Shown here one piece after another: positions 1-64,000 of a DNA stretch of 64,000 nt. Source of the stretch: Candidatus Moraniibacteriota bacterium. Lineage in GTDB: Bacteria; Patescibacteriota; Minisyncoccia; Moranbacterales; GCA-2747515. The notes beneath the pieces were generated by a model that had not been told where the DNA came from, did no database searches, and worked only from the letters and a program-made list of their open reading frames with translations. Made by a program: the position numbers and the translations under genes. The stretch lies in the NCBI GenBank assembly GCA_027031495.1, contig JALVQA010000006.1, positions 16,952-80,951 of the forward strand, in the 5' to 3' direction. The first letter of the stretch is position 1; each line of letters starts with the position of its first letter.

Positions 1-1
1 T

Positions 2-451
2 TTGATAAGTGTGTCTGGTCAAACGCGAGAGTTTGTAGAACCGCCACTGGACTACCGCGCGCTTGACTTTCAGAGCGACCCTCGTGTTGTTGAGGAAGAG
101 CAGGGCATGATCGTAGACGATAAAACGGGCACGCGTATTTATGAGCAAAACAACAAGACAGTCTTTGCAAACTGGGTGTACGTGTCACCGCAGGAGACGG
201 TAACGATTGAATATACGTACGAACTACCATTTCGCATACGCCTAGCACAAAAAGGCGGCGCCGATACATATAGTATTCTTTTCCAAAAACAAGCGGGATC
301 ACGCGGAAGTCGTCTCATCTCGAAAATCAATCTTCCTGAAAACATGCGCTATGTGTGGAGCTATCCTCAGAACACTGGTGATACACAGTGGAAAACAACA
401 CTAAAGACGGACCAATTGCGTGGTGTTGTCCTTGTGCCATCTGGTCAATAA
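2..451 (+). CDS. Hypothetical protein, C-terminal fragment (5' end lies outside the window)
   Basis: Open frame runs from the window edge to a stop at 451. It is co-directional with and 60 nt upstream of murJ. I recognise no motif. Confidence 0.45.
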   Translation: MISVSGQTREFVEPPLDYRALDFQSDPRVVEEEQGMIVDDKTGTRIYEQNNKTVFANWVYVSPQETVTIEYTYELPFRIRLAQKGGADTYSILFQKQAGSRGSRLISKINLPENMRYVWSYPQNTGDTQWKTTLKTDQLRGVVLVPSGQ

Positions 452-511
452 GGATGGTTGGTGGTATACTTGAGCGTTATTTGTAGTAAAATCTTGTTTA
501 AATAGTTATCC

Positions 512-2299
512 ATGGGCACTTTGCTGATAAAATTTTTTCGATATCCGCCAATTAACTCCATTACTTTCGCCGCCTTTATTATGGCGATTGCCGGTATCAT
601 GAGCAGGATACTTGGCTTTGTGCGTGATCGTCTTCTTGCGTCAGCATTTGGCGCTGGCGATGTTCTTGATGTTTATTATGCGGCATTTCGTATTCCTGAT
701 TTTATTTTTGATTTACTTATAGTGGGCGCGCTAAGCTCTGCATTTGTTCCTGTTTTTACAAGTCTCATCACGCGAAAAAAAATAAAAGATGCATGGCGAC
801 TTGCCAGCGGTGTATTTATGATGCTTGCGGGTGCGCTCATCGTTATTGTTCTTGTGCTTTATGTGTTGGCGCCGCATATCATCACTCTTCTTGTACCAGG
901 ATTTGATTCCGAAAAAATCAACATGACGATAACGTTTACGCGCATAATGCTTCTGTCACCGCTTTTTCTTGGTATGAGCGCGCTTTTTGGTGGTATTCTC
1001 ATGTCATTGAAGCGTTTTGTCATTTATTCGCTTGCGCCAATCTTTTATAATATTGGCATTATTTGCGGTATCATCTTTTTTGTGCCACATTTTGGACCGG
1101 TTGGTCTTGCATGGGGTGTTGTTTTTGGTGCATTTCTCCATTTCGTTTCTACGATGCCAGCTGCCATTTTATGTGGTCTCGGTCACTATTTTATCGGCGT
1201 ACGTCGCGCGTGGCGCAATATACACGTACGCCGTGTATTGAAGCTTATGGTGCCACGTGTGTTTGGCGCTGCGTCTGTTCAGATTAGCATGATTGCTGTT
1301 ACATTTTTTGCATCGCTAACAGCAGCTGGCACACTTGCAGCATTTACGTTTGCAAACAATATTAGCTCTATTCCCATAGGGGTTATCGGTGTGCCGTTTG
1401 CTGTTGCTGCTTTTCCAACGTTGAGTGCGTACTTTGCGCAAAAGGACTATGATAAGTTTACGGCGCTTATCATTAAATATATCCGTCGCACAATATTTTT
1501 AATTGTGCCCTTTGTTGTTGTGCTTATCACGTTACGTGCACAGATTGTGCGTGTCGTATTTGGCACCGGAGCCTTTGACTGGCATGATACGATTATGACA
1601 TTCCAGATTCTCGGTATCCTTTCGTGCGCTATTTTTTCACTTTCGCTTATTCCGCTGTTGGCGCGTGCCTTCTATGCCATGCATAATACAGTAGTGCCGG
1701 TCGTTGTCGGCTTTATTAGTGTTGCTGTAACAATTGTCACGATTGTATTCCTCCTGCCACGATGTGACGTCTATGCAATCCCAATCGGTTTTGTTATCGG
1801 CTCATTAACAAACTTCGTTCTACTGTTTATTCTCCTCGAAAAGGCGCTTGCACATAAGACGTTAACGAAGGTGCATAATGCTGTTCTTGGCGCTCTTGGC
1901 GCAATGGCGTGCGCAACTGCTGCAACGTATGTACTGGCGCATTTTGAATCCATAGCGCTTGATAATATGACTGCACTCGTTTTTATTGGTCTTGTTGCAA
2001 CGTGGCTCAGCGTCTTTCTCTTTTGCACAACACTTTTGCGTGTTGATGTTTTTTATGTGCGCATTATTGCCATGGCAATGCTTTCGGCAACAGCGGCGCA
2101 GGTAATTAAATATATTATTGGTACGGTAACGGACTTGAGTACTTTTGGCGAGGTTTTTGTGCAACTCGTTTTTGCTGGTGGTGTAAGCATTGGCGTCTAT
2201 CTTTTCTTGGGTTATGTGCTGCATATTGATGAATTTTTTGTTTTACGTGCGCGTGTAATTAAGTTTATTTTGCGCAGAAATCTCCAAGAAGAAAAGTAG
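512..2299 (+). CDS. murJ: Lipid II flippase MurJ (MviN), MOP superfamily, with a C-terminal extension
   Basis: N-terminal MurJ signature FRIPDFIFDLLIVGALSSAFVPVF and a GFVRDRLLASAFGAGD-type motif. The protein is polytopic, 595 aa. Confidence 0.85.
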   Translation: MGTLLIKFFRYPPINSITFAAFIMAIAGIMSRILGFVRDRLLASAFGAGDVLDVYYAAFRIPDFIFDLLIVGALSSAFVPVFTSLITRKKIKDAWRLASGVFMMLAGALIVIVLVLYVLAPHIITLLVPGFDSEKINMTITFTRIMLLSPLFLGMSALFGGILMSLKRFVIYSLAPIFYNIGIICGIIFFVPHFGPVGLAWGVVFGAFLHFVSTMPAAILCGLGHYFIGVRRAWRNIHVRRVLKLMVPRVFGAASVQISMIAVTFFASLTAAGTLAAFTFANNISSIPIGVIGVPFAVAAFPTLSAYFAQKDYDKFTALIIKYIRRTIFLIVPFVVVLITLRAQIVRVVFGTGAFDWHDTIMTFQILGILSCAIFSLSLIPLLARAFYAMHNTVVPVVVGFISVAVTIVTIVFLLPRCDVYAIPIGFVIGSLTNFVLLFILLEKALAHKTLTKVHNAVLGALGAMACATAATYVLAHFESIALDNMTALVFIGLVATWLSVFLFCTTLLRVDVFYVRIIAMAMLSATAAQVIKYIIGTVTDLSTFGEVFVQLVFAGGVSIGVYLFLGYVLHIDEFFVLRARVIKFILRRNLQEEK

Positions 2300-2356
2300 A
2301 CAAAATTGTATATTTATTGTATACTGCACGTACGTACATTACTAGGAGGAAAAAAG

Positions 2357-2644
2357 ATGCAAGTACAATACGTGAGTGTTAAACGCACACAACGCTCACA
2401 GCAGTACCCCTTTATTATGATCATTAGAATTAATGGTAAAGAGAAAAAGATTTATCTTTACTATTATAATGGTCGTTACTGGGCAAAATCTATGTCGCGT
2501 GGCGTCAATATGAAACCGCTTATCAAACGCGCTAATTGTGATATTGCGCGGCTGGAAAGAGAAAAGAGTGGCGAGTCGCTGCGTAAAAATAATGCTCTTA
2601 TCAGGCAGGCAGCGGCATTTGCGCGGCGTCACCCAAATGATTGA
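2357..2644 (+). CDS. Small basic hypothetical protein (95 aa)
   Basis: ATG at 2357 lies 7 nt after an AGGAGG Shine-Dalgarno (2344-2349). The longer 2306 start has no ribosome-binding site. A strong terminator follows. Confidence 0.45.
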   Translation: MQVQYVSVKRTQRSQQYPFIMIIRINGKEKKIYLYYYNGRYWAKSMSRGVNMKPLIKRANCDIARLEREKSGESLRKNNALIRQAAAFARRHPND

Positions 2645-2658
2645 TTACCATTGTCAAT

Positions 2659-2689
2659 GGCTCTACTGCGCGGTAGAGCCTCTTTTTTC
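2659..2689 (+). terminator. Rho-independent terminator
   Basis: Perfect 8-bp stem GGCTCTAC / GTAGAGCC with loop TGCGCG, followed by TCTTTTTT. Confidence 0.7.
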
Positions 2690-2717
2690 AGAGTGAAACA
2701 TATATATCTAGTTTAGT

Positions 2718-3110
2718 ATGACACGACAAAAACATGTAAAGAGACACCGCTACTCACCATATGCGACTTATGGCTACAGTGGTATTTTTGGCGGTGTAGT
2801 CCTATTTTTGTGTGCACTGTATTATGGTGTTGTGTGGTGGGTGGCGTATTTTATTGCCATTAATAGCACGGCATTTGCTCTCTTTGGTTTTGATAAAGCG
2901 ATTGCCGGTGGACGTCATATGCGTGTGCCGGAACGTGTATTTTATATCCTCGCCATTGCTGGCGCATCACCGGCACTCTTTGTAGGGCAGTTCCTCTTTC
3001 ATCACAAGACAATCAAGACGTCTTTTCGTATCGTATTTTTTCTCATTATTGCCGCGCAATGTGTTGCTGTGCTATATCTGTTTTCTCACTATGATATATT
3101 TACGTTTTGA
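2718..3110 (+). CDS. DUF1294-family small membrane protein
   Basis: FGFDKAIAGGRHMRVPERVFYILAIAGASPALFVGQFLFHHKTIKTSF matches the DUF1294 signature (FGxDK...R.PE...L...GGxxGA...F.HKT.K). Confidence 0.65.
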   Translation: MTRQKHVKRHRYSPYATYGYSGIFGGVVLFLCALYYGVVWWVAYFIAINSTAFALFGFDKAIAGGRHMRVPERVFYILAIAGASPALFVGQFLFHHKTIKTSFRIVFFLIIAAQCVAVLYLFSHYDIFTF

Positions 3111-3170
3111 TGGCAATTTTTGCTCTTAACATGGTACAATAGGGGAAGTGAGTAGTTACAGTTCTATTCT

Positions 3171-4733
3171 ATGCAAAAAAAGACTGTTATAAGAAGTGTT
3201 TTAATCATCGTTGTTGTCATTGGTGCGTTTTTACGTTTCTGGCATCTTGGCGCCGTACCTTTTCGTGCTGATGAATTTCTGGATATCAATGCGACAGTTG
3301 GCTACGTGCATACGGGCATGTGGCAAGCATGGGACCATAATATGGGTGATGTAAGTACGCGTGTTAATTCGGCGAGTGACCATCGCGCATGGCTCTATCG
3401 CTGGCAGGTTGCATTTCTCTTTAAATACTTTCCGCCGACAGAGGCGGTTGCGCGCAGCGTAAGCGCGTTGTGGGGTGTGCTGACAATCATTCTTATTTAC
3501 TTTGTAGCGGCGTCACTCACGCAACGACGAGCAATCGGTCTTATCAGTGCTGCACTGTATGCCGTAAGTGTAAGTGCAATTGAGGTTGATCGTACACTGC
3601 GCATGTATGCCATGTTTGCGCCGGTTTTTTTGGCGTTCTCATGGGCAACATTTTTGACACTTGAGCGTACACCAAAAGTTGCATTCCTGAAAAAAATATG
3701 GCGCATTTTTGGTGTGCATATTGGTTATGGTATCGTTGCGCTTGTACTCGGCATGCTTTCTTTGCATTTGCACGCCCTTACAGCAAATATTGTGTTTGTA
3801 ATTGTTGGATATATTGTGTTAATGGGGTTCGTCACATGGCGCGCCGGTGTCACATGGCGTGACAATCGTTACGTGAAACTTCTTGCTCTTGTTTTTGGTA
3901 CACTGGCAGGTCTTTTCATTATACTGCCACAGATGGTAGCATCTTTTACTGCCGGTATCGTGTTATGGGAAAATCACTGGCACTATATTGGGCATGTGCT
4001 TCGCGACTATGCTCATCCACTCATGGGTGTTGCGCTTTATATTATCGGTATATCGTTTTTGTGGTATGGGGGAACATCTGCACAAAGGCGTGGCGCGGCG
4101 TGGATTGATGCGACGACTAGCATTATTTTGTGTGCAGCCATCTTTTTGTGGCGACGCAATGTGGGACCACAGTATATCTTTTTTGTGCAGCCATTTATTA
4201 TGATGGGTGTTGCGAGTGGTATTTACTATGGCGCACGTTACCTACAAAGAAAAATGCATGATCGTCGCGCGTTTATTGTTGCACTCCTGTGTGCGGCGAT
4301 TTTTGTGCCGCATTATGGTTACTTCTTTCGCGAAAACAACACATACCATATCACGTCACATGCAGAAATGCCTAATTACCGCAAAGTTTTTACATATATT
4401 ACAAAACACGCTAAAGATGGCGATGTTTTAATTACACGGAATTTTCGTAATTACTACTGGAGTGGTGCTCACATAAAAACATTTGATTTTGGCTCCGAGC
4501 GAAGCGAAGAGGCGCTTAAAGCTGAAGGGAAGGTTGCAAAAGTTACACGCGCATATCTTGAGAGCATTGTTGAGAAATACCCACACGGATGGTTCGTTTT
4601 TTCTGAAAATGATGAAAAATTTATTACTAAAGAGGTGCGTGCGTATGCCCAAAAGCACTTTGAAAAAGTGTCACACGCAAATGTACGCGGTCCTATAACA
4701 GTATATCGGTGGGACATATCTAATCGTATGTAA
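3171..4733 (+). CDS. GT-C fold glycosyltransferase, ArnT/PMT-like (GT39/GT83 family) membrane protein
   Basis: Polytopic N-terminal half with the first-loop motif FRADEFLD (the DE motif of ArnT/PMT-type GT-C enzymes). Soluble C-terminal domain. 520 aa. Confidence 0.65.
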   Translation: MQKKTVIRSVLIIVVVIGAFLRFWHLGAVPFRADEFLDINATVGYVHTGMWQAWDHNMGDVSTRVNSASDHRAWLYRWQVAFLFKYFPPTEAVARSVSALWGVLTIILIYFVAASLTQRRAIGLISAALYAVSVSAIEVDRTLRMYAMFAPVFLAFSWATFLTLERTPKVAFLKKIWRIFGVHIGYGIVALVLGMLSLHLHALTANIVFVIVGYIVLMGFVTWRAGVTWRDNRYVKLLALVFGTLAGLFIILPQMVASFTAGIVLWENHWHYIGHVLRDYAHPLMGVALYIIGISFLWYGGTSAQRRGAAWIDATTSIILCAAIFLWRRNVGPQYIFFVQPFIMMGVASGIYYGARYLQRKMHDRRAFIVALLCAAIFVPHYGYFFRENNTYHITSHAEMPNYRKVFTYITKHAKDGDVLITRNFRNYYWSGAHIKTFDFGSERSEEALKAEGKVAKVTRAYLESIVEKYPHGWFVFSENDEKFITKEVRAYAQKHFEKVSHANVRGPITVYRWDISNRM

Positions 4734-4734
4734 T

Positions 4735-6531
4735 ATGGAATTATTTGATTTTTTGAAGCAAAAACGCATCTATATTGTTGGTTGCATAATTTTCTGTCTC
4801 GCTCTTTTTGTACGCTTTTTTCATGTGGGAGACTGGCTTCACTATGAATTGGATCAAGCGCGTGATTTTCGCATTATTCATGCCGCAATAGAATACGGTC
4901 CGGGTGATCTTCCATTGCAAGGTCCGAAGGCTGCCGGCAATGTTGTTATCCCCGATGAGAACGGTAACCTAACGGATAAGACAACACTTCGTCTCGGCCC
5001 ACTTTTCTACTATATTGAGTATGTGAGTGCACTGCTCTTTGGCGCAACGCCCCTTGGCGCGGTTATATTGATTGTTATTCTATCAACGCTCACCGTGCCA
5101 CTCTTTTACGTTTTTGCGCGACGCTTTTTTACGCAATCTATAGCACTTGGCTTGAGCGCAATTATGGCAAGTAGTCTCTTTTTTGTAACATACAGTCGCT
5201 TTGGGTGGAATCCAAATCTTATGCCGTTTTTCATGCTTCTTTTTGGCTACAGTCTTTTGCGCGTAACGGATATACATAGCACGTGGCGGGGGTGGTGGCT
5301 TGTGAGTGCGGCCTGTGCACTTGCCTTTGTGGGACATATGCATTTTCTTGCGTTTATAGCAGCGCCACTTATAGGTATTGCATATCTTTTATGGTCATGG
5401 AAACGTCTTGTCGGGCCGCATCGCATAGCGCTGCGCTTTTGGTGTATGGCGTGTGTTCTCTTTGTTTTTTTACAAGCGCCTCTCATTATCAATGACATAA
5501 AAACGCATGGTGAAAACACGAAAGCATTTATTGCCGCTCTTACACAGAAATCAAGTAAGGATACTCACACATTGCCGGAGAAGATTATACGTAACATTGG
5601 CAATCATGCAAAATACTACTGGATTATTGTTACGGGCGATCAACGTGCGGAACTGCCAACAATTAAGGGGCATGACATCAAATGCGATCAAGTATGTCGT
5701 GATGGTCTTGCACGCGGTGGTGTTGCTTTGATAATGATTATTGCCGGCATTGTTGCATGGGCATTGCTCTATCAACGTGAAACGGATACACGGAGGAGAG
5801 ATTTTTTGCGCCTTACGATTTTGTGGGCCGGTATTGTGTTTGCGCTCTATATTCCACTTGCTTACGCAATGGCACCTCGCTTCTTTCTTTTGCACGGGGT
5901 GGTAGCACTTATATTCTTCGGCTTTGTCGTTCAGTTGCGCTTTGAGAGTGCGCATCGTTATAGCCGTGCTATTGGTTATGCAATCATTATTCTTTCTGTT
6001 ATTTCCAACCTTATCTACATTGCGCAAGATTTTGCGCAGCGTGCGCGTGCTGCAACAGATGAACATCTACGCATTCAAACTGACTATATTCTCAAAGAAA
6101 AGACGCGCATGCCATTTGAGCAAATGGTGGCTATTGTTGACTATATTGCGCAACGACATAAAGAGACCGGTATGCCGGTATGGCTACACGGACAACCAGA
6201 GTTTAAGCGTGCTCTATGGGAACGTCTTGATACTGCCGGTGTGCCGCGTTTTAGTGCGCCGGTGGATTTAAAGCATGCTTTTAAGCACGGTCTTTACTTT
6301 GTCGTCATTCGTTCTCAATCGGATCATGATGCATATTTGCGCAAAGTAAAAGAAAATGCAGATATCTTACAGCGACGTACATTCGGTACATTGACGCTTT
6401 ACGAACTTGTACCACACAGTGATGTTGCTATAGCTAAGAAGCCAGAGATTTATGTCAAACAAAGAGATCCTCACTTTAGCTCCAGTGCACAGAAGCGTTA
6501 TCTCTGGCGACAAATTTTTGAGAATAAATAA
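4735..6531 (+). CDS. Second GT-C fold ArnT/PMT-like glycosyltransferase (paralogue of the upstream gene)
   Basis: Starts 2 nt after the previous stop. Same architecture: about 10 TM segments, an early LDQARDF loop and a C-terminal soluble domain. 598 aa. Confidence 0.6.
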   Translation: MELFDFLKQKRIYIVGCIIFCLALFVRFFHVGDWLHYELDQARDFRIIHAAIEYGPGDLPLQGPKAAGNVVIPDENGNLTDKTTLRLGPLFYYIEYVSALLFGATPLGAVILIVILSTLTVPLFYVFARRFFTQSIALGLSAIMASSLFFVTYSRFGWNPNLMPFFMLLFGYSLLRVTDIHSTWRGWWLVSAACALAFVGHMHFLAFIAAPLIGIAYLLWSWKRLVGPHRIALRFWCMACVLFVFLQAPLIINDIKTHGENTKAFIAALTQKSSKDTHTLPEKIIRNIGNHAKYYWIIVTGDQRAELPTIKGHDIKCDQVCRDGLARGGVALIMIIAGIVAWALLYQRETDTRRRDFLRLTILWAGIVFALYIPLAYAMAPRFFLLHGVVALIFFGFVVQLRFESAHRYSRAIGYAIIILSVISNLIYIAQDFAQRARAATDEHLRIQTDYILKEKTRMPFEQMVAIVDYIAQRHKETGMPVWLHGQPEFKRALWERLDTAGVPRFSAPVDLKHAFKHGLYFVVIRSQSDHDAYLRKVKENADILQRRTFGTLTLYELVPHSDVAIAKKPEIYVKQRDPHFSSSAQKRYLWRQIFENK

Positions 6532-6542
6532 GATTCTTAGTG

Positions 6543-7739
6543 CTATCTGTCTTCTCTTGCCACGCGCATCGTATTGAGCGCATTGAGTGCAAGCGCCGCA
6601 AGTGCCGCAAGTGCAAAAAGAATTTGCAGGTTGATTGTAAAGAAATACGTCAATATAATAACGATTATGAAAAAAATACTGCGCCCAATCTGTTCTGCAA
6701 CTTCGCGGAGGACAGAGTACTCATCAACGTAATGCCCGCTGCGTTGCGTAAAATCGTACGTTATAGCTTCAAACGGTGTGTTTACAAAAATGCGTGTGAT
6801 GCGATGGTAGAGGTCGGCGACAAATATGTGAAAAGCGGTAGTAACAAAAAGTTTTGCAATCCAGCCAAGTGCGTAGAAGACACTCCCGATATGAAGAACA
6901 TTCCTGCGCGGTAACTTATCTGTCAAGCGACCTGTAAAAAGTTGAAAGATGATGCTAAGCATGATAACGGCGGAGGAGAGAATACCGATGTCCATATATT
7001 TCCCATGCAAAAGAAGATAAACAACAATCGGCCATATAACAATTTGAATACTCGTTTCTATGCCCTCTGCAATGTATGCGCCGACAAAAGCGCGGTTTTT
7101 TCGTGCGACAAGTTCTTGCCACGTTTTATGTATGGTCCATGTAAAACATTCTTTTATGCGCGGAAGGAGAAAAATAGGGATAGCAGCGGCAACGTGGACA
7201 ATGATGCCGATGATAAAAAGTATCTCAAATGACCATGTGCTTACAATAAATGCTGCGACGAGTGGTGTAATAATATTTGCGAGACTCATGAGCGATTCGC
7301 GCAGACTCGCTTCGCGCGCACGATTATCTGCATCGGAGAGGATGGCAAAGTCCGTAAAGTACGGTACCCAATAAAAGAGGCGAAACGCAATACTTGCAAT
7401 GCATAAAATGGTGAAAAAAAGAAGAGTATTGTGTGTGTGGTCCATAAAGGCACTGATGCCATAGAAAACTGCACCAAGAAATGTGCCGAGAATAAGTGAT
7501 GTGCGCATGCCGATGCGTGTGACAATAAAGCGCATAACAAAAGGCGCAAGTACGCCATAAAGGCCGTAGCTGAAAAGGTAAAATGTTGCAAGAAGAGTGA
7601 TGTTTTCATTCAGCGCCTTATAGAGAAAGATTGGTAAAAAAATACCAAAGAGGCCGGCAGCAAACGAAAGAATCACTCTATGTATAATGAGCGCGCGCAG
7701 TGGTGTTGAAAGTTTATGATCTGTGTAACGGATGTGCAT
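6543..7739 (-). CDS. MFS-type transporter
   Basis: About 12 predicted TM helices over 398 aa with a basic loop between helices 2 and 3 (MRFIVTRIGMR). It is the last gene of the minus-strand operon GT4-rtcB-kinase-wzx-MFS. Confidence 0.6.
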   Translation of the reverse strand: MHIRYTDHKLSTPLRALIIHRVILSFAAGLFGIFLPIFLYKALNENITLLATFYLFSYGLYGVLAPFVMRFIVTRIGMRTSLILGTFLGAVFYGISAFMDHTHNTLLFFTILCIASIAFRLFYWVPYFTDFAILSDADNRAREASLRESLMSLANIITPLVAAFIVSTWSFEILFIIGIIVHVAAAIPIFLLPRIKECFTWTIHKTWQELVARKNRAFVGAYIAEGIETSIQIVIWPIVVYLLLHGKYMDIGILSSAVIMLSIIFQLFTGRLTDKLPRRNVLHIGSVFYALGWIAKLFVTTAFHIFVADLYHRITRIFVNTPFEAITYDFTQRSGHYVDEYSVLREVAEQIGRSIFFIIVIILTYFFTINLQILFALAALAALALNALNTMRVAREDR

Positions 7740-7745
7740 AGTAAT

Positions 7746-9194
7746 CTATGTACGTTGTTTAATGTATGTAATATCGTCCAGTGTAAGCTCTCTTGTGACG
7801 ATGAGGATTGCTGTGTATATGAGCAGTGCTATGAACGCGCTTATAACGAAGAATATGTGCGTATGTGTCAGTAGCCATGCGCTATAAGCGGTGATTGTGC
7901 ACGCAAAGAGAACGCGTATAATTGTTCTGAGAGGGATAGCTGCTCTGAATATTTTGTACGTAAGAAGGAGACTAGCGCTTCCCATAAGAAATGACGTGAG
8001 AGAAAAGATGAGCGCTGTCGCGGTGATGCCGTAGTGCGGCAGAAAAATCATATTTGCACTGATACTTATAACAACAGCACTTGCTGCAATGGATGCCGTG
8101 ATGTATGTGTATCCGGCGCCATTAAAGACAGCAGCGAGAATATAGAAAAATGCTCCAAAGACGGTACCGCCAATCATGAGCGGTACAAGTGCTGCACTCG
8201 AGGCAAACGCCTCACCAAAAAAAAGTGTGACAAGTGGTTGTGCAAAAAACGTTATAAGAATTGCAGATGGCATTATGAGCAGAAAAACAAAGCGTAAGAC
8301 GGCTTTAATGAGAGATGCTGCTTTTACGTTTAGTGTTTTTGTGCGCTCTGATATGGTAGGGAAGAGCATGAATGTAAGTGCAAAAAACAAATAGTAGGGT
8401 ATGAGGGAAATGGTCATTGCCGCACTGTAGATACCTGTTGCCATATCACTCTTAAGAAGTGCTTTGATAAGATAGATGTCTGTGCGTACGTAGAATTCAT
8501 AAAAGAGAGTAAAGAGCATGAAGCCACCAGCATATGAGAGGATTTTTTGTGGTGGATAAGGAAACGAAAAGAGAGAGTGTTTCTTTGTTTTTTTCTCGTG
8601 CAGTGGGTGGATGCTGTCAATAATAAGGGCAATGCCAAAAACACAGAGTGGTGCAATGATCGCGCCACTAAGTGCGCCCTTTACGCCAAAATAGAAAGCG
8701 AGACCGAGAATCCAAGCAACACGGAAGAGGCCGCGTGACATCTTAAGCGCTGCCATGGCACCAAAACGTTTGTAACCGTTGAAAATGAGAACATGAAATG
8801 ATGAAAGTGCAAAAGCGGGAATGATGAGGGCGCTCAAATGAAAAAGTGGTACAAGTGTGTAATCACCAAGCAGATGTGCGATCAGTGGTGCCGCACTGTA
8901 AAAAACGATTGTGAGAGTGGCTATGAGTACAAGTTGTATAATGGCCGCAGTTCGTATAATGGCATGTGCAGTTGTAGCGTCTTGTTTATGTTCACTGAGT
9001 CGCTTTGCCATTGCAGTTGGTATGCTGCGCCCGACAAAAATGATGACCATTGTTGTAAGCCCGATAACAATGCTGTAGCGACCATAATCAGCCGGCCCTA
9101 AAAGGCGCCCAAGGCCGGCGCTTACGATGTAGCCAGAAAGTGTAAAAATAATTTCGGCAAAAATAAGCCAAAGTGTAGATGTAAGAAGTGACAT
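7746..9194 (-). CDS. Wzx-like oligosaccharide flippase (polysaccharide biosynthesis protein, MOP/PST family)
   Basis: 482 aa with about 12-14 TM segments. The N-terminus GYIVSAGLGRLLGPADYGRYSIV is typical of the Wzx/RfbX PST family. A 6-nt gap separates it from the MFS gene. Confidence 0.7.
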   Translation of the reverse strand: MSLLTSTLWLIFAEIIFTLSGYIVSAGLGRLLGPADYGRYSIVIGLTTMVIIFVGRSIPTAMAKRLSEHKQDATTAHAIIRTAAIIQLVLIATLTIVFYSAAPLIAHLLGDYTLVPLFHLSALIIPAFALSSFHVLIFNGYKRFGAMAALKMSRGLFRVAWILGLAFYFGVKGALSGAIIAPLCVFGIALIIDSIHPLHEKKTKKHSLFSFPYPPQKILSYAGGFMLFTLFYEFYVRTDIYLIKALLKSDMATGIYSAAMTISLIPYYLFFALTFMLFPTISERTKTLNVKAASLIKAVLRFVFLLIMPSAILITFFAQPLVTLFFGEAFASSAALVPLMIGGTVFGAFFYILAAVFNGAGYTYITASIAASAVVISISANMIFLPHYGITATALIFSLTSFLMGSASLLLTYKIFRAAIPLRTIIRVLFACTITAYSAWLLTHTHIFFVISAFIALLIYTAILIVTRELTLDDITYIKQRT

Positions 9195-9198
9195 GTCT

Positions 9199-9816
9199 TT
9201 ATGTTAAGTCTCTTTGTTTTATGGTGGTAAGAATGTCATTAAAGACGGTATCCCGATCGTGTGCTGCATCAATAGTATGCATATTCCAGATATCTTTCCG
9301 ATCCCGAAAGAGTTTTGTTTTCGCTTCGAGATACGCGGCTCCCTGTTCCGGCACACGATCACGGCACATAATTTCTTGCACGGGAATCGTAAGGAGGAGA
9401 GAAATGTGTGGTTGCGGAACAATATACTCGAGAATGCTGCGCCTATATTTCCGCGAAAGGTAGCGAATATTGATTACCGTGTCAAAGAAGAAGCGATCGG
9501 AGATGAGTACATCATAACCGTTACGTTTAAGACGTGCAACGAGGTAGTGAAAGCGTATTATGTCAATGATGAGTGCAATTTTACGTAGAACGACTTTGAG
9601 CCATGATGCATGCGTTTGCGAAAGTCCTGTGTCAGCATATGTTTTTTTGTGATTTTTTTCTCTTGGTTTTTGTGGAAGAAGCTTTTGCGCAATAGAAAAC
9701 GTCACGGCATGGAGATAATAGACCTTTTTGCCGTGCGATGTGTAGTATGCGATGAGGCGTTGCACTTGCGTACTTTTGCCGCTTCCATCAACGCCGGAGA
9801 GTGTGATAATGTGCAT
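9199..9816 (-). CDS. Thymidylate-kinase-fold P-loop kinase of unknown substrate
   Basis: P-loop LSGVDGSGKSTQ (the Tmk GxDGxGKST motif), a DRF motif (Tmk DRY) and a lid-like RDRVPEQ. The Tmk REPGG substrate motif is missing, so this is unlikely to be a genuine dTMP kinase. Confidence 0.55.
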   Translation of the reverse strand: MHIITLSGVDGSGKSTQVQRLIAYYTSHGKKVYYLHAVTFSIAQKLLPQKPREKNHKKTYADTGLSQTHASWLKVVLRKIALIIDIIRFHYLVARLKRNGYDVLISDRFFFDTVINIRYLSRKYRRSILEYIVPQPHISLLLTIPVQEIMCRDRVPEQGAAYLEAKTKLFRDRKDIWNMHTIDAAHDRDTVFNDILTTIKQRDLT

Positions 9817-9840
9817 AAATCTTGTAATAACACCCTACTT

Positions 9841-11373
9841 CTAGTACATAATTACAGCGACAGGTTGGAGTTTTACGACCATATGCAAAACATTATTTGC
9901 AGTAATATCCTCCACTGCTTTTTCTACATTTTTGTACTGCGATGCATCTTGTTCAATGACTTTTGATGAGCGCGCATTATAAAGCTTGACGCCATAGCTC
10001 TCCATTTTCTTCAGGAGTTCCTCGCGATTTTTTGGTTTCGCGTGTGTATCCGGATTGCGAGGTTTTCCGGTGCCGTGACTTGATGAGAAAAATGATGTTT
10101 CGTTTTTATCTGTACCAACGCCGAGATATGCAGCTGTTGCCATGGAAGATGGAACAAATGCCGGCTCACCTGTTTGTGAAAAGAGGGGATGGTCTTTCAT
10201 GCGTGAAGGCCCAAAGGCACGTGACGTGCCATTACGGTGCACCCACGTCTGTTCACCATAGTGCTCTTCGCGTTCAATGTCGATGTGTGGCATGTCGTAG
10301 AGGAGGTCGAGTTCTGCATCATGTTGCAAAACGTCTTCAATAGCGGTTGCAATATTGTGTGTAATAACGGCACGATTGGCAACGCCAAAGTTACTTGCAG
10401 CAGCACGCGCTTCCATGTACATCCGACCCTCAAGGGAATCGCCATCATAAGTAAAGAGTGGATCGGTATCAATGGTGCGACTGTGAAGTGCGCGTTGAAT
10501 ACGGCGATTCATGCGGTGAAATATGCGTTTCTTTTGCGAATTAAATGTAAGACGCCCAAGAGCGACCATAAGTGACTGTGAGAGGTGCTCGCGCTTCTTT
10601 GGTGTGTACATGTACATTGTGTACTGTCCAAGTAGACCGCTTCCGGTGTGGATGAGGAAAACATAATCACCAACTTTAAGATTAAACTGTGCCGCGATTT
10701 TTGGATCAAGTAATTCTGTCACTTTCATCATGTCAAGAAAGTGATTACCGGCTGCGCCGAGAATACCGAGACGATATTTTGCAATGTGAAGGAAGAGTTG
10801 CGGGATAACATCAAGAACGCGTCGCCGTGATACACTTTCACCAAAAAAGTTGCCACGCGACATGGAATTTTCAATTTCATTGCGTGTTGCGATATTGAGA
10901 TAATCAATGACTGCTTGTGTACCTTTGGCGCAAATATCAAGAACTGTGCTGTATGGCACTTTTGTTCCGACCAATTTTTTTGTAGGAATGGTTTCTGTCA
11001 GTCGTTGAAAGAGGGTGTCAATTTCTTCTTGCGTAATATTGTTTTCGTTGAGATTTGTACGTACCATGCGCATACCGCAGACGGGATCGGAATCGTTCAC
11101 TTGTGGGAGAATTTTGTCCTTAGAAACAACCGTTGTGCCGGTGGCATTTTTGCGACCAGGTTTTGAGTGTACGTCAATCATTGCTGCCGTATGGTGAAAA
11201 AGGCAGTCATTTGATGCAATGCTTTCAATCTGTGCAAGTGTTGCATCATTTGGCATCATTTCGTCACTACAATGAAAAATGGCGGGAACCGTCATTTTAT
11301 TCGTGCGGAATTCCTTTTTGTGTGGTGTGATATCCTTGATAGCATCACGATAATTTTCTGTAGATGTGCTCAT
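9841..11373 (-). CDS. rtcB: RNA 3'-phosphate/5'-OH ligase, RtcB family
   Basis: RtcB motif set is present: DSDPVCGMRM (DIxCGxR), GILGAAGNHF (GGGNHF), IHTGSGLLG (HSGSRGLG), ANRAVITHNIA and SSHGTGK (AHGAGR, the guanylylated-His region). I start the gene at the internal Met (MSTSTENY, 11373). The longer 11505 start would overlap the upstream GT4 gene by 160 nt. Confidence 0.8.
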   Translation of the reverse strand: MSTSTENYRDAIKDITPHKKEFRTNKMTVPAIFHCSDEMMPNDATLAQIESIASNDCLFHHTAAMIDVHSKPGRKNATGTTVVSKDKILPQVNDSDPVCGMRMVRTNLNENNITQEEIDTLFQRLTETIPTKKLVGTKVPYSTVLDICAKGTQAVIDYLNIATRNEIENSMSRGNFFGESVSRRRVLDVIPQLFLHIAKYRLGILGAAGNHFLDMMKVTELLDPKIAAQFNLKVGDYVFLIHTGSGLLGQYTMYMYTPKKREHLSQSLMVALGRLTFNSQKKRIFHRMNRRIQRALHSRTIDTDPLFTYDGDSLEGRMYMEARAAASNFGVANRAVITHNIATAIEDVLQHDAELDLLYDMPHIDIEREEHYGEQTWVHRNGTSRAFGPSRMKDHPLFSQTGEPAFVPSSMATAAYLGVGTDKNETSFFSSSHGTGKPRNPDTHAKPKNREELLKKMESYGVKLYNARSSKVIEQDASQYKNVEKAVEDITANNVLHMVVKLQPVAVIMY

Positions 11374-12490
11374 AATGTTTAGCTGTTTTAGTAATATCAA
11401 AATGTCTCTCAGCGAAGGCGCGCGCGGCATGTCCGAGTCGTGCACGCTGCGCTTCATGAGAGAGGATGTGCGCAATCGCATCAGTGAGGCGCGCAGTATT
11501 TTCACTCTCTATGATAACAGAGATATCAGTGTTCGTGAATTCACGAAGACGCGGAATATCAGAGACGATTGTCGGCTTTCCACACGCATATCCCTCAATG
11601 AGCGCGAGAGGAACATCAAATTTTCCGTGCATGTTTGCGACGGGAAAGATGATGATATCGGCGAGATTATAGAGGCCGCGCATATCTGCAAATGTATCTG
11701 TGTAGCGCACATGATCAGCAAAGCCACGACGAGCAAGCACTTTTTTAACGTGAGCTTTTTTGCGTGCGTCCGCTTCATTTTTGACGCGTAAACCAAGAAC
11801 AAGTAACGTATTGTGTGCTGCTGGATGATTGCTGCGCCAAAAAGCGGTGAGTGCATCAATAATCATATCTGTCGCGCCGAGTCGTGTATACTCGCCGGGA
11901 TAAAGAATGACAAAAGCATCTTTTGGTATCGCAAAATGTTTTAAAAGTGCCGGGTCCTTATCGTCCGGTGTGTAGTGCGCAAGATCAATGCCGGGATAAG
12001 CATATGAAACATTTGTGAAACCCTTGCGTTGGAGTAGTTGTTGAGCGAAGCGTGTATATGTCACAAGATGGTCGGCAAAGAGGATATTGCGAATATCCTT
12101 TGCAGAAAGAACGCTGTCGCGCAACGTGGCGATCGTCTGAATAGTACGTGTTTTTTTTGTGCGGAGAAATGTACGAATGATAAAAGCATTAAGTTTTGTC
12201 GGTGTGAAAAAGTAATGCGCAATGTCAAAGTCGTGGCGCACTTTCCATTGATAAAAGAGAGATTCCCACTTTTGGCGTGTACTAAATATGCTTGGTGGTG
12301 CTGGCGAGTATATGTGTGCTTGTGTGACGTGTGACGGCATATCGTCAAGGGTGCCGGATGTCATAACAGTCACGTCAACCGCATGTACATGTTTTGCAAG
12401 ATTATAAGCAAAATTCTTACTTGCCTCATCCCAGGGTGGTGTGAGGGCACGTGACACGTAGAGAACTTTCTTTTTTTGCCGTGTATTCAT
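11345..12490 (-). CDS. Glycosyltransferase family 4 (GT-B)
   Basis: 381 aa. The C-terminal GT4 region includes GxPxxEAmxxGxP-like elements (EGYACGKPTIVSDIPRLREF). It is the first gene of the minus-strand operon. Confidence 0.75.
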   Translation of the reverse strand: MNTRQKKKVLYVSRALTPPWDEASKNFAYNLAKHVHAVDVTVMTSGTLDDMPSHVTQAHIYSPAPPSIFSTRQKWESLFYQWKVRHDFDIAHYFFTPTKLNAFIIRTFLRTKKTRTIQTIATLRDSVLSAKDIRNILFADHLVTYTRFAQQLLQRKGFTNVSYAYPGIDLAHYTPDDKDPALLKHFAIPKDAFVILYPGEYTRLGATDMIIDALTAFWRSNHPAAHNTLLVLGLRVKNEADARKKAHVKKVLARRGFADHVRYTDTFADMRGLYNLADIIIFPVANMHGKFDVPLALIEGYACGKPTIVSDIPRLREFTNTDISVIIESENTARLTDAIAHILSHEAQRARLGHAARAFAERHFDITKTAKHYEHIYRKLS

Positions 12491-12525
12491 GTGCGTAGTA
12501 TAGCATGTCTTGTATAGTGGGAAAA

Positions 12526-12876
12526 CTATTTTTTGAGAACGACTTTTTCATCATTGTGGTAGACAGTCACTGTGGCGCTACCGAAGGAGTGAGGATGTAT
12601 GATCGTTGCTGTCGTGTGCGGCATGACAATAACATTTGTACGCGGCACAAGCACGGTATCACCATTTGTAATCGTGTATGCAAATGTCTTTGACGGTGTT
12701 TCATTTGTAATCGCAAAATCGTACGAAGAGTATGCTGAAGCGTCTTTATGTGGGTTTATAAACGATGCACTCCAGTAGTATGTGTGCGTAAAGGTATGCT
12801 CCAGTGTATATGTGAGAAAAATTGCTGCACAAAGAAAAAGGAATGCGATTGCGATAGTAATGCTCCTGTAAGACAT
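12526..12876 (-). CDS. Small membrane-anchored hypothetical protein
   Basis: N-terminal TM (ITIAIAFLFLCAAIFL) followed by a Thr/His-rich beta-like domain. 116 aa. It sits 10 nt downstream of the large membrane protein gene. Confidence 0.4.
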   Translation of the reverse strand: MSYRSITIAIAFLFLCAAIFLTYTLEHTFTHTYYWSASFINPHKDASAYSSYDFAITNETPSKTFAYTITNGDTVLVPRTNVIVMPHTTATIIHPHSFGSATVTVYHNDEKVVLKK

Positions 12877-12885
12877 AGACGTGTA

Positions 12886-14934
12886 TTAGTGACGGTAAAA
12901 TACTGTAACGTGTTTGCTTGAATAGATACGATAGAATTGGTCTGATGTCATAAACTGCGCTGCGTCGTGTTGTGGTGAGACAATAATGTAGCGTACAGAT
13001 AGATCGTTAAAGCAGTGCTGTGCATGTGTACTTAGTGGTGCGCTAATCATGTCGCGTGTGCATGTTTCGCGTGTCCCGGATTCGTAACGCTTAAAATAAC
13101 TGCGTGAAAGAGGATAGCTGTAATCACGGAGAAAGAAGAGTTTCATCCATGTATCAGCCGTGAGATAGTTATGATCTTTAAGTGTCCACTCGTCTTTTGC
13201 AGTATGACTTGCAACGTAGCGTGCAGCGGCAAATGATTCGCGCGCTTGTGCGAGTGATGGTGTGGTTTTGAGGGATTGACTGTTGTCGTACATACCCGTT
13301 GTGATCGCAAAAAGAATAATGGTGATACCTGTTGTAATTGCAAAAAACGGTGCAAGATATGTTCGTGCTGTTGCAATAAGCCACGCAAGGCCAATGCCGC
13401 CAATGAGAGCAAAGGGTATGATCGTGTAATTTGCAATGCGACTGGAGATGATGTTAATGCCAAGATACTGGGGAATTGTACTCATTGCAAACGTCGCTAG
13501 TGGCCATGCGATAATAATAGCAACGGCGTAAGCATTCTTTGGAGAAACTTTGTGCCAGATCTTCTCATAAAGTATTTGCGTGATGCATACACGCATTTTG
13601 TGTCGGAGTGGAAAATGGTGTGTAACGATATAGAGTGTAAGAATAATGCTGCCAATAACAGCAAAGGTAAAACGTGCTTCACCAATTGTATGCATGAGTT
13701 GTACGAGCGTAACGCCCGTGCGTGTTTCTTTACTTGGCGCGCCGGTGGCTGATGAGATTGCGTCTGGATTGAGATAGTGTGGTGTGTATACAAAGAGAAG
13801 CAGGATTATTGTGGATATGAGCGAAAAAAGTGAGAGGGGATGAAGAAGGAGATTAATCCACTCTCTGAAGAAGTGCGTTACTGTACGAATGTTAAGAAGT
13901 ATAAAAAGAAAAACAACAAAAGCGATGCTGTAGAGAAATATAAAAGTACTCAAGTGGTGTGTGTAGATGAGACCTGTAACGATGATGAAAAAGGCACTCA
14001 AAAGACACGCTGATTTTTCTGTTAATGCACGGTAAAGAAAAAAGAATGCAAGAGGAATAAAAAGGTTGCCAAAGAGATTGCCGATAACGCCACCGGCGAC
14101 AAATTTTGCTTGTGATGCGGAAATGGTGTAGAGAGGACCCATAAGAAAAAGCACGGAAATACCAATAGTATCTGCAATGTGTGTGTGGGCAAAAAGCCTT
14201 ACGGCGAACATAAAAAGCGCAAGAACACTGAAAAGATCAAGAAGGAAGAGGAAAAGAATGGGTTGTGAAGAAAGAACGTTCTTGCCCGTGACGATGCTAA
14301 TAGCTGCAAGAGGAATATGTTCACCGATAATAAAGTCAGCGATATTCTCTGGTGCACTGATAGCGTACGTTCCGTCATCTTTTGTAATGATTTTTTGTTT
14401 TTCGTAGACATGAAGATGGTGTGTCGTGGCAATTTTGTTTACCCAATAGAGGTGATGACCCATATCGGTAGCTGTGGGAAAGAGTGTGTCGGCAAGATAA
14501 AAAGTTTTGATTGTAATAGTAAGTGCGATAAGTATAAGTGCGATATAGGTTTTTTGATGTGAGCGTATTGCGCGTCGCGTTATGTTTTTTGTGGCTAATC
14601 TGTTTGTTATGTGACTTGTAATGTGTTGTATTTTCTTTATGTTACATATGGAGAAATTTGTGAGTATTTTTGCGGCAATAAGTGGCACAAGAACAACAAA
14701 TGGCACAAGGAGAATTAGTGTGCGTGTGATGGCAAGGTGAAAAACTTTATCAGCGACAATGAGAGTAATATCAAGCAACACGACGCCGATGCCAAAGCCG
14801 GCAACGGCGTACTCAAGCAATGAAAATGTTTTTTTTCCTTTAAGAATGGAAAGGAATGCTATGCCGGGTATAAAAAACAACCAAAGAAGCGTGAGAAAAA
14901 AAACAAATTGATCAAAGATAATGTGCATAATCAT
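12886..14934 (-). CDS. Large polytopic membrane protein (682 aa), candidate GT-C-like glycosyltransferase or glycan polymerase
   Basis: At least 14 hydrophobic segments and a soluble C-terminal region of about 150 aa. I recognise no family. It lies inside the glycosyltransferase locus. Confidence 0.45.
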   Translation of the reverse strand: MIMHIIFDQFVFFLTLLWLFFIPGIAFLSILKGKKTFSLLEYAVAGFGIGVVLLDITLIVADKVFHLAITRTLILLVPFVVLVPLIAAKILTNFSICNIKKIQHITSHITNRLATKNITRRAIRSHQKTYIALILIALTITIKTFYLADTLFPTATDMGHHLYWVNKIATTHHLHVYEKQKIITKDDGTYAISAPENIADFIIGEHIPLAAISIVTGKNVLSSQPILFLFLLDLFSVLALFMFAVRLFAHTHIADTIGISVLFLMGPLYTISASQAKFVAGGVIGNLFGNLFIPLAFFFLYRALTEKSACLLSAFFIIVTGLIYTHHLSTFIFLYSIAFVVFLFILLNIRTVTHFFREWINLLLHPLSLFSLISTIILLLFVYTPHYLNPDAISSATGAPSKETRTGVTLVQLMHTIGEARFTFAVIGSIILTLYIVTHHFPLRHKMRVCITQILYEKIWHKVSPKNAYAVAIIIAWPLATFAMSTIPQYLGINIISSRIANYTIIPFALIGGIGLAWLIATARTYLAPFFAITTGITIILFAITTGMYDNSQSLKTTPSLAQARESFAAARYVASHTAKDEWTLKDHNYLTADTWMKLFFLRDYSYPLSRSYFKRYESGTRETCTRDMISAPLSTHAQHCFNDLSVRYIIVSPQHDAAQFMTSDQFYRIYSSKHVTVFYRH

Positions 14935-14972
14935 CTGTATAGAGTCTCAATATTGTAGATTTATAATTTTCT

Positions 14973-16055
14973 CTAGCGCGCTTTTGTCTTTTCTATGACG
15001 TCAATGTAACGCTGAGCAATAACATCCCACGTAAAAGTGCGCTTGATGTATTCATGTGCTTTTCTGCCAAAGGCCTTACGATCAAATGTATCGGCGAGAA
15101 GTTCTGTAAGTTTTTCCCTCCATGCCGTCGGATTGCCATGTTCTACAAGAAAGCCATTTTTACCATCATGAATAGCATCTTTAAGACCTTCCAATCGTGA
15201 GGCGACAACGGGAATACCACTGCTGCCCGCTTCCAGGACAACAAGACCAAAACCTTCCATGTCACCCTTGACGGGTATGTTCGGCTGAATAAAGAGATCG
15301 CATGTGTGGAGAAGAACATCGCGGTCTTCGTTGGAGATGTATCCGAGTAATATTACACGTTCTTGCATCTTTGCTTTTTCGATAGCATTTTTGATGTTAT
15401 CAAAGTCCGGTCCGGCGCCGGAAACAACATAGATAACATTTTGTGGCAATGTTGGCAAGACATTTTCTATAAACCATGCAACACCCTTGCGGCGCACGAG
15501 GCGACCGCCAGTGAAGAGTACGTGTGTGTCATCTTCAAGTTTTCCCTTAATGAGCTTTTCCAGGCGTGTACGTGGCATATCTTTTGGTACAAACTTTTTC
15601 GTGTCAACGCCATTCGGCACAAAAACAAATTGTTCTTTCTTGATGCCGCGTGCAACTCCCTCTTTGATGGTCTGATTGCCGACAGCAATAAGCACGTCAG
15701 CTTCGGGAATAAAACGTTTGACCCAAATATTCTGGTAAAACTCGTTTTCAAATGTAAGATCAAGTCCGTGTACAATACACGCCACTTTCTTTCTTTTGCC
15801 GTAGAAAAGTTTTACAAATGAAATAACGATACCCAAAACCCCATCACCGAGCAAAAGCACGTCATATTTGCGCATGTAAAAGAGTGCCGTAATGAGTGCC
15901 CATGGCAAAAAGAGGGGAAGGAGCCTCTTGCCATCGGTATTTGCAATAACTTTTACATCTGCGATACGTGAGAGCGCTCGTGAAATCTCATAATTCTGAT
16001 TTTCAATGCCACCAACAACCGGTGGGTACGCGCGCGAAATAAAGAGAATTTTCAT
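14973..16055 (-). CDS. Glycosyltransferase family 4
   Basis: MKILFISRAYPPVVGGIENQ at the N-terminus and EGFGLVVLEAGSSGIPVVAS at the C-terminus. The M23 start sits 4 nt from the upstream GT2 stop, whereas the longer start would overlap it. Confidence 0.8.
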   Translation of the reverse strand: MKILFISRAYPPVVGGIENQNYEISRALSRIADVKVIANTDGKRLLPLFLPWALITALFYMRKYDVLLLGDGVLGIVISFVKLFYGKRKKVACIVHGLDLTFENEFYQNIWVKRFIPEADVLIAVGNQTIKEGVARGIKKEQFVFVPNGVDTKKFVPKDMPRTRLEKLIKGKLEDDTHVLFTGGRLVRRKGVAWFIENVLPTLPQNVIYVVSGAGPDFDNIKNAIEKAKMQERVILLGYISNEDRDVLLHTCDLFIQPNIPVKGDMEGFGLVVLEAGSSGIPVVASRLEGLKDAIHDGKNGFLVEHGNPTAWREKLTELLADTFDRKAFGRKAHEYIKRTFTWDVIAQRYIDVIEKTKAR

Positions 16056-16059
16056 AGAT

Positions 16060-16989
16060 TTACTTTTTAGAATTGCTTTCTTTAAGTTCTCTGCGACGAA
16101 GACGATAAAGAATTTCTTCATTGAGAAGGCGACTGCCTCTAATCATGTCTGCAATGAGGCCGAACGTGAGAAACTGTATACCGACAAGGAAGAAAGCAAG
16201 CGTTGTAAGTGGATAAGCACCCTTGAGAGCGATAAAAGCGGTGCCGGATGCGAGTATGAATAATATGCCGGGTATGGCAAAGAATTTCATCGGCTGAATG
16301 TCGCGAAAAGCACGAATAATAACACGCGCACTGTTTGTGACGTATGTCATGATGCTTTTGACAACGCGTGATTTGCGTGCGTCATGATAGGTAACAACGA
16401 CAGGTATCCATACAAGGCGAAGGTTTTTACCAATAGCATCAATGATCGTTTCTTGCGTATAGGTGAAACCGCTCGGGTCTGCAAGACGTAGCAACGCTTC
16501 GCGATTATGCGCACGGAAGCCACAGGTAAGATCAACAACTTTTACGCCTGTTGCTTTTGCCACGAGCCACGCACCAAGGCGATTGAGCTTGTCTTTGAGA
16601 AACGGGATATTCTTGGCGGTGCTGCGCGAGAAACGGTCGGCAATAACAATGTCGGCCTTGTGTGCGAGAATTGGTTTGATGAGCGTTGCAATATCTTTCG
16701 GATCAAACTGTCCATCGGCATCAATATTGACAAGAATGTCGGCACCGTTTTCCAGTGCGCTCTGACGCATTGTGCGAAACATGACACCGAGACCACGGTT
16801 TCCATCATGAGAGATAATAATGTCCGCGCCACCTTTACGTGCTTCTTCTACGGTGCGATCTGTGGATCCATCGTCAATAACTTGTACAAGCACTTCATCA
16901 ACACCATCGATTGTGCGGGGAATGCGTCGAATTGTCTGTGCAATATGTTTTTCTTCATTGTAGCCGGGAAGATTAACAATCAATTTCAT
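16060..16989 (-). CDS. GT2 polyprenol-phosphate glycosyltransferase (DPM1/GtrB-like) with two C-terminal TM helices
   Basis: VIDDGSTD, DADGQFDP (DxD) and a C-terminal membrane anchor. 309 aa. Confidence 0.8.
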   Translation of the reverse strand: MKLIVNLPGYNEEKHIAQTIRRIPRTIDGVDEVLVQVIDDGSTDRTVEEARKGGADIIISHDGNRGLGVMFRTMRQSALENGADILVNIDADGQFDPKDIATLIKPILAHKADIVIADRFSRSTAKNIPFLKDKLNRLGAWLVAKATGVKVVDLTCGFRAHNREALLRLADPSGFTYTQETIIDAIGKNLRLVWIPVVVTYHDARKSRVVKSIMTYVTNSARVIIRAFRDIQPMKFFAIPGILFILASGTAFIALKGAYPLTTLAFFLVGIQFLTFGLIADMIRGSRLLNEEILYRLRRRELKESNSKK

Positions 16990-17100
16990 AAGGTTTGCTT
17001 AAATGCTTATAGTTTCATTCTAAAGGAAAAATCCTTTTGTGCAAAATAAAACTGCGCATAAATAATACACAGTCTTATTCTTCAGTACATGTGCTTTGCC

Positions 17101-18402
17101 TTAGCGTCCGATACCGCGATAGACGACACCCAATGCTTCAATTGCATCTTTATCCATACAATTTTTGCCGTCCAAAACAACTTTTATGTTATTTTTCTTG
17201 AGTAATGAAAGGTCCATATTAACAAACTCGTCGTGGTTTGTTGCAATGAAAATATGATCAACACGTGCAAGAATATCTTCAAGGGATTGACTGTCACATT
17301 TATGAAGGACGTGTGGATCAAAACTGATCACATCAGCACCATGTTTACGTAGATGTTTAATAATCTTGAATGATGGTGATTCACGTGTATCATCAACATT
17401 AGCCTTATATGCCAAGCCAAGAATACCAATTTTTTCACCTTTAAGTGGCAGTTTGATGCTGTTAAGTGCGTCTTGCATGCGTTCTACCGCATAGATTGGC
17501 ATAAAGTTATTGATACGTCGTGCGTTTCGCATAAATTCGTGTTCAAAACCGCTTCTTTGAGCACTTTCTATCAGATAGTATGGATCAACGGGAATGCAGT
17601 GACCACCGACGCCGCAACTCGGATAATGTGCCATGAAAGCATACGGCTTTGTTTTTGCGCCCTCAATTACATCAAGAACATCAATGCCAAGACGATCGAA
17701 ACTTTGTGCGATTTCGTTGATAAAAGCGATATTAATATCGCGGAAAGAGTTTTCCAAAATTTTAACTGCTTCTGCCTCACGAATTGATTTCATTTCACGT
17801 ACCTCTGCATCAATGATGGAGCGATAGAAGGCGGCGGCACGTTTTGTGCCCTCCTTTGTAAATGCACCGACAACGCGTGCGGTATTGCCAATATGATAGC
17901 CGGCAGAAAAAGATGATTTGCCGGGATCAATACGTTCCGGACAGTGTGCAATAAAGACATCTTTGCCAATAATGTGACCCTCACGTTCAAAGAGAGGGCG
18001 CACAATTTCTTCACATGTGCCGGGATTAACCGTTGATTCAAGAACAACAAGGGTGCCTTTTTTCATTGTGCGGGCAACCATTTCTGATGCGGAGATAACA
18101 TAGTCATATACGGGATTTTGGTCCTCATCTACCGGCGTTGGCACAGCAACAAGGATAATATCGCCTTGAGTGATATCATCTTTGTCATATGTTGCTTTAA
18201 AACGAAACTGTGCAAACTTTTTTGCAACCTTTTCATCATCGCCAAGAGGGCAGACGCCACCGTTAATCATATCGACCCACTCTTTGTTGATGTCAAAGCC
18301 AATGACATTATACCCGCTTTCTTTGGCAAGGAGTGCGAGAGGAAGGCCGACATAGCCAAGCCCGACAACAACAACGGTTTCTTTTTTTGATGTTTTCGAC
18401 AT
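17101..18402 (-). CDS. Nucleotide-sugar dehydrogenase (UDP-glucose/UDP-ManNAc 6-dehydrogenase family)
   Basis: N-terminal Rossmann motif VVVVGLGYVGLPLA and a catalytic Cys in HCPERIDPG. The alternative start 18441 (MMPY..) sits directly behind a TATAAT, which could indicate a leaderless mRNA. I prefer MSKTSKK. Confidence 0.8.
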   Translation of the reverse strand: MSKTSKKETVVVVGLGYVGLPLALLAKESGYNVIGFDINKEWVDMINGGVCPLGDDEKVAKKFAQFRFKATYDKDDITQGDIILVAVPTPVDEDQNPVYDYVISASEMVARTMKKGTLVVLESTVNPGTCEEIVRPLFEREGHIIGKDVFIAHCPERIDPGKSSFSAGYHIGNTARVVGAFTKEGTKRAAAFYRSIIDAEVREMKSIREAEAVKILENSFRDINIAFINEIAQSFDRLGIDVLDVIEGAKTKPYAFMAHYPSCGVGGHCIPVDPYYLIESAQRSGFEHEFMRNARRINNFMPIYAVERMQDALNSIKLPLKGEKIGILGLAYKANVDDTRESPSFKIIKHLRKHGADVISFDPHVLHKCDSQSLEDILARVDHIFIATNHDEFVNMDLSLLKKNNIKVVLDGKNCMDKDAIEALGVVYRGIGR

Positions 18403-18494
18403 AAAGGTAATATTATAGTACTTTTTAGCGTACGGCATCATACATGCGTATTATACACAATATGTACAATAAAGGAAGGTGTATATATGAGTAT

Positions 18495-18525
18495 ATGTGC
18501 CATTTTGTTACAAAAATGGTATACT
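18495..18525 (+). promoter_or_regulatory. Putative sigma-70-type promoter with an extended -10 (TGGTATACT)
   Basis: TGnTATACT at 18517-18525 in the AT-rich divergent region between the dehydrogenase and GT4 genes. The same extended -10 recurs at 20222, 35797, 48634 and 60389. Confidence 0.4.
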
Positions 18526-18574
18526 GGCTATATGTAATTCCTGCGTATTTGAGGTGTATATTCTACATTAATTA

Positions 18575-19822
18575 ATGCAGAAAACAAAAAATATTATGAA
18601 AATCGGTATCAATGTATCGTTTTTGCGTAAACGCGGTACAGGTATAGGAGAAGTAACACATCATTTTCTCACAACGCTTGTTCGCCTAGTACAAGATGGT
18701 GTTTTTTTTAGCAATACGCGGTTTGTATTATATGCGGAAGAATATTTTACTGTACCGGCGCTTGACGAGGCACCTGCGACAGTGCGCGCTCGTTTTAAAA
18801 AAAAAGTGTTTTTGCCACGTTTTTACAAGCGAGATGATCTTGTGCGTAAAATATGGTGGGAGCGGTACAGTTTGGCGTGGCATGTACGTATGGACGCGTG
18901 CGATGCATTTTTTTCACTCTACCAGTGCCCCACACAGCTTGATGGTATAGCGCATGTAATGCTTGTTCATGATCTTATACCACGCTTGTTTCCACAATAC
19001 TTAGATAACGCACGTAAAAGATTCTACCAATGTCTGACCGAACGTGCAATTGTGCATGCCGATCACATCACGACTGTTTCCGTGCATACGCAAAAGGATA
19101 TTATTCGCGAGCTTGGCTGTGCTCCGAAGAAAGTTACAACGCACTATATAGATTGTGATCCACTCTTTAAAAATTATCATGTACATGCGCGTAATTGTGC
19201 ACGTGTTTTAGAGAAATATAATTTGTCTGCTGGCTATCTTTATTATGGTGGTGGTCTTGATCTACGTAAAAATGTGGAGCGTCTTTTGCGCGCATATAAA
19301 AAGTTACTCACCACGTCACATGGCAAGCGTTCTTCACGTCACCGCGTACCGCCTCTTGTCATCTCTGGAAAACTTATGCCACGCCTTGCGCCACTGATTG
19401 CCGATGTGGAAGCACTAGTAAAAGAACTTAATATAACGCGCCATGTGCATATTCTTGGTTTTGTGCCACAAGAAGATTTGCCGGCATTGTATAAATCTGC
19501 TGCGATATTTATTTACCCGTCGCTCTATGAAGGATTTGGTCTGCCGGTGCTTGAGGCAATGAGTATGGGCACACCTGTGATTGCAAGTAAAGCATCGTCA
19601 ATACCGGAAGTTGGTGGTGATAGTGTACTCTACTGCAATCCATATAGCATTGATGATATTGCACAAAATATAGCCATGCTTCTTGAGCGTGAAGATCTCC
19701 GCGATAAACTACGTGTGCGCGGACTGCAGCGTGCGGCACGTTTTTCATGGGAGGAGTGCGTGCGTGATACGATGCGCATTGTTATTGAAAAGGGGCGAGA
19801 AACGGCTCTTTGTAAAAAATAG
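18575..19822 (+). CDS. Glycosyltransferase family 4
   Basis: EGFGLPVLEAMSMGTPVIASKASSIPEV, the GT4 E-x7-E region. 415 aa. Confidence 0.8.
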   Translation: MQKTKNIMKIGINVSFLRKRGTGIGEVTHHFLTTLVRLVQDGVFFSNTRFVLYAEEYFTVPALDEAPATVRARFKKKVFLPRFYKRDDLVRKIWWERYSLAWHVRMDACDAFFSLYQCPTQLDGIAHVMLVHDLIPRLFPQYLDNARKRFYQCLTERAIVHADHITTVSVHTQKDIIRELGCAPKKVTTHYIDCDPLFKNYHVHARNCARVLEKYNLSAGYLYYGGGLDLRKNVERLLRAYKKLLTTSHGKRSSRHRVPPLVISGKLMPRLAPLIADVEALVKELNITRHVHILGFVPQEDLPALYKSAAIFIYPSLYEGFGLPVLEAMSMGTPVIASKASSIPEVGGDSVLYCNPYSIDDIAQNIAMLLEREDLRDKLRVRGLQRAARFSWEECVRDTMRIVIEKGRETALCKK

Positions 19823-19828
19823 CAAAAG

Positions 19829-19860
19829 GCCGCCAGAGTTGTTTCTCTGACGGCTTTTTT
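19829..19860 (+). terminator. Rho-independent terminator
   Basis: GCCGCCAGAG / CTCTGACGGC stem with one mismatch, followed by TTTTTT. Confidence 0.65.
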
Positions 19861-20266
19861 ACAAGGTGTCAATTTCTCTAATTACGGTACATGTCTGTAC
19901 GATGATATCGTACTTTTTGTACCGGTGCCGGTGGTATGCGCACACGATGTGTGCGATGTCCTTTTTCCGGCGGTCTTGTTTTTACGGCAGTTCTGTTTCT
20001 TGTTTTTTCTATGATAAGCAGAAATATAATGAGAAGAAGTGATTGTTTTTGTTTCATGATAACCCCCGTCGTGATGTTGTTGACGTGCATTTTTTTCTCA
20101 TGGTGAATATGAATCTGCGTCTGCGACGTGCGCAAATTGCCTCCGTGAGAGTTTTATATGCGTTCCGTTGCCTGTACCGTTTCCGAAACATAATCTTTTC
20201 CTCCTTTTTTGTAAAAGAAATGGTATACTAAATATAGCAAAAGTGAACTTTTTTGTACAGATAATT

Positions 20267-21868
20267 ATGGTTGAGCGCTTTGTTGCACGTATGGTAAATC
20301 ATGCGAATACTTCCACACAAACACTCCTTGTTGGCGTGAACGTCTTTGTTGCGGTAATAATGCTTGTTTTTTGGCACACCAGCGTTATACCAATTGTACA
20401 TAGTGGCACGTTCGTGTTTTGTGTATTCCTTCTTTTTCTCTTTGCGCTCTATCGGCCACGGTGGCTTTTTTTCTTTTTTGTTGGCATGTTGCCATTTGAA
20501 ATTGTAAATCTTGTACCGGACAATGTTGGTGTACATGTGCGTCCTTATCAACTTATAGGTGTCGTGTTGTTGTGTGCGACTGTTGTACGTATGTTGAGCG
20601 GTCGCGCGCCACGACGCATGTTTCGGTTGCGTTGGTGGGATTTTATGCCTGTCGTGTTTATTTGCAGTAGTTTTGTGGCGGTCTTTTTTGCACACGATAC
20701 GCACAATGCCATGATGCAAACAATAATTGCAGGGTCGTTTGTGGCGTGGTATTTTCTTGCGCGGTATTATGTGCGCGGACCATTAACTGCGCGTACGGCA
20801 CTCGCATTTTTTCTTTCAAGTAGTATAGTTACAGTGCTCTACGGTATATGGCAGAATTGGCAATTTCTTTCCGCTGGTGTCGTTGGTGTAATGGCAGCAC
20901 GTCCGCATGCGACGTTTGCCGAGCCGGATTGGTTCGGCGTCTTTCTTGTTTTTTTAAGTGCGCTTATTTACGGCATCCTTTATGCTTTGTACGTACAGTG
21001 CAACAAGGATTCTCGTACTAAATGCGGCGTTCGCTACTGGTTCTTTAGCGGTACGATGCTTTTGTATCTACTTATTGTGTATATTGCACTTATTATTACG
21101 GTGTCGCGCAGTGCGTGGGTTGGTGCTGTTGCGGTTGTTTGTGCTTTGTGCATGTACTGTGTCATACGTGCGCAATGGCGCGTATTTCTCTATACACTGG
21201 CAACAAGTAGTGTTCTTGCATTTAGCGCATACCTGATTGTCGTCACTGTTCCGTTGACAACATTTGATCTGGCTGATCGTGCCGTAAGTACAAGTAATGG
21301 TTTACAGGAAATTACTGTTGCATGCGACACGCAATTACAGGCAGATGCGGTAACACGTATTGGACGCATTGAAAATATTGCGCAGCTTACTGATTTTAAC
21401 TGTCGCCATATTAATCTTGAAGAAGTGGCTGCATTGCACCGTGCCGGCTACAGTATTACGCATGTTATGCGACCAGATCCGTCTAGCAGTGTACGCAGGG
21501 AGATTTATGCGAAAGTATTTTCTTTATTGCAGGAGCGGTGGACGATTCCGCTTTTTGGTGTAGGATGGGCACAGGCCAATCTTGGCTATGATGCGCAAGG
21601 TATGCGTCTTAACACAAGTAATCTCTTTCTGGAAATATGGCTTGGTGCTGGCATTGCTGGTCTCTGTGCTTTCTGCGCGCTTCTTGGAAGCATCGTGTGG
21701 CGTGGCATACGTGCTGCAATTTACAGTACTAGACGTGCGATATGTTTCTACGGTCTTTTTGTAGTTATCGGCACTGTGGCACTCGTTGTACCAAATCTGT
21801 TTAATGCTGGTGTTTTTCTCGGTTTCTTGTGGGTGTTCTTAGGAAGTGTTGCTACTGTACGCAAATGA
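20267..21868 (+). CDS. O-antigen ligase / Wzy-like membrane protein (Wzy_C family)
   Basis: TVSRSAWVGAV (the O-antigen ligase SRxxW(L/V)G motif), a large extracytoplasmic loop of about 95 aa and a terminal NLFLEIWLGAGIAGL. The start is set at the first ATG after the TGGTATACT -10 at 20222-20230. No clear SD, so the start is uncertain. Confidence 0.6.
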   Translation: MVERFVARMVNHANTSTQTLLVGVNVFVAVIMLVFWHTSVIPIVHSGTFVFCVFLLFLFALYRPRWLFFFFVGMLPFEIVNLVPDNVGVHVRPYQLIGVVLLCATVVRMLSGRAPRRMFRLRWWDFMPVVFICSSFVAVFFAHDTHNAMMQTIIAGSFVAWYFLARYYVRGPLTARTALAFFLSSSIVTVLYGIWQNWQFLSAGVVGVMAARPHATFAEPDWFGVFLVFLSALIYGILYALYVQCNKDSRTKCGVRYWFFSGTMLLYLLIVYIALIITVSRSAWVGAVAVVCALCMYCVIRAQWRVFLYTLATSSVLAFSAYLIVVTVPLTTFDLADRAVSTSNGLQEITVACDTQLQADAVTRIGRIENIAQLTDFNCRHINLEEVAALHRAGYSITHVMRPDPSSSVRREIYAKVFSLLQERWTIPLFGVGWAQANLGYDAQGMRLNTSNLFLEIWLGAGIAGLCAFCALLGSIVWRGIRAAIYSTRRAICFYGLFVVIGTVALVVPNLFNAGVFLGFLWVFLGSVATVRK

Positions 21869-22030
21869 TGTTTACGATATGGATTTTGATTATTTAGATT
21901 TATTTTTTGAGCCATGAATAAATTGATTATTGTGTGCGGTTTGTCCGCTACCGACAAGACAACAATTGTACGTTTTGTTTCTGACAACAAGGAGGTGTAG
22001 CGTAAATAAAAAATATAAGAAAATTTTTTT

Positions 22031-23185
22031 ATGAAAATTGCAATTGATGTGCGCAACATTGGACGCCACAGAACAGGAAGCGAAGTGGTTGTGCGTGAGT
22101 TAACAAAACACATAGTAGCGATTGATCGTGAAAATGAGTATTTTCTTCTTACTGATACGGATGATGATGCTGTTATTGGGTACATACGAGAAAAGGTTGC
22201 TGTGGCAGATAGAAAAAATGTCCATATCGTTTCACTGTGTGCGCGCAATAAATTTACGTGGTCGGCGTGGCATGTATGGCGGTGGGCACGGAAAGAACGT
22301 ATTGACATTTATCACACGGAGTATATAGTGCCATTCTTTTTGCCACGTTATGTAAAGGTGTTAACGCACATTCACGACGTGTCATTTGCTGCACTGCCGT
22401 CATATATCGGCAAGAAGGATTTGTTCTTTTTACGTTTGCTTATTCCGTACTCTTTGCGTCGTGCAACACGTATTATCGCGATTTCACAATTCACGCATGA
22501 TGAAATCATAAAATACTATCATATACAAAAAGAAAAAATTGTTATTATTAGCAATGCGCTTCCACCGCTTTTTGAGCGTCATGCGACAGACCGTGACATT
22601 GAACGTGTGCGTGCACGTTATAATCTGCCGCAGAAATATATTTTTACGCTTGGCACGATGCAACCGCGTAAAAACATTCCATTCTTGATTGAGGCATTCG
22701 CACGAAGAGCTCATGACATGCCTGATATCGCACTGGTATTGTCAGGGAAGCGCGGGTATCATTTTGATACGGTAATTAATGAAACAATTGCACGTTATGG
22801 TGAGGTTGCAAAACGTATTATCTTCACCGGTTTTGTTGACGATGATGACTTGCCCGCTGTCTATGCCGGAGCTGACGTATTTGCTTTTCCATCGCTTTAT
22901 GAAGGTTTTGGTCTACCGCTCTTGGAGGCCATGAGTCAAGATGTGCTGGTTGTTGCGAGTGATATTCCTGTCTTTAGAGAAGTGGCGGGTGACGCGGCTA
23001 TATATGCCGATTCATCAGATCTTGATAGTTTTGCAAATGCACTTTATACTATGGTTATGTGTGCCGCACCTGCACGTGCGCGCTTTGTGCGTGCGGGGCG
23101 TGAGCGTGTACGATTGTTTTCGTGGCGAAAATCTGCACAAGAGATGCGTGCACTTTTTGCGCAGATTTCTCGTATAAATCTTTGA
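22031..23185 (+). CDS. Glycosyltransferase family 4
   Basis: EGFGLPLLEAMSQDVLVVASDIPVFREV. 384 aa. Confidence 0.8.
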   Translation: MKIAIDVRNIGRHRTGSEVVVRELTKHIVAIDRENEYFLLTDTDDDAVIGYIREKVAVADRKNVHIVSLCARNKFTWSAWHVWRWARKERIDIYHTEYIVPFFLPRYVKVLTHIHDVSFAALPSYIGKKDLFFLRLLIPYSLRRATRIIAISQFTHDEIIKYYHIQKEKIVIISNALPPLFERHATDRDIERVRARYNLPQKYIFTLGTMQPRKNIPFLIEAFARRAHDMPDIALVLSGKRGYHFDTVINETIARYGEVAKRIIFTGFVDDDDLPAVYAGADVFAFPSLYEGFGLPLLEAMSQDVLVVASDIPVFREVAGDAAIYADSSDLDSFANALYTMVMCAAPARARFVRAGRERVRLFSWRKSAQEMRALFAQISRINL

Positions 23186-23199
23186 TTTTGATTATTTTT

Positions 23200-24315
23200 A
23201 TGAAAAAAATTGTCATTCTTGCAGTATTTGTTATTAGTATTGGTCTCGGCGTTTTTTTGTGGAAGACAGGGGTTATTATGAATAAAGTTTCGACAAATAT
23301 AAATGTTCTTGGTTCAATTGCACAAAACTTGCCACTAAAGAATAAAAAAGTGCTCAAAGGTGAGGAAGAAGGACGTATAAATGTCGCGCTTCTTGGTATG
23401 CGCGGTAGGGGTGTTGATGGTGGCGGCCTTCTTACGGATACAATTATTATTGCGAGTTATTTTCCGCAACGCAATGAAATGACAATGGTCTCCATTCCGC
23501 GCGATTTAGCTATCAATGCACAAGGTGAGCGTATCAATAAGGTTTACTACGATGGCACACAAAATGGTGGTGGTGATAAAGGTGGTTTTGAGGCAATGAG
23601 AAAAGTTCTTTCCGAAGTAACAGGTCAACCGATTCACTATATTGTGCGTATTAACTTCAAGGGTTTTGAGCAAATGATTGATGCGGTTGGTGGTGTTACG
23701 ATTACACGAGACACACCGTTTATTGAGCCACTACAATTTCATGAAAAGCGTGTTTGTGATGGAGATAAAGGTGGCGTCTTTACTGTGCCGAGTGGAGATT
23801 ATGATATTAAGCGTAATAAAAAGGGTCGCATTGTCGCGCAATATCCACTTTGCTATAATAAAACGGAAGAGTGTGGCGGTGTTTTTCGTGTGCCAGCGGG
23901 TACGACAGTGCTTGATGGTGAAAAGGCGTTATGCTATGCACGTGCGCGCGTAACGAGTAGTGATTTTGATCGTGCGCGACGACAGCAAGAAATTATCAAT
24001 GCTTTTCAGGAAAAAGCATTGAGTGTCGGCACGCTAACGGATTTTTCAAAAATAAATGCGCTTCTTAATGCGCTTGGTGACAATGTGCAGACAGATATGC
24101 AGTTGTGGGAGATGCAGCGCTTCTTTGATCTCTATAAGGAAAATGGCTTCCCACGTCTTGTGGATCAACGTGTTTTGGATAATGCGGAAGACGGCCTCCT
24201 CTACGCGCCAAAAGGTGCTGGCGAGAACGGCGCCCCGTATATTCTCCGTCCGCGTGGTGATAATTACGAACGTATTCATGAATTGTTTGCAGAAATTGCC
24301 AAAGAAAAAGAATAA
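23200..24315 (+). CDS. LytR-CpsA-Psr (LCP) family glycopolymer phosphotransferase
   Basis: N-terminal TM followed by the LCP core: ALLGMRGRGVDGGGLLTDTIIIASYF...MTMVSIPRD...INFKGFEQMIDAVGGVTI...ALCYARAR. The internal start MKKIVIL avoids overlap with the upstream GT4. Confidence 0.8.
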   Translation: MKKIVILAVFVISIGLGVFLWKTGVIMNKVSTNINVLGSIAQNLPLKNKKVLKGEEEGRINVALLGMRGRGVDGGGLLTDTIIIASYFPQRNEMTMVSIPRDLAINAQGERINKVYYDGTQNGGGDKGGFEAMRKVLSEVTGQPIHYIVRINFKGFEQMIDAVGGVTITRDTPFIEPLQFHEKRVCDGDKGGVFTVPSGDYDIKRNKKGRIVAQYPLCYNKTEECGGVFRVPAGTTVLDGEKALCYARARVTSSDFDRARRQQEIINAFQEKALSVGTLTDFSKINALLNALGDNVQTDMQLWEMQRFFDLYKENGFPRLVDQRVLDNAEDGLLYAPKGAGENGAPYILRPRGDNYERIHELFAEIAKEKE

Positions 24316-24333
24316 AAGTAGCGTTTTAAAAGC

Positions 24334-25167
24334 ATGACAAAGTCGTCGGAGCACAAACCGTACGTAACAATCGCTATCAATAGCTATCGCAATGCACCGA
24401 TGTTGCGCTTGTGTATCAAATCTGTGCAAGAGACAGCAAAAGACCTTGATTACGAGCTCATTGTTGCAGATAGCGCAACACAAGATGATACACGTGATTT
24501 GATGCGTCAGGAGTTTCCGAGTGTTACTTTTTTACCCGATAAGAAAAACATCGGTTTTGGCGCGATGGTAAACAAATGCCTGAAACATGCGCACGGAAAA
24601 TATATCTTTCTAATCAATTCCGACACCATTTTAGAATCAACAACGTTACATGATTTATGTGCGTATTTTGATGCGCATCCTCACATTGGCATTCTTGCAC
24701 CGGCTCAAAAATCTTTTAGTGGTGAAATTGTACCAACGTACTTCCGCTTTTATCATCCACTTACAGTTGTTTATCGACGCACGCCGCTGGGACGTCTTCC
24801 TTTTGCGCAGAGGCATCTTGCTCGCTTTGAAATGCGTGACTATGACCGACGTGTACCAAAGGAAGTTGATTGGGTAATTGGCAGTGCGATGATGGTGCAA
24901 CGTGAAAAAGTAAAAGAGGTTGGTGGGATGGATCCGCGTTTCTTTATGTATATGGAGGACGTTGATTGGTGTCGTCGTTTTTGGGAAAGAGGATATTCTG
25001 TTGTGTATGTACCACACATCACTCTCTATCACTACTATGGCAAGGGAAGTGCTGCCGGAGGATTTTGGCGATCTTTGTTGTTAAACCGTTTAACATGGAT
25101 CCATATTGAGAGTGCGTTGAAGTATTTTATAAAATACTGGGGCGCGAAAAATCCTCGGAAACAGTAG
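24334..25167 (+). CDS. Glycosyltransferase family 2
   Basis: VTIAINSYRN...ELIVADSATQD, the DxD-type INSDTIL region and a conserved GT2 C-terminus. 277 aa. Confidence 0.75.
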   Translation: MTKSSEHKPYVTIAINSYRNAPMLRLCIKSVQETAKDLDYELIVADSATQDDTRDLMRQEFPSVTFLPDKKNIGFGAMVNKCLKHAHGKYIFLINSDTILESTTLHDLCAYFDAHPHIGILAPAQKSFSGEIVPTYFRFYHPLTVVYRRTPLGRLPFAQRHLARFEMRDYDRRVPKEVDWVIGSAMMVQREKVKEVGGMDPRFFMYMEDVDWCRRFWERGYSVVYVPHITLYHYYGKGSAAGGFWRSLLLNRLTWIHIESALKYFIKYWGAKNPRKQ

Positions 25168-25197
25168 TTTTTTTACATTTCTATATAGAAAAAAGAT

Positions 25198-26466
25198 ATG
25201 TATACAAGTGATCCTTTTGAAACAATTGAACAAGAAGGTGTCCACCGTACTTACAAACGTGTTTTTTGGGCTACACTTTTTCTTGTTGCCGTTGGTCTCA
25301 GTTATTGGCTTGGGCGTCTTCATGCTTATTATGATATGCCACCGGCTCGTAGTACAGCTGCTTCAGTTGCAAAATATGACAACAATGCATCTAATGCATC
25401 CGTGGACTTTAGTCTTTTTTGGGACGCGTGGGATGTTCTTAAAAAGAGATACGTTGATCGTGGCACTCTTGATGATCAAAGGCTTCTTTATGGCGCAATT
25501 GATGGCATGCTTGCAGCTACTGATGATCCGTATACAACATTTTTTGACCCGGAAGAGCTAAAAAGTTTTAATGAGGAGATTACAGGTTCATTTGAGGGGA
25601 TTGGTGCTGAAATTGGTGTGCGTGACGGTGTTTTGACTATCATTGCACCGCTGGAAGGGTCGCCGGCGGAAAAAGCAGGATTGCGTCCATCGGATCTAAT
25701 TCTCAAAATTGATGATACGTTTACGGCTGATCTAAATATACAAGAGGCAGTTGATCTTATACGTGGTCCACGGGGAACGCCGGTTGTGCTTTCCATCTAT
25801 CGCAAAGGCGCTGATCATGCAAAGGATGTTACCGTCATCCGTGACAAGATCTTCGTCAAGAGTATAACGTATTCTGTTGAACAAGGTCATATTGGTTATA
25901 TACGCATGCGACGTTTTGGTCCGCATACAGCAGATGACTTTTATCGTGTTGCACGGGAGATTGTCGGTAATCCTGATATAACATCACTTGTAATTGATGT
26001 ACGTAATAATCCTGGTGGATATCTTAATAGCGCTGTTGACGTTGCTGGTATGATGTTACCGCAAGGAGCTGTTGTTGTTATGAGTGAGGATGCCGCTGGC
26101 GAGCGAAAGGTGCTCCGTGCGCGACAGAAAAACTTTTTAGGTCACTTGCCAACAGTTGTGTTGATCAATGAAGGAAGTGCAAGTGCATCAGAAATTCTTG
26201 CAGGTGCATTGAAGGATAATCGTAATGATGTTCGTATCGTTGGACGCAAGTCATTTGGCAAAGGGTCTGTGCAAGAGCTTATACCACTTAAAGATGGTGC
26301 CATTAAGGTGACGATAGCGAAGTGGCTCACGCCAAGTGGTAAACAAATCAATAAAGTCGGTATTACACCGGACGAAGATGTTGAGATAAGCGACGAGGAC
26401 TTTGATGCAGGGCGTGATCCGCAAAAGGAGCGTGCGCTTGAGATTGCGCGCGAAATGGCGCAATAG
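25198..26466 (+). CDS. ctpA: Carboxyl-terminal processing protease, S41 family (CtpA/Prc-like)
   Basis: N-terminal TM, a PDZ segment (GIGAEIGVRDGVLTIIAPLEGSPAEKAGL) and the S41 catalytic region VIDVRNNPGGYL...GSASASEILAGAL...GKGSVQ. Confidence 0.8.
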   Translation: MYTSDPFETIEQEGVHRTYKRVFWATLFLVAVGLSYWLGRLHAYYDMPPARSTAASVAKYDNNASNASVDFSLFWDAWDVLKKRYVDRGTLDDQRLLYGAIDGMLAATDDPYTTFFDPEELKSFNEEITGSFEGIGAEIGVRDGVLTIIAPLEGSPAEKAGLRPSDLILKIDDTFTADLNIQEAVDLIRGPRGTPVVLSIYRKGADHAKDVTVIRDKIFVKSITYSVEQGHIGYIRMRRFGPHTADDFYRVAREIVGNPDITSLVIDVRNNPGGYLNSAVDVAGMMLPQGAVVVMSEDAAGERKVLRARQKNFLGHLPTVVLINEGSASASEILAGALKDNRNDVRIVGRKSFGKGSVQELIPLKDGAIKVTIAKWLTPSGKQINKVGITPDEDVEISDEDFDAGRDPQKERALEIAREMAQ

Positions 26467-26480
26467 CGTTTATGTAATAC

Positions 26481-26509
26481 TTGACTGCATAAATGCTTTT
26501 GATATTATA
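26481..26509 (+). promoter_or_regulatory. Putative sigma-70 promoter upstream of groES
   Basis: TTGACT, a 17-nt spacer, then ATTATA. No CIRCE inverted repeat lies between it and groES. Confidence 0.45.
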
Positions 26510-26550
26510 GAGGAGGAAGAGAGTAATCCGTAATAATAGAAGACAACACA

Positions 26551-26826
26551 ATGAAGACGACAAAAATACAACCACTTGGCAAGAATGTTCTTATTAAAGT
26601 ACAAGAACAAGAAAAGAAGACAGAGAATGGCATATTCCTTCCAGATACAGCAACGGAAGAAAAACCGCAACAGGGAATTGTTATTGCGGTTGGTACTGAC
26701 GAGAATATTTCTGTCAAACCACAGCAAAAAGTTATCTACAATCGTTACGCTGGGACAGACGTTGTTGTAGATGGTGAGGAGTATCTCATTGTAAAGGATG
26801 GCGATATTCTTGCTGTTATTGGTTAG
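26551..26826 (+). CDS. groES: Co-chaperonin GroES
   Basis: Classic GroES sequence: KIQPLGKNVLIKVQEQEKKTENGIFLPDTA...YAGTDVVVDGEEYLIVKDGDILAVI. Confidence 0.9.
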   Translation: MKTTKIQPLGKNVLIKVQEQEKKTENGIFLPDTATEEKPQQGIVIAVGTDENISVKPQQKVIYNRYAGTDVVVDGEEYLIVKDGDILAVIG

Positions 26827-26852
26827 AATAAATACTTATCTCTTTTAAAGAA

Positions 26853-26888
26853 AAACATTCTCCATGCGGAGAATGTTTTTCTTTTTGC
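26853..26888. terminator. Bidirectional rho-independent terminator between the convergent genes
   Basis: 11-bp perfect stem AAACATTCTCC / GGAGAATGTTT flanked by an A-run upstream and a T-run downstream. Confidence 0.7.
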
Positions 26889-27748
26889 TAACGGTTTTCT
26901 TTTGTATGTGACGGCGATCGTTCAATGGGATTTTTGCCACGTACCCAATCAATATACCCACCCTTAAGTGTTTTGGTTGTGAAATTGAGATCATAGAGAC
27001 GAACGCCGGCACGAAAGCTATCCAACGATGTTGAGCCGTAAACTATAATATCTTTTGTTATTGGTATGGAGGAACGTCTACGTTCAATGCTGGCAAGAGG
27101 GATATTTACAGCATAAGGGATGTGACCATCATTAAACTGTGTGCGCGACCGTACATCTAAAATGAAATAATGTCGTCCTTCACCCTTCTTTTTTTGTTCA
27201 ATAATCTCACGGAGCTCCTCTGGTGTAATGTAGGTTATTTTTGAAATATCAACAATAGATTGTGGGTTACCGGCAGAGATCATAAGACCGCCAGCTCTCT
27301 TCCACGCATCTATGCCGCCAGAGAGAACAACAACGTGATCATTATTTTTCTCAAGAATCTTGACGATCTTTGAGATCGTCTCAGCATTTAATTCATCAAA
27401 TGCCACAACAACCATGTCAGCATCATAATGAGGCGTGATATTGTTTTTTACAATTTCATCTGCGGGAAGATTTGTTGAATCAACAATATGCACTTTCTCA
27501 AATTGCGTTCTTCGACGCACATCAACAATGACAACACTCTTCGGATTTCTGCGCATTTTTTTGCGAATAATAGCAGGTTCAATCTCTGTGTAATCATAAT
27601 CAATAAATGACTCATCATCTATTGATTCTGTAGTCGCAATATCGCGGAGCTCTTCACTTTTCTTATTTACGCGCATGAGGGAAAGAAAAATGACAACTAA
27701 AATGAAAAAAACACCGAGTGCGAGAACTTTTTTGTTTTTTACTGGCAT
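26888..27748 (-). CDS. Membrane-anchored tandem rhodanese-like domain protein lacking a catalytic cysteine
   Basis: N-terminal TM followed by two rhodanese-like segments (VVIVDVRRRTQFEKVHI...; YFILDVRSRTQFNDGHIPYAVNIP). The protein contains no Cys at all, so it cannot be a sulfurtransferase. Confidence 0.55.
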   Translation of the reverse strand: MPVKNKKVLALGVFFILVVIFLSLMRVNKKSEELRDIATTESIDDESFIDYDYTEIEPAIIRKKMRRNPKSVVIVDVRRRTQFEKVHIVDSTNLPADEIVKNNITPHYDADMVVVAFDELNAETISKIVKILEKNNDHVVVLSGGIDAWKRAGGLMISAGNPQSIVDISKITYITPEELREIIEQKKKGEGRHYFILDVRSRTQFNDGHIPYAVNIPLASIERRRSSIPITKDIIVYGSTSLDSFRAGVRLYDLNFTTKTLKGGYIDWVRGKNPIERSPSHTKENR

Positions 27749-27791
27749 AGTATGTCTATATAAATGTAAATATTATGTTTCTCTTTTTATT

Positions 27792-28763
27792 CTAACACAT
27801 CTCATACATTTGCGCAGAGAGAATATCGTGGTAACCGTTTATAAGTGCATGTGCGTCCATTTTTTTCTTACCTTCGATCTGAAGCTGTTCAATGCTTAGT
27901 GTACCATCAACTGTCGCAATGCAAAAAGGATATTTTTTTAAGGAAAAAACCGTACCGGGGGCATGCGTTGATATGTGTTGTAGTGGGGTAATGGCAAGTA
28001 ACTTGATGCGGAGCGGTTTTGTTCCTTCTTTTCTTTGCCACAGTGTAAAAACACCGGGCCACGGGTCAAATGCGCGGAATTGATTGTAAATATCGCGTGT
28101 TGATGATGTCTGCCATTTAATACACCCGTCGGTGCGCGAGATCACCGTGCAAAATGTTGCCTCTGCATCGTTTTGTGGTTGTAACGTGCAATTACCTTTA
28201 ATATACGCTGGCAGTGTTTTGCGTAACAGGCGTGCACCGTCATCTGCAAGAAGCGTAAAGAGTTTCGGTGCGTGCATATCCGGTCCGATGGAACGCGACG
28301 CCTGTGCAATAATAGGTCCTGTGTCAAGGTTAGCGTCCATTTTCATAAGCGTGACACCCGTCTGTGTATCACCGGCACGTATGGCACTCTGAATTGGTGA
28401 TGCGCCACGCCAACGAGGCAGGAGGGATGCGTGTATATTAACGCATCCATAACGTGGCAAATCGAGAACTTTTTGCGGTAGTATTTTGCCATATGCTGCG
28501 ACCACAATAATAGCAGGTACGTATGTTTTAAGATTTTTATAAACATGTGGCGCTGTGAGTTTCTCTGTCGGGTCGTTGATAGGGATGTTATACTTTGCGG
28601 CAAGTGTGCGGACAGGATTAAGTGCACTTTTTGATCGACTGCGCTGTTTTTTGAGTGGTTTCGTATAAACGGCGACAACATTGTATCCTTCATCAAGCAA
28701 TGCTTGCAATGCCGGCGCCGCAAAAGGACCTGTTCCCATAAAAATTGTGCGTACGTTTTTCAT
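27792..28763 (-). CDS. fmt: Methionyl-tRNA formyltransferase
   Basis: IFMGTGPFA...VVAVYTKP, HASLLPRWRGASPIQ (the formyltransferase SLLP motif) and a C-terminal Fmt domain. Lies immediately downstream of def. Confidence 0.9.
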   Translation of the reverse strand: MKNVRTIFMGTGPFAAPALQALLDEGYNVVAVYTKPLKKQRSRSKSALNPVRTLAAKYNIPINDPTEKLTAPHVYKNLKTYVPAIIVVAAYGKILPQKVLDLPRYGCVNIHASLLPRWRGASPIQSAIRAGDTQTGVTLMKMDANLDTGPIIAQASRSIGPDMHAPKLFTLLADDGARLLRKTLPAYIKGNCTLQPQNDAEATFCTVISRTDGCIKWQTSSTRDIYNQFRAFDPWPGVFTLWQRKEGTKPLRIKLLAITPLQHISTHAPGTVFSLKKYPFCIATVDGTLSIEQLQIEGKKKMDAHALINGYHDILSAQMYEMC

Positions 28764-28776
28764 TGTGGTAAACTTC

Positions 28777-29310
28777 TTATTCTATGCGGTGATTTGGTGT
28801 GGAGTCTGTAATGTCTTCTGAAAAGTGTGAACGTATGTGCGTTTGTTGTTTATAGCGGTCAATAATAAGAATGCCATCGAGATGATCAATTTCATGCTGG
28901 AATACAATGGCACGCAAGCCCTGTGCAGTAAGCGTTTGCTGTTTTCCATTTATATCAAAATATCGTACACGCACCTCCTTATTACGCACGATTGGAATAA
29001 ATGTATCCGGTACAGAAAGACATCCTTCTTCTGTCATAACAAGTTCACGCGACGCTCCTGTGATTGTGGGGTTGATACATATCAGCGGTGTATTCATACG
29101 TTCACTTGTTGTATCAACATCAATAACAATAACGCGCATGAAATCGGCAACTTGCGGTGCTGCAAGACCGATACCTTTTTGGGCACGCATAATGCGAATC
29201 ATGTCATCAACAAGCGTGCGAATTTCCGGCGCTGTCGGATCATTGACACGCTGCGCCTTTTTATGCAGATCTTCAAGATGGTCTTTTACTGTGATAAGTG
29301 CATGTGTCAT
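28777..29310 (-). CDS. def: Peptide deformylase
   Basis: The three PDF motifs are present: GIGLAAPQ, EGCLSVP and HEIDHLDG. Confidence 0.9.
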   Translation of the reverse strand: MTHALITVKDHLEDLHKKAQRVNDPTAPEIRTLVDDMIRIMRAQKGIGLAAPQVADFMRVIVIDVDTTSERMNTPLICINPTITGASRELVMTEEGCLSVPDTFIPIVRNKEVRVRYFDINGKQQTLTAQGLRAIVFQHEIDHLDGILIIDRYKQQTHIRSHFSEDITDSTPNHRIE

Positions 29311-29501
29311 ACGGTTATTATGTCTGTGTAAGCTTTAGGATATTGTAACACACAATTATGTCATAAAGTTGTAATAATGTACAGAGAATATTACAATTAA
29401 CGGGTGTTTCGTGGCAATGTTACATATTTTGTATTATACTTACAACAATATGCATTGCGCTCTCTAATTCTAGATAAAGACAAAAAATTAACTTCACCAT
29501 C

Positions 29502-31028
29502 GTGTATATATTTTTTATAAAGATACATAAGCATAATAGATTTGTTAGTATTGTCTTTTTTGTTGCGCTCTTTACGGCATTATTTGTACCAACGAGAGTT
29601 TTTGCTGTGCCGCCACCAGATATCGTTGTTGGTATTGCATCATCAGTTGTGCAGATTTTCTCGTTTATTGCGGTGTTCATTGTTGGTGCCTTCTTCAGTG
29701 TTGCGCGTTTTGTTGGTGAACTGTGGCGCGTACGTCTCCTGCGTTTTCTTACCATTCTCATTCTTGGTGCTGTGATTGGCATTGGTGTGCTTTATAGCGC
29801 AAACGTGTGGAAGGCACGTCAAGTAGAACGTACATTGCACGATATAGATAAGGAATATACTGCAATGTCTGGCAATAGTAAAGCGCCTTCACAATATAAT
29901 GCTACGATTGGCAGCAATACTAAGGTTGCGGTAGCGCATCATAGTGCAAGTGATGAAGCGATGATAGATGACACTACTTCCGGTGATTATGATCGTTTTG
30001 TGTCATTTGTGTCGGCGCACAACGATGCGCGTTTTCACTTAGTGGAGGATTTTTATCATGCAATCGTTAATGGTGATCTTGATTATGCATATACACTTTT
30101 TGTACCGACAGTGCCACAATCTGTTTTTCAGGAGCGCTTTCGTAGTGTAGAGCGAGTCGTGATCTATCGTTTGTGGTCACTTTCTGATATATATATTGGT
30201 GGCGATATTGCGTTATGTGAACAAACTCTGTGTGTGCGTTACGAAGTGCGCATGTTTCTAAATATTGATGCACAGGGTAAAGTGCACAATATTAGTGCAT
30301 ATACAATGTATGTGCGTGACTCATTTGATCCTAATCAGCATGTAGTGCCGGACGCTGGTGGCACAAAGCCAATTACCAATAAAGCGCTGCAAAAAATTTT
30401 AGAAACACAATCAAAAGATGCATATATTGTATTGGATGCACGTGAAGATGCGGAGTACAAAAATGGTACGTTGCCGGGCAGTGTGCACATTCGACCAGCT
30501 GACATTCGTGCTGGTGCATGGCAAACGTTACCGCGCGATGTACCAATTTATGTGATGTGCTGGTCCGGCATTCGTGGTAGACAAGTAGCGATGTTTTTGC
30601 GAAGAAAGGGGCGTATGGCTGACTATTTGGAACATGGTGCGAAGAGCTGGGTTGATAGCGGTGGCATGTGGGAAGGTGGAATTTCTTTTAAAAAGAAGTA
30701 TTCCGCAAAGCGGTACAGTTATGTCTTTTCTCTTGCAGAGTTAAAAAAGGAAATGGCTGCTGGTGCCATAATCATTGATACGCGAGAAGTTGAACGCTTT
30801 GATGCGTATCATATCCCGTACAGCACCAATATCTCTTTCTTTGAAACACCGCGCCGTGACCGCGCACTTCTTTTGGCACAAGTACCAAAAGGACATCGTG
30901 TCATAACAGCGTGCGATGGGTATGTTAATTGTTTTGATGCGCGTATTACCGGCGTCGCGCTGGAGGAAGAGGGTTATACATTTATCGGACGTTTTGCGCC
31001 AGTCGCCGCTTACAAAAAAGTACAATGA
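29502..31028 (+). CDS. Membrane protein with two C-terminal rhodanese domains, the first carrying a Cys
   Basis: N-terminal signal/TM region with two more TMs. Rhodanese domain 1 is IVLDAREDAEYKNGTLPGSVHI...IYVMCWSGIRGRQ (a CX4R-type loop). Domain 2 is IIIDTREVERFDAYHIPYSTNI...VITACDGYVNC. It overlaps the downstream gene by ATGA. Confidence 0.55.
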   Translation: MYIFFIKIHKHNRFVSIVFFVALFTALFVPTRVFAVPPPDIVVGIASSVVQIFSFIAVFIVGAFFSVARFVGELWRVRLLRFLTILILGAVIGIGVLYSANVWKARQVERTLHDIDKEYTAMSGNSKAPSQYNATIGSNTKVAVAHHSASDEAMIDDTTSGDYDRFVSFVSAHNDARFHLVEDFYHAIVNGDLDYAYTLFVPTVPQSVFQERFRSVERVVIYRLWSLSDIYIGGDIALCEQTLCVRYEVRMFLNIDAQGKVHNISAYTMYVRDSFDPNQHVVPDAGGTKPITNKALQKILETQSKDAYIVLDAREDAEYKNGTLPGSVHIRPADIRAGAWQTLPRDVPIYVMCWSGIRGRQVAMFLRRKGRMADYLEHGAKSWVDSGGMWEGGISFKKKYSAKRYSYVFSLAELKKEMAAGAIIIDTREVERFDAYHIPYSTNISFFETPRRDRALLLAQVPKGHRVITACDGYVNCFDARITGVALEEEGYTFIGRFAPVAAYKKVQ

Positions 31029-32419
31029 TACAGGATGCAAAATATACACGCCTTGTGCGATTACAACATATCGTACCAGTGCCACCGTTTACCTACATTC
31101 GACGAGGTGATGTTTTTGATGAAAAGACTTTACCAAAAGGTGAACGCTTTATTGTGCGTGGTGTAAGCGCACACGAAGATGGTGTCACGTCGTCGCATGC
31201 CGGACAATTTATTACAATCGGACCGTGTGATGTTGCGGCAGTAAGAGATGCTGTGGCAAAAATTTTTTCTCATCCGTGGGCGATTGGCGCAATTGTGCAG
31301 GTGTTTGTAGATGCGCCAAGTGGCGTGGCATTTTGCTTTACGCGCGAACGTCTCTATGTTGAATATGCGCGTGAGCACGAGGGTGTGACAGCTGGTACGG
31401 TCAATCCTTCTGTTGCTCTTTTGCCGAGTGTATTGCAGCGATACAATGCGTTGACGCGCTCGCTTCAGCGCATTTACGATGTATTCGGCGCGTGTGATGT
31501 AGAGTTTGTCGGTATCGAAAATCCTTCTTTTGTGCAGGTGCGACCGATTACGCAACTGTTTAATGTTGATGAAGATATAGCGCGATGCAAAATGATGCTT
31601 CAAGAAATGGTACCGGCACAGTGGGTGGAGAACGATCTCTCAGAAACAATTGCCGAACGCAGTGCAGATGCAGCGCGCTTTTGGCACGTCTATCGCAAAG
31701 CAATGGCACGTTTTTGTCATGAGGTTCTCCATGAAGAATGTGTCATTCCGCATGACGCGGTTGTGCGTATTGGACAGCAGTATTTCGTGCGACGTGACCT
31801 TATTCAAATACAAACACTTACATTTAAGCGCATGATGAAGTTTTTGCTGTATTATGCGCGTTATAAGGATGTTTTGCATGATGTGCGTGCGTGTGATGAT
31901 GCGCCACTAGATGTGATAATAATGCGCAACTACTGTATTGCTATTGCGCATTCTCTGTGGCATACTCGCTTTTTCTTTGCACTTCGTCAACGTTATCGTG
32001 CTGTTATTGACGTGCGATTACGACGATATACTGCGGAGAAGAATGCGGATGTGATAGTAACATTTCCTCTAAAACAGGCACTTGCATCACCATTGCGTTA
32101 TAATCGCCAGCGGCTGTGCTGGGATGCGTTTACACCTCGTACGGGCGCCGGTACAGCTGTTGTAGAAGGTGAACTTTCCGATGGTCCATTTTTTTGCTAC
32201 GAACCGGGTGCGTCAATCCCGGACGATGTTGTCGTGCTTACATTACATCTTTATGCGGAAATCGGTGCTGCGTTACCACGTATTCGTGGTGTAATTTGTG
32301 CGCATGGCTCTCTCAATGCACATGTGGCAATTCTCGCACGAGAAACGCGTACACCACTGATAATTAATGCGCCACTCGAGCGCTACAAAAAGTGCGCTTT
32401 TGCGTCGGAAGCGAAATAG
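31025..32419 (+). CDS. PEP-synthase/PPDK-like phosphotransferase: PPDK_N nucleotide-binding region plus phosphohistidine swivel domain, no PEP/pyruvate TIM-barrel domain
   Basis: FIVRGVSAHEDGVTSSHAGQF and IVQVFVDAPSGVAFCFTRE match the PpsA/PPDK ATP-grasp region (VRSSAxxEDxxxASFAGQ; VQxMVxxxxSGVxFT). The C-terminus GVICAHGSLNAHVAILARETRTPLII is the PEP-utilizers mobile His domain (GGxxSHAAIxAREhGIP). The GGK N-terminal motif is absent. Confidence 0.6.
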   Translation: MIQDAKYTRLVRLQHIVPVPPFTYIRRGDVFDEKTLPKGERFIVRGVSAHEDGVTSSHAGQFITIGPCDVAAVRDAVAKIFSHPWAIGAIVQVFVDAPSGVAFCFTRERLYVEYAREHEGVTAGTVNPSVALLPSVLQRYNALTRSLQRIYDVFGACDVEFVGIENPSFVQVRPITQLFNVDEDIARCKMMLQEMVPAQWVENDLSETIAERSADAARFWHVYRKAMARFCHEVLHEECVIPHDAVVRIGQQYFVRRDLIQIQTLTFKRMMKFLLYYARYKDVLHDVRACDDAPLDVIIMRNYCIAIAHSLWHTRFFFALRQRYRAVIDVRLRRYTAEKNADVIVTFPLKQALASPLRYNRQRLCWDAFTPRTGAGTAVVEGELSDGPFFCYEPGASIPDDVVVLTLHLYAEIGAALPRIRGVICAHGSLNAHVAILARETRTPLIINAPLERYKKCAFASEAK

Positions 32420-32436
32420 TATAGACATTTTTTATG

Positions 32437-34452
32437 TCAAACAATGCTTATCGGATCAACATCAATGATTGTGCGTGGTGGTGTTGCGCGCAGAAGTATG
32501 GAGAGTGTTTCAGGGAGTGGCGCGGTATCTTTTGTTTTGTTTGGGATGCGTATGATAATTTGGTAGCGGTAGAGACCACGTCGCTTTGAGAGGAGTGGTG
32601 TATGTGGATCGCTGACGCGCCATGCGTTTTTTGTATTACATTTTGTAATTTTTGTGTGCCATGTGGTAGCGTATGCGTTCGCTTTATCTTTGTCTTTATG
32701 TTGAAATATAAGCTTGATAACGCGCCAGTACGGTGGGTAGTGGAGGAGTTTGCGCTCTGCGAGCGTATCTTTGCGAAAAGCTGTGTAGTTAAGTGTTTTT
32801 GTATATGAAAAAAGGTGATAATCCGGCTTGTATGTTTGCACAAAAACCGTTCCGTTCTCCGCATTTTTATGTGTGACAGCCGCAGTGGCATTACTAATAA
32901 AAGCAAAGAGGCGTTCATCGGCGCTAATATCCGGAATGGATAAAAGTGCATCCGCATCAATGATGCCAACGACACTTAAATGTGGATTGCGCCAATCTTT
33001 GAGCGCCATTTGCGTGCCAATAATAATGTCAATTTTTTCGTCCTCACACTTCTTGAGTATTTCCGTTGCTGCATGTGTGGCGCGCATGCTGTGGCCATCA
33101 ATACGTACAATGCGCGCAGTGGGAAAGAGTTTTGTAAGCATGTTTTCAATCTTGCTCGTGCCGTAGCCGATATTACGAAAACTCATATTTTTACAATGTG
33201 TGCACTGCGGAAAAATAGATGTTGTATACGTGCAATGAAAACATTCATAATGTCCTTCGGCAGTGAGAACAAGTGCGCGATCACAGTCGGGGCAAGCGAG
33301 AAGTGCGCCGCAGTCAGTGCAGAGTGAAAACGCGCTCATACCTTTGTGATTAAAAAAGAGAAGGGATTGTTTCTTGCGTGCAATAGCGCTGCGTATTGCC
33401 TCAATAAGTGTTGGTGAAAAGAGAGCGGGCGCTGGCTTTTTGCGCTTCTTTTTTTGCGCTTCTTTAACGCGCTCAAAGTGTACGGCACGCATGTCAATAA
33501 TATGTATTGATGCTGACGAGAATTCTGGTCCGAGTGGTGTTGGCACTTTTTTTGTAATGCGTGGTGCGGCACTAACGGCAACAAGCTGGCAGTTGTGTAT
33601 GCGCGCAAGTGTTTGTGCGACGGAGCGCGCATCAAAGCGTGGTGCGCGATCCCATTGTTTAAAACTTATATCGTGCTCTTCATCTACAATAACAAGGCGC
33701 AAGTGTGCAAATGGTTGAAAGAGTGCTTTTTTTGTACCAATGATAATGCGTGCCGTATTATTACGTATTGCTTGGTGAGTGCGCCACAGTGTACCCTTGG
33801 CAATTTTGTTGTGAACGACAACGATTTCGTCAGGATTAAAGTATGTACGTAGTGCAGAAGCTATCTGTTCTGCAAGGAGGATTTCCGGCAAGAGAAAGAG
33901 GATTTGCGCTGTTTTTTGAGCAGTAAGGATTTTGTGTATAAGGTGCAGATAAAGTGCATCACGTGCTGTTTCTTGCGTATCGCGTAAAAGATTAAATGTG
34001 TATTTCTCTTGCGCAAGAATATCCGTGCACAGAGAAGTTGTTGTTTTTGTAAGTGGTGGGATATTTTTTGTGTGCGTATGTGATATTGTTGGTGTATCTT
34101 GTATGCGTGCATGTGTTGGCGGTGTATAGAACTGTGCTATTACTGTACCGAGTGAAGTAAATGTTGTTTCTGCAATGTGCGATGCTAATGCAATTTGCTC
34201 ATGTGTACAATAATTTTTATGGATGATGCGCGTAATTTTTTTAAGTTGCATTGATGTGCTTTTGCGTGGCTTTGTGACACGACATTGAAGAACGATGCCG
34301 TGTACGGTACGGCGAAAAAGAGGAACCGATACAAGTGTGCCCGGAGAAATTGGTCTATCACTTGTATACCAAAAAAACTGCTCTCGTGTGAGCGGGATGG
34401 TTGTAAATGGTACGATATCGCAAAAGTAATTGTGTGGTGTTTTCTGTGACAT
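32437..34452 (-). CDS. priA: Primosomal protein N' (replication restart helicase PriA)
   Basis: DEAH-type helicase (VIVDEEHD) and the PriA zinc-binding Cys cluster CTDCGALLACPDCDRALV...CFHC...CTHC. Confidence 0.85.
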   Translation of the reverse strand: MSQKTPHNYFCDIVPFTTIPLTREQFFWYTSDRPISPGTLVSVPLFRRTVHGIVLQCRVTKPRKSTSMQLKKITRIIHKNYCTHEQIALASHIAETTFTSLGTVIAQFYTPPTHARIQDTPTISHTHTKNIPPLTKTTTSLCTDILAQEKYTFNLLRDTQETARDALYLHLIHKILTAQKTAQILFLLPEILLAEQIASALRTYFNPDEIVVVHNKIAKGTLWRTHQAIRNNTARIIIGTKKALFQPFAHLRLVIVDEEHDISFKQWDRAPRFDARSVAQTLARIHNCQLVAVSAAPRITKKVPTPLGPEFSSASIHIIDMRAVHFERVKEAQKKKRKKPAPALFSPTLIEAIRSAIARKKQSLLFFNHKGMSAFSLCTDCGALLACPDCDRALVLTAEGHYECFHCTYTTSIFPQCTHCKNMSFRNIGYGTSKIENMLTKLFPTARIVRIDGHSMRATHAATEILKKCEDEKIDIIIGTQMALKDWRNPHLSVVGIIDADALLSIPDISADERLFAFISNATAAVTHKNAENGTVFVQTYKPDYHLFSYTKTLNYTAFRKDTLAERKLLHYPPYWRVIKLIFQHKDKDKANAYATTWHTKITKCNTKNAWRVSDPHTPLLSKRRGLYRYQIIIRIPNKTKDTAPLPETLSILLRATPPRTIIDVDPISIV

Positions 34453-34679
34453 TGCTCCATTTTACCATATGCCATAAAATATTTAATTTCTATGACCAAA
34501 CGTTAGCTCCTATGTGAGAAATACATGAATTTATACGATTCTTATCAGAGTGGGAAATTGACATCAATACAGAGACTGACAAAAAGTAGAATGTAAGCTC
34601 GGCGGTGCAATGTTATAAATTTTGACAATTATTGCAGTATATGTTAAATTGAATATCGTTATAAACTTGTGAATAAAGT

Positions 34680-35771
34680 ATGTCAAAAGAAGGAAAAAGT
34701 GGCACTTATGAAGGCTTTTTTGAGCAAGTCGTGCATGATTTGCCACAGCGTTCGCGCGAAGTTTTGCGACGACGCTTTGGTATTGAATCTGGTGAACCGC
34801 AGACACTTGATAGCATTGGCAGACAGTATGGATTAACGCGTGAACGTATCCGACAAATCGTTGATAATAGTATAGAAAGTGTCAAAGAAGCGGCATCGCG
34901 TGATATTGCGCAAAAAATCTATTCTTCTCTTGAAGATGAGATTCGCAGACGTGGTAATATTATGGTTGAAGAGGAATTGATGAAAGTTGTTGCATCGGAT
35001 AACGTGACTGAACGAGGCGCTGTTCGCTTCTTTTTAGAAACAGCAAAAAATATCAGATATCTTAGGCGTAAAGACGTTTTTAAAACAGTTGTCCATGTTG
35101 AGTTTGATGAACAACAGTGGGAGCGCGTGAAAGATATTGTTAAGGCAATTCTCTCTGAGGTTAAAGAGCCGCTTGCACATGATATTTTACATCAGCAGTA
35201 TCGGCAACATCCTGAAGCGCACGAAGACGTTGATGAGGAGCTTCTTCACCACTATCTTCAGCCGGTTACTGATATCAAGAAAAATCCATTTGGGCGATGG
35301 GGTATGGCGCATTGGCGTGATGTAACACCGCGCGGTATTCGTGAGAAGATCTACTTGATTTTGAAAGAGCATGGTGAGCCGATGCACTTTAGGGAGATAG
35401 CGGCATATATTGATAAATATGGCCTTAATAAACAGCCGGGCAAAAAAACGAATGTGCAGACTGTGCACAATGAGTTGATTAAAGATCCGCGTTTTATTCT
35501 TGTTGGCCGCGGTCTTTATGGGCTTGATGAGTGGGGATATACACCTGGTACGGTGCGTGATGTTATTACAGCAATTCTAAAGAAACATAGTGGTGGTCCT
35601 ATGAAGACGGAAGAAATTGTTGAAGAGGTGTTGAAGGTGCGCAACGTGCGAAAAATGACCATTATTGTCAATCTTAATCAGTTCTTTAAGAAGGTTGGAC
35701 GCGGTCTCTATACATTACCGGACGATACTGACACAACGCTTCGCACCAATGGTGACGCATATAAAAAATAA
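34680..35771 (+). CDS. Putative transcription factor: sigma-70 region-4-like HTH followed by three HARE-HTH repeats
   Basis: N-terminal REVLRRRFGIESGEPQTLDSIGRQYGLTRERIRQI matches sigma-70 region 4. Three repeats ending in F.RWG/VGRGLY.L.EW (e.g. GEPMHFREIAAYIDKYGL...GKKTNVQTVHNEL...FILVGRGLYGLDEW) match HARE-HTH, the fold of the RNAP delta subunit. Confidence 0.55.
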   Translation: MSKEGKSGTYEGFFEQVVHDLPQRSREVLRRRFGIESGEPQTLDSIGRQYGLTRERIRQIVDNSIESVKEAASRDIAQKIYSSLEDEIRRRGNIMVEEELMKVVASDNVTERGAVRFFLETAKNIRYLRRKDVFKTVVHVEFDEQQWERVKDIVKAILSEVKEPLAHDILHQQYRQHPEAHEDVDEELLHHYLQPVTDIKKNPFGRWGMAHWRDVTPRGIREKIYLILKEHGEPMHFREIAAYIDKYGLNKQPGKKTNVQTVHNELIKDPRFILVGRGLYGLDEWGYTPGTVRDVITAILKKHSGGPMKTEEIVEEVLKVRNVRKMTIIVNLNQFFKKVGRGLYTLPDDTDTTLRTNGDAYKK

Positions 35772-35836
35772 TACATTCTATAGAGTGCACTACGTATGTT
35801 ATACTGGAAAATGTATAACTTTTGTGTCAGTAGTAT

Positions 35837-37117
35837 ATGGAGGAAATTATAGTTATTTATAAACAGTTATTCAGTGCAATACCGCACGTTGCTGACATTT
35901 TGCGGTATGTGTGGTTTTTTATTTTACCTCCATTTCTTTACAAAGTTTTCTATATTGTGTGGATGGATTATGCCAATGATGTATATCTTTCAAACACACC
36001 ATCTGACATGCTTGAGATTATTCCACCACACAATACGGAGCGTTCACCGCAACCAATGGAGTCAGTTTTTGCCGGTCTTGAGGGAACGAGCGCATACATT
36101 CCGGCGTATGACGAGCTCTGTATGGGTGTTATGCCACCAACATTTAACTTTGAGATTGTCGGCACTAATGGTAATGTGCATTTTTATGTGCTGTTAGAGC
36201 GGCGATTTCGTTCTGTTTTTGAATCGCATTTTTATGCCCAATATCCCGATGCCGAAATTCATGAAGCGCGTGATTATACAGGTGATGTACCTGCGATTGT
36301 GCCAAATAAGAACTGGGATTTATGGGGCGCTGATATTACACTTATCAAGCCGGATCCAATTCCGATTAAAACATGGCAATACTTTGAAGAGGATATTACC
36401 GGAAAAATGATTGACCCGATGGCAGGTCTTATCGAAGTGATGGGACATACGCGTAAAGCTGAGCATCTATGGTTTCAAATTATTGCTGAGCCGATGCCAG
36501 AATCCTGGCATGACCAGGAAGGTATGGCGTACGTTGAGGAACTTAAAGGTCGTAAACCAGCACCGAAAAAGGGTCTTATTGCACGTTTTATGATGGCAAT
36601 AACCGGATTTTTGTCACCGGGTGGTGATGGGAGTAGCGCTTCCGGTGAAGCTGATGCACCACTTGAATTTCGTCTTTCACCAGGAGAAAAGAAAGTGCTT
36701 GAAGCCATTGAGGAAAATGTCGGACGTTATATGTTTAAGGTAAAAATGCGTATGATTTATCTTGCGCGGACGGAAGTTTTTGACAAAGGACTTGTAGCCG
36801 GCTTTTTTGGTGCATTAAAACAGTTTGCCGATTTTAATCTTAATGCTTTTAAGCCATATGAGCCATCAATAACATACGCACTCTATGTGGCACGCAAAAT
36901 ACGTCTGCGTTTTCGTCAACATAAAATTCTTTACTCATATCGCAAACGTAAGATGAGTGGTGTAAAATTTGTTCTGTCGGACCGTGAATTGGCGACAATA
37001 TATCATATGCCGGATATGAGTGTCGTTGCACCGGCAATCGCGCGTTCCAATATTACAAAGTCAACAGCGCCTGCTAATTTGCCGATTCCGGATGATTCTT
37101 TATTTGATAACAAGTAA
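35837..37117 (+). CDS. Hypothetical membrane-anchored protein, probable partner of the downstream ATPase
   Basis: One N-terminal TM (ILRYVWFFILPPFLYKVFYIVWM) followed by a soluble domain of about 380 aa. Its stop lies 8 nt before the ATPase start. I recognise no family. Confidence 0.45.
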   Translation: MEEIIVIYKQLFSAIPHVADILRYVWFFILPPFLYKVFYIVWMDYANDVYLSNTPSDMLEIIPPHNTERSPQPMESVFAGLEGTSAYIPAYDELCMGVMPPTFNFEIVGTNGNVHFYVLLERRFRSVFESHFYAQYPDAEIHEARDYTGDVPAIVPNKNWDLWGADITLIKPDPIPIKTWQYFEEDITGKMIDPMAGLIEVMGHTRKAEHLWFQIIAEPMPESWHDQEGMAYVEELKGRKPAPKKGLIARFMMAITGFLSPGGDGSSASGEADAPLEFRLSPGEKKVLEAIEENVGRYMFKVKMRMIYLARTEVFDKGLVAGFFGALKQFADFNLNAFKPYEPSITYALYVARKIRLRFRQHKILYSYRKRKMSGVKFVLSDRELATIYHMPDMSVVAPAIARSNITKSTAPANLPIPDDSLFDNK

Positions 37118-37125
37118 TAACATCT

Positions 37126-39000
37126 ATGTCAGAAGAGATTACTTTTTTTGCACAAACACGCTTCCGTGATCATGATCAGATTTTCGGTATCAAAACAGAT
37201 GATCGGCGACGTCACATGTACATTATTGGAAAGAGTGGCATGGGGAAGACCACGCTTTTGGAGCAAATGGTGACGCAGGACATTATGAACGGACATGGTG
37301 TGGCATATATTGATCCACATGGTGATACGGCAGAGAAGATGCTTGAGATGGTGCCACCGGAGCGTGTTAAGGATGTTATTTATTTTAATCCCGCTGATCA
37401 AGATTTTCCAATTGCATTTAATGTCCTGGAACAGGTGGAGCCGAGATATCGCCATCTTGTGGCATCCGGTGTTGTTGGTGTGTTTAAAAAATTGTGGGCG
37501 GATTCATGGGGGCCACGCTTGGAGTATATTTTACGCAATGCAATTCTTGCGCTTTTAGAGACACCAAATACAACGCTTCTTGGTGTGATGCGCATTCTTA
37601 TTGATAAAAAGTATAGAAAACGCATAACAGCAAACATTACCGATCCTGTCGTGCGCTCTTTCTGGATAGATGAATTTCCAAAGTGGAATGATCGTGTCTT
37701 GCAGGAGGTGATTGCGCCAATCCAAAATAAGGTTGGACAATTTCTTACAAGTTCTCTCATCCGTAATATTGTTGGCCAAACAAAAAGCGCTTTTAGTATT
37801 CGTGATGTGATGGATCAGCGGAAAATTCTTATTATGAACCTGTCCAAGGGACGCATCGGAGAAGATAACAGTGCGCTCTTGGGGGCAATGATGATTACAA
37901 AAATTCAGATGGCGGCAATGAGCCGTGTTGATACACTGGAAGATGAACGTCGCGATTTTTATCTTTACGTTGATGAGTTTCAGAATTTTGCAACGGAATC
38001 ATTTGCAAATATCCTTTCAGAGGCACGTAAATACCGTCTCAGCATCATTCTTGCTCATCAATACATTGCGCAAATTCAGGAAGAAGTGCGTGATGCTGTT
38101 TTTGGCAATGTTGGCACAATTGTTACGTTTCGTGTAGGTGCAGTTGATGCAGAGTTTTTGGAGAAAGAGTTCGACCCTGTCTTTACTATGAATGATATTG
38201 TTAATTTACCGAAATATCATATTTACTTGAAGTTGATGATTGATGGCGTTGCTGCTGATGCATTCAGTGCGACGACGTTGCCGCCGGTAAACGAAGGTCA
38301 TACGTATGGACAAGAAAAAGCAATTATTGAGTATACGCGAAAGATGTATGCATCAAAGCGTGCAGATGTAGAGCGTCGTATAGCGGTCTGGAGTGGTGTT
38401 GTGCCTGAAGACTTGCCGCAACACATCGCGACATCTTCGCAAAATAGTGACGATATGCCACAACAAGCAGTATCGGAAGACACTGATGCGAATGGTGATA
38501 GTGTTCAAAAAGAAGAGCAAAAACAACAGAGTGGTGATGCGCGTAGTACTGTCGCAGATATGCGACCGCTCTTTGACGCAAAATGCGATGCGTGTGATAT
38601 TGATATCCGTGTACCGTTTCAACCGGACGGTACGCGGCCTGTTTTCTGTAAGGATTGTCTCGCAGTACATCGTAGCAATATGATGAAAGCTACAAGACAA
38701 TCGCCAACAGACACAAAGGAAAAAAGTGGCAATAATAATGGTGTACGTGCAACTACTGTCGGCAAAAAAAAGAAAAAAGAGCCGGTTGTGGAGAAAGTTG
38801 AATATAAAGCATTTACACCGAAGGAACGACCACTTTCACTTTCGCAGATAACGCACATTGCGCCGAAGAAGTTTAAGCGTGCGTCAAACAAACAGCCGCA
38901 TATTCACGGTATACAAGCAATCCTTAACAACGTACGTGCAGGTATTGCCGAAAAAGACGAAAATGTGCAAGAAAAGAGTGTTGATAAGGATAATTCATAG
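37126..39000 (+). CDS. VirD4/TrwB/TraD-like (FtsK-HerA superfamily) coupling-protein-type ATPase with a C-terminal CxxC..CxxC zinc ribbon
   Basis: Walker A YIIGKSGMGKTTLL is followed by AYIDPHGD (T4CP VIDPKGD-like). Walker B is FYLYVDEFQNFA, followed by SIILAHQYIAQI. After an acidic/Ser-rich linker comes CDACDIDIRVPFQPDGTRPVFCKDC, a Lys-rich stretch and a conserved tail. No TM segments. Confidence 0.65.
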   Translation: MSEEITFFAQTRFRDHDQIFGIKTDDRRRHMYIIGKSGMGKTTLLEQMVTQDIMNGHGVAYIDPHGDTAEKMLEMVPPERVKDVIYFNPADQDFPIAFNVLEQVEPRYRHLVASGVVGVFKKLWADSWGPRLEYILRNAILALLETPNTTLLGVMRILIDKKYRKRITANITDPVVRSFWIDEFPKWNDRVLQEVIAPIQNKVGQFLTSSLIRNIVGQTKSAFSIRDVMDQRKILIMNLSKGRIGEDNSALLGAMMITKIQMAAMSRVDTLEDERRDFYLYVDEFQNFATESFANILSEARKYRLSIILAHQYIAQIQEEVRDAVFGNVGTIVTFRVGAVDAEFLEKEFDPVFTMNDIVNLPKYHIYLKLMIDGVAADAFSATTLPPVNEGHTYGQEKAIIEYTRKMYASKRADVERRIAVWSGVVPEDLPQHIATSSQNSDDMPQQAVSEDTDANGDSVQKEEQKQQSGDARSTVADMRPLFDAKCDACDIDIRVPFQPDGTRPVFCKDCLAVHRSNMMKATRQSPTDTKEKSGNNNGVRATTVGKKKKKEPVVEKVEYKAFTPKERPLSLSQITHIAPKKFKRASNKQPHIHGIQAILNNVRAGIAEKDENVQEKSVDKDNS

Positions 39001-39058
39001 GAATTTTATTCGCATAACGCCCTATATTATATATCAGTAATCTGCTAATATATCTACA

Positions 39059-40030
39059 ATGTTTCTAACACTTTTTTGGATTGTTGCCCTTATCTTTTCG
39101 CTGGCACTTCTTGTAAAATCTGCTGATCTCTTCTCTGCTGCTGCCGAAAAAATCGGTCTTGCTTTTGGTCTATCCAGTTTTATCGTTGGCGCTACGATTG
39201 TATCTGTTGGTAGTTCATTGCCGGAAATTGCAACAGCCATCATAACGGTACTTTCAGATGACAGCGCACTGAACGCATTTGCTGTAGATACCATCATAGG
39301 ATCAAATATCGCAAATTGTCTACTTGTTGGAGGTATTTCTGCTATAGCAGTCGGGACGTTAAAAATAAAGGAACAACTTATTGATATTGATCTGCCGTTT
39401 TTCTTCATGTCGAGCGCCATATTCATGCTCTTTATCATGGATGGTTCATTTACATGGCAGGAGGGAATTGTGAGTATTGTATTTCTTGCCATCTTTGTTC
39501 TCTATACAGTTTTTAATAGCGGTAATGATGTTGATGAAGAGGTAAGCAGTACAAAAAAGGATAACAAAGACAAGAAGCGTTTATCATTGATGACGCCCTT
39601 TTTTCTTCTCTGTGTCGGTGCGACTGGCATCTATTTTGGTGCAGATTGGACTATCACATCTGTTAAAGAGGTTGCTGTAATTTTCGGCATTCCTACGTCA
39701 ATTGTTACGATGATTGTTGTGGCAATCGGTACGTCTTTACCGGAACTTATTATTTCTGTGCAGGCAGCGCTTAGAGGAAAGCATTCCATTGCACTTGGCA
39801 ATATTTTCGGCTCCAATACATTTAACGCACTGGCCGTTTCTGGTGTCCCATCGTTCTTTGGTGTACTCACGGTTTCAGATGTGGCAATGAAAGTTGGTAT
39901 GCCACTCTTTGTTGTTTCGACGCTTGCCTTTATTTTTACAACATCGGATGACAAAATTCAAAAATGGGAAGGGTATGCGCTGATTGTATTGTATTGCGTA
40001 TTTGTCGGCAAGTTAGTTGGCTTCTTCTAG
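39059..40030 (+). CDS. Ca2+/cation antiporter, CaCA family (YrbG-like Na+/Ca2+ exchanger)
   Basis: Two alpha-repeat signatures: GATIVSVGSSLPEIATAI and GTSLPELIISVQAALRGKHSIALGNIFGSNTFN. Confidence 0.8.
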   Translation: MFLTLFWIVALIFSLALLVKSADLFSAAAEKIGLAFGLSSFIVGATIVSVGSSLPEIATAIITVLSDDSALNAFAVDTIIGSNIANCLLVGGISAIAVGTLKIKEQLIDIDLPFFFMSSAIFMLFIMDGSFTWQEGIVSIVFLAIFVLYTVFNSGNDVDEEVSSTKKDNKDKKRLSLMTPFFLLCVGATGIYFGADWTITSVKEVAVIFGIPTSIVTMIVVAIGTSLPELIISVQAALRGKHSIALGNIFGSNTFNALAVSGVPSFFGVLTVSDVAMKVGMPLFVVSTLAFIFTTSDDKIQKWEGYALIVLYCVFVGKLVGFF

Positions 40031-40081
40031 ACAAATCAGTCGTTTAGTGACATTATAAACATAAGACAAAAAGAGAAATGT

Positions 40082-40351
40082 ATGCAAAATGATAATAGAA
40101 ATATTTTACAAAAAAAACGTCAACAGTTAGAATATCGTCGGCGCATTGCTATAGTTGATGCTGATCTGCGAAAAATGAAGAGAGAGCGGCAGACACATGC
40201 TATAAACTTGCGTCGTCTCAAGACGAAGCGTGACCAAATTGATGCACAGATTAGAGATGTGGAGCGTGAGATAGAGAAGCTTGATGGTACTATACGCTTA
40301 CTTGCAAATGAACTAAAGACACAAAAGAAGCGTCTTGACCGTATTTCATAA
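40082..40351 (+). CDS. Small coiled-coil hypothetical protein
   Basis: 89 aa, highly charged heptad-like sequence (RRLKTKRDQIDAQIRDVEREIEKLDG). Confidence 0.35.
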   Translation: MQNDNRNILQKKRQQLEYRRRIAIVDADLRKMKRERQTHAINLRRLKTKRDQIDAQIRDVEREIEKLDGTIRLLANELKTQKKRLDRIS

Positions 40352-40362
40352 ATTAGAAACGT

Positions 40363-40599
40363 ATGACAAAGTTTGCTCCAAAGGTTATTAATTACGTAAA
40401 AAAAACATATCCAGGTGTGCTTGGCAGCACAAGTCTTTCAAACTTGAATAGCACGCTCTATCGTTTGCACCGACAAGAAAATGTTACCGTGCGTGATGTC
40501 ATGACGCTTGTTGAGCGCAAGTTTGCGTCGGCTGGAAAGTACTTGTCAATAGCGGAGCGTAAGGCGTTTGAGAAAGAACTTGAAAAAATACTGCGATAG
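40363..40599 (+). CDS. Small hypothetical protein
   Basis: 78 aa, basic. Starts 11 nt after the previous small gene. Confidence 0.35.
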   Translation: MTKFAPKVINYVKKTYPGVLGSTSLSNLNSTLYRLHRQENVTVRDVMTLVERKFASAGKYLSIAERKAFEKELEKILR

Positions 40600-40638
40600 A
40601 AGTTGAGTTGATGTATTATTTCTAGGATAGGAACGTTT

Positions 40639-42537
40639 ATGAATACACACGATATTCGTGCAAGGTATCTTGCATTTTGTAAGAAAAATGGTCATGCACT
40701 CATGCCATCAGCATCGTTGCGACCGGAAAATGATCCAACGACACTCTTTACGAGTAGTGGTATGCAACCGCTTGTGCCGTATCTTATGGGTCAAAAACAC
40801 TCTCTCGGCACACGTCTGGCAAATAGTCAGCGTTGTTTCCGGGCGGAGGATATAGACGATGTTGGTGATAATCGGCACACAACGTTTTTTGAAATGCTCG
40901 GTAATTGGTCGCTGGGTGATTATTTTAAGAAAGAGCAGTTGCCGTGGATTTTCCATTTTCTTGTTGATGAGGTTGGACTTGATCCATCACGACTTTATGT
41001 GACGTGTTTTAGTGGCGACGATACCATGGATATTCCGCGCGACGAGGAGTCTGCGGCTATATGGAAAGGGTTATTTGCTACCAAAGGCATTGACGCACCC
41101 ATTGTAGATATTGGCACAGAAGAAGATGGTGCGCGCAATGGCATGCGCAATGGTCGCATTTTTTACTACACTGCAGCAAAAAACTGGTGGAGTCGCGCCG
41201 GCGTACCGGAGGATATGCCAACGGGCGAAATTGGAGGGCCGGATAGTGAGATTTTTTATGATTTTGGCACGCCACATGATTCCAAGTATGGACAACAGTG
41301 TCATCCAAATTGTGACTGTGGCCGCTTTATGGAGATTGGCAACAGTGTCTTTATAGAGTACATCAAGAATGATGACGGTACATTTGCGCGCCTGTCACAG
41401 CGTAATGTTGATTTTGGAGGCGGATTGGAACGTATTGCGGCAGCATCCATTGATACGCCTGATATCTTTGCGCTTGATATCTTTGCGCCAATGATTGCGG
41501 CGCTTGAGAAGGAAAGTGGCAAAAAGTATACGGATGCATCATATGTGGAGGCATTTCGCGTTATTGCCGACCACGTGCGTGGTAGCGTATTTATGATTGC
41601 TGATGGTATTATGCCGTCAAATAAGGAGCAGGGTTACATTTTGCGTAAACTCTTGCGGCGGGCCGTGCTGTATAGCGATCGTCTTGGTATTACGCGTGGT
41701 CGTCTTGGTATGCTTGCCGAGTACAGCGTGCGCGCTTATGAAGATGTGTTTGATGATGTGCGTAAAAAGCGAGAAGATATTGTTTCCGTTATTTCTGAGG
41801 AAGAGAAAAAGTTTCGGCGTGCGCTTACAAAAGGGTTAAAAGAATTTGAAAAAATTGTGCAGCGTACAGAGAAAGAAATTAGTGGACATGATGCGTTTAT
41901 TCTCTTTACAACATATGGCTTTCCATACGAACTTACCGAAGAACTTGCGAAGGAGCGAGGTTTAACCATTCATCGTAAAGATTTTGAAAAAGAATTCAAG
42001 GAACATCAAAAGCTATCGCAATCTGCAAGTGAGCAAAAGTTCAAAGGTGGTCTTGCTGATCATAGTGCAATTACAACAGCGTTTCACACTGCAACGCACT
42101 TGATGCTTGCCGGTTTGCGCAAAGAGCTTGGTTCGCACGTGCACCAGGCCGGTTCAAATATTACAGCTGAGCGGACGCGTTTTGACTTTACACACCAAGA
42201 AAAAGTGCCGCGTGATGTACTTGATCGTGTTGAGCGCTATGTTAATGATGTGATTGCCGCTGATGCAAAGGTGATTGTTGAGGAGATAGATAAAGATGTT
42301 GCTCGTGCTGATGAGAGTATAGAGGGTAGTTTTTGGCACAAATATCCAGAACGTGTTACTGTCTATACTGTGCGCAGTGACGATGGAACTGTTTGGTCGC
42401 GTGAACTGTGCGGTGGACCACATGTCACACATACGGGAGAGATTGCACGTTATGGACGTTTTGCTATCACAAAGGAAAAATCTTCCAGTGCCGGTGTGCG
42501 TCGTGTAAAGGCTGTTTTTGTGCCGGTGCAAGAATAA
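40639..42537 (+). CDS. alaS: Alanyl-tRNA synthetase with catalytic and editing domains and no C-Ala domain
   Basis: N-terminal AlaRS core (FTSSGMQPLVPYLMG...RCFRAEDID...FFEMLGNWSLGDYFK). Editing domain HTATHLM...CGGPHVTHTGEI (HxxxH / CGGTHV). The 632-aa length leaves no room for the C-Ala domain. Confidence 0.85.
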   Translation: MNTHDIRARYLAFCKKNGHALMPSASLRPENDPTTLFTSSGMQPLVPYLMGQKHSLGTRLANSQRCFRAEDIDDVGDNRHTTFFEMLGNWSLGDYFKKEQLPWIFHFLVDEVGLDPSRLYVTCFSGDDTMDIPRDEESAAIWKGLFATKGIDAPIVDIGTEEDGARNGMRNGRIFYYTAAKNWWSRAGVPEDMPTGEIGGPDSEIFYDFGTPHDSKYGQQCHPNCDCGRFMEIGNSVFIEYIKNDDGTFARLSQRNVDFGGGLERIAAASIDTPDIFALDIFAPMIAALEKESGKKYTDASYVEAFRVIADHVRGSVFMIADGIMPSNKEQGYILRKLLRRAVLYSDRLGITRGRLGMLAEYSVRAYEDVFDDVRKKREDIVSVISEEEKKFRRALTKGLKEFEKIVQRTEKEISGHDAFILFTTYGFPYELTEELAKERGLTIHRKDFEKEFKEHQKLSQSASEQKFKGGLADHSAITTAFHTATHLMLAGLRKELGSHVHQAGSNITAERTRFDFTHQEKVPRDVLDRVERYVNDVIAADAKVIVEEIDKDVARADESIEGSFWHKYPERVTVYTVRSDDGTVWSRELCGGPHVTHTGEIARYGRFAITKEKSSSAGVRRVKAVFVPVQE

Positions 42538-42559
42538 CTGCATTTGTTAAGAAAAATAT

Positions 42560-44083
42560 ATGAGTAAAAAAAGAGAAGCGCAGACGGAAAATACGGGAGT
42601 TGTCAGTGAATACAGAGACCGTTGCGCAAAAGTTGCGCGTTTGCTAGAGATCGGCATTGATCCGTATCCACCAGATGTGCATCGTACGCATACTATAGAG
42701 CAGGCACTTGCACATTTTGAGGCGCTTGCATGCGATGATGTACATGATGATGCATGCGATGATACACATCGCATTACACTTGCTGGGCGTCTGCGTTCAA
42801 AAAGACAGCATGGCAATCTGACATTTGCTGACCTTGAAGATGCAACCGGCACAATACAAGTTGCACTTTCCAAGAAAGACGTCGGCGCTGATGCATATAA
42901 AACCTTTGTTAAATTAGTTGACCAGAGTGATTTTGTAGAGGTTACCGGTACACTGTTTACTACAAAGGTGGGCGTGCGTTCACTTAAAGCGCATACGTGG
43001 CGACTCTTGGCTAAAGCATTACGTAGTGTGCCAACGCAACATTTTGGTCTTGCTGACGAAGAGGAGCGCTTGCGCAAACGCTATCTTGATATTCTTGTTA
43101 ATAAAGATATTGCTGACATGATTCGGAAGCGCTCGCAGTTTTGGCAAACAATCCGCTCTTTTCTTTTGGAGCGTGGCTTTATTGAGGTGGAAACGCCTGT
43201 GCTGGAAAATACGACCGGTGGTGCTGATGCGCGTCCATTTGTGACACATCACAATGCGCTGGATATTGACGTCTATCTACGCATCTCTGCCGGAGAACTG
43301 TGGCAAAAAAAGTTGATGGTTGCCGGCTTGGAGCGTACCTTTGAGATTGGACGCATTTTTCGCAACGAGGGTGTCTCAAAAGAACATTTACAAGATTACA
43401 CGCAAGTGGAGTACTACATGGCATATGCTGATTATCGCGATGGCATGGCAATGACACAAGAGTTGTACAGACGTATTGCGCAGGACGTGTGGGGAACGTT
43501 GCGTTTTGATATTCACGGTCACATAGTTGATTTTAGCAAAGAGCAGTGGAAGGAAATTGATTTTTGCAAAGCGATCAAGGAGCGTTTTGGCATTGACCCA
43601 CTCAACACGACGTCGGATGCTGTACGTGCCGCTCTTGAAGAGTATGCTATTGACTACGAAGAAGATGGTTTTAATGTTTCGCGTGGTGTTGATACGCTAT
43701 GGAAATCTTTGCGCAAGGAAATTGCCGGCCCCGCATTTTTGGTTGGTGTGCCGGTTTATCTTGAGCCGCTCGCAAAGCGCTCTCGGGACAATGCACAAGT
43801 TGTAGAGCGTTTTCAAGTCCTCATTGCCGGCAGTGAGGTTGGCAAAGGTTTCAGTGAACTCAATGATCCGCAAGATCAGCGTGAGCGTTTTTTGGCACAA
43901 CAAGCGCTACGAGATGCTGGTGATGATGAGGCACATATGGCGGATATGGAGTACGTTGAAGCACTGGAGTATGGTATGCCACCAACATTTGGTTTTGGTG
44001 TTTCGGAGCGTCTCTTTGGCTTTTTAATGAATAAGCCATTGCGAGAAACGCAGATTTTTCCGCTGATGCGCCCGAAGGAATAG
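42560..44083 (+). CDS. lysS: Lysyl-tRNA synthetase, class II
   Basis: Anticodon-binding OB region followed by class-II motifs: FIEVETPVLE..GGADARPF (motif 1-2 region), ERTFEIGRIFRNEG (motif 2) and GMPPTFGFGVSERL (motif 3). Confidence 0.9.
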   Translation: MSKKREAQTENTGVVSEYRDRCAKVARLLEIGIDPYPPDVHRTHTIEQALAHFEALACDDVHDDACDDTHRITLAGRLRSKRQHGNLTFADLEDATGTIQVALSKKDVGADAYKTFVKLVDQSDFVEVTGTLFTTKVGVRSLKAHTWRLLAKALRSVPTQHFGLADEEERLRKRYLDILVNKDIADMIRKRSQFWQTIRSFLLERGFIEVETPVLENTTGGADARPFVTHHNALDIDVYLRISAGELWQKKLMVAGLERTFEIGRIFRNEGVSKEHLQDYTQVEYYMAYADYRDGMAMTQELYRRIAQDVWGTLRFDIHGHIVDFSKEQWKEIDFCKAIKERFGIDPLNTTSDAVRAALEEYAIDYEEDGFNVSRGVDTLWKSLRKEIAGPAFLVGVPVYLEPLAKRSRDNAQVVERFQVLIAGSEVGKGFSELNDPQDQRERFLAQQALRDAGDDEAHMADMEYVEALEYGMPPTFGFGVSERLFGFLMNKPLRETQIFPLMRPKE

Positions 44084-44174
44084 TTGAGATGTAAAATTTT
44101 GGGTACACCAAAGTAATAATATATGATATTATACAAAAACATGAAAAAGGTAATTTGAGCTAACAAAAAGCGAT

Positions 44175-44981
44175 ATGATAAAGAAGTTAAGAAAAAGGAA
44201 ACATACAGAAAAGGAGAATGTGAAAGAAGGAAACAAAGAGTATGTAAAAGAAAATGATGCGTGTTCTGAGAAGGAATGCGCGCGCGTAGATACGTGCTGT
44301 TGTACATCAAAACGTGTTGTTGCTTATCGTGATGAGCGGTTTCTCTTTGGTTTTGTAAGTGGTCTTGCGATTGCAGCGATTGCCGGTTTCATTATTCTTT
44401 CAAATACTGTTGCAAATACTGGCACAAAGGAACCGCGCCTGGCGGTAGAAATAACAAAAGAAGATTGGACATACGGCAATCCTGATGCAAAGGTTGCAAT
44501 TGTGGAGTTTTCTGATATAGAGTGTCCATACTGCAAAAGTTTCTATAAGACCCTAAAAGAAATTGTTGATAATTCTGACGGCAAGATTAAATGGGTTTAT
44601 AGACATGCACCACTTGACAGTTTACATCCAAATGCGCGTCTTAAAGCACATGTTATTGAATGTATCGGCGCACAGGGTGGTAATGATACGTTCTGGACAG
44701 CACTTGATGACATCATTTTAAACAAGGTTGAACTTGCAACAATGGACGACTTTGATGCGTTTATAAAGAAACTTGGTGCTGACAACGAGAAGTTCAAGAC
44801 GTGTATGGAGAGTGGTCTCTATGCTGTAAAGATTCAAGAACACCTTGAAGAATCGCAAAAACTCGGTATGAAGGGCACACCTTTCTCCGTGATTGTTGCA
44901 GGAAAGAAGACAGTTCCTATCCCGGGCGCACTGAAGAAAGAGCAGGTCATGTCACTAATTAATCCGTTCCTCAAGAAATAG
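44175..44981 (+). CDS. DsbA/thioredoxin-like thiol:disulfide oxidoreductase with a cytoplasmic Cys-rich N-terminus and one TM
   Basis: FSDIECPYCKSF is a CPYC active site in a DsbA-like fold. Upstream of the TM is CSEKECARVDTCCCTSKR. Confidence 0.65.
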   Translation: MIKKLRKRKHTEKENVKEGNKEYVKENDACSEKECARVDTCCCTSKRVVAYRDERFLFGFVSGLAIAAIAGFIILSNTVANTGTKEPRLAVEITKEDWTYGNPDAKVAIVEFSDIECPYCKSFYKTLKEIVDNSDGKIKWVYRHAPLDSLHPNARLKAHVIECIGAQGGNDTFWTALDDIILNKVELATMDDFDAFIKKLGADNEKFKTCMESGLYAVKIQEHLEESQKLGMKGTPFSVIVAGKKTVPIPGALKKEQVMSLINPFLKK

Positions 44982-44984
44982 GGT

Positions 44985-45548
44985 GTGATGATACGTGTTA
45001 TTGTAGAAACGATACGTACTACTCGTTACGGTCTTGTCAGCTTTGGTGTTGCACTTGTCTTTGCTCTTGTGGTTATTACTATGCCGCAGTGGGCAACGCT
45101 CTCTACAATTTTTGGCATTGACAGTTATAGTTTTAGTGAGAAAGTTGCGGTGGGCACTTCGCTTATTGTGGGCTCGCTAACAGCGCAGCACAGTACGCTT
45201 GATATTTTTGCACTTGCGGTTCTTGCTCTTCTTACTGCTGTTGCGCTTGCTCTTACTTTGCGTGACATGCATGAGCGTATAGCGGTAGGACGTATGACGG
45301 GTCTTGGACTGATTGGCGCATTTATTGGTGCACTCGGCATTGGGTGCAGTGCGTGTGGTGCGGCATTTCTTGCGAGTATTGTTGGTGTCTCTGGTGCTGC
45401 GTGGATTGTGAGCACGTTACCGTTTCATGGCGTGGAACTTACTCTTGGTGGCATTGTTCTTCTTCTCATTGCAATTTACATGCTTGCCAAGAAGCTTCGC
45501 GCGCCACGTACATGTAATACGCGTAAAAGAAAACCAGATAAAATGTAA
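44985..45548 (+). CDS. Small polytopic membrane protein with an intramembrane CxxC (GIGCSACG), candidate redox partner of the upstream DsbA-like protein
   Basis: 187 aa with about 5 TM segments. The only Cys pair, CSAC, lies inside a hydrophobic helix. The gene starts 4 nt after the dsbA-like stop and ends 4 nt before rmlA. It does not look like DsbB or VKOR, which carry additional loop Cys pairs. Confidence 0.45.
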   Translation: MMIRVIVETIRTTRYGLVSFGVALVFALVVITMPQWATLSTIFGIDSYSFSEKVAVGTSLIVGSLTAQHSTLDIFALAVLALLTAVALALTLRDMHERIAVGRMTGLGLIGAFIGALGIGCSACGAAFLASIVGVSGAAWIVSTLPFHGVELTLGGIVLLLIAIYMLAKKLRAPRTCNTRKRKPDKM

Positions 45549-45552
45549 AAAT

Positions 45553-46278
45553 ATGAAAGGTATTATTCTCTCTGGTGGTAGCGGCACACGTCTGCGCCCC
45601 TTAACAAAAATGACATCAAAGCAGCTGTTGCCTGTATACAATCGTCCCATGATTTACTATCCACTCAACACATTGTTGCGTGCCGGTATTACTGATATTC
45701 TTATTATCATTGCACCAGAACATGCTGGTAATTATCTCAATCTTCTCGGATCGGGAAAAGAATTTGGCGCTCGCTTTACGTACGAGATTCAGGATGAACC
45801 GCGTGGGTTGGCGGAAGCGTTTATCATCGGAGAGTCGTTTTTGGATGAAGAGAATGTTGCAATGATTTTGGGCGATAATATCTTTGAGGATGATTTTACG
45901 GAAGATATTAAGAGCTTTCGTAGTGGTGGTCGTATCTTTGCAAAGCAAGTGCCTGATCCGGAGCGCTTTGGTGTTGTGACGTTTGACAAAGAGAATAGAG
46001 TAACTTCTATTGAGGAAAAACCGCAGAATCCACAGAGTAATTATGCAATTCCCGGGCTCTACATTTTTGATGGTCGCGCTGCACAGATTGCGCGATCAGT
46101 GCAGCCAAGTGCACGCGGAGAGTTAGAGATCACAGAAATGCATAATTATTACCTGCAGAGAGGAGAATTGGATGTACGAACATTTGACGGCGCGTGGGTT
46201 GATGCTGGTACATTTGACTCTTTGCTCAATGCGCAATTCTTGGCAAAAGAAAAATTGCAAGATAAGATGATAATTTAG
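45553..46278 (+). CDS. rmlA: Glucose-1-phosphate thymidylyltransferase-like sugar nucleotidyltransferase, short form
   Basis: MKGIILSGGSGTRLRPLT...KQLLPVY is the G1P nucleotidyltransferase signature. The ATG at 45553 avoids overlap with the upstream gene. Substrate specificity is not certain. Confidence 0.75.
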   Translation: MKGIILSGGSGTRLRPLTKMTSKQLLPVYNRPMIYYPLNTLLRAGITDILIIIAPEHAGNYLNLLGSGKEFGARFTYEIQDEPRGLAEAFIIGESFLDEENVAMILGDNIFEDDFTEDIKSFRSGGRIFAKQVPDPERFGVVTFDKENRVTSIEEKPQNPQSNYAIPGLYIFDGRAAQIARSVQPSARGELEITEMHNYYLQRGELDVRTFDGAWVDAGTFDSLLNAQFLAKEKLQDKMII

Positions 46279-46285
46279 AATATTT

Positions 46286-47164
46286 ATGGCACGGAAAATC
46301 AGAAAAGCTATTATGCCGGTTGCCGGTTTTGGGACACGCTTTTTGCCGGCAACAAAAAGTCAGCCAAAGGAAATGTTGCCGGTTGTTGATCGTCCAGTTA
46401 TTCAGTATCTCGTGGAGGAAGCTGTTGCGAGTGGTATTGAAGAAATTGTCTTTGTAACGGGACGCGGCAAACGTGCAATTGAAGACCATTTTGATGTATC
46501 GTACGAACTCGAGGAAACGCTTGTTGAAAAAAATAAACAAGACCTCCTTAAAGAAGTGCAGAAAATTGCGCACCTTGCAAAATTTTCATATGTACGTCAG
46601 TCACTGCCACTTGGTGATGGGCATGCCATTTTGCAAGCGGCGCATCTTGTTGGTGACGAGCCGGTACTTGTTCTTTTTGGTGACTGTATTTACGACAGTA
46701 AAGTGCCGGCAGCAAAACAGATTATTGAAACGTACCATCGGCATAAAGGAAGTATCATCGGTACAGCAACTGTGCCACTGGAAGAAGTCTCGCAATTTGG
46801 CGTTGTAGCAGGGGAGCGTATCGATAAGCGTACTGTCAAGATGACACATATGGTGGAGAAACCGGCACCGGAAGATGCGCCGTCACAATCTGTTGCTGTG
46901 GGGAAGTACATTGTTACACCCGAGATTTTTGCAATTTTAAGCACAATGAAAAGCGGGGCGTCCGGCGAGATTCGTCTTGCTGATGCGTTTGAAATCGCTC
47001 TCAAAAAAGGACATGAAATTTATGCATATGACTTTGATGGTATATGGCTTGATACGGGTGATAAATTTAACTTTTTGCGCGCAACAATTCATCTCGGTCT
47101 AAAACATCCGAAAATTAAGAAAAAGTTGACGGCGTACATAAAGGAGATTGCAAAAAATCTTTAG
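46286..47164 (+). CDS. galU: UTP-glucose-1-phosphate uridylyltransferase
   Basis: KAIMPVAGFGTRFLPATKSQPKEMLPVVDRPVIQY is the GalU signature. 292 aa. Confidence 0.85.
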   Translation: MARKIRKAIMPVAGFGTRFLPATKSQPKEMLPVVDRPVIQYLVEEAVASGIEEIVFVTGRGKRAIEDHFDVSYELEETLVEKNKQDLLKEVQKIAHLAKFSYVRQSLPLGDGHAILQAAHLVGDEPVLVLFGDCIYDSKVPAAKQIIETYHRHKGSIIGTATVPLEEVSQFGVVAGERIDKRTVKMTHMVEKPAPEDAPSQSVAVGKYIVTPEIFAILSTMKSGASGEIRLADAFEIALKKGHEIYAYDFDGIWLDTGDKFNFLRATIHLGLKHPKIKKKLTAYIKEIAKNL

Positions 47165-47184
47165 GCGAGATAATCTTTTGAAAC

Positions 47185-47874
47185 ATGTACTGGGTTGCAC
47201 TTATCTTTTTTGTGGTAGGGGTGCTGATGCCTGAAATTATTCAGCATGATTACTTTGTTTTTCGTGAGGAAGAAGTGGAAATCATGGCACTTATTATTTG
47301 CAACGGCATGCTCTTTTTCGTGTATTTGTGGACTGATCGCGCCCTGCGCGCTCTCCGCGTTAATACGCGTACGGTGCTGCGTGAGGCGCGCACGGTCACA
47401 AAGGATCTTAGTAGTGCCTATAATTACATTGGTGAAATGAATCGCAAAGTTGATATTGTTGAGCATTTTGTTACCGCTGTGGTGTGCGATGACAGCATCA
47501 AGATTGACAACACTAAAGTGTGCACCATGTTAAGTGAAACCGTGCAACAAATTATGCGACGTGGTTCGTGTCATGTTTATTGTATTAATAAAGCGAGCGG
47601 ACACATTATATGCTCACCGCATACATTACGACTAACAAAAACACAATGCGATGCTCTCAAAGTTGGCAATGTGAATGTGCTGCGTGCTGTCATTAGTGAA
47701 AGTGCGAAAAGTGATATGCGTATTATTTACAGCAAACAAACATCATCGCATGCAGTCATTGTCGTTATAGGTGGTATGAAGGAATATCCATCACACAATA
47801 GCGAACTTATAGAGATAGCGGTAGCGGTTGCGCTAAGTGCTTTAAAATGTGATACTATAAAGAGTAAGGCATAG
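47185..47874 (+). CDS. Hypothetical membrane-anchored protein
   Basis: Two N-terminal TM segments followed by a soluble domain of about 170 aa with several Cys. No recognisable motif. Confidence 0.4.
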   Translation: MYWVALIFFVVGVLMPEIIQHDYFVFREEEVEIMALIICNGMLFFVYLWTDRALRALRVNTRTVLREARTVTKDLSSAYNYIGEMNRKVDIVEHFVTAVVCDDSIKIDNTKVCTMLSETVQQIMRRGSCHVYCINKASGHIICSPHTLRLTKTQCDALKVGNVNVLRAVISESAKSDMRIIYSKQTSSHAVIVVIGGMKEYPSHNSELIEIAVAVALSALKCDTIKSKA

Positions 47875-47912
47875 CGTACGAAAAAAATGCTAAATAAATT
47901 AACGAAAAACAT

Positions 47913-48227
47913 ATGACGGAACAAGAACGTACACAGAGTACGCGAGATGATTGGCGTGAAGTTGCTTTTTCGCTGGTGGCGAATGCAATCAGACAATCAA
48001 GTGCAAACATTATCCATACAATCCGTGAGTATATTGATAAGGCGGTACATGCCGTCATCAAAAGTATTGTCATTACATTTCTTATGCTCGTCGGTGCCGT
48101 ATTTGTTCTCATCGGCGCTGCACAGCATGTTGGTACGTTGTTGGGTATGAGTGCATATGGCTACTATGTTGTTGGCGGTGTTGTGCTTATTGTTGCCGGC
48201 TTAATGCACTTTGCACGAAAGGAGTAG
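47913..48227 (+). CDS. Small hypothetical membrane protein
   Basis: 104 aa with two C-terminal TM helices. Confidence 0.35.
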   Translation: MTEQERTQSTRDDWREVAFSLVANAIRQSSANIIHTIREYIDKAVHAVIKSIVITFLMLVGAVFVLIGAAQHVGTLLGMSAYGYYVVGGVVLIVAGLMHFARKE

Positions 48228-48284
48228 TGATGTATAATAAAAGGGAGAGAATAATGTTATTATATTGGTAAAAAGTATACGATT

Positions 48285-48563
48285 ATGGATACAGAAAAAA
48301 AAGTGCAACAAGTTGTGAAAACTGCACAAAAACACGTTGATAAGGCGAAGGCGACTGCTGAAAGGGAGGCGCAAAAAGCTGCAAAAGCTGCAGAGCGTGA
48401 GATGGCGAAAGTGAAGAAGCAGTTGGCGCAGGTTGAGAAAAAGGCACTTGCGTATGTAAAGAGCAATCCACAAAAAGCAGCTGCGATTGCAGCAGGTATC
48501 GGCGCTGCTCTTGGTGCTGTGGCAGCCGCGCTTGTCACAAGTAAAACGAAGAAGAAAAAGTAG
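48285..48563 (+). CDS. Small Lys/Ala-rich coiled-coil protein with a C-terminal TM anchor (ElaB/DUF883-like architecture)
   Basis: KAAKAAERE repeats followed by AAIAAGIGAALGAVAAALV and a KKKK tail. Confidence 0.4.
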   Translation: MDTEKKVQQVVKTAQKHVDKAKATAEREAQKAAKAAEREMAKVKKQLAQVEKKALAYVKSNPQKAAAIAAGIGAALGAVAAALVTSKTKKKK

Positions 48564-48585
48564 TTTTTTCTAAGTCTATAAAAAA

Positions 48586-48612
48586 GGAGCGATGTAATGT
48601 CGCTCTTTTTTG
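48586..48612 (+). terminator. Rho-independent terminator
   Basis: GAGCGA / TCGCTC stem with loop TGTAATG, followed by TTTTTTG. Confidence 0.55.
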
Positions 48613-48690
48613 TGGTGTTCGTGTCATAAGAATGTTATACTCTACTTAAAGAATGAGTTGATGTGTGTACGGCATTGAATTTTACTATAA

Positions 48691-50793
<2,103 letters not shown>

Positions 50794-50854
50794 ATTTGTG
50801 CGCGTGCCTTTTCTTTGGTATGATGAGTGTGTATTATTTATAATAGAAGAAATT

Positions 50855-51151
50855 ATGGCTGTAGAGTTGACAGAAGAAGAGGTGCGTCATGTTGCCTTTC
50901 TTGCGCGCGTTGGCGTCACAGATGAAGACGTTAAAAAATACCAAAAAGATCTTTCAAGCGTTCTTGCGTATTTTGATGAGCTCAATGCCGTCAATACAGA
51001 TAATGTTGAACCCATTGGGCATATAACGGGCATGACAAATGTTTTTCGTTCCGATAACGTGCATGACGTCGATGAAGATACGAAGAGGCGTATCATGGAA
51101 AATGTACCGGAAACAAAAGATGGTTATATCAAAGTAAAGAGTATTTTTTAG
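50855..51151 (+). CDS. gatC: Glu/Asp-tRNA amidotransferase subunit C
   Basis: VRHVAFLARVGVTDEDVKKYQKDLSSVLAYFDEL is the typical GatC sequence. The internal ATG at 50855 avoids overlap with ligA. Confidence 0.8.
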   Translation: MAVELTEEEVRHVAFLARVGVTDEDVKKYQKDLSSVLAYFDELNAVNTDNVEPIGHITGMTNVFRSDNVHDVDEDTKRRIMENVPETKDGYIKVKSIF

Positions 51152-51161
51152 GGCAAATACT

Positions 51162-52616
51162 ATGATCAAAGAGCTACACGACAAGATTGTCAATGGTGAG
51201 ATTACAGCTGTAGAGCTTGCACAAAAATACCTTGATGTTATTGATGAAAAGGATGGACCAGAAGGTCTTAATGCGTTTCTTACGGTAACGCGTGAGGAAG
51301 CGTTGGCAAAAGCGCGTGCGGTTGATGAAAAAGTAAAGAAAGGAGAAAAGATTGATTTACTTGCCGGCATACCGTACGGTGCAAAAGATGTGATCTGTAC
51401 GAAGGGTATTCGCACAACAGCTGCGTCAAAGATTCTTGACAATTACAAACCGCCATACGATGCGACGGTGATCACAAAACTTCAGAAGGTTGGTGCTGTC
51501 ATGCTCGGCAAAACGAATCTTGATGAGTTTGCTATGGGCGCGAGTACGGAAAACAGTGCCTATGGCTATGTGAAGAATCCGCATGATCCAGCACGTGTTG
51601 CTGGTGGATCCAGCGGTGGTAGTGCTGCGGCGGTTGTTGCAGGTGAAGTTGTATGGGCGCTTGGATCTGATACTGGCGGCTCCATTCGGCAACCGGCTGC
51701 GTTTTGCGGTTGTGTTGGTCTGAAGCCAACCTATGGACGTGTTTCCCGTCATGGTTTGATTGCCATGGCGTCAAGCCTTGATCAGATTGGTCCGCTTACA
51801 CAGAGTGTGGAGGATGCTGCCATTGTGCTATCGCGTATTGCTGGGCAGGATAAAATGGACGCAACGAGTGCGCACAGTGGTGGTAAACTATACGAACGTT
51901 ACCTTACGCGCGATATTGTCGGCAAGAAGATTGGCGTCTTGCCGGCAGAGGTTTATGACAATCTTGATCCGCGCATTACTGAGAGCATTACGCGTGCCGG
52001 TGAGTGCCTACAAGAGCATGGTGCAGTGTTGGAGGAAGTTGCGTTGCCACATTTGAAGCACGCATTGAGTGTATACTACATTATTATGCCGAGTGAAGTA
52101 AGTTCAAATATGGCGCGTTTTGATGGTATTCGTTATGGTATGACTGCTGATGATGGTGTGGATAATGCACCAGGTGACGGTATTCATGAGCGTTATCAGG
52201 ATACGCGTCGCATCTTTTTAGGTGAGGAGGTGAAGCGACGTATAATGCTCGGTACGTACAGTCTTTCTGCCGGCTACTACGATCAGTACTACAACAAGGC
52301 GCAACGCGTACGCAGATTAATTCACCAGGATTTTGTTGATGCTTTCAAGAAGGTGGACGTAATTCTGCTTCCAACGGCACCGGAAGTTGCATTCAAAGCC
52401 GGTGCAAAAACAAGTGATCCACTAACAATGTATCTCTCAGATATTTTTACAGTCGCCATCAATCTTGCTGGGGTGCCGGCCCTGTCGCTACCTGTTGGTA
52501 CACTGGAATATGATGGCACAGAACTTCCTATTGGTGGGCAACTTATCGGAGAGTGGTTTGATGAAGAAGGTCTTCTTGCAATTGGTGATGTGCTTGAGCA
52601 CGCATTAAAACGCTAA
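51162..52616 (+). CDS. gatA: Glu/Asp-tRNA amidotransferase subunit A
   Basis: Amidase signature GGSSGGSAAAV, catalytic K/S in IPYGAKDVICTKGIRTTAASK and GKTNLDEFAMG. Confidence 0.9.
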   Translation: MIKELHDKIVNGEITAVELAQKYLDVIDEKDGPEGLNAFLTVTREEALAKARAVDEKVKKGEKIDLLAGIPYGAKDVICTKGIRTTAASKILDNYKPPYDATVITKLQKVGAVMLGKTNLDEFAMGASTENSAYGYVKNPHDPARVAGGSSGGSAAAVVAGEVVWALGSDTGGSIRQPAAFCGCVGLKPTYGRVSRHGLIAMASSLDQIGPLTQSVEDAAIVLSRIAGQDKMDATSAHSGGKLYERYLTRDIVGKKIGVLPAEVYDNLDPRITESITRAGECLQEHGAVLEEVALPHLKHALSVYYIIMPSEVSSNMARFDGIRYGMTADDGVDNAPGDGIHERYQDTRRIFLGEEVKRRIMLGTYSLSAGYYDQYYNKAQRVRRLIHQDFVDAFKKVDVILLPTAPEVAFKAGAKTSDPLTMYLSDIFTVAINLAGVPALSLPVGTLEYDGTELPIGGQLIGEWFDEEGLLAIGDVLEHALKR

Positions 52617-52625
52617 CGTAATTAT

Positions 52626-53165
52626 ATGAAATTTGCCGGCGAGGTTACGCAAGATACAACACTGTGGCAAGATATTAGTGCTGTTTTGTCTTTTATTTTT
52701 CATTCACCACTGTTTACTGTTATCAAAGTTCTTGCAGCAATCTACACTGCCGTACTTGTTGTTAATATTATTCTTCTCATCATCCTTAACGGTGCACAAA
52801 AGAGTATCCGCAAAGAGCGTCGTGGCGCAAATTTGCCGACATATGCAGAAGCGCGGCGTAGATGGCGACGCATTATGTCGTACGTTAAGAAAGGAACACA
52901 AAATTACTACAAAGCCGCAATTCTTGAAGCTGATCAGATGGTTGAAAATCTTTTGACGGATACGGGCAGTAAGGAGCCGACAATGCATGAGAAAATTCAG
53001 CGCCTTAAAGAGCAGTATATAGATAGCGCGGAAGATTTGGAAAAGGCGCATGCGATGAGTATGCGCATTGTGCGTGAGCCGTCATTGACTTTGTCGCGCA
53101 AAGATGTTGACGAAACATTGGCGCTGTACAGACATTTTCTTGAGGATATGGAGGTATTCGGCTAA
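52626..53165 (+). CDS. Hypothetical membrane-anchored protein
   Basis: One or two N-terminal TM segments and a charged helical C-terminal region. Confidence 0.35.
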   Translation: MKFAGEVTQDTTLWQDISAVLSFIFHSPLFTVIKVLAAIYTAVLVVNIILLIILNGAQKSIRKERRGANLPTYAEARRRWRRIMSYVKKGTQNYYKAAILEADQMVENLLTDTGSKEPTMHEKIQRLKEQYIDSAEDLEKAHAMSMRIVREPSLTLSRKDVDETLALYRHFLEDMEVFG

Positions 53166-53178
53166 TACGTTTTTAAGC

Positions 53179-53433
53179 ATGGGTGTAAAAAAGATAACAA
53201 TTTGTCATAAGCGAGATGACTGTATTGGGTGCGGTTCGTGTGCGCTTATTGCATCGCATACATGGGAGATGAACAAGAAAGATGGCAAGGCTGTGCTTAA
53301 AGGTGCGCAATGGAAAGGTAAGGAGTTTATGGTAGCGCAAATTGATGATGACGATGATGTTCTTGCCGCAAATAGACAGGCCGCTGATGCATGTCCGGTG
53401 CGTATTATTCGTATCGCGGGATACAATAACTAA
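53179..53433 (+). CDS. Small [4Fe-4S] ferredoxin
   Basis: CIGCGSC plus a distal CP (ADACPV), the single-cluster ferredoxin pattern CxxCxxC...CP. Internal ATG at 53179. Confidence 0.6.
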   Translation: MGVKKITICHKRDDCIGCGSCALIASHTWEMNKKDGKAVLKGAQWKGKEFMVAQIDDDDDVLAANRQAADACPVRIIRIAGYNN

Positions 53434-53548
53434 TTTTTTAGAGGAATTTGATATTTTTGCGCATTTATTGTAGTATGCCTTGTGTGTACTTTTTAAAATC
53501 AGTCTAAAAGACTGCCCATGCCTGAGGGGAGACGGTGAGGAGTATAGA

Positions 53549-53857
53549 ATGATCTCTGGTTCTTATGAAGGTGTTGTACAAGATTTTTTGAGCACACATG
53601 AACGCCACAAAAGAGATTTTGGCATTATTGAAAAAGAGCAAGTTGAAGGAAAGTGTGTGCTTGTAGTTGAGTACCGCGTCGCACCGGTAACAATGCAAAG
53701 AGAAGTATACGTTCTTGATGGTAGTGGTGGGTATCGAGTAATTGCGGCCGAAACATTTTGTGCAAAAACAGCGCAAACGAAACTTCATATCAAAGAAATT
53801 GATGATAGCGCTGTTGTAATACAAGATCAAAATAGTACGCGACGCATCGTTCTGTAG
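53549..53857 (+). CDS. Hypothetical protein
   Basis: The internal ATG at 53549 is preceded by GGTGAGGAG 8 nt upstream. 102 aa. Confidence 0.35.
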   Translation: MISGSYEGVVQDFLSTHERHKRDFGIIEKEQVEGKCVLVVEYRVAPVTMQREVYVLDGSGGYRVIAAETFCAKTAQTKLHIKEIDDSAVVIQDQNSTRRIVL

Positions 53858-53997
53858 GAGAATCGTCATTTTTATAAGCCGTGCATTAGTAACTATAATG
53901 TAGTCATGACTGTGCGCGGTTTTTTCTTTGGAAAAAGAGTAATAGGTGTTCTCGATTTGCAAAATTATGGTACACTAAGTGAAAGTATTTGTATTAT

Positions 53998-55788
53998 ATG
54001 GAGACGAAAAATATTCGCAATTTTTGTATTATTGCTCATATTGATCATGGCAAGAGTACGTTGGCTGATCGCTTTTTAGATATAACGGGAACGGTTGAAA
54101 AGCGAAAGATGAAGGAGCAACTTCTCGATCAAATGGATCTTGAGCGTGAGCGTGGTATTACGATTAAGTTACAACCAGTGCGTATGCACTATACGCACGG
54201 CGGTGTGGAATACATGCTCAATCTTATTGACACGCCGGGACATGTCGACTTCCAGTACGAAGTAAGTCGCTCGCTGGCTGCTGTGGAAGGCGCGGTTCTC
54301 CTTGTTGATGCATCACAAGGTGTGCAGGCACAGACACTGTCAAATCTTTATGCTGCACTGGAACAGGATCTTGAGATTATTCCCGTTCTCAATAAAATTG
54401 ATCTGCCGAATGCGGATCCCGATAAAGTTGCGCATGAAATCATGCATGTACTTGGTTGCTCGCGTGAAGATATTCTTTCTGTCAGCGGTAAAACAGGTGA
54501 AGGTGTACATGAACTTTTGGTGGAAATTATTGAGCGCATACCGGCGCCACGTGGAAAGCGTAATGTGCCAGCGCGTGCGTTGGTTTTTGATAGTGTATAT
54601 GATTCATATAAGGGTGTTTTGGCGTACGTGCGCGTTGTTGATGGTACGCTCACGGCACACAAAGATCTTAAGATGATGGCAACCGGCAATACGAGTTCCA
54701 TTGTTGAATTGGGCGTCCTTAATCCACACTATACCGTACAACCGACACTGCAAGCTGGTGAGATTGGCTATGTAGCAACCGGTTTTAAGACGGTTGCGGA
54801 ATGTCGTGTTGGCGATACAATTACGATGGCAACGGAACCGGCACGCACACCACTGAGTGGTTATAAGCAGGTACGACCGATGGTATATGCAAGTTTCTAT
54901 CCGGTTGATGGTGCGGATTATAATGTTATGCGTGACGCGTTGGAAAAGCTTTCTCTCAATGATGCGGCGTTTACTTTTGAGCCGGAGCATAACAGTGCTT
55001 TGGGGCGTGGTTTTCGGTGTGGTTTTCTTGGCCTTTTACACCTTGAGATTATTCAGGCACGTCTGGAGCGAGAATTTGATATAGTGCCGACAATTACGGC
55101 GCCAAGCGTTGTTTACAAGGTCGTACGGACGACGAGCGAGGAACTTATGGTGTATGCACCGTCGGAATTACCGGATCCGTCAACGATTCAAGTAATTATG
55201 GAACCCTACGTGCGCCTTGAGATTTTAGTGCCGTCAACATACCTTGGCAATGTTATGGAGCTCCTTGGACGTACACGTGCAGAGTATAAAAACACGGACT
55301 ATATTGATCAAGATCGCGTGCAACTTATCTTTGAGGCGCCGCTGGCCGACGTGATTGTTGATCTTCATGATCAGCTTAAGAGTGTCTCCAGTGGGTATGC
55401 CTCCATGAACTACGAGTTGATGGATTATCGTGTGTCGGATTTGGTGAAGCTTGATATTCTTGTTGCCGGTGAAAGAGTGGATGCATTTTCGCGTATTGTG
55501 CCACGCGAAGCGGCACAACGCGAAGGGAAGCAGATTGTGGAGAAACTTAAAGAAGTGCTTCCGCGCCAGAATTTTGCCATTGCGCTACAGGCGGCAATCG
55601 GTGGTAAAATCATCGCACGCGCAACGATTAGCGCATTTCGTAAAGATGTGACGGCCGGTTTGTATGGTGGCGATATTACACGAAAGCGGAAGTTGCTCGA
55701 AAAACAAAAAAAAGGGAAGAAACGTATGCAGACAGTTGGTAACGTTGATATTCCGCCACAAGCGTTTCTTGCAGTTATGAAGCGCTAA
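53998..55788 (+). CDS. lepA: Translation elongation factor 4 (LepA)
   Basis: NIRNFCIIAHIDHGKSTLADR (G1), DTPGHVDF and a unique LepA C-terminal domain. Start chosen at METKNIRNF. Confidence 0.9.
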   Translation: METKNIRNFCIIAHIDHGKSTLADRFLDITGTVEKRKMKEQLLDQMDLERERGITIKLQPVRMHYTHGGVEYMLNLIDTPGHVDFQYEVSRSLAAVEGAVLLVDASQGVQAQTLSNLYAALEQDLEIIPVLNKIDLPNADPDKVAHEIMHVLGCSREDILSVSGKTGEGVHELLVEIIERIPAPRGKRNVPARALVFDSVYDSYKGVLAYVRVVDGTLTAHKDLKMMATGNTSSIVELGVLNPHYTVQPTLQAGEIGYVATGFKTVAECRVGDTITMATEPARTPLSGYKQVRPMVYASFYPVDGADYNVMRDALEKLSLNDAAFTFEPEHNSALGRGFRCGFLGLLHLEIIQARLEREFDIVPTITAPSVVYKVVRTTSEELMVYAPSELPDPSTIQVIMEPYVRLEILVPSTYLGNVMELLGRTRAEYKNTDYIDQDRVQLIFEAPLADVIVDLHDQLKSVSSGYASMNYELMDYRVSDLVKLDILVAGERVDAFSRIVPREAAQREGKQIVEKLKEVLPRQNFAIALQAAIGGKIIARATISAFRKDVTAGLYGGDITRKRKLLEKQKKGKKRMQTVGNVDIPPQAFLAVMKR

Positions 55789-55799
55789 CAACAGTAGTG

Positions 55800-55808
55800 T
55801 GCTATAAT
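55800..55808 (+). promoter_or_regulatory. Putative extended -10 promoter element (TGcTATAAT)
   Basis: Sits immediately after the lepA stop and ahead of a 34-aa ORF and ftsB-like. Confidence 0.35.
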
Positions 55809-55832
55809 GAGTAGAGTATAAGGTTATAAAAT

Positions 55833-55937
55833 ATGAAAAGGAAGAAAGTTGTTAAAATTTTTTGGCTTATCATGGCGACGTTGATGATTTTTGCCATGAT
55901 CATCTTTACGATTGCGCCGGCTTTTTATTCCTACTAA
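55833..55937 (+). CDS. Possible 34-aa single-TM small protein (below the 60-aa ORF-track cutoff)
   Basis: MKRKKVVKIFWLIMATLMIFAMIIFTIAPAFYSY: basic N-terminus plus one TM helix, read directly from the DNA. Only a weak SD (AAGG). Confidence 0.3.
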   Translation: MKRKKVVKIFWLIMATLMIFAMIIFTIAPAFYSY

Positions 55938-55955
55938 AAATGGTTCGCTAGCAAA

Positions 55956-56390
55956 GTGTGTCATATGCGTATCTCTCTCATTTTCCTTGGCGGTAGTATT
56001 ATTGTGGTGGGCATTGCCACGTTTTTAGGTTTCTCTGGTGTAAAGGAGTACAAACGCGTGAGTGCTATTGATCGTGAAATTGCCTCTATGAAGGCGGAGG
56101 TGGAGCGTCTTGAGCGTCATAATGCCGATTTGGAAGATCGCATATCATATTTTTCATCAGATGCTTACCGTGAGCGTGTAGCAAAGGAACGTCTCGGTTA
56201 CAGACGTTCTGATGAGAAAGTTGTTTTAGTGACACAAAACAATGATGCTACTTCACTATCTGATGGCGCTAGCAAAGAGAGTAGAGGTGATTTTTTTGAC
56301 GACGACAGTAATGATGTTGTGTCTCGTGAAAATACTACGTATGGGTGGATTGAGCGTTTGCTAAATGGTAAAAATAAGAATGAAGAATAG
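55956..56390 (+). CDS. FtsB/DivIC-like septum formation initiator
   Basis: N-terminal TM, a coiled coil (EIASMKAEVERLERHNADLEDRI) and ERVAKERLGYRRSDEKVV, the DivIC/FtsB C-terminal motif. Confidence 0.6.
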   Translation: MCHMRISLIFLGGSIIVVGIATFLGFSGVKEYKRVSAIDREIASMKAEVERLERHNADLEDRISYFSSDAYRERVAKERLGYRRSDEKVVLVTQNNDATSLSDGASKESRGDFFDDDSNDVVSRENTTYGWIERLLNGKNKNEE

Positions 56391-56421
56391 ATATTGATTC
56401 CACATAGAATAAAAAAATTTT

Positions 56422-57519
56422 ATGAAAAAAACAATGTTTAAAAATAAAGTATTCAAGAAGAAGACGCTCATTCGCAGCATGTTTATTGCGCTCTGTTTAG
56501 GTGCGATTCTCTTTTTTGTGTTTGCGGTGACACTTGTGTATCGTGGAAGTGATTCTGTGCTTGCACGCGGTGTTGAGCGTGTTTTACCGCTACCTGCAGC
56601 GATTATTAATTGGACACACTTTGTCTCCATTGCTGATCTAAAGCGCAATCTTGAGGCGACACGCAATTTTTACGAAAATCAAGATTTTGCAAGCATCGGC
56701 GTACGTATAGATTTTACAACGGAAGATGGGCGCAAGAAACTAAAGCTGTGGGAAGCAACGCTTTTGGACAAACTTATTGAAGATGAGGTCGTTTATATCC
56801 TTGCTGATCGGGCTGGTATTGAAATTACTGATGCGCAGGTGCACGCACGTGTAAAGCAAGAACTTGATCGTTATGGTAAGGGACGTGTTGTGCAGAAAAA
56901 TATTCGTCGTCTATGGGGCTTTACAATGAAAGATTTTGAAGAACGTATTGTAAAGCCGCAGATTTACAGGGAGGCGCTTGAACAGTATGCGCAAAAACAC
57001 TATGACACGACTGCAATGCGACAAAAAGCACTGGAAGCGCATACAGCTCTGGATAAAGGTATGGATTTTGTCGTTGCTGTGAAGACATATTCTGAAAGTC
57101 CAGAGGCTGCTGAGGATGGTGGCAATGCGGGATGGTTTTCTTACGACGATCTTGCACCGGAGATTGCGGATAAAGTGTTTAATCTTGACGTTGGCGCATA
57201 CAGCGATGTTATTGAAACGGATAACGGCTTTCACATTGTTAAGGTTGAAGATCGTCACACTGATACACAAGGGACAAAGGTGCTGTTGCGTCATATTATT
57301 ATATTTAAGCCGACATTTGCACAGTGGCTCGATGACCAGATGCGCGCTTTCACAGTGTATATACCGCTGTCGGCATATACATGGAATACCGAAACACGTC
57401 ATGTTGATATTGCCGATCCAGATCTGAAAGCTTATGTTGAAAAACTAAAACAAGAAGCCGTGACAAATCTTGAAAAAGCGGGATATCAAGAGAGCACAGC
57501 AGAGACAGATAGCTTATAA
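56422..57519 (+). CDS. Parvulin-type peptidyl-prolyl cis-trans isomerase (PrsA/SurA-like), membrane-anchored
   Basis: N-terminal TM, a SurA-N-like region and the parvulin domain AEDGGNAGWFSYDDLAPEIADKVFNLDVGAYSDVIETDNGFHIVKV. Confidence 0.75.
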   Translation: MKKTMFKNKVFKKKTLIRSMFIALCLGAILFFVFAVTLVYRGSDSVLARGVERVLPLPAAIINWTHFVSIADLKRNLEATRNFYENQDFASIGVRIDFTTEDGRKKLKLWEATLLDKLIEDEVVYILADRAGIEITDAQVHARVKQELDRYGKGRVVQKNIRRLWGFTMKDFEERIVKPQIYREALEQYAQKHYDTTAMRQKALEAHTALDKGMDFVVAVKTYSESPEAAEDGGNAGWFSYDDLAPEIADKVFNLDVGAYSDVIETDNGFHIVKVEDRHTDTQGTKVLLRHIIIFKPTFAQWLDDQMRAFTVYIPLSAYTWNTETRHVDIADPDLKAYVEKLKQEAVTNLEKAGYQESTAETDSL

Positions 57520-57551
57520 ATATGCGTATTACAGATGTCTATAAAACAAAA

Positions 57552-57578
57552 CTAGCACTCTCACTTGACGAGTGCTAG
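57552..57578. promoter_or_regulatory. CIRCE-like inverted repeat (HrcA operator) overlapping the clpB promoter; it may also act as the terminator of the upstream PPIase gene
   Basis: CTAGCACTC-N9-GAGTGCTAG against the CIRCE consensus TTAGCACTC-N9-GAGTGCTAA, 8 of 9 matches per arm with an exact 9-nt spacer. The -35 TTGACG (57565-57570) sits in the spacer and TATACT (57589-57594) lies 18 nt downstream. A T-run follows. Confidence 0.5.
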
Positions 57579-57670
57579 TTTTGTGTTTTATACTTTAGTA
57601 TAGAAGACAGTAGTTGCGTACGATGTAGCAATTTGTTTTCATATAAAAAACTATAAAAATAAAATATACT

Positions 57671-60313
57671 ATGAATATTGATAAATTTACAACAAAAGCA
57701 CAAGAAGTCTTGCAGAATGCGCAGGAGGCAGCGTTAGCGCGTGGCCATCAAAGTATTGGTGCGCTCCATCTCTTGTTTGCACTTTTGCGACAAGGCGATG
57801 AAACAGTGAGTGCTGTACTAAGTGCGCATAATATTGATAAAAGTGCATTAACTGAAGCTGTGGAAAGTGCACTTAAACGAGAGCCGACAGCGTTAGTATC
57901 TGATAGTTCACAAATGGTTTTCAGTCGTGAGTTGGCGCAGATTTTGGAGAGTGCGCAGAAAGAAATGGAGAAACTTGGTGATTCCTTTGTGGCGACGGAA
58001 CATCTGTTTTTAGCGATTCTTGACAATCCGTCAACAGCATCGGACATACTCAAGCATTATGGCATTGATGCAAATGCAGTGCGCACAACACTAAATAACG
58101 TTCGTGGCAACAAGAAAGTTGACACGAAAGAAGGTGGCGGTGATACGCAGGAAGCATTGAAGAAGTATACACAAAATCTCACACAGCGCGTACGCGAGGA
58201 CAAGATTGATCCGATTATTGGGCGTGATGCGGAGATTCGTCGCGTGATGCAAATTCTCTCGCGACGCACAAAGAATAATCCTGTCTTGATTGGTGAACCG
58301 GGTACGGGAAAGACGGCGATTGTGGAAGGACTTGCGCAACGCATTGTAGCCGGTGATGTACCGGAAAACCTTAAAGATAAGGAAATTATCAGTCTTGATA
58401 TGGGTGCGCTGATAGCGGGCGCGAAGTATCGCGGTGAGTTTGAGGATCGCCTCAAGGCGGTGATTAAAGCTGTTGATGAGTCGGCGGGGAAGTACATTCT
58501 CTTTATTGATGAATTGCATATGCTTATCGGTGCTGGCGCTGGCGGTGATAACGCAATGGATGCTGCCAACATTCTCAAACCGGCACTGGCGCGCGGGCAG
58601 ATTCGCACAATTGGTGCAACAACGCTCAAAGAGTATCAAAAATACATTGAAAAGGACGCGGCACTGGAGCGTCGCTTCCAGCCGGTTATGGTAACGGAGC
58701 CATCGCCGGAGGATGCGATCGCCATTTTGCGCGGTATCAAGGAGCGTTATGCGGTTCATCATGGTGTGCGCATTACAGACGATGCTATTATTGCTGCGGT
58801 TAAGTTATCGCAACGCTACATCACCGATCGTTTCTTGCCGGATAAAGCGATTGATCTGTTGGATGAGGCAGCCAGTCAGTTGCGCATAGAGATTGATTCT
58901 ATGCCGGCGGAAATAGATGAACTTGAGCGCAAGATTCGTCAGTTTGAGATCCAAAAGGCAGCGTTGGAGAAGGATTTTGGCGGTGACAAGAAGGGTGGCA
59001 AAAAGACAAAAGAAGATGAGTCAACGGAGAAGAAGCTTGCAGCGATTCAAAAAGAGCTGGCGGATCTTCGTGAGCGCGCACAGGCACTCAAAGTGCAATG
59101 GAAAGCGCAGAAAGACGCAATCATGGCAGTGCGTACAAAGAAGAAAGAACTTGAGAAATTGCGCGCTGAAGCGGAAGCGCTGGAGCGTGAAGGCGAGCTT
59201 GAGAAAGTTGCCGAGTTGCGTTATAGTCGCATTCCATCTCTTGAAAAAGAAATTGCGCAAGCACAAGAAAAACTTGCTGCGCTACAGGGTGAGAATCCAA
59301 TTCTGAAAGAAGAGGTGACAGAAGAAGATATTGCACGTGTCATTTCACAGTGGACAGGTATACCGGTATCAAAGATGCTTGCAAGTGAGATGGAGCGTCT
59401 TGCGCATTTGGAAGATGAACTGCGCAAACGTGTGATCGGGCAGGAGGAAGCGGTTGAGGCAGTTGCAAATGCTATACGTCGCTCACGTGCCGGTATTGCA
59501 CAAGAAGGACGACCAATCGCATCATTCATTTTTCTTGGACCGACAGGCGTTGGTAAGACAGAACTTGCAAAAGCGCTTGCACAGACTCTTTTTGATAGTG
59601 AGAAAGCGTTGGTTCGTCTTGACATGAGTGAATACATGGAGTCACATGCTGTTGCGAAGATGATCGGTTCGCCACCGGGTTATGTTGGCCATGATGAGGG
59701 TGGACAACTAACGGAAATTGTACGGCGCAAACCGTATAGCATTCTCCTCTTTGATGAGATTGAGAAAGCGCATCCTGATGTTTTCAATATCTTTCTGCAA
59801 ATTTTGGATGATGGACGTCTCACTGATGCAAAGGGGCGTACGGTTAACTTTACCAACACAGTCATCATCATGACATCAAACGTCGGTTCTTCAAAGATTA
59901 TGCAGATATACGAAGACGCTGATAAGAAAACGGTTGATGAGGAAGAGATGCGCAAGCGCGTTATGGAAGATGTGCAAAAGACGTTTAAGCCGGAGTTTAT
60001 CAACCGCGTTGACGATATCATCATCTTCCATCCTGTAAATGAGGAGATGCTGCGCAAGATTGTTGATATTCAGATTGGGCAAATTGTGGAGCGCCTTGCA
60101 CAGCGTGATATCACTTTGACGGTTGATGATAAAGCGCGTGCATGTCTTGTTAAGAAAGGTTACGATCCGCTCTATGGCGCACGACCACTCAAGCGCGTTC
60201 TCCAAAAAGAAGTGCTTGATCCTGTCGCACTTGCGATTGTTTCTGATAACACGGGAGCGAAGAAGGCTTTTGCTGTAACGTGTGATGAGAAGGATAAAAT
60301 TATAGTGCAGTAA
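57671..60313 (+). CDS. clpB: ATP-dependent chaperone ClpB
   Basis: Clp N-domain repeats, two AAA+ modules ([15 protein letters not shown]; [15 protein letters not shown]) and a long M-domain coiled coil between them. 880 aa. Confidence 0.95.
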
Positions 60314-60335
60314 TAGTGGCCTCCTTGCGCACAAC

Positions 60336-60364
60336 AAAACCACCGCTGATGGCGGTGGTTTTGC
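60336..60364 (+). terminator. Rho-independent terminator after clpB
   Basis: AAAACCACCGC / GCGGTGGTTTT stem with loop TGAT, followed by a T-rich tail. Confidence 0.7.
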
Positions 60365-60446
60365 GTCTCTCCCATAAAGTGCACTATTGTGCTATACTGT
60401 TTATAAAGGGGTTTGCAGTAAAAAGTAATTATTTAGCATAAAAAAT

Positions 60447-61151
60447 ATGCGAGAAAGGTATATGGACCGACTTCTTACGGAGTTTGATCCGGTTGCGGCG
60501 GGTATGTCGCACAGTATGATCTCCGCACATACGATGTGGGGCTGGATTAAGACAACACTGGTTGTCATTGTTGTCATCCTTATCGGTCTGTTTGTTGCGA
60601 CGACACTGGCAAAACTTGCCGGTACAATTGTACGACGTACAAAGATTGATAAGGCATTTAAGAGTCTTGGCTGGGATGAACAGCTTGAAAAAATTGGCCT
60701 CGCCGTTAAACCGAGCACGGTTATTGCGTGGCTTGTAAAGTGGTTCGTAATCATCGCCGTTTTCTCCGGTGTGGTTAACTATCTCGGCGCGCAACAACTT
60801 GCACGTTTCTTTAATGACATTTTGGCTTATTTGCCGAATGTTGCTATTGCGGTTGTTGTTCTTGTTATCGGTTCTTTGGTGGCGAACTCAGTGCGTACAG
60901 CGGTTGCACGTGTGCTTGAAAACACAAAGGATGTAAAGAATAAAAAGCTTGTTGCGTCGGTGCCGTATTATGCAATTATGACGATCACCGTGCTGACGGC
61001 GCTTGATCATCTCGGTATCGGGGGCAATATGATTGAGATCTTGTTTACCGGCGTTGTTGTAGCGTTTTCTCTTGCACTTGGCTTGGCGTTTGGTCTTGGT
61101 GGCAAGGAACATGCTGCGCGTTTTCTTGATGCGCTCACGCGCAACAAGTAG
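60447..61151 (+). CDS. Hypothetical polytopic membrane protein (conserved-TM-helix repeat type)
   Basis: About 5 TM segments with a repeated helix motif (VIAWLVKWFVIIAVFSGV / AIAVVVLVIGSLVANSV). 234 aa. The true start may be the internal MDRLL. Confidence 0.4.
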   Translation: MRERYMDRLLTEFDPVAAGMSHSMISAHTMWGWIKTTLVVIVVILIGLFVATTLAKLAGTIVRRTKIDKAFKSLGWDEQLEKIGLAVKPSTVIAWLVKWFVIIAVFSGVVNYLGAQQLARFFNDILAYLPNVAIAVVVLVIGSLVANSVRTAVARVLENTKDVKNKKLVASVPYYAIMTITVLTALDHLGIGGNMIEILFTGVVVAFSLALGLAFGLGGKEHAARFLDALTRNK

Positions 61152-61216
61152 AAAAAGCACCCGAAAGCGTGCGAATTAAAAAAATACACGACAATCAGAT
61201 TGGTGATGAAAAGTGC

Positions 61217-61246
61217 AAAACCACCACGAGAGTGGTGGTTTTTTGT
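61217..61246 (+). terminator. Rho-independent terminator
   Basis: AAAACCACCAC / GTGGTGGTTTT with loop GAGA, followed by TTTTTG. Confidence 0.7.
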
Positions 61247-61334
61247 GGATGTTTTGTATAGGAATTATGTTTTGTGCGGGAATTGCCGTAAGAGTACATC
61301 CCTTGTGCAAATGCGAAAAAACAGGGAGAGTCTT

Positions 61335-61363
61335 GCATTATTTGTAAAAATGTGGTATAAATA
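61335..61363 (+). promoter_or_regulatory. Putative sigma-70 promoter for the small-peptide gene
   Basis: TTGCAT, a 17-nt spacer, then TATAAA. An AAGGAGGTG SD lies downstream. Confidence 0.45.
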
Positions 61364-61387
61364 AAGTGGTTCTTTAAGGAGGTGATT

Positions 61388-61567
61388 ATGGATTTTATTA
61401 ACACTCTTTTCTGGGTCCAGGGATGGACTCCACTTACTCTGCTCGGCCTTTTGGCCGTGGCAGAGGCTCTACCGATGCGCTGGACGCGCATCGGTAGGAT
61501 CATCGGGTTGGTCGTGCTTCTGTGCGCGACCAACCTTCTCGGTTTGACAGCCCTATTATTACAATAG
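61388..61567 (+). CDS. 59-aa highly hydrophobic small peptide (two predicted TM or amphipathic helices)
   Basis: MDFINTLFWVQGWTPLTLLGLLAVAEALPMRWTRIGRIIGLVVLLCATNLLGLTALLLQ. Strong SD AGGAGG 7 nt upstream. GC is visibly higher than the surrounding genes. Two tandem terminators follow. Confidence 0.45.
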   Translation: MDFINTLFWVQGWTPLTLLGLLAVAEALPMRWTRIGRIIGLVVLLCATNLLGLTALLLQ

Positions 61568-61624
61568 AGGGCTGTCTGAAAGATTTTTTTGAAGCACGGA
61601 TTGGTGATCTGTGCTTCTTTTTTA
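61546..61624 (+). terminator. Two tandem rho-independent terminators
   Basis: Hairpin 1 is GACAGCCCT / AGGGCTGTC plus a T-run at 61584-61590. Hairpin 2 is GAAGCACgGAT / ATCTGTGCTTC plus TTTTTTAT at 61618-61624. Confidence 0.65.
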
Positions 61625-61679
61625 TGTTTGAGATATGTCTTGTGCGCTGTGTTTTTTGTGCCGTGATATTTGACAAAAA

Positions 61680-61708
61680 AGGTACATCTTGCTAGTATGG
61701 ACACATGA
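61680..61708 (+). promoter_or_regulatory. Putative strong sigma-70 promoter (TTGACA, 17-nt spacer, TAGTAT)
   Basis: Consensus -35 with exact 17-nt spacing. It lies about 170 nt upstream of the next start codon. Confidence 0.5.
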
Positions 61709-61827
61709 AACAAACGACACATACAATGTATATTGTGGTTATGTGGGTGATGCTCCTTAGTGGGCATGGCCGGTTTGTTTCACATTCTGTGTAGAGAGAA
61801 GAAATCTGCACAAAATGAGAAGTGATA

Positions 61828-61852
61828 ATCGGCCAAAGCGCCGATTTTTTTG
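61828..61852 (+). promoter_or_regulatory. Terminator-like hairpin plus U-run inside the 5' leader (candidate attenuator or riboswitch expression platform)
   Basis: ATCGGC caaagc GCCGAT followed by TTTTTTT, ending about 15 nt before the AGGAGG SD of the downstream gene. Confidence 0.4.
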
Positions 61853-61876
61853 TTGTTTAAAAAAGAGGAGGCATTT

Positions 61877-63001
61877 ATGTCTTTTGTTGAAAAGTTTATT
61901 TTTGCCGAAAGTGGTCGCGACGGGGACGTTGTTGAATCAATGTTCACACGCAAGATACCACTTTATGTGCGTCCGATGCTCGTAAGACAAATGCTTAATG
62001 CTGTTCATCAGTGGCAACGATACACGCCCTTGGAGAATAAAACATGGATTGCCAGAGAGCATAATGTGCCATCACTTCTTGTGCGTGTGGATTGTACAAT
62101 AAAGAATCCCATATTGCGCAGTTGTGGCAATGGCGTGATGGTTGATGGTGGTGATGTTTTTATTTACGAAGTTGACGATGCGCCGGCCGGTCAGAAGTTG
62201 ACAATGGTTGTTAATGACCAATTCAGCGAGTTACTTGATTTAATTCAGCAACACTGGCCACCAATGCGTGCGTTTGTATCGGAACGGCGATTTTCCGATA
62301 TTACGCAGTGGCTTGATCCTTATGATGAGAGCTGGGACGGTGTCATTTGGCCATCTATGCGACCGCAAGAAGCGGATAAATATCCGCACATTGTACACAT
62401 GGCGGCACATCCGGTGGTACAAGAGGGGAACAAGAGCTGGATGGTCAAAACCGGTCTTGCATATCGTGTGCACAATTCCCAGAAGCTCCGTGAAGTGCTC
62501 GATGGTCCTTTAGCGTCATCAAGTGTGGTTGTCAAGCCACTAAAGGGTACGCGTTCGTACAAGATCTACCCCTTGTGGAGAAGAGAGATCAGTGGTAGGC
62601 GGCCGAGTGATACAATTATTGATGTGGAAAAATTATACACCGCCGTAGATAATTGCTATGGCGATGAATGGATTGTGCAACAACTTGTTCCGCCTATTGT
62701 ACTGCCGGAGAGCGTTGCTGATAGACTTGATGGTAGGTACAGAAAGTACTGGTATACTCTCCGTATGTATTATGGCTATAATACAATACATGGGGATTAT
62801 ATTCCGTTAGGCGGTGTGTGTAACGGCACAGATTGGCGCCGGCGTGTAATTTCGCACGGTACATCCAGTGCGCTTTTTCTGCCGGCAAAATTGGACAATC
62901 GCCTATACTCGTCAGCGCGTTTTTCTCTGCGGCAATTGTTAAAGAGACATGCCGCACGTATGGAAGAGAAACAAGGGCACAAGGCTCGTTGTACCTCTTA
63001 A
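61877..63001 (+). CDS. Hypothetical protein with weak ATP-grasp-like motifs
   Basis: ATG preceded by AAGAGGAGG. SSSVVVKPLKGTRSYKIY, EWIVQQLVPPIVLP and RKYWYTLRMYYG loosely resemble TTL/RimK-type ATP-grasp elements (VKP..G..G.G; V.QKYI..PLL; D.R.Y.L). GC is higher than the genome background. Confidence 0.35.
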   Translation: MSFVEKFIFAESGRDGDVVESMFTRKIPLYVRPMLVRQMLNAVHQWQRYTPLENKTWIAREHNVPSLLVRVDCTIKNPILRSCGNGVMVDGGDVFIYEVDDAPAGQKLTMVVNDQFSELLDLIQQHWPPMRAFVSERRFSDITQWLDPYDESWDGVIWPSMRPQEADKYPHIVHMAAHPVVQEGNKSWMVKTGLAYRVHNSQKLREVLDGPLASSSVVVKPLKGTRSYKIYPLWRREISGRRPSDTIIDVEKLYTAVDNCYGDEWIVQQLVPPIVLPESVADRLDGRYRKYWYTLRMYYGYNTIHGDYIPLGGVCNGTDWRRRVISHGTSSALFLPAKLDNRLYSSARFSLRQLLKRHAARMEEKQGHKARCTS

Positions 63002-63023
63002 ACTCTTTCTGTGGAATATTCTT

Positions 63024-63060
63024 GAGTCACTGCGTGAAAGCGTCGTGGCTCTTTTTTTAT
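63024..63060 (+). terminator. Rho-independent terminator
   Basis: Imperfect long hairpin GAGTCAC...GTGGCTC followed by TTTTTTT. Confidence 0.5.
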
Positions 63061-63148
63061 TATTTTGCTATCTGTAGATACACATTTTCTCTGCAAATTG
63101 CTTTCAGTGGTGTTTTTTGGTATTGTGAATGGAGAGTAACGAATGTAA

Positions 63149-63927
63149 TGGGTATGTCTATGCATAAGAGGGGGATTATCTTTCATGTGCCGATAGCGTT
63201 GTATGCCATTGTGTATGCGGTTGGTTTGCAGGTACTTGCGCGTTACAGTGCTGAGAGTCTTGTTGTGTTGGCATCTGGTGTTGCTGCGTTTGCAGTGATT
63301 TCTGCCGTTGTTGGGCGCATTATCGCACGACACTTCTTTTTTGCGATTGTGCCGGTTATTTTATCTGTGGCCTCACTTACACTTTTATTTTTTATTGACA
63401 GTCGTTCACAGCAGATTATTGTAAGTGGCATTGTCGGTATTCTTGTCTACGGTGTGACGCTTGGTTCATATAGATTAAGTCGCTATCCGCGCGATGCAGT
63501 CGCGCGTGGTATGGTTGTTGCCGGCGCAACAACGGCGATCTTCTTTTCCTATGCGGCAATTTTTGCCATTTATTTGAACTTTATCGTACCGCTGTGGTTT
63601 GTTGGTTTTAGCATATTTATTTTGACGACGGTCATCTCGTGGCAATATTTTGTCATGATTGCACACGGGCGTTTTGTGCAAACGATTATTTATAGCTGCG
63701 CATTGGGTGTTGTCCTCTCAGAGGTTGCTGTAAGCGCTATTATGTGGCCTTTTGGCTATCTTACAACAAGTGTTGTTCTCCTTATGATATACTATATACT
63801 GTGGGACCTGGGGCAGAGTTTTTTTCTTGAGCGTCTCTCAAAAACGCGTCTTAGCGTGAATGTTATATTTTTTCTTGCTATGGCGGCTCTTGTTTTGTCC
63901 AGTGCACAGTGGCTGCCGGTTGTTTAG
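63149..63927 (+). CDS. Hypothetical polytopic membrane protein (about 8 TM)
   Basis: The internal start MGMSMHKRG follows GGAGAG. The rest of the protein is hydrophobic helices. No recognisable motif. Confidence 0.4.
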
Positions 63928-63951
63928 TTTTTTATTCAAGGAGCAAATCTT

Positions 63952-64000
63952 ATGAAAACCTTTATAAGAAGGGTGATAGCAATTAGTGGCATGTTTTTTC
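63952..64000 (+). CDS. Start of a further CDS (3' end lies outside the window)
   Basis: ATG preceded by CAAGGAGCA. Only 16 codons are visible. Confidence 0.3.
   Translation, partial: MKTFIRRVIAISGMFF

What the first reader, a model, noticed from the sequence alone, without database searches (positions are those of the whole stretch)
61335..61624. Stand-alone, strongly expressed 59-aa hydrophobic peptide gene insulated by two terminators
The gene has a consensus-like promoter (TTGCAT-17-TATAAA) and a strong SD (AAGGAGGTG). It encodes a 59-aa peptide that is almost entirely hydrophobic, with two helices, a Trp-rich N-terminus, MRWTR in the middle and a single Cys. Two consecutive intrinsic terminators follow. 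GC is visibly higher than in flanking genes.

These features fit a small membrane toxin, a bacteriocin-like or quorum peptide, or a precursor for the downstream enzyme. They fit a housekeeping gene less well.
Basis: seen in the sequence. Interest (0 to 1): 0.55.

Follow-up and report, generated by a model that had tools for sequence, protein, structure and literature searches.

The report
Small membrane peptide on hairpin-chain mRNA
An orphan 59-residue, two-helix membrane peptide gene in an uncultivated Patescibacteria genome looks real, but the same 180 bases also form a chain of near-perfect RNA hairpins, so the stretch seems shaped both as protein code and as RNA structure, as in toxin-type or dual-function small RNAs.

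Summary
The ORF exists (window 61388..61567, +, 59 aa). It has a 12-nt Shine-Dalgarno (UAAGGAGGUGAU) in a genome that almost never uses one, and a canonical terminator follows.

The coding sequence is a chain of five different hairpins with 8-13 bp stems, plus the terminator hairpin. It is the most structured 260 nt of the 64 kb (z = -10.5).

Two tests separate the signals:
- Permuting synonymous codons with the peptide kept loses about 30 kcal/mol (z = -6.7, 0/1000). The RNA fold therefore goes beyond what coding requires.
- Shuffling base pairs with the hairpins kept gives an open and equally hydrophobic frame in only about 2 in 10,000 trials. The peptide frame therefore goes beyond what the fold requires.

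The 190-aa minus-strand ORF that public gene callers annotate here is most likely a palindrome shadow.

No homologue of the peptide exists in any collection searched. The cassette (peptide plus an orphan 374-aa gene) is absent from the one syntenic relative.

Best reading: a translated small membrane peptide whose synthesis is gated by mRNA structure, like a type I toxin. No antitoxin RNA was found, and membership in that family is not shown. The bacteriocin, quorum-peptide and enzyme-precursor readings are not supported.

The parts
61249..61284 (.). Tandem 18-nt direct repeat (ATGTTTTGTATAGGAATT / ATGTTTTGTGCGGGAATT) about 50-85 nt upstream of the -35. Possible regulator binding site (inferred).
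   Evidence: D1, 83% identity, spacing 18
61333..61361 (+). Promoter-like site: TTGCAT, 17 nt, TATAAA with TG at 61353-61354 (extended -10). Matches 8/12 positions, below the scanner's threshold.
   Evidence: Read; not listed
61375..61386 (+). 12-nt Shine-Dalgarno UAAGGAGGUGAU, ending 1 nt before the ATG.
   Evidence: only 5 of 38 gene starts in the window have any SD core; GGAGG-spacer-ATG opens an ORF of 59 codons or more at only 3 sites
61376..61409 (+). Predicted weak stem pairing the SD (AAGGAGGU) with codons 5-7 (ACaCUCUUU), start codon in the loop. About -4 kcal/mol.
61388..61567 (+). 59-codon ORF for a two-segment hydrophobic peptide. Hydrophobic stretches at about 14-30 and 37-59, with the Arg-rich loop MRWTRIGR between them.
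61412..61432 (+). Hairpin H1, 8 bp, -10.0 kcal/mol.
61437..61465 (+). Hairpin H2, 12 bp with one bulge, -20.8 kcal/mol.
61469..61497 (+). Hairpin H3, perfect 12 bp stem with 5-nt loop, -21.8 kcal/mol. Encodes LPMRWTRIGR.
   Evidence: (I1)
61505..61536 (+). Hairpin H4, 13 bp including two G.U pairs. -24.4 kcal/mol on + against -19.7 on -.
   Evidence: (I3)
61546..61576 (+). Hairpin H5, 13 bp, -16.0 kcal/mol. The stop codon 61565-61567 lies in its apical part. A T7 run (61584-61590) follows 7 nt after the stem.
   Evidence: (I8)
61591..61623 (+). Canonical intrinsic terminator H6: 12-bp stem with two G.U pairs, 3-nt loop, T6 tail.
61195..61767 (-). 190-aa minus-strand ORF that public gene callers annotate (175 or 190 aa). 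Judged a spurious shadow of the palindromes.
   Evidence: gene calls; coding model -32 bits; its only homologue is itself; no Pfam hit

Best explanation
Supported by the tests here: window 61388..61567 (+) is a translated, monocistronic, lineage-specific gene for a 59-residue membrane peptide with two hydrophobic helices and a short Arg-rich loop. By the positive-inside rule (inference), the loop faces the cytoplasm and both ends face outward. Its roughly 250-nt mRNA is independently constrained to fold into five consecutive local hairpins plus a terminator hairpin.

Inferred mechanism:
- The very long SD recruits ribosomes in a genome that otherwise initiates without an SD.
- The SD-occluding stem and the four stable hairpins inside the CDS throttle and time translation, and they stabilise the transcript.
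- Production of a membrane-active peptide is therefore set at the level of mRNA folding, as in membrane-associated type I toxin mRNAs.
- The peptide would act by inserting into the cell's own membrane.

This says it works like a type I toxin. It does not say it is a member of a known toxin family.
For: Coding:
- The ORF frame is the best of six under a codon model trained on 29 genes of the window (+9.7 bits; P about 0.01 against all shuffles, 0.05 against stop-free ones).
- GRAVY is 1.18 against 0.25 +/- 0.28 in stop-free dinucleotide shuffles (0/3625). The other five frames are not hydrophobic.
- With the hairpins kept and base pairs shuffled, 15.7% of trials are stop-free, and only 0.15% of those are as hydrophobic.
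- In H3-H5 the stems pair codon position 3 with 3 and position 1 with 2. Pairs of position 2 with 2 are almost absent.
- A 12-nt SD plus ATG occurs in a window where 5 of 38 starts have any SD core.
- AF2 predicts three helices at pLDDT 71.

RNA structure:
- MFE is -124.9 against -75.4 +/- 4.7 kcal/mol, z = -10.5.
- It ranks first of 3188 windows of 260 nt on both strands.
- Permuting synonymous codons among identical residues gives -55.9 +/- 4.4 against the native -85.3, z = -6.7, 0/1000. Control membrane genes give z from -1.7 to +1.0.
- G.U pairs make the + strand 18 kcal/mol more stable than the - strand.

Stand-alone unit: an upstream gene terminator, a promoter-like site and a canonical terminator bound it.

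Type I toxin traits per PMC8309996: under 60 aa, hydrophobic helix, and cis mRNA elements that sequester the RBS.
Against: - There are no homologues anywhere, so no conservation, dN/dS or covariation test is possible.
- The codon score lies at the 4th percentile of real 59-codon gene chunks.
- No antitoxin RNA is evident. The only candidate is a 9/12 promoter-like site on the minus strand (61419..61392), and the scan's total of five sites was not clearly above the 3.4 expected.
- No repeat or complementary partner exists in the window.
- The predicted SD stem is weak, at -4 kcal/mol.
- The peptide has two hydrophobic segments and no cationic C-terminal tail, unlike typical type I toxins.
- Perfect palindromes could also arise from a non-adaptive mutational process such as template switching (own knowledge). 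That would weaken the 'selected' reading of the fold.
- There are no expression data.
Confidence: 0.5

Rival explanations
1. A benign small membrane protein, for example an accessory or regulatory subunit of a membrane complex. The hairpins serve only to make a very stable mRNA or are mutational by-products. No toxin-like gating is involved.
For: The coding evidence is the same as for the best explanation. No antitoxin was found. A two-helix hairpin with no cationic tail is not the usual toxin shape.
Against: Accessory subunits are normally co-transcribed with their partner (own knowledge). This gene is monocistronic between terminators, is an orphan, and is absent from the syntenic relative L003. 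The synonymous-site signal, z = -6.7, is far beyond that of ordinary membrane genes in this genome.
Confidence: 0.25
2. A non-coding structured small RNA of about 250 nt with five hairpins plus a terminator. The ORF and SD are fortuitous.
For: The structure is extreme. The ORF length alone is not significant, since 16-18% of shuffles are open. There is no protein homologue. The palindromes also explain why the minus strand carries a long ORF.
Against: The joint chance of an open and equally hydrophobic frame, given the same hairpins, is about 2e-4. A 12-nt SD followed 1 nt later by an ATG that opens exactly this frame occurs in an almost SD-less genome. The coding frame is the best of six. There is no Rfam match; within the transcript the best scores are rhtB (minus strand) at 25.6 bits against a gathering score of 55 and Plasmid_RNAIII at 17.7 bits against 60.
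Confidence: 0.12
3. A dual-function RNA. The transcript both encodes the peptide and acts as a regulatory or scaffold RNA through its hairpins, in the manner of RNAIII/delta-haemolysin or SgrS/SgrT.
For: Both constraints are measured on the same 180 nt. The class is established (PMC12612679 and PMC12310071).
Against: No target complementarity to neighbouring 5' regions rises above shuffled controls (a crude duplex test). No repeat or complementary site exists elsewhere in the window. The hairpin loops carry no recognisable seed, and without homologues none can be shown to be conserved.
Confidence: 0.1
4. Precursor (RiPP-like) or carrier peptide modified by the downstream 374-aa protein.
For: The two genes are adjacent. 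Both carry strong SDs, and both are absent from L003. The downstream protein has a faint ATP-grasp YheC/D hit (E = 0.22).
Against: The two are separated by H5/T7, a canonical terminator, a 10/12 promoter and an attenuator-like leader. The peptide is membrane-like, with 1 Asp, 1 Glu and 0 Lys. The only homologue, P0002, has an M20 peptidase 113 nt upstream and no peptide gene. The ATP-grasp assignment is below threshold, and the AF2 model failed at pLDDT 34.
Confidence: 0.02
5. The real gene is the 190-aa (or 175-aa) minus-strand ORF 61195..61767, as in the public annotation.
For: It is called by the gene finders in two assemblies. A 190-codon open frame is long for sequence with about 40% GC.
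Against: The coding model disfavours its frame by 32 bits, and all three thirds score negative. It has no SD. It runs antisense through three + strand terminator hairpins. It has no homologue but itself and no Pfam, PHROG or PADLOC family. Its openness follows from the palindromes and from shadowing a + strand gene. All neighbouring genes are on the + strand.
Confidence: 0.01

Closest known systems
[quoted passage not shown]
   Same: Peptide under 60 aa, strongly hydrophobic and helical. Stand-alone monocistronic locus in an intergenic position with narrow taxonomic distribution. Unusually structured mRNA with a predicted stem that occludes the SD.
   Different: No antitoxin RNA was identified. 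There are two hydrophobic segments with the cationic residues in the central loop and none at the C-terminus. There is no sequence match to any toxin family in Pfam or NCBIfam. The structure is a chain of local perfect hairpins inside the CDS, and the 5'-3' closing stem is only 5 bp. According to the 2021 review, the class had been described only in Proteobacteria and Firmicutes.
Dual-function small RNAs (RNAIII/hld, SgrS/SgrT, SR1/SR1P; PMC12612679, PMC12310071)
   Same: A short, multi-hairpin transcript with its own promoter and terminator that also carries a small ORF. In RNAIII the ORF encodes a hydrophobic or amphipathic peptide.
   Different: In the well-known examples such as SgrS/SgrT the ORF and the regulatory part occupy largely different parts of the RNA (own knowledge). 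Here the hairpins are the CDS. No base-pairing target was found, and there is no homology.
De novo membrane peptides from thymine-rich sequence (PMC7005711)
   Same: An orphan ORF with T at 47% of second codon positions, giving transmembrane-like segments. There is no detectable ancestry.
   Different: That work is in yeast. This ORF has a 12-nt SD, and its hydrophobicity far exceeds what its own composition yields. It looks selected or imported, not merely emergent.
Class II holins and pinholins (two transmembrane segments; own knowledge)
   Same: Small size and two hydrophobic helices.
   Different: There is no charged C-terminal tail, no adjacent endolysin or phage genes, and no PHROG hit.

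Membership tests
Membrane-associated type I toxin (features from PMC8309996) | [quoted passage not shown] | tested here: met
   59 aa, GRAVY 1.18. AF2 helices at 15-26 and 34-58. Two hydrophobic segments instead of the usual one.
Membrane-associated type I toxin | Cationic residues generally located in the C-terminal domain | tested here: not met
   The C-terminus is ...GLTALLLQ. All three Arg lie in the central loop at residues 31-37.
Membrane-associated type I toxin | A cis- or trans-encoded antisense RNA antitoxin | tested here: inconclusive
   The only candidate is a 9/12 promoter-like site on the minus strand at 61419..61392. It would give an RNA starting with AUCACCUCCUUA and ending at the bidirectional hairpin 61217-61242. 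The scan found five promoter-like sites in the region against 3.4 expected, so the match is weak. No complementary sequence lies elsewhere in the window.
Membrane-associated type I toxin | cis mRNA elements that sequester the ribosome binding site | tested here: inconclusive
   The MFE structure pairs AAGGAGGU with 61401-61409, but that stem is only about -4 kcal/mol.
Membrane-associated type I toxin | Toxicity or membrane depolarisation on overexpression | not testable with these tools
   Needs an expression experiment.
Known toxin or small-protein sequence families (Pfam, NCBIfam, PHROGs, PADLOC) | Significant profile match | tested here: not met
   No families at E <= 1 in any of the four libraries.
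RiPP precursor of an ATP-grasp enzyme (graspetide-like) | Core peptide rich in Thr/Ser plus Asp/Glu/Lys for side-chain cross-links (own knowledge of the family) | tested here: not met
   Composition is 1 Asp, 1 Glu, 0 Lys, 16 Leu.
RiPP precursor of an ATP-grasp enzyme | Co-transcription and conserved co-occurrence with the modifying enzyme | tested here: not met
   A terminator, a separate promoter and a leader lie between the two genes. The P0002 locus lacks any such peptide.
RiPP precursor of an ATP-grasp enzyme | The neighbouring enzyme is an ATP-grasp ligase | tested here: inconclusive
   Pfam ATPgrasp_YheCD scores E = 0.22, 11.2 bits against a cut-off of 26.8. No PDB sequence hit. The AF2 model has pLDDT 34 and is unusable.
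Described structured RNA family (Rfam 15) | Covariance-model match at the gathering score | tested here: not met
   No matches in the window at gathering thresholds. Within the transcript only chance-level hits appear at E <= 10, the best being rhtB (minus strand) at 25.6 bits against 55 and Plasmid_RNAIII at 17.7 bits against 60. No tRNA or tmRNA.
Class II / leaderless bacteriocin | Cationic amphipathic mature peptide or double-glycine leader, with immunity and export genes nearby (own knowledge) | tested here: not met
   Net charge is about +1, the peptide is uniformly hydrophobic and has no GG leader. The neighbours are a mechanosensitive-channel-like gene and an orphan 374-aa gene.

The most novel reading that the evidence does not exclude
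This would be the first example in Patescibacteria (CPR) of an RNA-gated membrane-toxin or dual-function RNA locus. Its architecture has not been described to my knowledge: the whole coding sequence doubles as a chain of perfect hairpins, with codon position 3 paired to position 3. The RNA fold and the peptide would then be co-encoded base for base. A putative anti-SD antisense RNA from the opposite strand could act as the antitoxin.
Probability: 0.2. Interest if true: 0.7.

Novelty: new variant of a known kind. Interest (0 to 1): 0.45.

Why it matters
If the dual constraint is real, this is a compact natural case of one sequence optimised both as a transmembrane peptide code and as a multi-hairpin RNA. 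It is useful for three questions:
- How synonymous sites are used to gate translation of membrane-active peptides.
- Whether type I-toxin-like or dual-function RNAs exist in CPR bacteria. A 2021 review lists membrane type I toxins only in Proteobacteria and Firmicutes.
- How such loci are annotated. Standard gene callers replaced this one with a spurious 175-190-aa antisense ORF, so loci of this kind are hidden from protein databases.

Its weight is limited because it is a single orphan locus with no relatives and no expression data.

Tried and rejected
- Homologue searches for the peptide found nothing:
  - 5.8 G clustered proteins.
  - 1.84 G representatives. The single hit, P0003, is a 946-aa repeat protein whose nine weak repeats add up, so it is an artefact.
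  - Exact look-ups of the 59-aa and 61-aa forms.
  - Back-translated scans of metagenome and viral contigs.
  - tblastn against 81 fetched Patescibacteria loci (best E = 0.19), against phages and plasmids, and against the window itself.
- The minus-strand ORF was used as a proxy query and found only itself.
- Pfam, NCBIfam, PHROGs and PADLOC gave nothing for the peptide.
- Rfam, ARAGORN and DNA searches:
  - Rfam and ARAGORN gave nothing credible.
  - blastn of the region against phages gave nothing.
- The two other assemblies of the locus are 100% identical (L084) or differ by one SNP outside the gene (L001). No population variation is usable.
- p374 searches all failed:
  - The structure model has pLDDT 34, so no fold search was run.
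  - The PDB profile search gave nothing.
  - Phage and plasmid tblastn gave nothing.
  - A second metagenome scan with the two-sequence alignment gave nothing.
- The search for repeats of the hairpins elsewhere in the window found none, so this is not a REP/MITE family here.
- The crude RNA-RNA duplex test of the transcript against neighbouring 5' regions gave no signal (z from -1.2 to +1.0).
- The codon scoring and the -10 distance entry for the 29-aa leader ORF used coordinates two bases off and should be ignored. The correct ORF is 61705..61794.

Full report
**What is at the coordinates**

The + strand carries an ORF from ATG 61388 to TAG 61565-61567. It encodes 59 aa: MDFINTLFWVQGWTPLTLLGLLAVAEALPMRWTRIGRIIGLVVLLCATNLLGLTALLLQ.

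Signals around the ORF, as read from the sequence:
- The purine tract before it is UAAGGAGGUGAU (61375-61386), 12 nt complementary to the canonical 16S 3' tail (my own knowledge of that tail). It ends 1 nt before the ATG.
It matches only 8 of 12 positions and was not listed by the consensus scan.
- Downstream lies a hairpin at 61546-61576 with the stop codon in its apical part and a T7 run 7 nt after the stem.
- A canonical terminator follows at 61591-61617 plus T6. Only this one was listed by the scan.

GC is 0.52-0.54 against 0.35-0.49 in the flanks. The excess is in codon position 3, where GC3 is 0.61 against 0.42-0.47 in neighbouring genes. 'Consensus-like promoter', 'two terminators' and 'strongly expressed' are overstated.

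**Organism and context**

The neighbours are ClpB, a small mechanosensitive-channel-like protein (msc, 60447-61151), an orphan 374-aa protein (p374, 61877-63001) and a DUF5656-like membrane protein (p258). The closest relatives of the msc gene are Patescibacteria MAGs: L002 at 62% identity and L003, labelled 'Moraniibacteriota', at 55%.

The same locus occurs in two other public assemblies. One is 100% identical. The other differs by a single SNP at 61846, outside the gene. The sequence is therefore real, but it offers no variation to analyse.

In L003 the msc gene is followed, after about 150 bp, directly by the p258 homologue at 70% identity. The peptide gene, a leader-like unit and p374 (about 61152-63147) are thus present here and absent there.

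This genome hardly uses Shine-Dalgarno sequences:
- Only 5 of 38 gene starts in the window have any SD core.
- GGAGG-spacer-ATG opens an ORF of 59 codons or more at only three sites: 2357, the peptide, and p374.
- About half the starts have a -10-like hexamer 4-12 nt upstream, against 21% of random positions. This suggests frequent leaderless mRNAs.

Folding 61366-61625 gives -124.9 kcal/mol against -75.4 +/- 4.7 for dinucleotide shuffles, z = -10.5. The coding sequence is a chain of different, local, near-perfect hairpins:

| Hairpin | Coordinates | Stem |
|---|---|---|
| H1 | 61412-61432 | 8 bp |
| H2 | 61437-61465 | 12 bp |
| H3 | 61469-61497 | perfect 12 bp |
| H4 | 61505-61536 | 13 bp |
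| H5 | 61546-61576 | 13 bp |
| H6 (terminator) | 61591-61617 | 12 bp |

- Rank: in a scan of all 260-nt windows on both strands, this stretch ranks first of 3188, with a residual of -55 kcal/mol after correction for GC. The next unrelated locus has -34.
- Strand: G.U pairs make the + strand fold 18 kcal/mol more stable than the minus strand. Together with the orientation of the promoter-like site and terminator, this points to an RNA structure, not a DNA one.
- Known families: none of this matches Rfam, a tRNA or a tmRNA.
- Copies: the hairpins are not repeated elsewhere in the window.

**Is the ORF just a by-product of the palindromes, or the hairpins a by-product of coding?**

I tested each signal with the other held fixed.

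*Peptide fixed.* I kept the peptide and the exact set of codons and permuted synonymous codons among identical residues. The CDS energy rose from -85.3 to -55.9 +/- 4.4 kcal/mol (z = -6.7, 0 of 1000). Drawing codons from genome usage gave z = -7.8. Control membrane genes from the same window gave z from -1.7 to +1.0. The fold therefore depends on the specific synonymous choices and is not a consequence of encoding this peptide.

*Hairpins fixed.* I kept every base pair and shuffled pairs among stem positions and unpaired bases among loops. Of these trials 15.7% were stop-free, and only 0.15% of the stop-free ones reached the observed hydrophobicity. The joint chance is about 2e-4.

Other coding evidence:
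- With dinucleotide shuffles, 0 of 3625 stop-free sequences reached GRAVY 1.18. The other five frames are not hydrophobic.
- The ORF frame is the best of six under a codon model trained on 29 genes of the window (+9.7 bits; P about 0.01, or 0.05 among open shuffles). It sits only at the 4th percentile of real 59-codon chunks.
- In H3, H4 and H5 the stems pair codon position 3 with position 3, and position 1 with position 2. Pairs of position 2 with 2, which would force hydrophobic codons opposite hydrophilic ones, are almost absent.

Taken together with the 12-nt SD and its ATG, I conclude that both constraints are real: a translated ORF on an RNA whose fold goes beyond coding needs.

**The minus-strand ORF**

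Public gene callers annotate a 175-aa or 190-aa ORF on the minus strand (61195..61767) and omit the peptide. This also explains why the peptide is absent from the protein collections.

That frame is disfavoured by the coding model, at -32 bits with all three thirds negative. It has no SD. It runs antisense through three + strand terminator hairpins. Its only homologue is itself, and it matches no family. Its openness follows from the palindromes. For example, H3 encodes almost the same decapeptide on both strands. I regard it as spurious.

**The peptide**

GRAVY is 1.18, with hydrophobic stretches at about 14-30 and 37-59 separated by MRWTRIGR. AF2 without an alignment predicts helices at 2-11, 15-26 and 34-58 at pLDDT 71. 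By the positive-inside rule (inference), the Arg-rich loop is cytoplasmic and both termini face outward.

No homologue or family was found by any route.

**Relation to the downstream gene**

Several elements lie between the peptide gene and p374:
- H5 with its T7 run, and the canonical terminator.
- A 10/12 TG-extended promoter (61670-61698).
- A leader whose long hairpin (61768-61834) is mutually exclusive with a terminator (61827-61846 plus a T run) placed just before the p374 SD.

p374 has only one distant homologue, P0002, at 32% identity. That locus has an M20 peptidase 113 nt upstream and no peptide gene. The ATP-grasp hint for p374 is below threshold (E = 0.22), and the AF2 model failed (pLDDT 34). 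The peptide has one Asp, one Glu and no Lys. A precursor-enzyme relationship is therefore not supported.

**Mechanism**

Supported by the tests above: a stand-alone small ORF that codes for a two-helix hydrophobic peptide, on a transcript with five stable hairpins and a terminator.

Inferred:
- The long SD recruits ribosomes in an otherwise SD-poor system.
- A weak stem pairs the SD with codons 5-7 (about -4 kcal/mol).
- The hairpins inside the CDS limit and time translation and stabilise the RNA.
- Output of a membrane-active peptide is thus set by mRNA folding.

This is how membrane-associated type I toxin mRNAs work (PMC8309996; PMC6733600, listed).

Membership in that family is not established:
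- No antitoxin RNA was found. The only lead is a chance-level promoter-like site on the minus strand. Its RNA would begin with the anti-SD sequence and end at the bidirectional hairpin 61217-61242.
- The C-terminus is not cationic.
- There are two hydrophobic segments.
- No family profile matches.

**Rivals**
- A benign small membrane protein whose hairpins only stabilise the mRNA.
- A dual-function RNA (PMC12612679, PMC12310071). A crude test found no base-pairing target.
- A purely non-coding RNA, disfavoured.
- A non-adaptive origin of the palindromes, for example template switching (own knowledge), cannot be excluded.

**Verdict**

It is also a single orphan locus with no relatives and no expression data. 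I rate it a new variant of a known kind (a structured mRNA for a small hydrophobic peptide), with interest 0.45.

Noticed in passing
window 61670-61852 (+): Second small unit between the peptide gene and p374. It has a TTGACA-17-TAGTAT promoter (10/12, TG-extended) and an ATG only 6 nt after the -10, which suggests a leaderless 29-aa ORF at 61705..61794 (MKQTTHTMYIVVMWVMLLSGHGRFVSHSV). A long hairpin (61768-61834) is mutually exclusive with a terminator (61827-61846 plus a T run) that sits just before the p374 SD. It looks like a leader-peptide attenuator or riboswitch-like leader for p374. The only SNP between assemblies (T61846C) lies in that T run.
   Followed up: partly
window 61877-63001 (+): p374 is a near-orphan 374-aa protein with a strong SD. 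It has only one distant homologue in 5.8 G proteins (P0002, 32% identity, next to an M20 peptidase). There is a faint sub-threshold ATP-grasp YheC/D similarity (E = 0.22), and my own reading sees motifs such as VVKPLKGTRS and WIVQQ. The AF2 model failed at pLDDT 34.
   Followed up: partly
window 61152-63147 versus L003 6697-6846: The peptide gene, the leader unit and p374 are absent from the syntenic position in the Moraniibacteriota-like relative L003. There the msc gene is followed directly by the DUF5656-like gene. This is an insertion here or a deletion there. No repeats or mobile-element genes were seen at the borders.
   Followed up: partly
window 19825-20215 (-): This is the second most structured locus of the window (z about -4.9 on either strand). 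The minus strand carries an SD (AAAGGAGGAAAAGATT-ATG at 20191) with a 45-aa Arg-rich ORF. An ORF follows whose internal ATG at 20057 gives a 59-aa product, MKQKQSLLLIIFLLIIEKTRNRT..., with one hydrophobic helix and a long basic tail, a type-I-toxin-like shape. There are hairpins in its 3' part and a bidirectional terminator at 19829-19854. No Pfam hit.
   Followed up: partly
whole window (38 gene starts): The genome is almost SD-less: 5 of 38 starts have any SD core. Eighteen of 38 starts have a -10-like hexamer 4-12 nt upstream, against 21% of random positions. This suggests widespread leaderless initiation.
   Followed up: partly
window 61249-61284: Tandem 18-nt direct repeat (ATGTTTTGTATAGGAATT / ATGTTTTGTGCGGGAATT) just upstream of the peptide gene's weak -35. 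It may be an activator or repressor site.
   Followed up: no
window 61195-61767 (-); L001 5671-6198; L084 9319-9891: Public assemblies annotate a 175-aa or 190-aa hypothetical protein on the minus strand across this intergenic region. By codon model, signals and lack of homologues it is most likely a mis-call that hides the small + strand gene.
   Followed up: yes
window 61217-61242: The terminator of the msc gene (AAAACCACCAC-GAGA-GTGGTGGTTTT) is flanked by an A run and a T run and could act bidirectionally. L003 has a hairpin-plus-T-run of similar form at the corresponding position after its msc gene (by eye).
   Followed up: no

Follow-up and report, generated by a model that had tools for sequence, protein, structure and literature searches.

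A predicted ATP-grasp ligase behind a putative trp-like attenuator in a lineage-specific insertion of a Patescibacteria genome

Related systems

The ligase encoded in the stretch of DNA analysed here (the window; 64 kb) can be compared with the synthetase domain of E. coli Gss (RCSB Protein Data Bank (PDB) code: 2io7) and with trypanothione synthetase (2vpm), at only 11–12% sequence identity. It differs from Gss in that proteins of its type have about 300–370 amino acids and no fused CHAP amidase, and in that the partner hydrolases are encoded by separate genes and belong to other families (M20, C26, FGase and M17). The window ligase has no detectable sequence similarity to Mfla_0391 (3n6x), a ‘circularly permuted ATP-grasp’ protein, or to E. 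coli YgiC/YjfC (7uka), which are described as ligases of peptides and spermidine (Pederick et al. 2023, as cited in PMC12568646); the genomic partners and taxa of these proteins differ from those found here, in Patescibacteria. The ligase Cp1B of the fungal E-64 pathway (9cjn) and the eukaryotic (homo)glutathione synthetases are eukaryotic enzymes of larger size (450–520 amino acids) that share no gene context with it. Graspetide and microviridin ligases (for example, PsnB; 7drm) share the superfamily fold, and the window ligase is not of the MdnB, MdnC or PsnB type. The LysX/ArgX–LysW–LysK system offers a resemblance only: LysX is a RimK-type ATP-grasp enzyme that is not permuted, and LysW has a conserved acidic C terminus that the short leader peptides described below lack.

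Patescibacteria (CPR) are ultra-small bacteria with tiny genomes and few known regulators, and their accessory genes are mostly unannotated. For the regulation proposed here, the nearest models are the trpL and pheL attenuators. Like them, the locus combines a short upstream open reading frame (ORF) with a terminator immediately ahead of the regulated gene and with 1:2, 2:3 and 3:4 pairings that exclude one another. It differs from them in that a ligase (plus hydrolase) takes the place of the biosynthetic operon, in that the codons are mixed aromatic and hydrophobic instead of a run for one amino acid, and in that the host clade is Patescibacteria. Leaderless polycysteine short ORFs act as attenuators in mycobacteria (bioRxiv 10.1101/834739), and the leader ORF in the window has the same leaderless start.

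We consider it probable that the locus consists of a lineage-specific insertion carrying a solitary ATP-grasp ligase, from a family of ligase/hydrolase pairs and under the control of a trp-like attenuator, next to an unrelated DUF5656 core gene.

Table 1 Features in and around the inserted segment.
Feature	Position	Strand	Remarks
Intrinsic terminator of the MscS-like gene (60447–61151)	61217–61248	+	11-bp perfect stem, then T-run; left edge of inserted segment
Promoter-like site before the 59-codon ORF	61333–61361	+	TTGCAT, 17 nt, TATAAA, TG upstream; read by eye
59-codon ORF (MDFINTLFWVQGW...LLLQ)	61388–61567	+	Strong Shine–Dalgarno sequence AAGGAGGTGA; gene status uncertain
Array of five near-perfect hairpins, then canonical terminator (61591–61617)	61412–61617	+	Hairpins lie inside the 59-codon ORF; RNA fold
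Sigma-70-type promoter	61670–61698	+	TTGACA, 17 nt, TAGTAT, TG; 10 of 12 consensus positions
Leaderless 29-codon leader ORF, MKQTTHTMYIVVMWVMLLSGHGRFVSHSV	61705–61794	+	Predicted; signature shared with homologous loci
Attenuator region 1 (UGAAACAAAC)	61706–61715	+	Pairs with 61773–61782 in minimum-energy fold
Attenuator region 2, antiterminator (GGCCGGUUUGUUUCACA)	61768–61784	+	3′ part of leader ORF
Attenuator regions 3 and 4, intrinsic terminator	61824–61849	+	Ends 14 nt before the ligase Shine–Dalgarno sequence
Predicted ATP-grasp acid-amine ligase, glutathionylspermidine-synthetase/YgiC-like (circularly permuted) type	61877–63001	+	374 aa
Terminator-like hairpin, then TTTTTTTATTATTTT	63024–63051	+	End of ligase transcription unit; RNA fold
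DUF5656 (PF18900) membrane protein	63148–63927	+	259 aa, nine helices; syntenic core gene

An insertion beside a core gene

An earlier note on this DNA had read 61388–63927 as a compositionally distinct island of three genes, encoding a hydrophobic peptide, a weakly ATP-grasp-like protein and a polytopic membrane protein. All three ORFs are present (Table 1), with two corrections: the soluble protein has one residue fewer than the 375 first given, and the membrane protein, which is indeed polytopic, has nine predicted helices and not eight. Terminator-like hairpins were also recovered around the ligase gene (61591–61617, 61827–61846 and about 63024–63051), the last of them (a hairpin followed by a T-run) having been overlooked by a simple terminator scan because of one mismatch. 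The island itself did not hold up, as neither GC content nor codon usage departs significantly from that of the remaining window. Compared with same-size windows across the 64 kb (GC content of 0.434, s.d. 0.0145), the region has a GC content of 0.449, at the 83rd percentile, and the supposedly GC-rich part at 61400–62600 reaches 0.462, at the 91st percentile; the 59-codon ORF is the only outlier (0.52, 98th percentile). Synonymous codon distance ranks the ligase gene 13th and the membrane-protein gene 17th among 40 genes. The three genes are not linked elsewhere, as ligase homologues precede hydrolases, the peptide has no homologue and DUF5656 is found without the ligase. No integration scars or flanking repeats were detected around 61152–63147 beyond short matches at chance level.

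Synteny comparison divides the region differently. Relative to related genomes, 61152–63147 is a lineage-specific insertion of ~2 kb, flanked by a conserved MscS-like gene and the conserved DUF5656 gene. In three related loci (L044, L045 and L046), the MscS-like gene is followed after 108–147 nt by DUF5656 with no ligase between them and, because the two genes are direct neighbours in these relatives, the membrane-protein gene lies outside the insertion. The ligase gene is wholly missing from the closest relatives of this genome, and an equivalent of the terminator at the left edge of the insertion is found right after the MscS-like gene in related genomes. Two independent assemblies agree at 99.97–100% identity over 60300–64000. 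The region is probably two unrelated things side by side, a ligase insertion and a core membrane-protein gene, the latter forming its own transcription unit with no relation to the ligase module.

On its own, the membrane protein scores 14 bits against PF18900 (E = 0.032), below the cut-off of 23.3. Because it is 40–56% identical to many proteins that carry PF18900, we treat it as a divergent DUF5656 member despite this score. None of the three proteins has a match in NCBIfam or PADLOC, and the window contains no tRNA genes. A 190-amino-acid ORF on the minus strand (61195–61767), annotated by public gene callers, was rejected as spurious because it has no Pfam match, has atypical GC1/GC2/GC3 values (0.38/0.42/0.49) and spans promoters and terminators. 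We also dropped an osmolyte-related role for the ligase, which had been prompted by MscS-type genes beside it in the window and in L049, as two cases are too few.

A new family of predicted, probably permuted ATP-grasp ligases

The AlphaFold2 model of the ligase has a pLDDT of 95.1 and its best PDB matches are ATP-grasp ligases, so the resemblance that the earlier note had offered as a weak guess was correct, and stronger than supposed. The closest structures are members of the permuted clade, and a putative Mg-binding motif precedes the Lys loop; from this motif order and from the best-matching structures we infer a circular permutation. The fold predicted for the ligase is the one seen in glutathionylspermidine synthetase, YgiC and eukaryotic glutathione synthetase. 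This is a different clade from the one proposed earlier, and the accompanying suggestion of a graspetide/microviridin-type cassette finds no support; the 59-amino-acid ORF is hydrophobic and lacks a Thr/Ser/Lys/Asp/Glu-rich core, as had already been remarked. If chemistry follows fold, ATP would activate a carboxylate as an acyl-phosphate, which the enzyme would then join to an amine.

With a threshold of E ≤ 1e-3, a search of 1.84 billion representatives gives 112 clusters for the family, whose named records are Patescibacteria. The family profile matches the ATP-grasp enzyme DcsG over the segment from the Lys loop to the hinge (K220–Q268). Neither the ligase nor any of 62 family members scores above threshold with a Pfam or NCBIfam model; ATPgrasp_YheCD (E = 0.22) was the sole hit, and a PDB sequence search with the single ligase protein gave no match. 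Four residues are invariant in the family (D72, E98, K186 and Q268) and four more are near-invariant (R70, K220, R296 and H327), and the window ligase has all eight. The candidate ligand residues present in it, K186, K220 (VVVKPLKG), Q268 (EWIVQ), R70-x-D72, E98-x-D100 and R296, may supply the ATP-binding Lys, the hinge Glu/Gln and the acidic Mg-binding residues with Arg that are conserved in the superfamily. An insert (about residues 76–92) and a C-terminal helix (341–373) are features of its own.

Hydrolases are the conserved neighbours

The ligase’s conserved neighbour at about 35 homologous loci is a hydrolase, most often M20 (15 loci), and otherwise C26/GATase (L003, L005, L009, L041 and L049), FGase (L008 and L047) or M17 (L007). 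A combination of genes for a peptide, a ligase and an exporter or immunity protein is not conserved across the same loci. In L005, the ligase homologue adjoins a radical SAM/SPASM gene.

Because an amidohydrolase comes next in almost every other genome, the family is probably a ligase/hydrolase pair, the two enzymes having a single short peptide or small amide-linked compound as their common target. At the window locus, this partner is missing: tBLASTn found no M20, M17, C26 or FGase gene within the 64 kb or over the 8 kb that follow, and the window ligase could therefore act differently or be heading for loss.

A leaderless reading frame and a probable attenuator

The ATG at 61705 sits 6 nt past the −10 hexamer of a sigma-70-type promoter (Table 1), which places the predicted transcription start at or beside this codon. 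Region 2 lies in the leader ORF’s 3′ part, where GGCCGGUU can pair with the terminator’s 5′ arm, AAUCGGCC (61768–61775 with 61827–61834; RNAduplex energy of −11.8 kcal/mol, compared with −7.4 ± 1.8 in shuffled sequences; p = 0.022). Of 14 family leaders, 11 show significant 2:3 complementarity of this kind (p < 0.05; Fisher p 1e-14). For regions 1 and 2, pairing reaches significance in 8 of the 13 leaders compared across the family (Fisher p 1.7e-10), and in the window alone it is not significant (p = 0.18). The window leader as a whole folds with z = −3.8. Searches of Rfam, with the whole window at gathering thresholds and with 61100–64000 at E ≤ 10, returned only chance-level matches.

Of the 29 non-redundant ligase genes, 15 are preceded by a short ORF that carries a common signature (a polar start followed by a Trp-containing hydrophobic/aromatic stretch), compared with ~1.1 in controls and 0 on the opposite strand, a comparison that overstates significance because the signature was defined after seeing the data. 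Two further short ORFs were found by eye (L047 and L049), and about 12 of the 29 loci have no recognizable one. In all 16 leaders examined, a terminator separates the short ORF from the ligase gene. The leader peptides are 17–39 amino acids long, with neither lengths nor C termini conserved; they are enriched in Phe, Met and Tyr (2.5-, 2.1- and 1.5-fold) and depleted in Asp, Glu and Thr (ratios of 0.17, 0.21 and 0.66). Trp is present in 13 of 14, at 1–16 residues from the stop. There are no runs of a single amino acid except in L025, with five Phe in eight residues, and in the window peptide it is Met, Val and Ile, not aromatics, that abound.

These signals suggest that a trp-like attenuator of transcription, mediated by the ribosome, most likely governs expression of the ligase. 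The transcript would begin at the AUG of the leaderless ORF. By stalling in the hydrophobic/aromatic middle of this ORF, a ribosome would cover region 1 and free region 2, which could then pair with the 5′ arm of the terminator and allow read-through into the ligase gene; with unimpeded translation, or none, the terminator would form just before the ligase ribosome-binding site. The stalling signal would probably be the supply of an aromatic or hydrophobic aminoacyl-tRNA.

A hairpin array in the 59-codon reading frame

The array inside the 59-codon ORF has five perfect stems of 9–13 bp, with perfect 12-bp arms. The RNA fold of 61366–61625 reaches −124.9 kcal/mol (z = −10.5; none of 200 shuffles was as stable). 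No other 260-nt segment of the 64 kb folds as stably, this one lying 5.5 s.d. below the mean. The local rise in GC content reflects the GC-rich hairpins that underlie the ORF; its GC3 is 0.62, against roughly 0.32–0.48 in the genes of the window, and its codon distance falls in the top 1.4% of random 60-codon pieces. The 59-amino-acid peptide has no homologue among 5.8 billion proteins (not even the ORF’s own record), no counterpart in any related locus and no Pfam match, and there are no comparable hairpin arrays upstream of other members of the ligase family. The promoter-like site before the ORF was omitted by the promoter scan because its second hexamer ends in A and not T. On this evidence, the 59-codon stretch may be a structured RNA and not a gene.

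Alternative explanations

Several known ribosome-arrest peptides carry a hydrophobic/aromatic stretch with Trp, much like the one (with its nearly invariant Trp) that is common to the leader peptides. The leader ORF might accordingly encode a drug- or metabolite-dependent arrest peptide (of the ErmCL, TnaC or bmrB-leader type) instead of a sensor of amino-acid supply, with the ligase and hydrolase induced by translation inhibition or by a ligand. The lack of a run of one regulatory amino acid would fit, and the terminator/antiterminator layout serves both mechanisms. However, known arrest peptides usually hold a fixed geometry relative to the stall site, whereas the spacing from Trp to stop varies here; the enrichment of Phe and Tyr and the Phe run in L025 resemble aromatic-codon sensing, and hints of antibiotic resistance are absent from the neighbourhoods, so that we regard an arrest peptide as unlikely. 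We give still less credence to a RiPP-like cassette in which the precursor is the 29-amino-acid leaderless peptide (or the product of the 59-codon ORF), the ligase modifies it, for example at the C-terminal carboxylate like YgiC/YjfC, and the hairpin sets the peptide-to-enzyme stoichiometry, as in the microcin C operon. Such a cassette would be in keeping with a short conserved ORF immediately before the ligase gene at 15 or more loci, with peptide-spermidine ligases as structural neighbours, with the radical SAM/SPASM gene in L005 and with partner hydrolases that are peptidases. Against it, there is covariation between the 3′ part of each short ORF and both the downstream terminator’s 5′ arm and the ORF’s own 5′ part, which is predicted by a regulatory switch but not by a stoichiometry hairpin; moreover, the leader peptides conserve neither C terminus nor length, a Thr/Ser/Lys/Asp/Glu-rich core is missing, no conserved transporter or immunity gene lies nearby and the 59-codon ORF is without homologues.

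The condition of the ligase and the nature of the 59-codon ORF can also be read otherwise. With no partner hydrolase of the four families in the window or the 8 kb beyond and the ligase gene entirely missing from the closest relatives, the window ligase could be an orphaned remnant that has lost both its partner and its function. This seems improbable to us given an intact reading frame, the retention of all family-invariant residues, intact promoter, leader ORF, terminator and Shine–Dalgarno sequence, the near-identity of two independent assemblies and a confident structure model. There is more to be said for the 59-codon ORF as a genuine small two-helix membrane protein, acquired with the ligase, whose hairpins are incidental mRNA structure: it has a perfect Shine–Dalgarno sequence at the right spacing, a promoter-like site, a terminator and two hydrophobic segments, it is, like the ligase, missing from the closest relatives, and its N terminus (MDFINTLFWV) resembles that of the leader peptide in L031 (MKFENNLIWV). 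That possibility is a serious one, but we do not favour it, as a protein would have to be reconciled with the lack of homologues among 5.8 billion proteins, with outlying GC3 and codon usage, with the lack of an equivalent array upstream of other family members and with a fold and a set of five stems that are hard to explain without selection on RNA or DNA structure.

Implications

The analysis removes a false lead, as 61388–63927 contains no graspetide-like RiPP cluster. It adds a new family, without a Pfam or NCBIfam model, that can be placed confidently in the glutathionylspermidine-synthetase/YgiC branch of the ATP-grasp ligases and whose conserved partner is an amidohydrolase, and it uncovers a recurrent putative cis-regulatory element (a leaderless leader peptide, an antiterminator and a terminator) that has no Rfam family.

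Speculatively, and with low confidence, we suggest that these elements form an undescribed Patescibacteria regulon, in which a leaderless, aromatic-rich peptide, acting as an attenuator of the trp-like kind, gauges the availability of aromatic aminoacyl-tRNA and switches on an ATP-grasp ligase/amidohydrolase pair, making and breaking an amide-linked amino-acid conjugate. If so, the pair would be a possible storage or salvage route for amino acids that these auxotrophic symbionts cannot make, and the leader peptide could also be a substrate or cofactor of the ligase. If confirmed, the attenuator would count as a rare case of ribosome-mediated attenuation documented in Patescibacteria and would provide a handle on what these organisms sense.

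Gene content and base composition

The earlier note had read 61388–63927 as a three-gene island of raised GC. All three ORFs exist (table), although the soluble protein has 374 rather than 375 amino acids and the polytopic membrane protein is modelled with nine rather than eight helices. Because each ORF comes with a promoter-like site and a terminator-like hairpin of its own, they do not resemble one operon. Nor is the region compositionally distinct: its GC content is 0.449, against 0.434 ± 0.0145 in windows of the same size (83rd percentile), that of 61400–62600 is 0.462 (91st percentile), and the two large genes rank an unremarkable 13th (soluble protein) and 17th (membrane protein) among 40 genes in synonymous codon usage. 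The deviation is confined to the 59-codon ORF (GC 0.52, GC3 0.62, codon distance in the top 1.4%), and the higher GC that had been noticed is that of the GC-rich stems of the hairpin array in this ORF.

Features of the region around the predicted ligase gene
Feature	Coordinates	Strand	Details
MscS-like gene	60447–61151		
Inserted unit	61152–63147		
Antisense ORF	61195–61767	−	190 aa; annotated as a gene in public assemblies
Hairpin array	61366–61625		Five consecutive near-perfect hairpins (9–13-bp stems) and a terminator
59-codon ORF	61388–61567	+	Preceded by Shine–Dalgarno sequence AAGGAGGTGA
Promoter upstream of ligase leader		+	TTGACA, 17 nt, TAGTAT, with TG; ends 6 nt before ATG at 61705
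Leader ORF	from ATG at 61705	+	29 codons; no Shine–Dalgarno sequence
Leader terminator	61824–61849	+	Just before ligase ribosome-binding site
Soluble protein (predicted ligase)	61877–63001	+	374 aa; identical to database protein P0001
Membrane protein (probable DUF5656 member)	63148–63927	+	259 aa
Trypsin_2/PDZ (HtrA-like) gene, start	63953–64000		Continues past window end

Most of the 78 homologue clusters of the membrane protein carry PF18900 (DUF5656); its model (pLDDT 91.8) has no specific structural matches. In the three closest genomes found, which encode a 69–70% identical protein, the order is MscS-like, DUF5656, Trypsin_2/PDZ, FtsZ and ComEC, with 108–147 nt between the first two genes. 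The window has the same order, but with approximately 2.0 kb extra at that point; the inserted unit therefore comprises the 59-codon ORF, the leader and the soluble-protein gene, and DUF5656 is a core gene outside it. No flanking repeats mark the insertion. In these genomes DUF5656 occurs without the soluble protein. The suggested exporter or immunity role finds no support. FtsZ and ComEC follow the HtrA-like gene in the full contig. The antisense ORF looks spurious: it has no Pfam match and an odd GC content by codon position, and it crosses promoters, terminators and the hairpin array.

A predicted acid–amine ligase

Sequence searches by themselves reveal little about the 374-amino-acid protein. 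Its sole Pfam match is ATPgrasp_YheCD (E = 0.22), with none in NCBIfam or in a PDB sequence search, and a word-indexed search of 5.8 billion proteins returned nothing beyond the protein and a single relative at 36% identity. Exhaustive HMMER searching recovered 112 clusters (E ≤ 1e-3) among 1.84 billion representatives, mostly of approximately 300-amino-acid proteins and none with a Pfam domain. They share the motifs VPSLxVRxD, YExE(E/D)RPxG, EGDKxYG, FVLKPxQG(S/T)(K/R), MYxQxxxPP, IYR and LGGxW..R...HG, with D72, E98, P103, G184, K186, Q268 and G313 invariant; the family profile weakly matches the ATP-grasp enzyme DcsG from the Lys loop to the hinge region (E = 0.012). A β-hairpin insert (residues 76–92) and a 33-residue C-terminal helix (341–373), both predicted at high confidence, are absent from the closest homologues.

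The proposed ATP-grasp assignment is upheld by structure prediction. An AlphaFold2 model from a 62-sequence alignment (pLDDT 95.1, pTM 0.93) best matched glutathionylspermidine synthetase (2io7, score 16.8), Mfla_0391 (3n6x, 15.3), YgiC (7uka, 14.8), the E-64 pathway ligase Cp1B (9cjn, 14.6) and trypanothione synthetase (2vpm, 13.6), ahead of eukaryotic glutathione synthetases and related structures (10–12.7) and the classical ATP-grasp enzymes LysX, DcsG, RimK and Ddl (4–7.6); Foldseek gave the same order. Eukaryotic glutathione synthetase has a circularly permuted ATP-grasp arrangement. The motif order here, a Mg-motif-like R70xD72...E98xD100, then Lys loop K220 and hinge Q268, would fit such a permutation. 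Both YgiC and YjfC are peptide–spermidine ligases, and Cp1B joins an acid to an amino acid (PMC12568646). This chemistry and the best structural matches together point to an ATP-grasp acid–amine ligase of the glutathionylspermidine synthetase/YgiC branch as the predicted activity.

Genomic context of the ligase family

Gene neighbourhoods were read for approximately 35 homologous loci, the named records being Candidatus Uhrbacteria and Saccharibacteria. In nearly all cases an amidohydrolase gene follows the ligase: Peptidase_M20 with M20_dimer at 15 loci, Peptidase_C26/GATase at five (L003, L005, L009, L041 and L049), FGase at two (L008 and L047) and M17 at one (L007). No hydrolase of these types lies in the window or the next 8 kb.

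A graspetide or other RiPP cassette, as proposed in the earlier note, would pair the ligase with a precursor peptide. The graspetide ligase PsnB is a poor structural match (7drm, 4.3), tBLASTn found no 59-amino-acid peptide at the ligase-family loci, and the three genes are not linked elsewhere. The cassette reading thus finds no support.

Individual loci differ in detail. At L005 (1126–2475), ahead of the homologue P0003, which has no leader ORF, come a radical SAM/SPASM gene and a small DUF5658 gene on the opposite strand, the sole family context with any RiPP flavour. At L047 (3700–6868) a leaderless short ORF, MSKVYFIFVIMILWLSGDRRRVLFAK, and a terminator precede three genes, encoding a divergent 333-amino-acid ATP-grasp-like protein (hhalign E = 1.7e-4; Pfam ATPgrasp_ST E = 0.017), the ligase and FGase; LepA, a 125-amino-acid gene, a PpiC-type rotamase and DUF5656 follow directly, all but the 125-amino-acid gene being core genes likewise found around the ligase in the window. 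An HtrA-like gene lies just upstream of the homologue in L009. An MscS-type gene is near the ligase in two distant lineages (L049, 4185–7301: ligase, C26, MscS; the window: MscS-like, ligase), an adjacency that, with two cases, may be coincidental.

An attenuator-like leader

The attenuator-like leader described ahead of the soluble protein is borne out by a short ORF, a terminator and competing complementarities. Distant family members share its layout: a consensus promoter, an ATG 6–9 nt past the −10 box (11 nt in L016), a 17–39-codon ORF, a terminator and the ligase. The peptides (MSEKRYNFILWMCFIYSPAR, MNRNQSNRMFMFWFLYSPMG, MVQKSLIKSYMALFIWD and MNFKQTKTYFFYFFWFSLQAGFGL, for example) have a polar start, then a hydrophobic or aromatic stretch with a nearly invariant Trp. 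This signature, written post hoc after the pattern was noticed, occurs in 15 of 29 non-redundant loci, against approximately 1.1 in shuffles or random pieces and 0 on the reverse strand. Enrichment is 2.5-fold for Phe, 2.1-fold for Met and 1.5-fold for Tyr; a run of Phe occurs in L025 alone, and the window's peptide has many Met, Val and Ile residues.

A terminator is present in every one of the 16 leaders examined. In 11 of 14, a segment at the ORF's 3′ end shows significant complementarity to the terminator 5′ arm (Fisher p = 1e-14; in the window, GGCCGGUU with AAUCGGCC, p = 0.022), and the complementarity persists even though terminator sequences differ between loci. The same segment also matches the opening codons of the ORF by complementarity in 8 of 13 leaders (p = 1.7e-10); the window's minimum-energy fold pairs UGAAACAAAC with GUUUGUUUCA. 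These two regions bracket the aromatic codons. Such pairings fit a switch that follows the same four-region logic as the trp attenuator, and mycobacteria have leaderless short-ORF attenuators (bioRxiv 10.1101/834739). Drug- or ligand-dependent arrest on the leader ORF is also possible. A second long, very stable hairpin separates the attenuator terminator from the ligase start in the subfamily of L031 (3900–3990) and L032 (805–900).

The 59-codon ORF and its hairpin array

No homologue of the 59-codon ORF was found. The array (−124.9 kcal/mol, z = −10.5) is more stable than any other 260-nt segment of the 64-kb window; its sequence occurs once in the window and at none of the related loci, and no other ligase-family locus has a comparable array. 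The array may be structured RNA, a mobile-element relic or coding, and the ORF may represent a small membrane protein, structured RNA or both. Its N terminus, MDFINTLFWV (61388–61417), shares six of ten residues with the L031 leader MKFENNLIWV (3770–3799), so the ORF might be a second, Shine–Dalgarno-led, leader-like ORF, or the match might be chance. Fifteen nucleotides of hairpin 2 (61443–61457) are 87% complementary to the attenuator terminator (61830–61844), which is not significant alone, as matches of similar quality arise by chance within the same 2 kb.

We interpret the region as a solitary, attenuator-controlled ligase inserted beside a core DUF5656 gene, with both the enzyme and its control predicted. 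The ligase belongs to a previously undescribed enzyme family of Patescibacteria.
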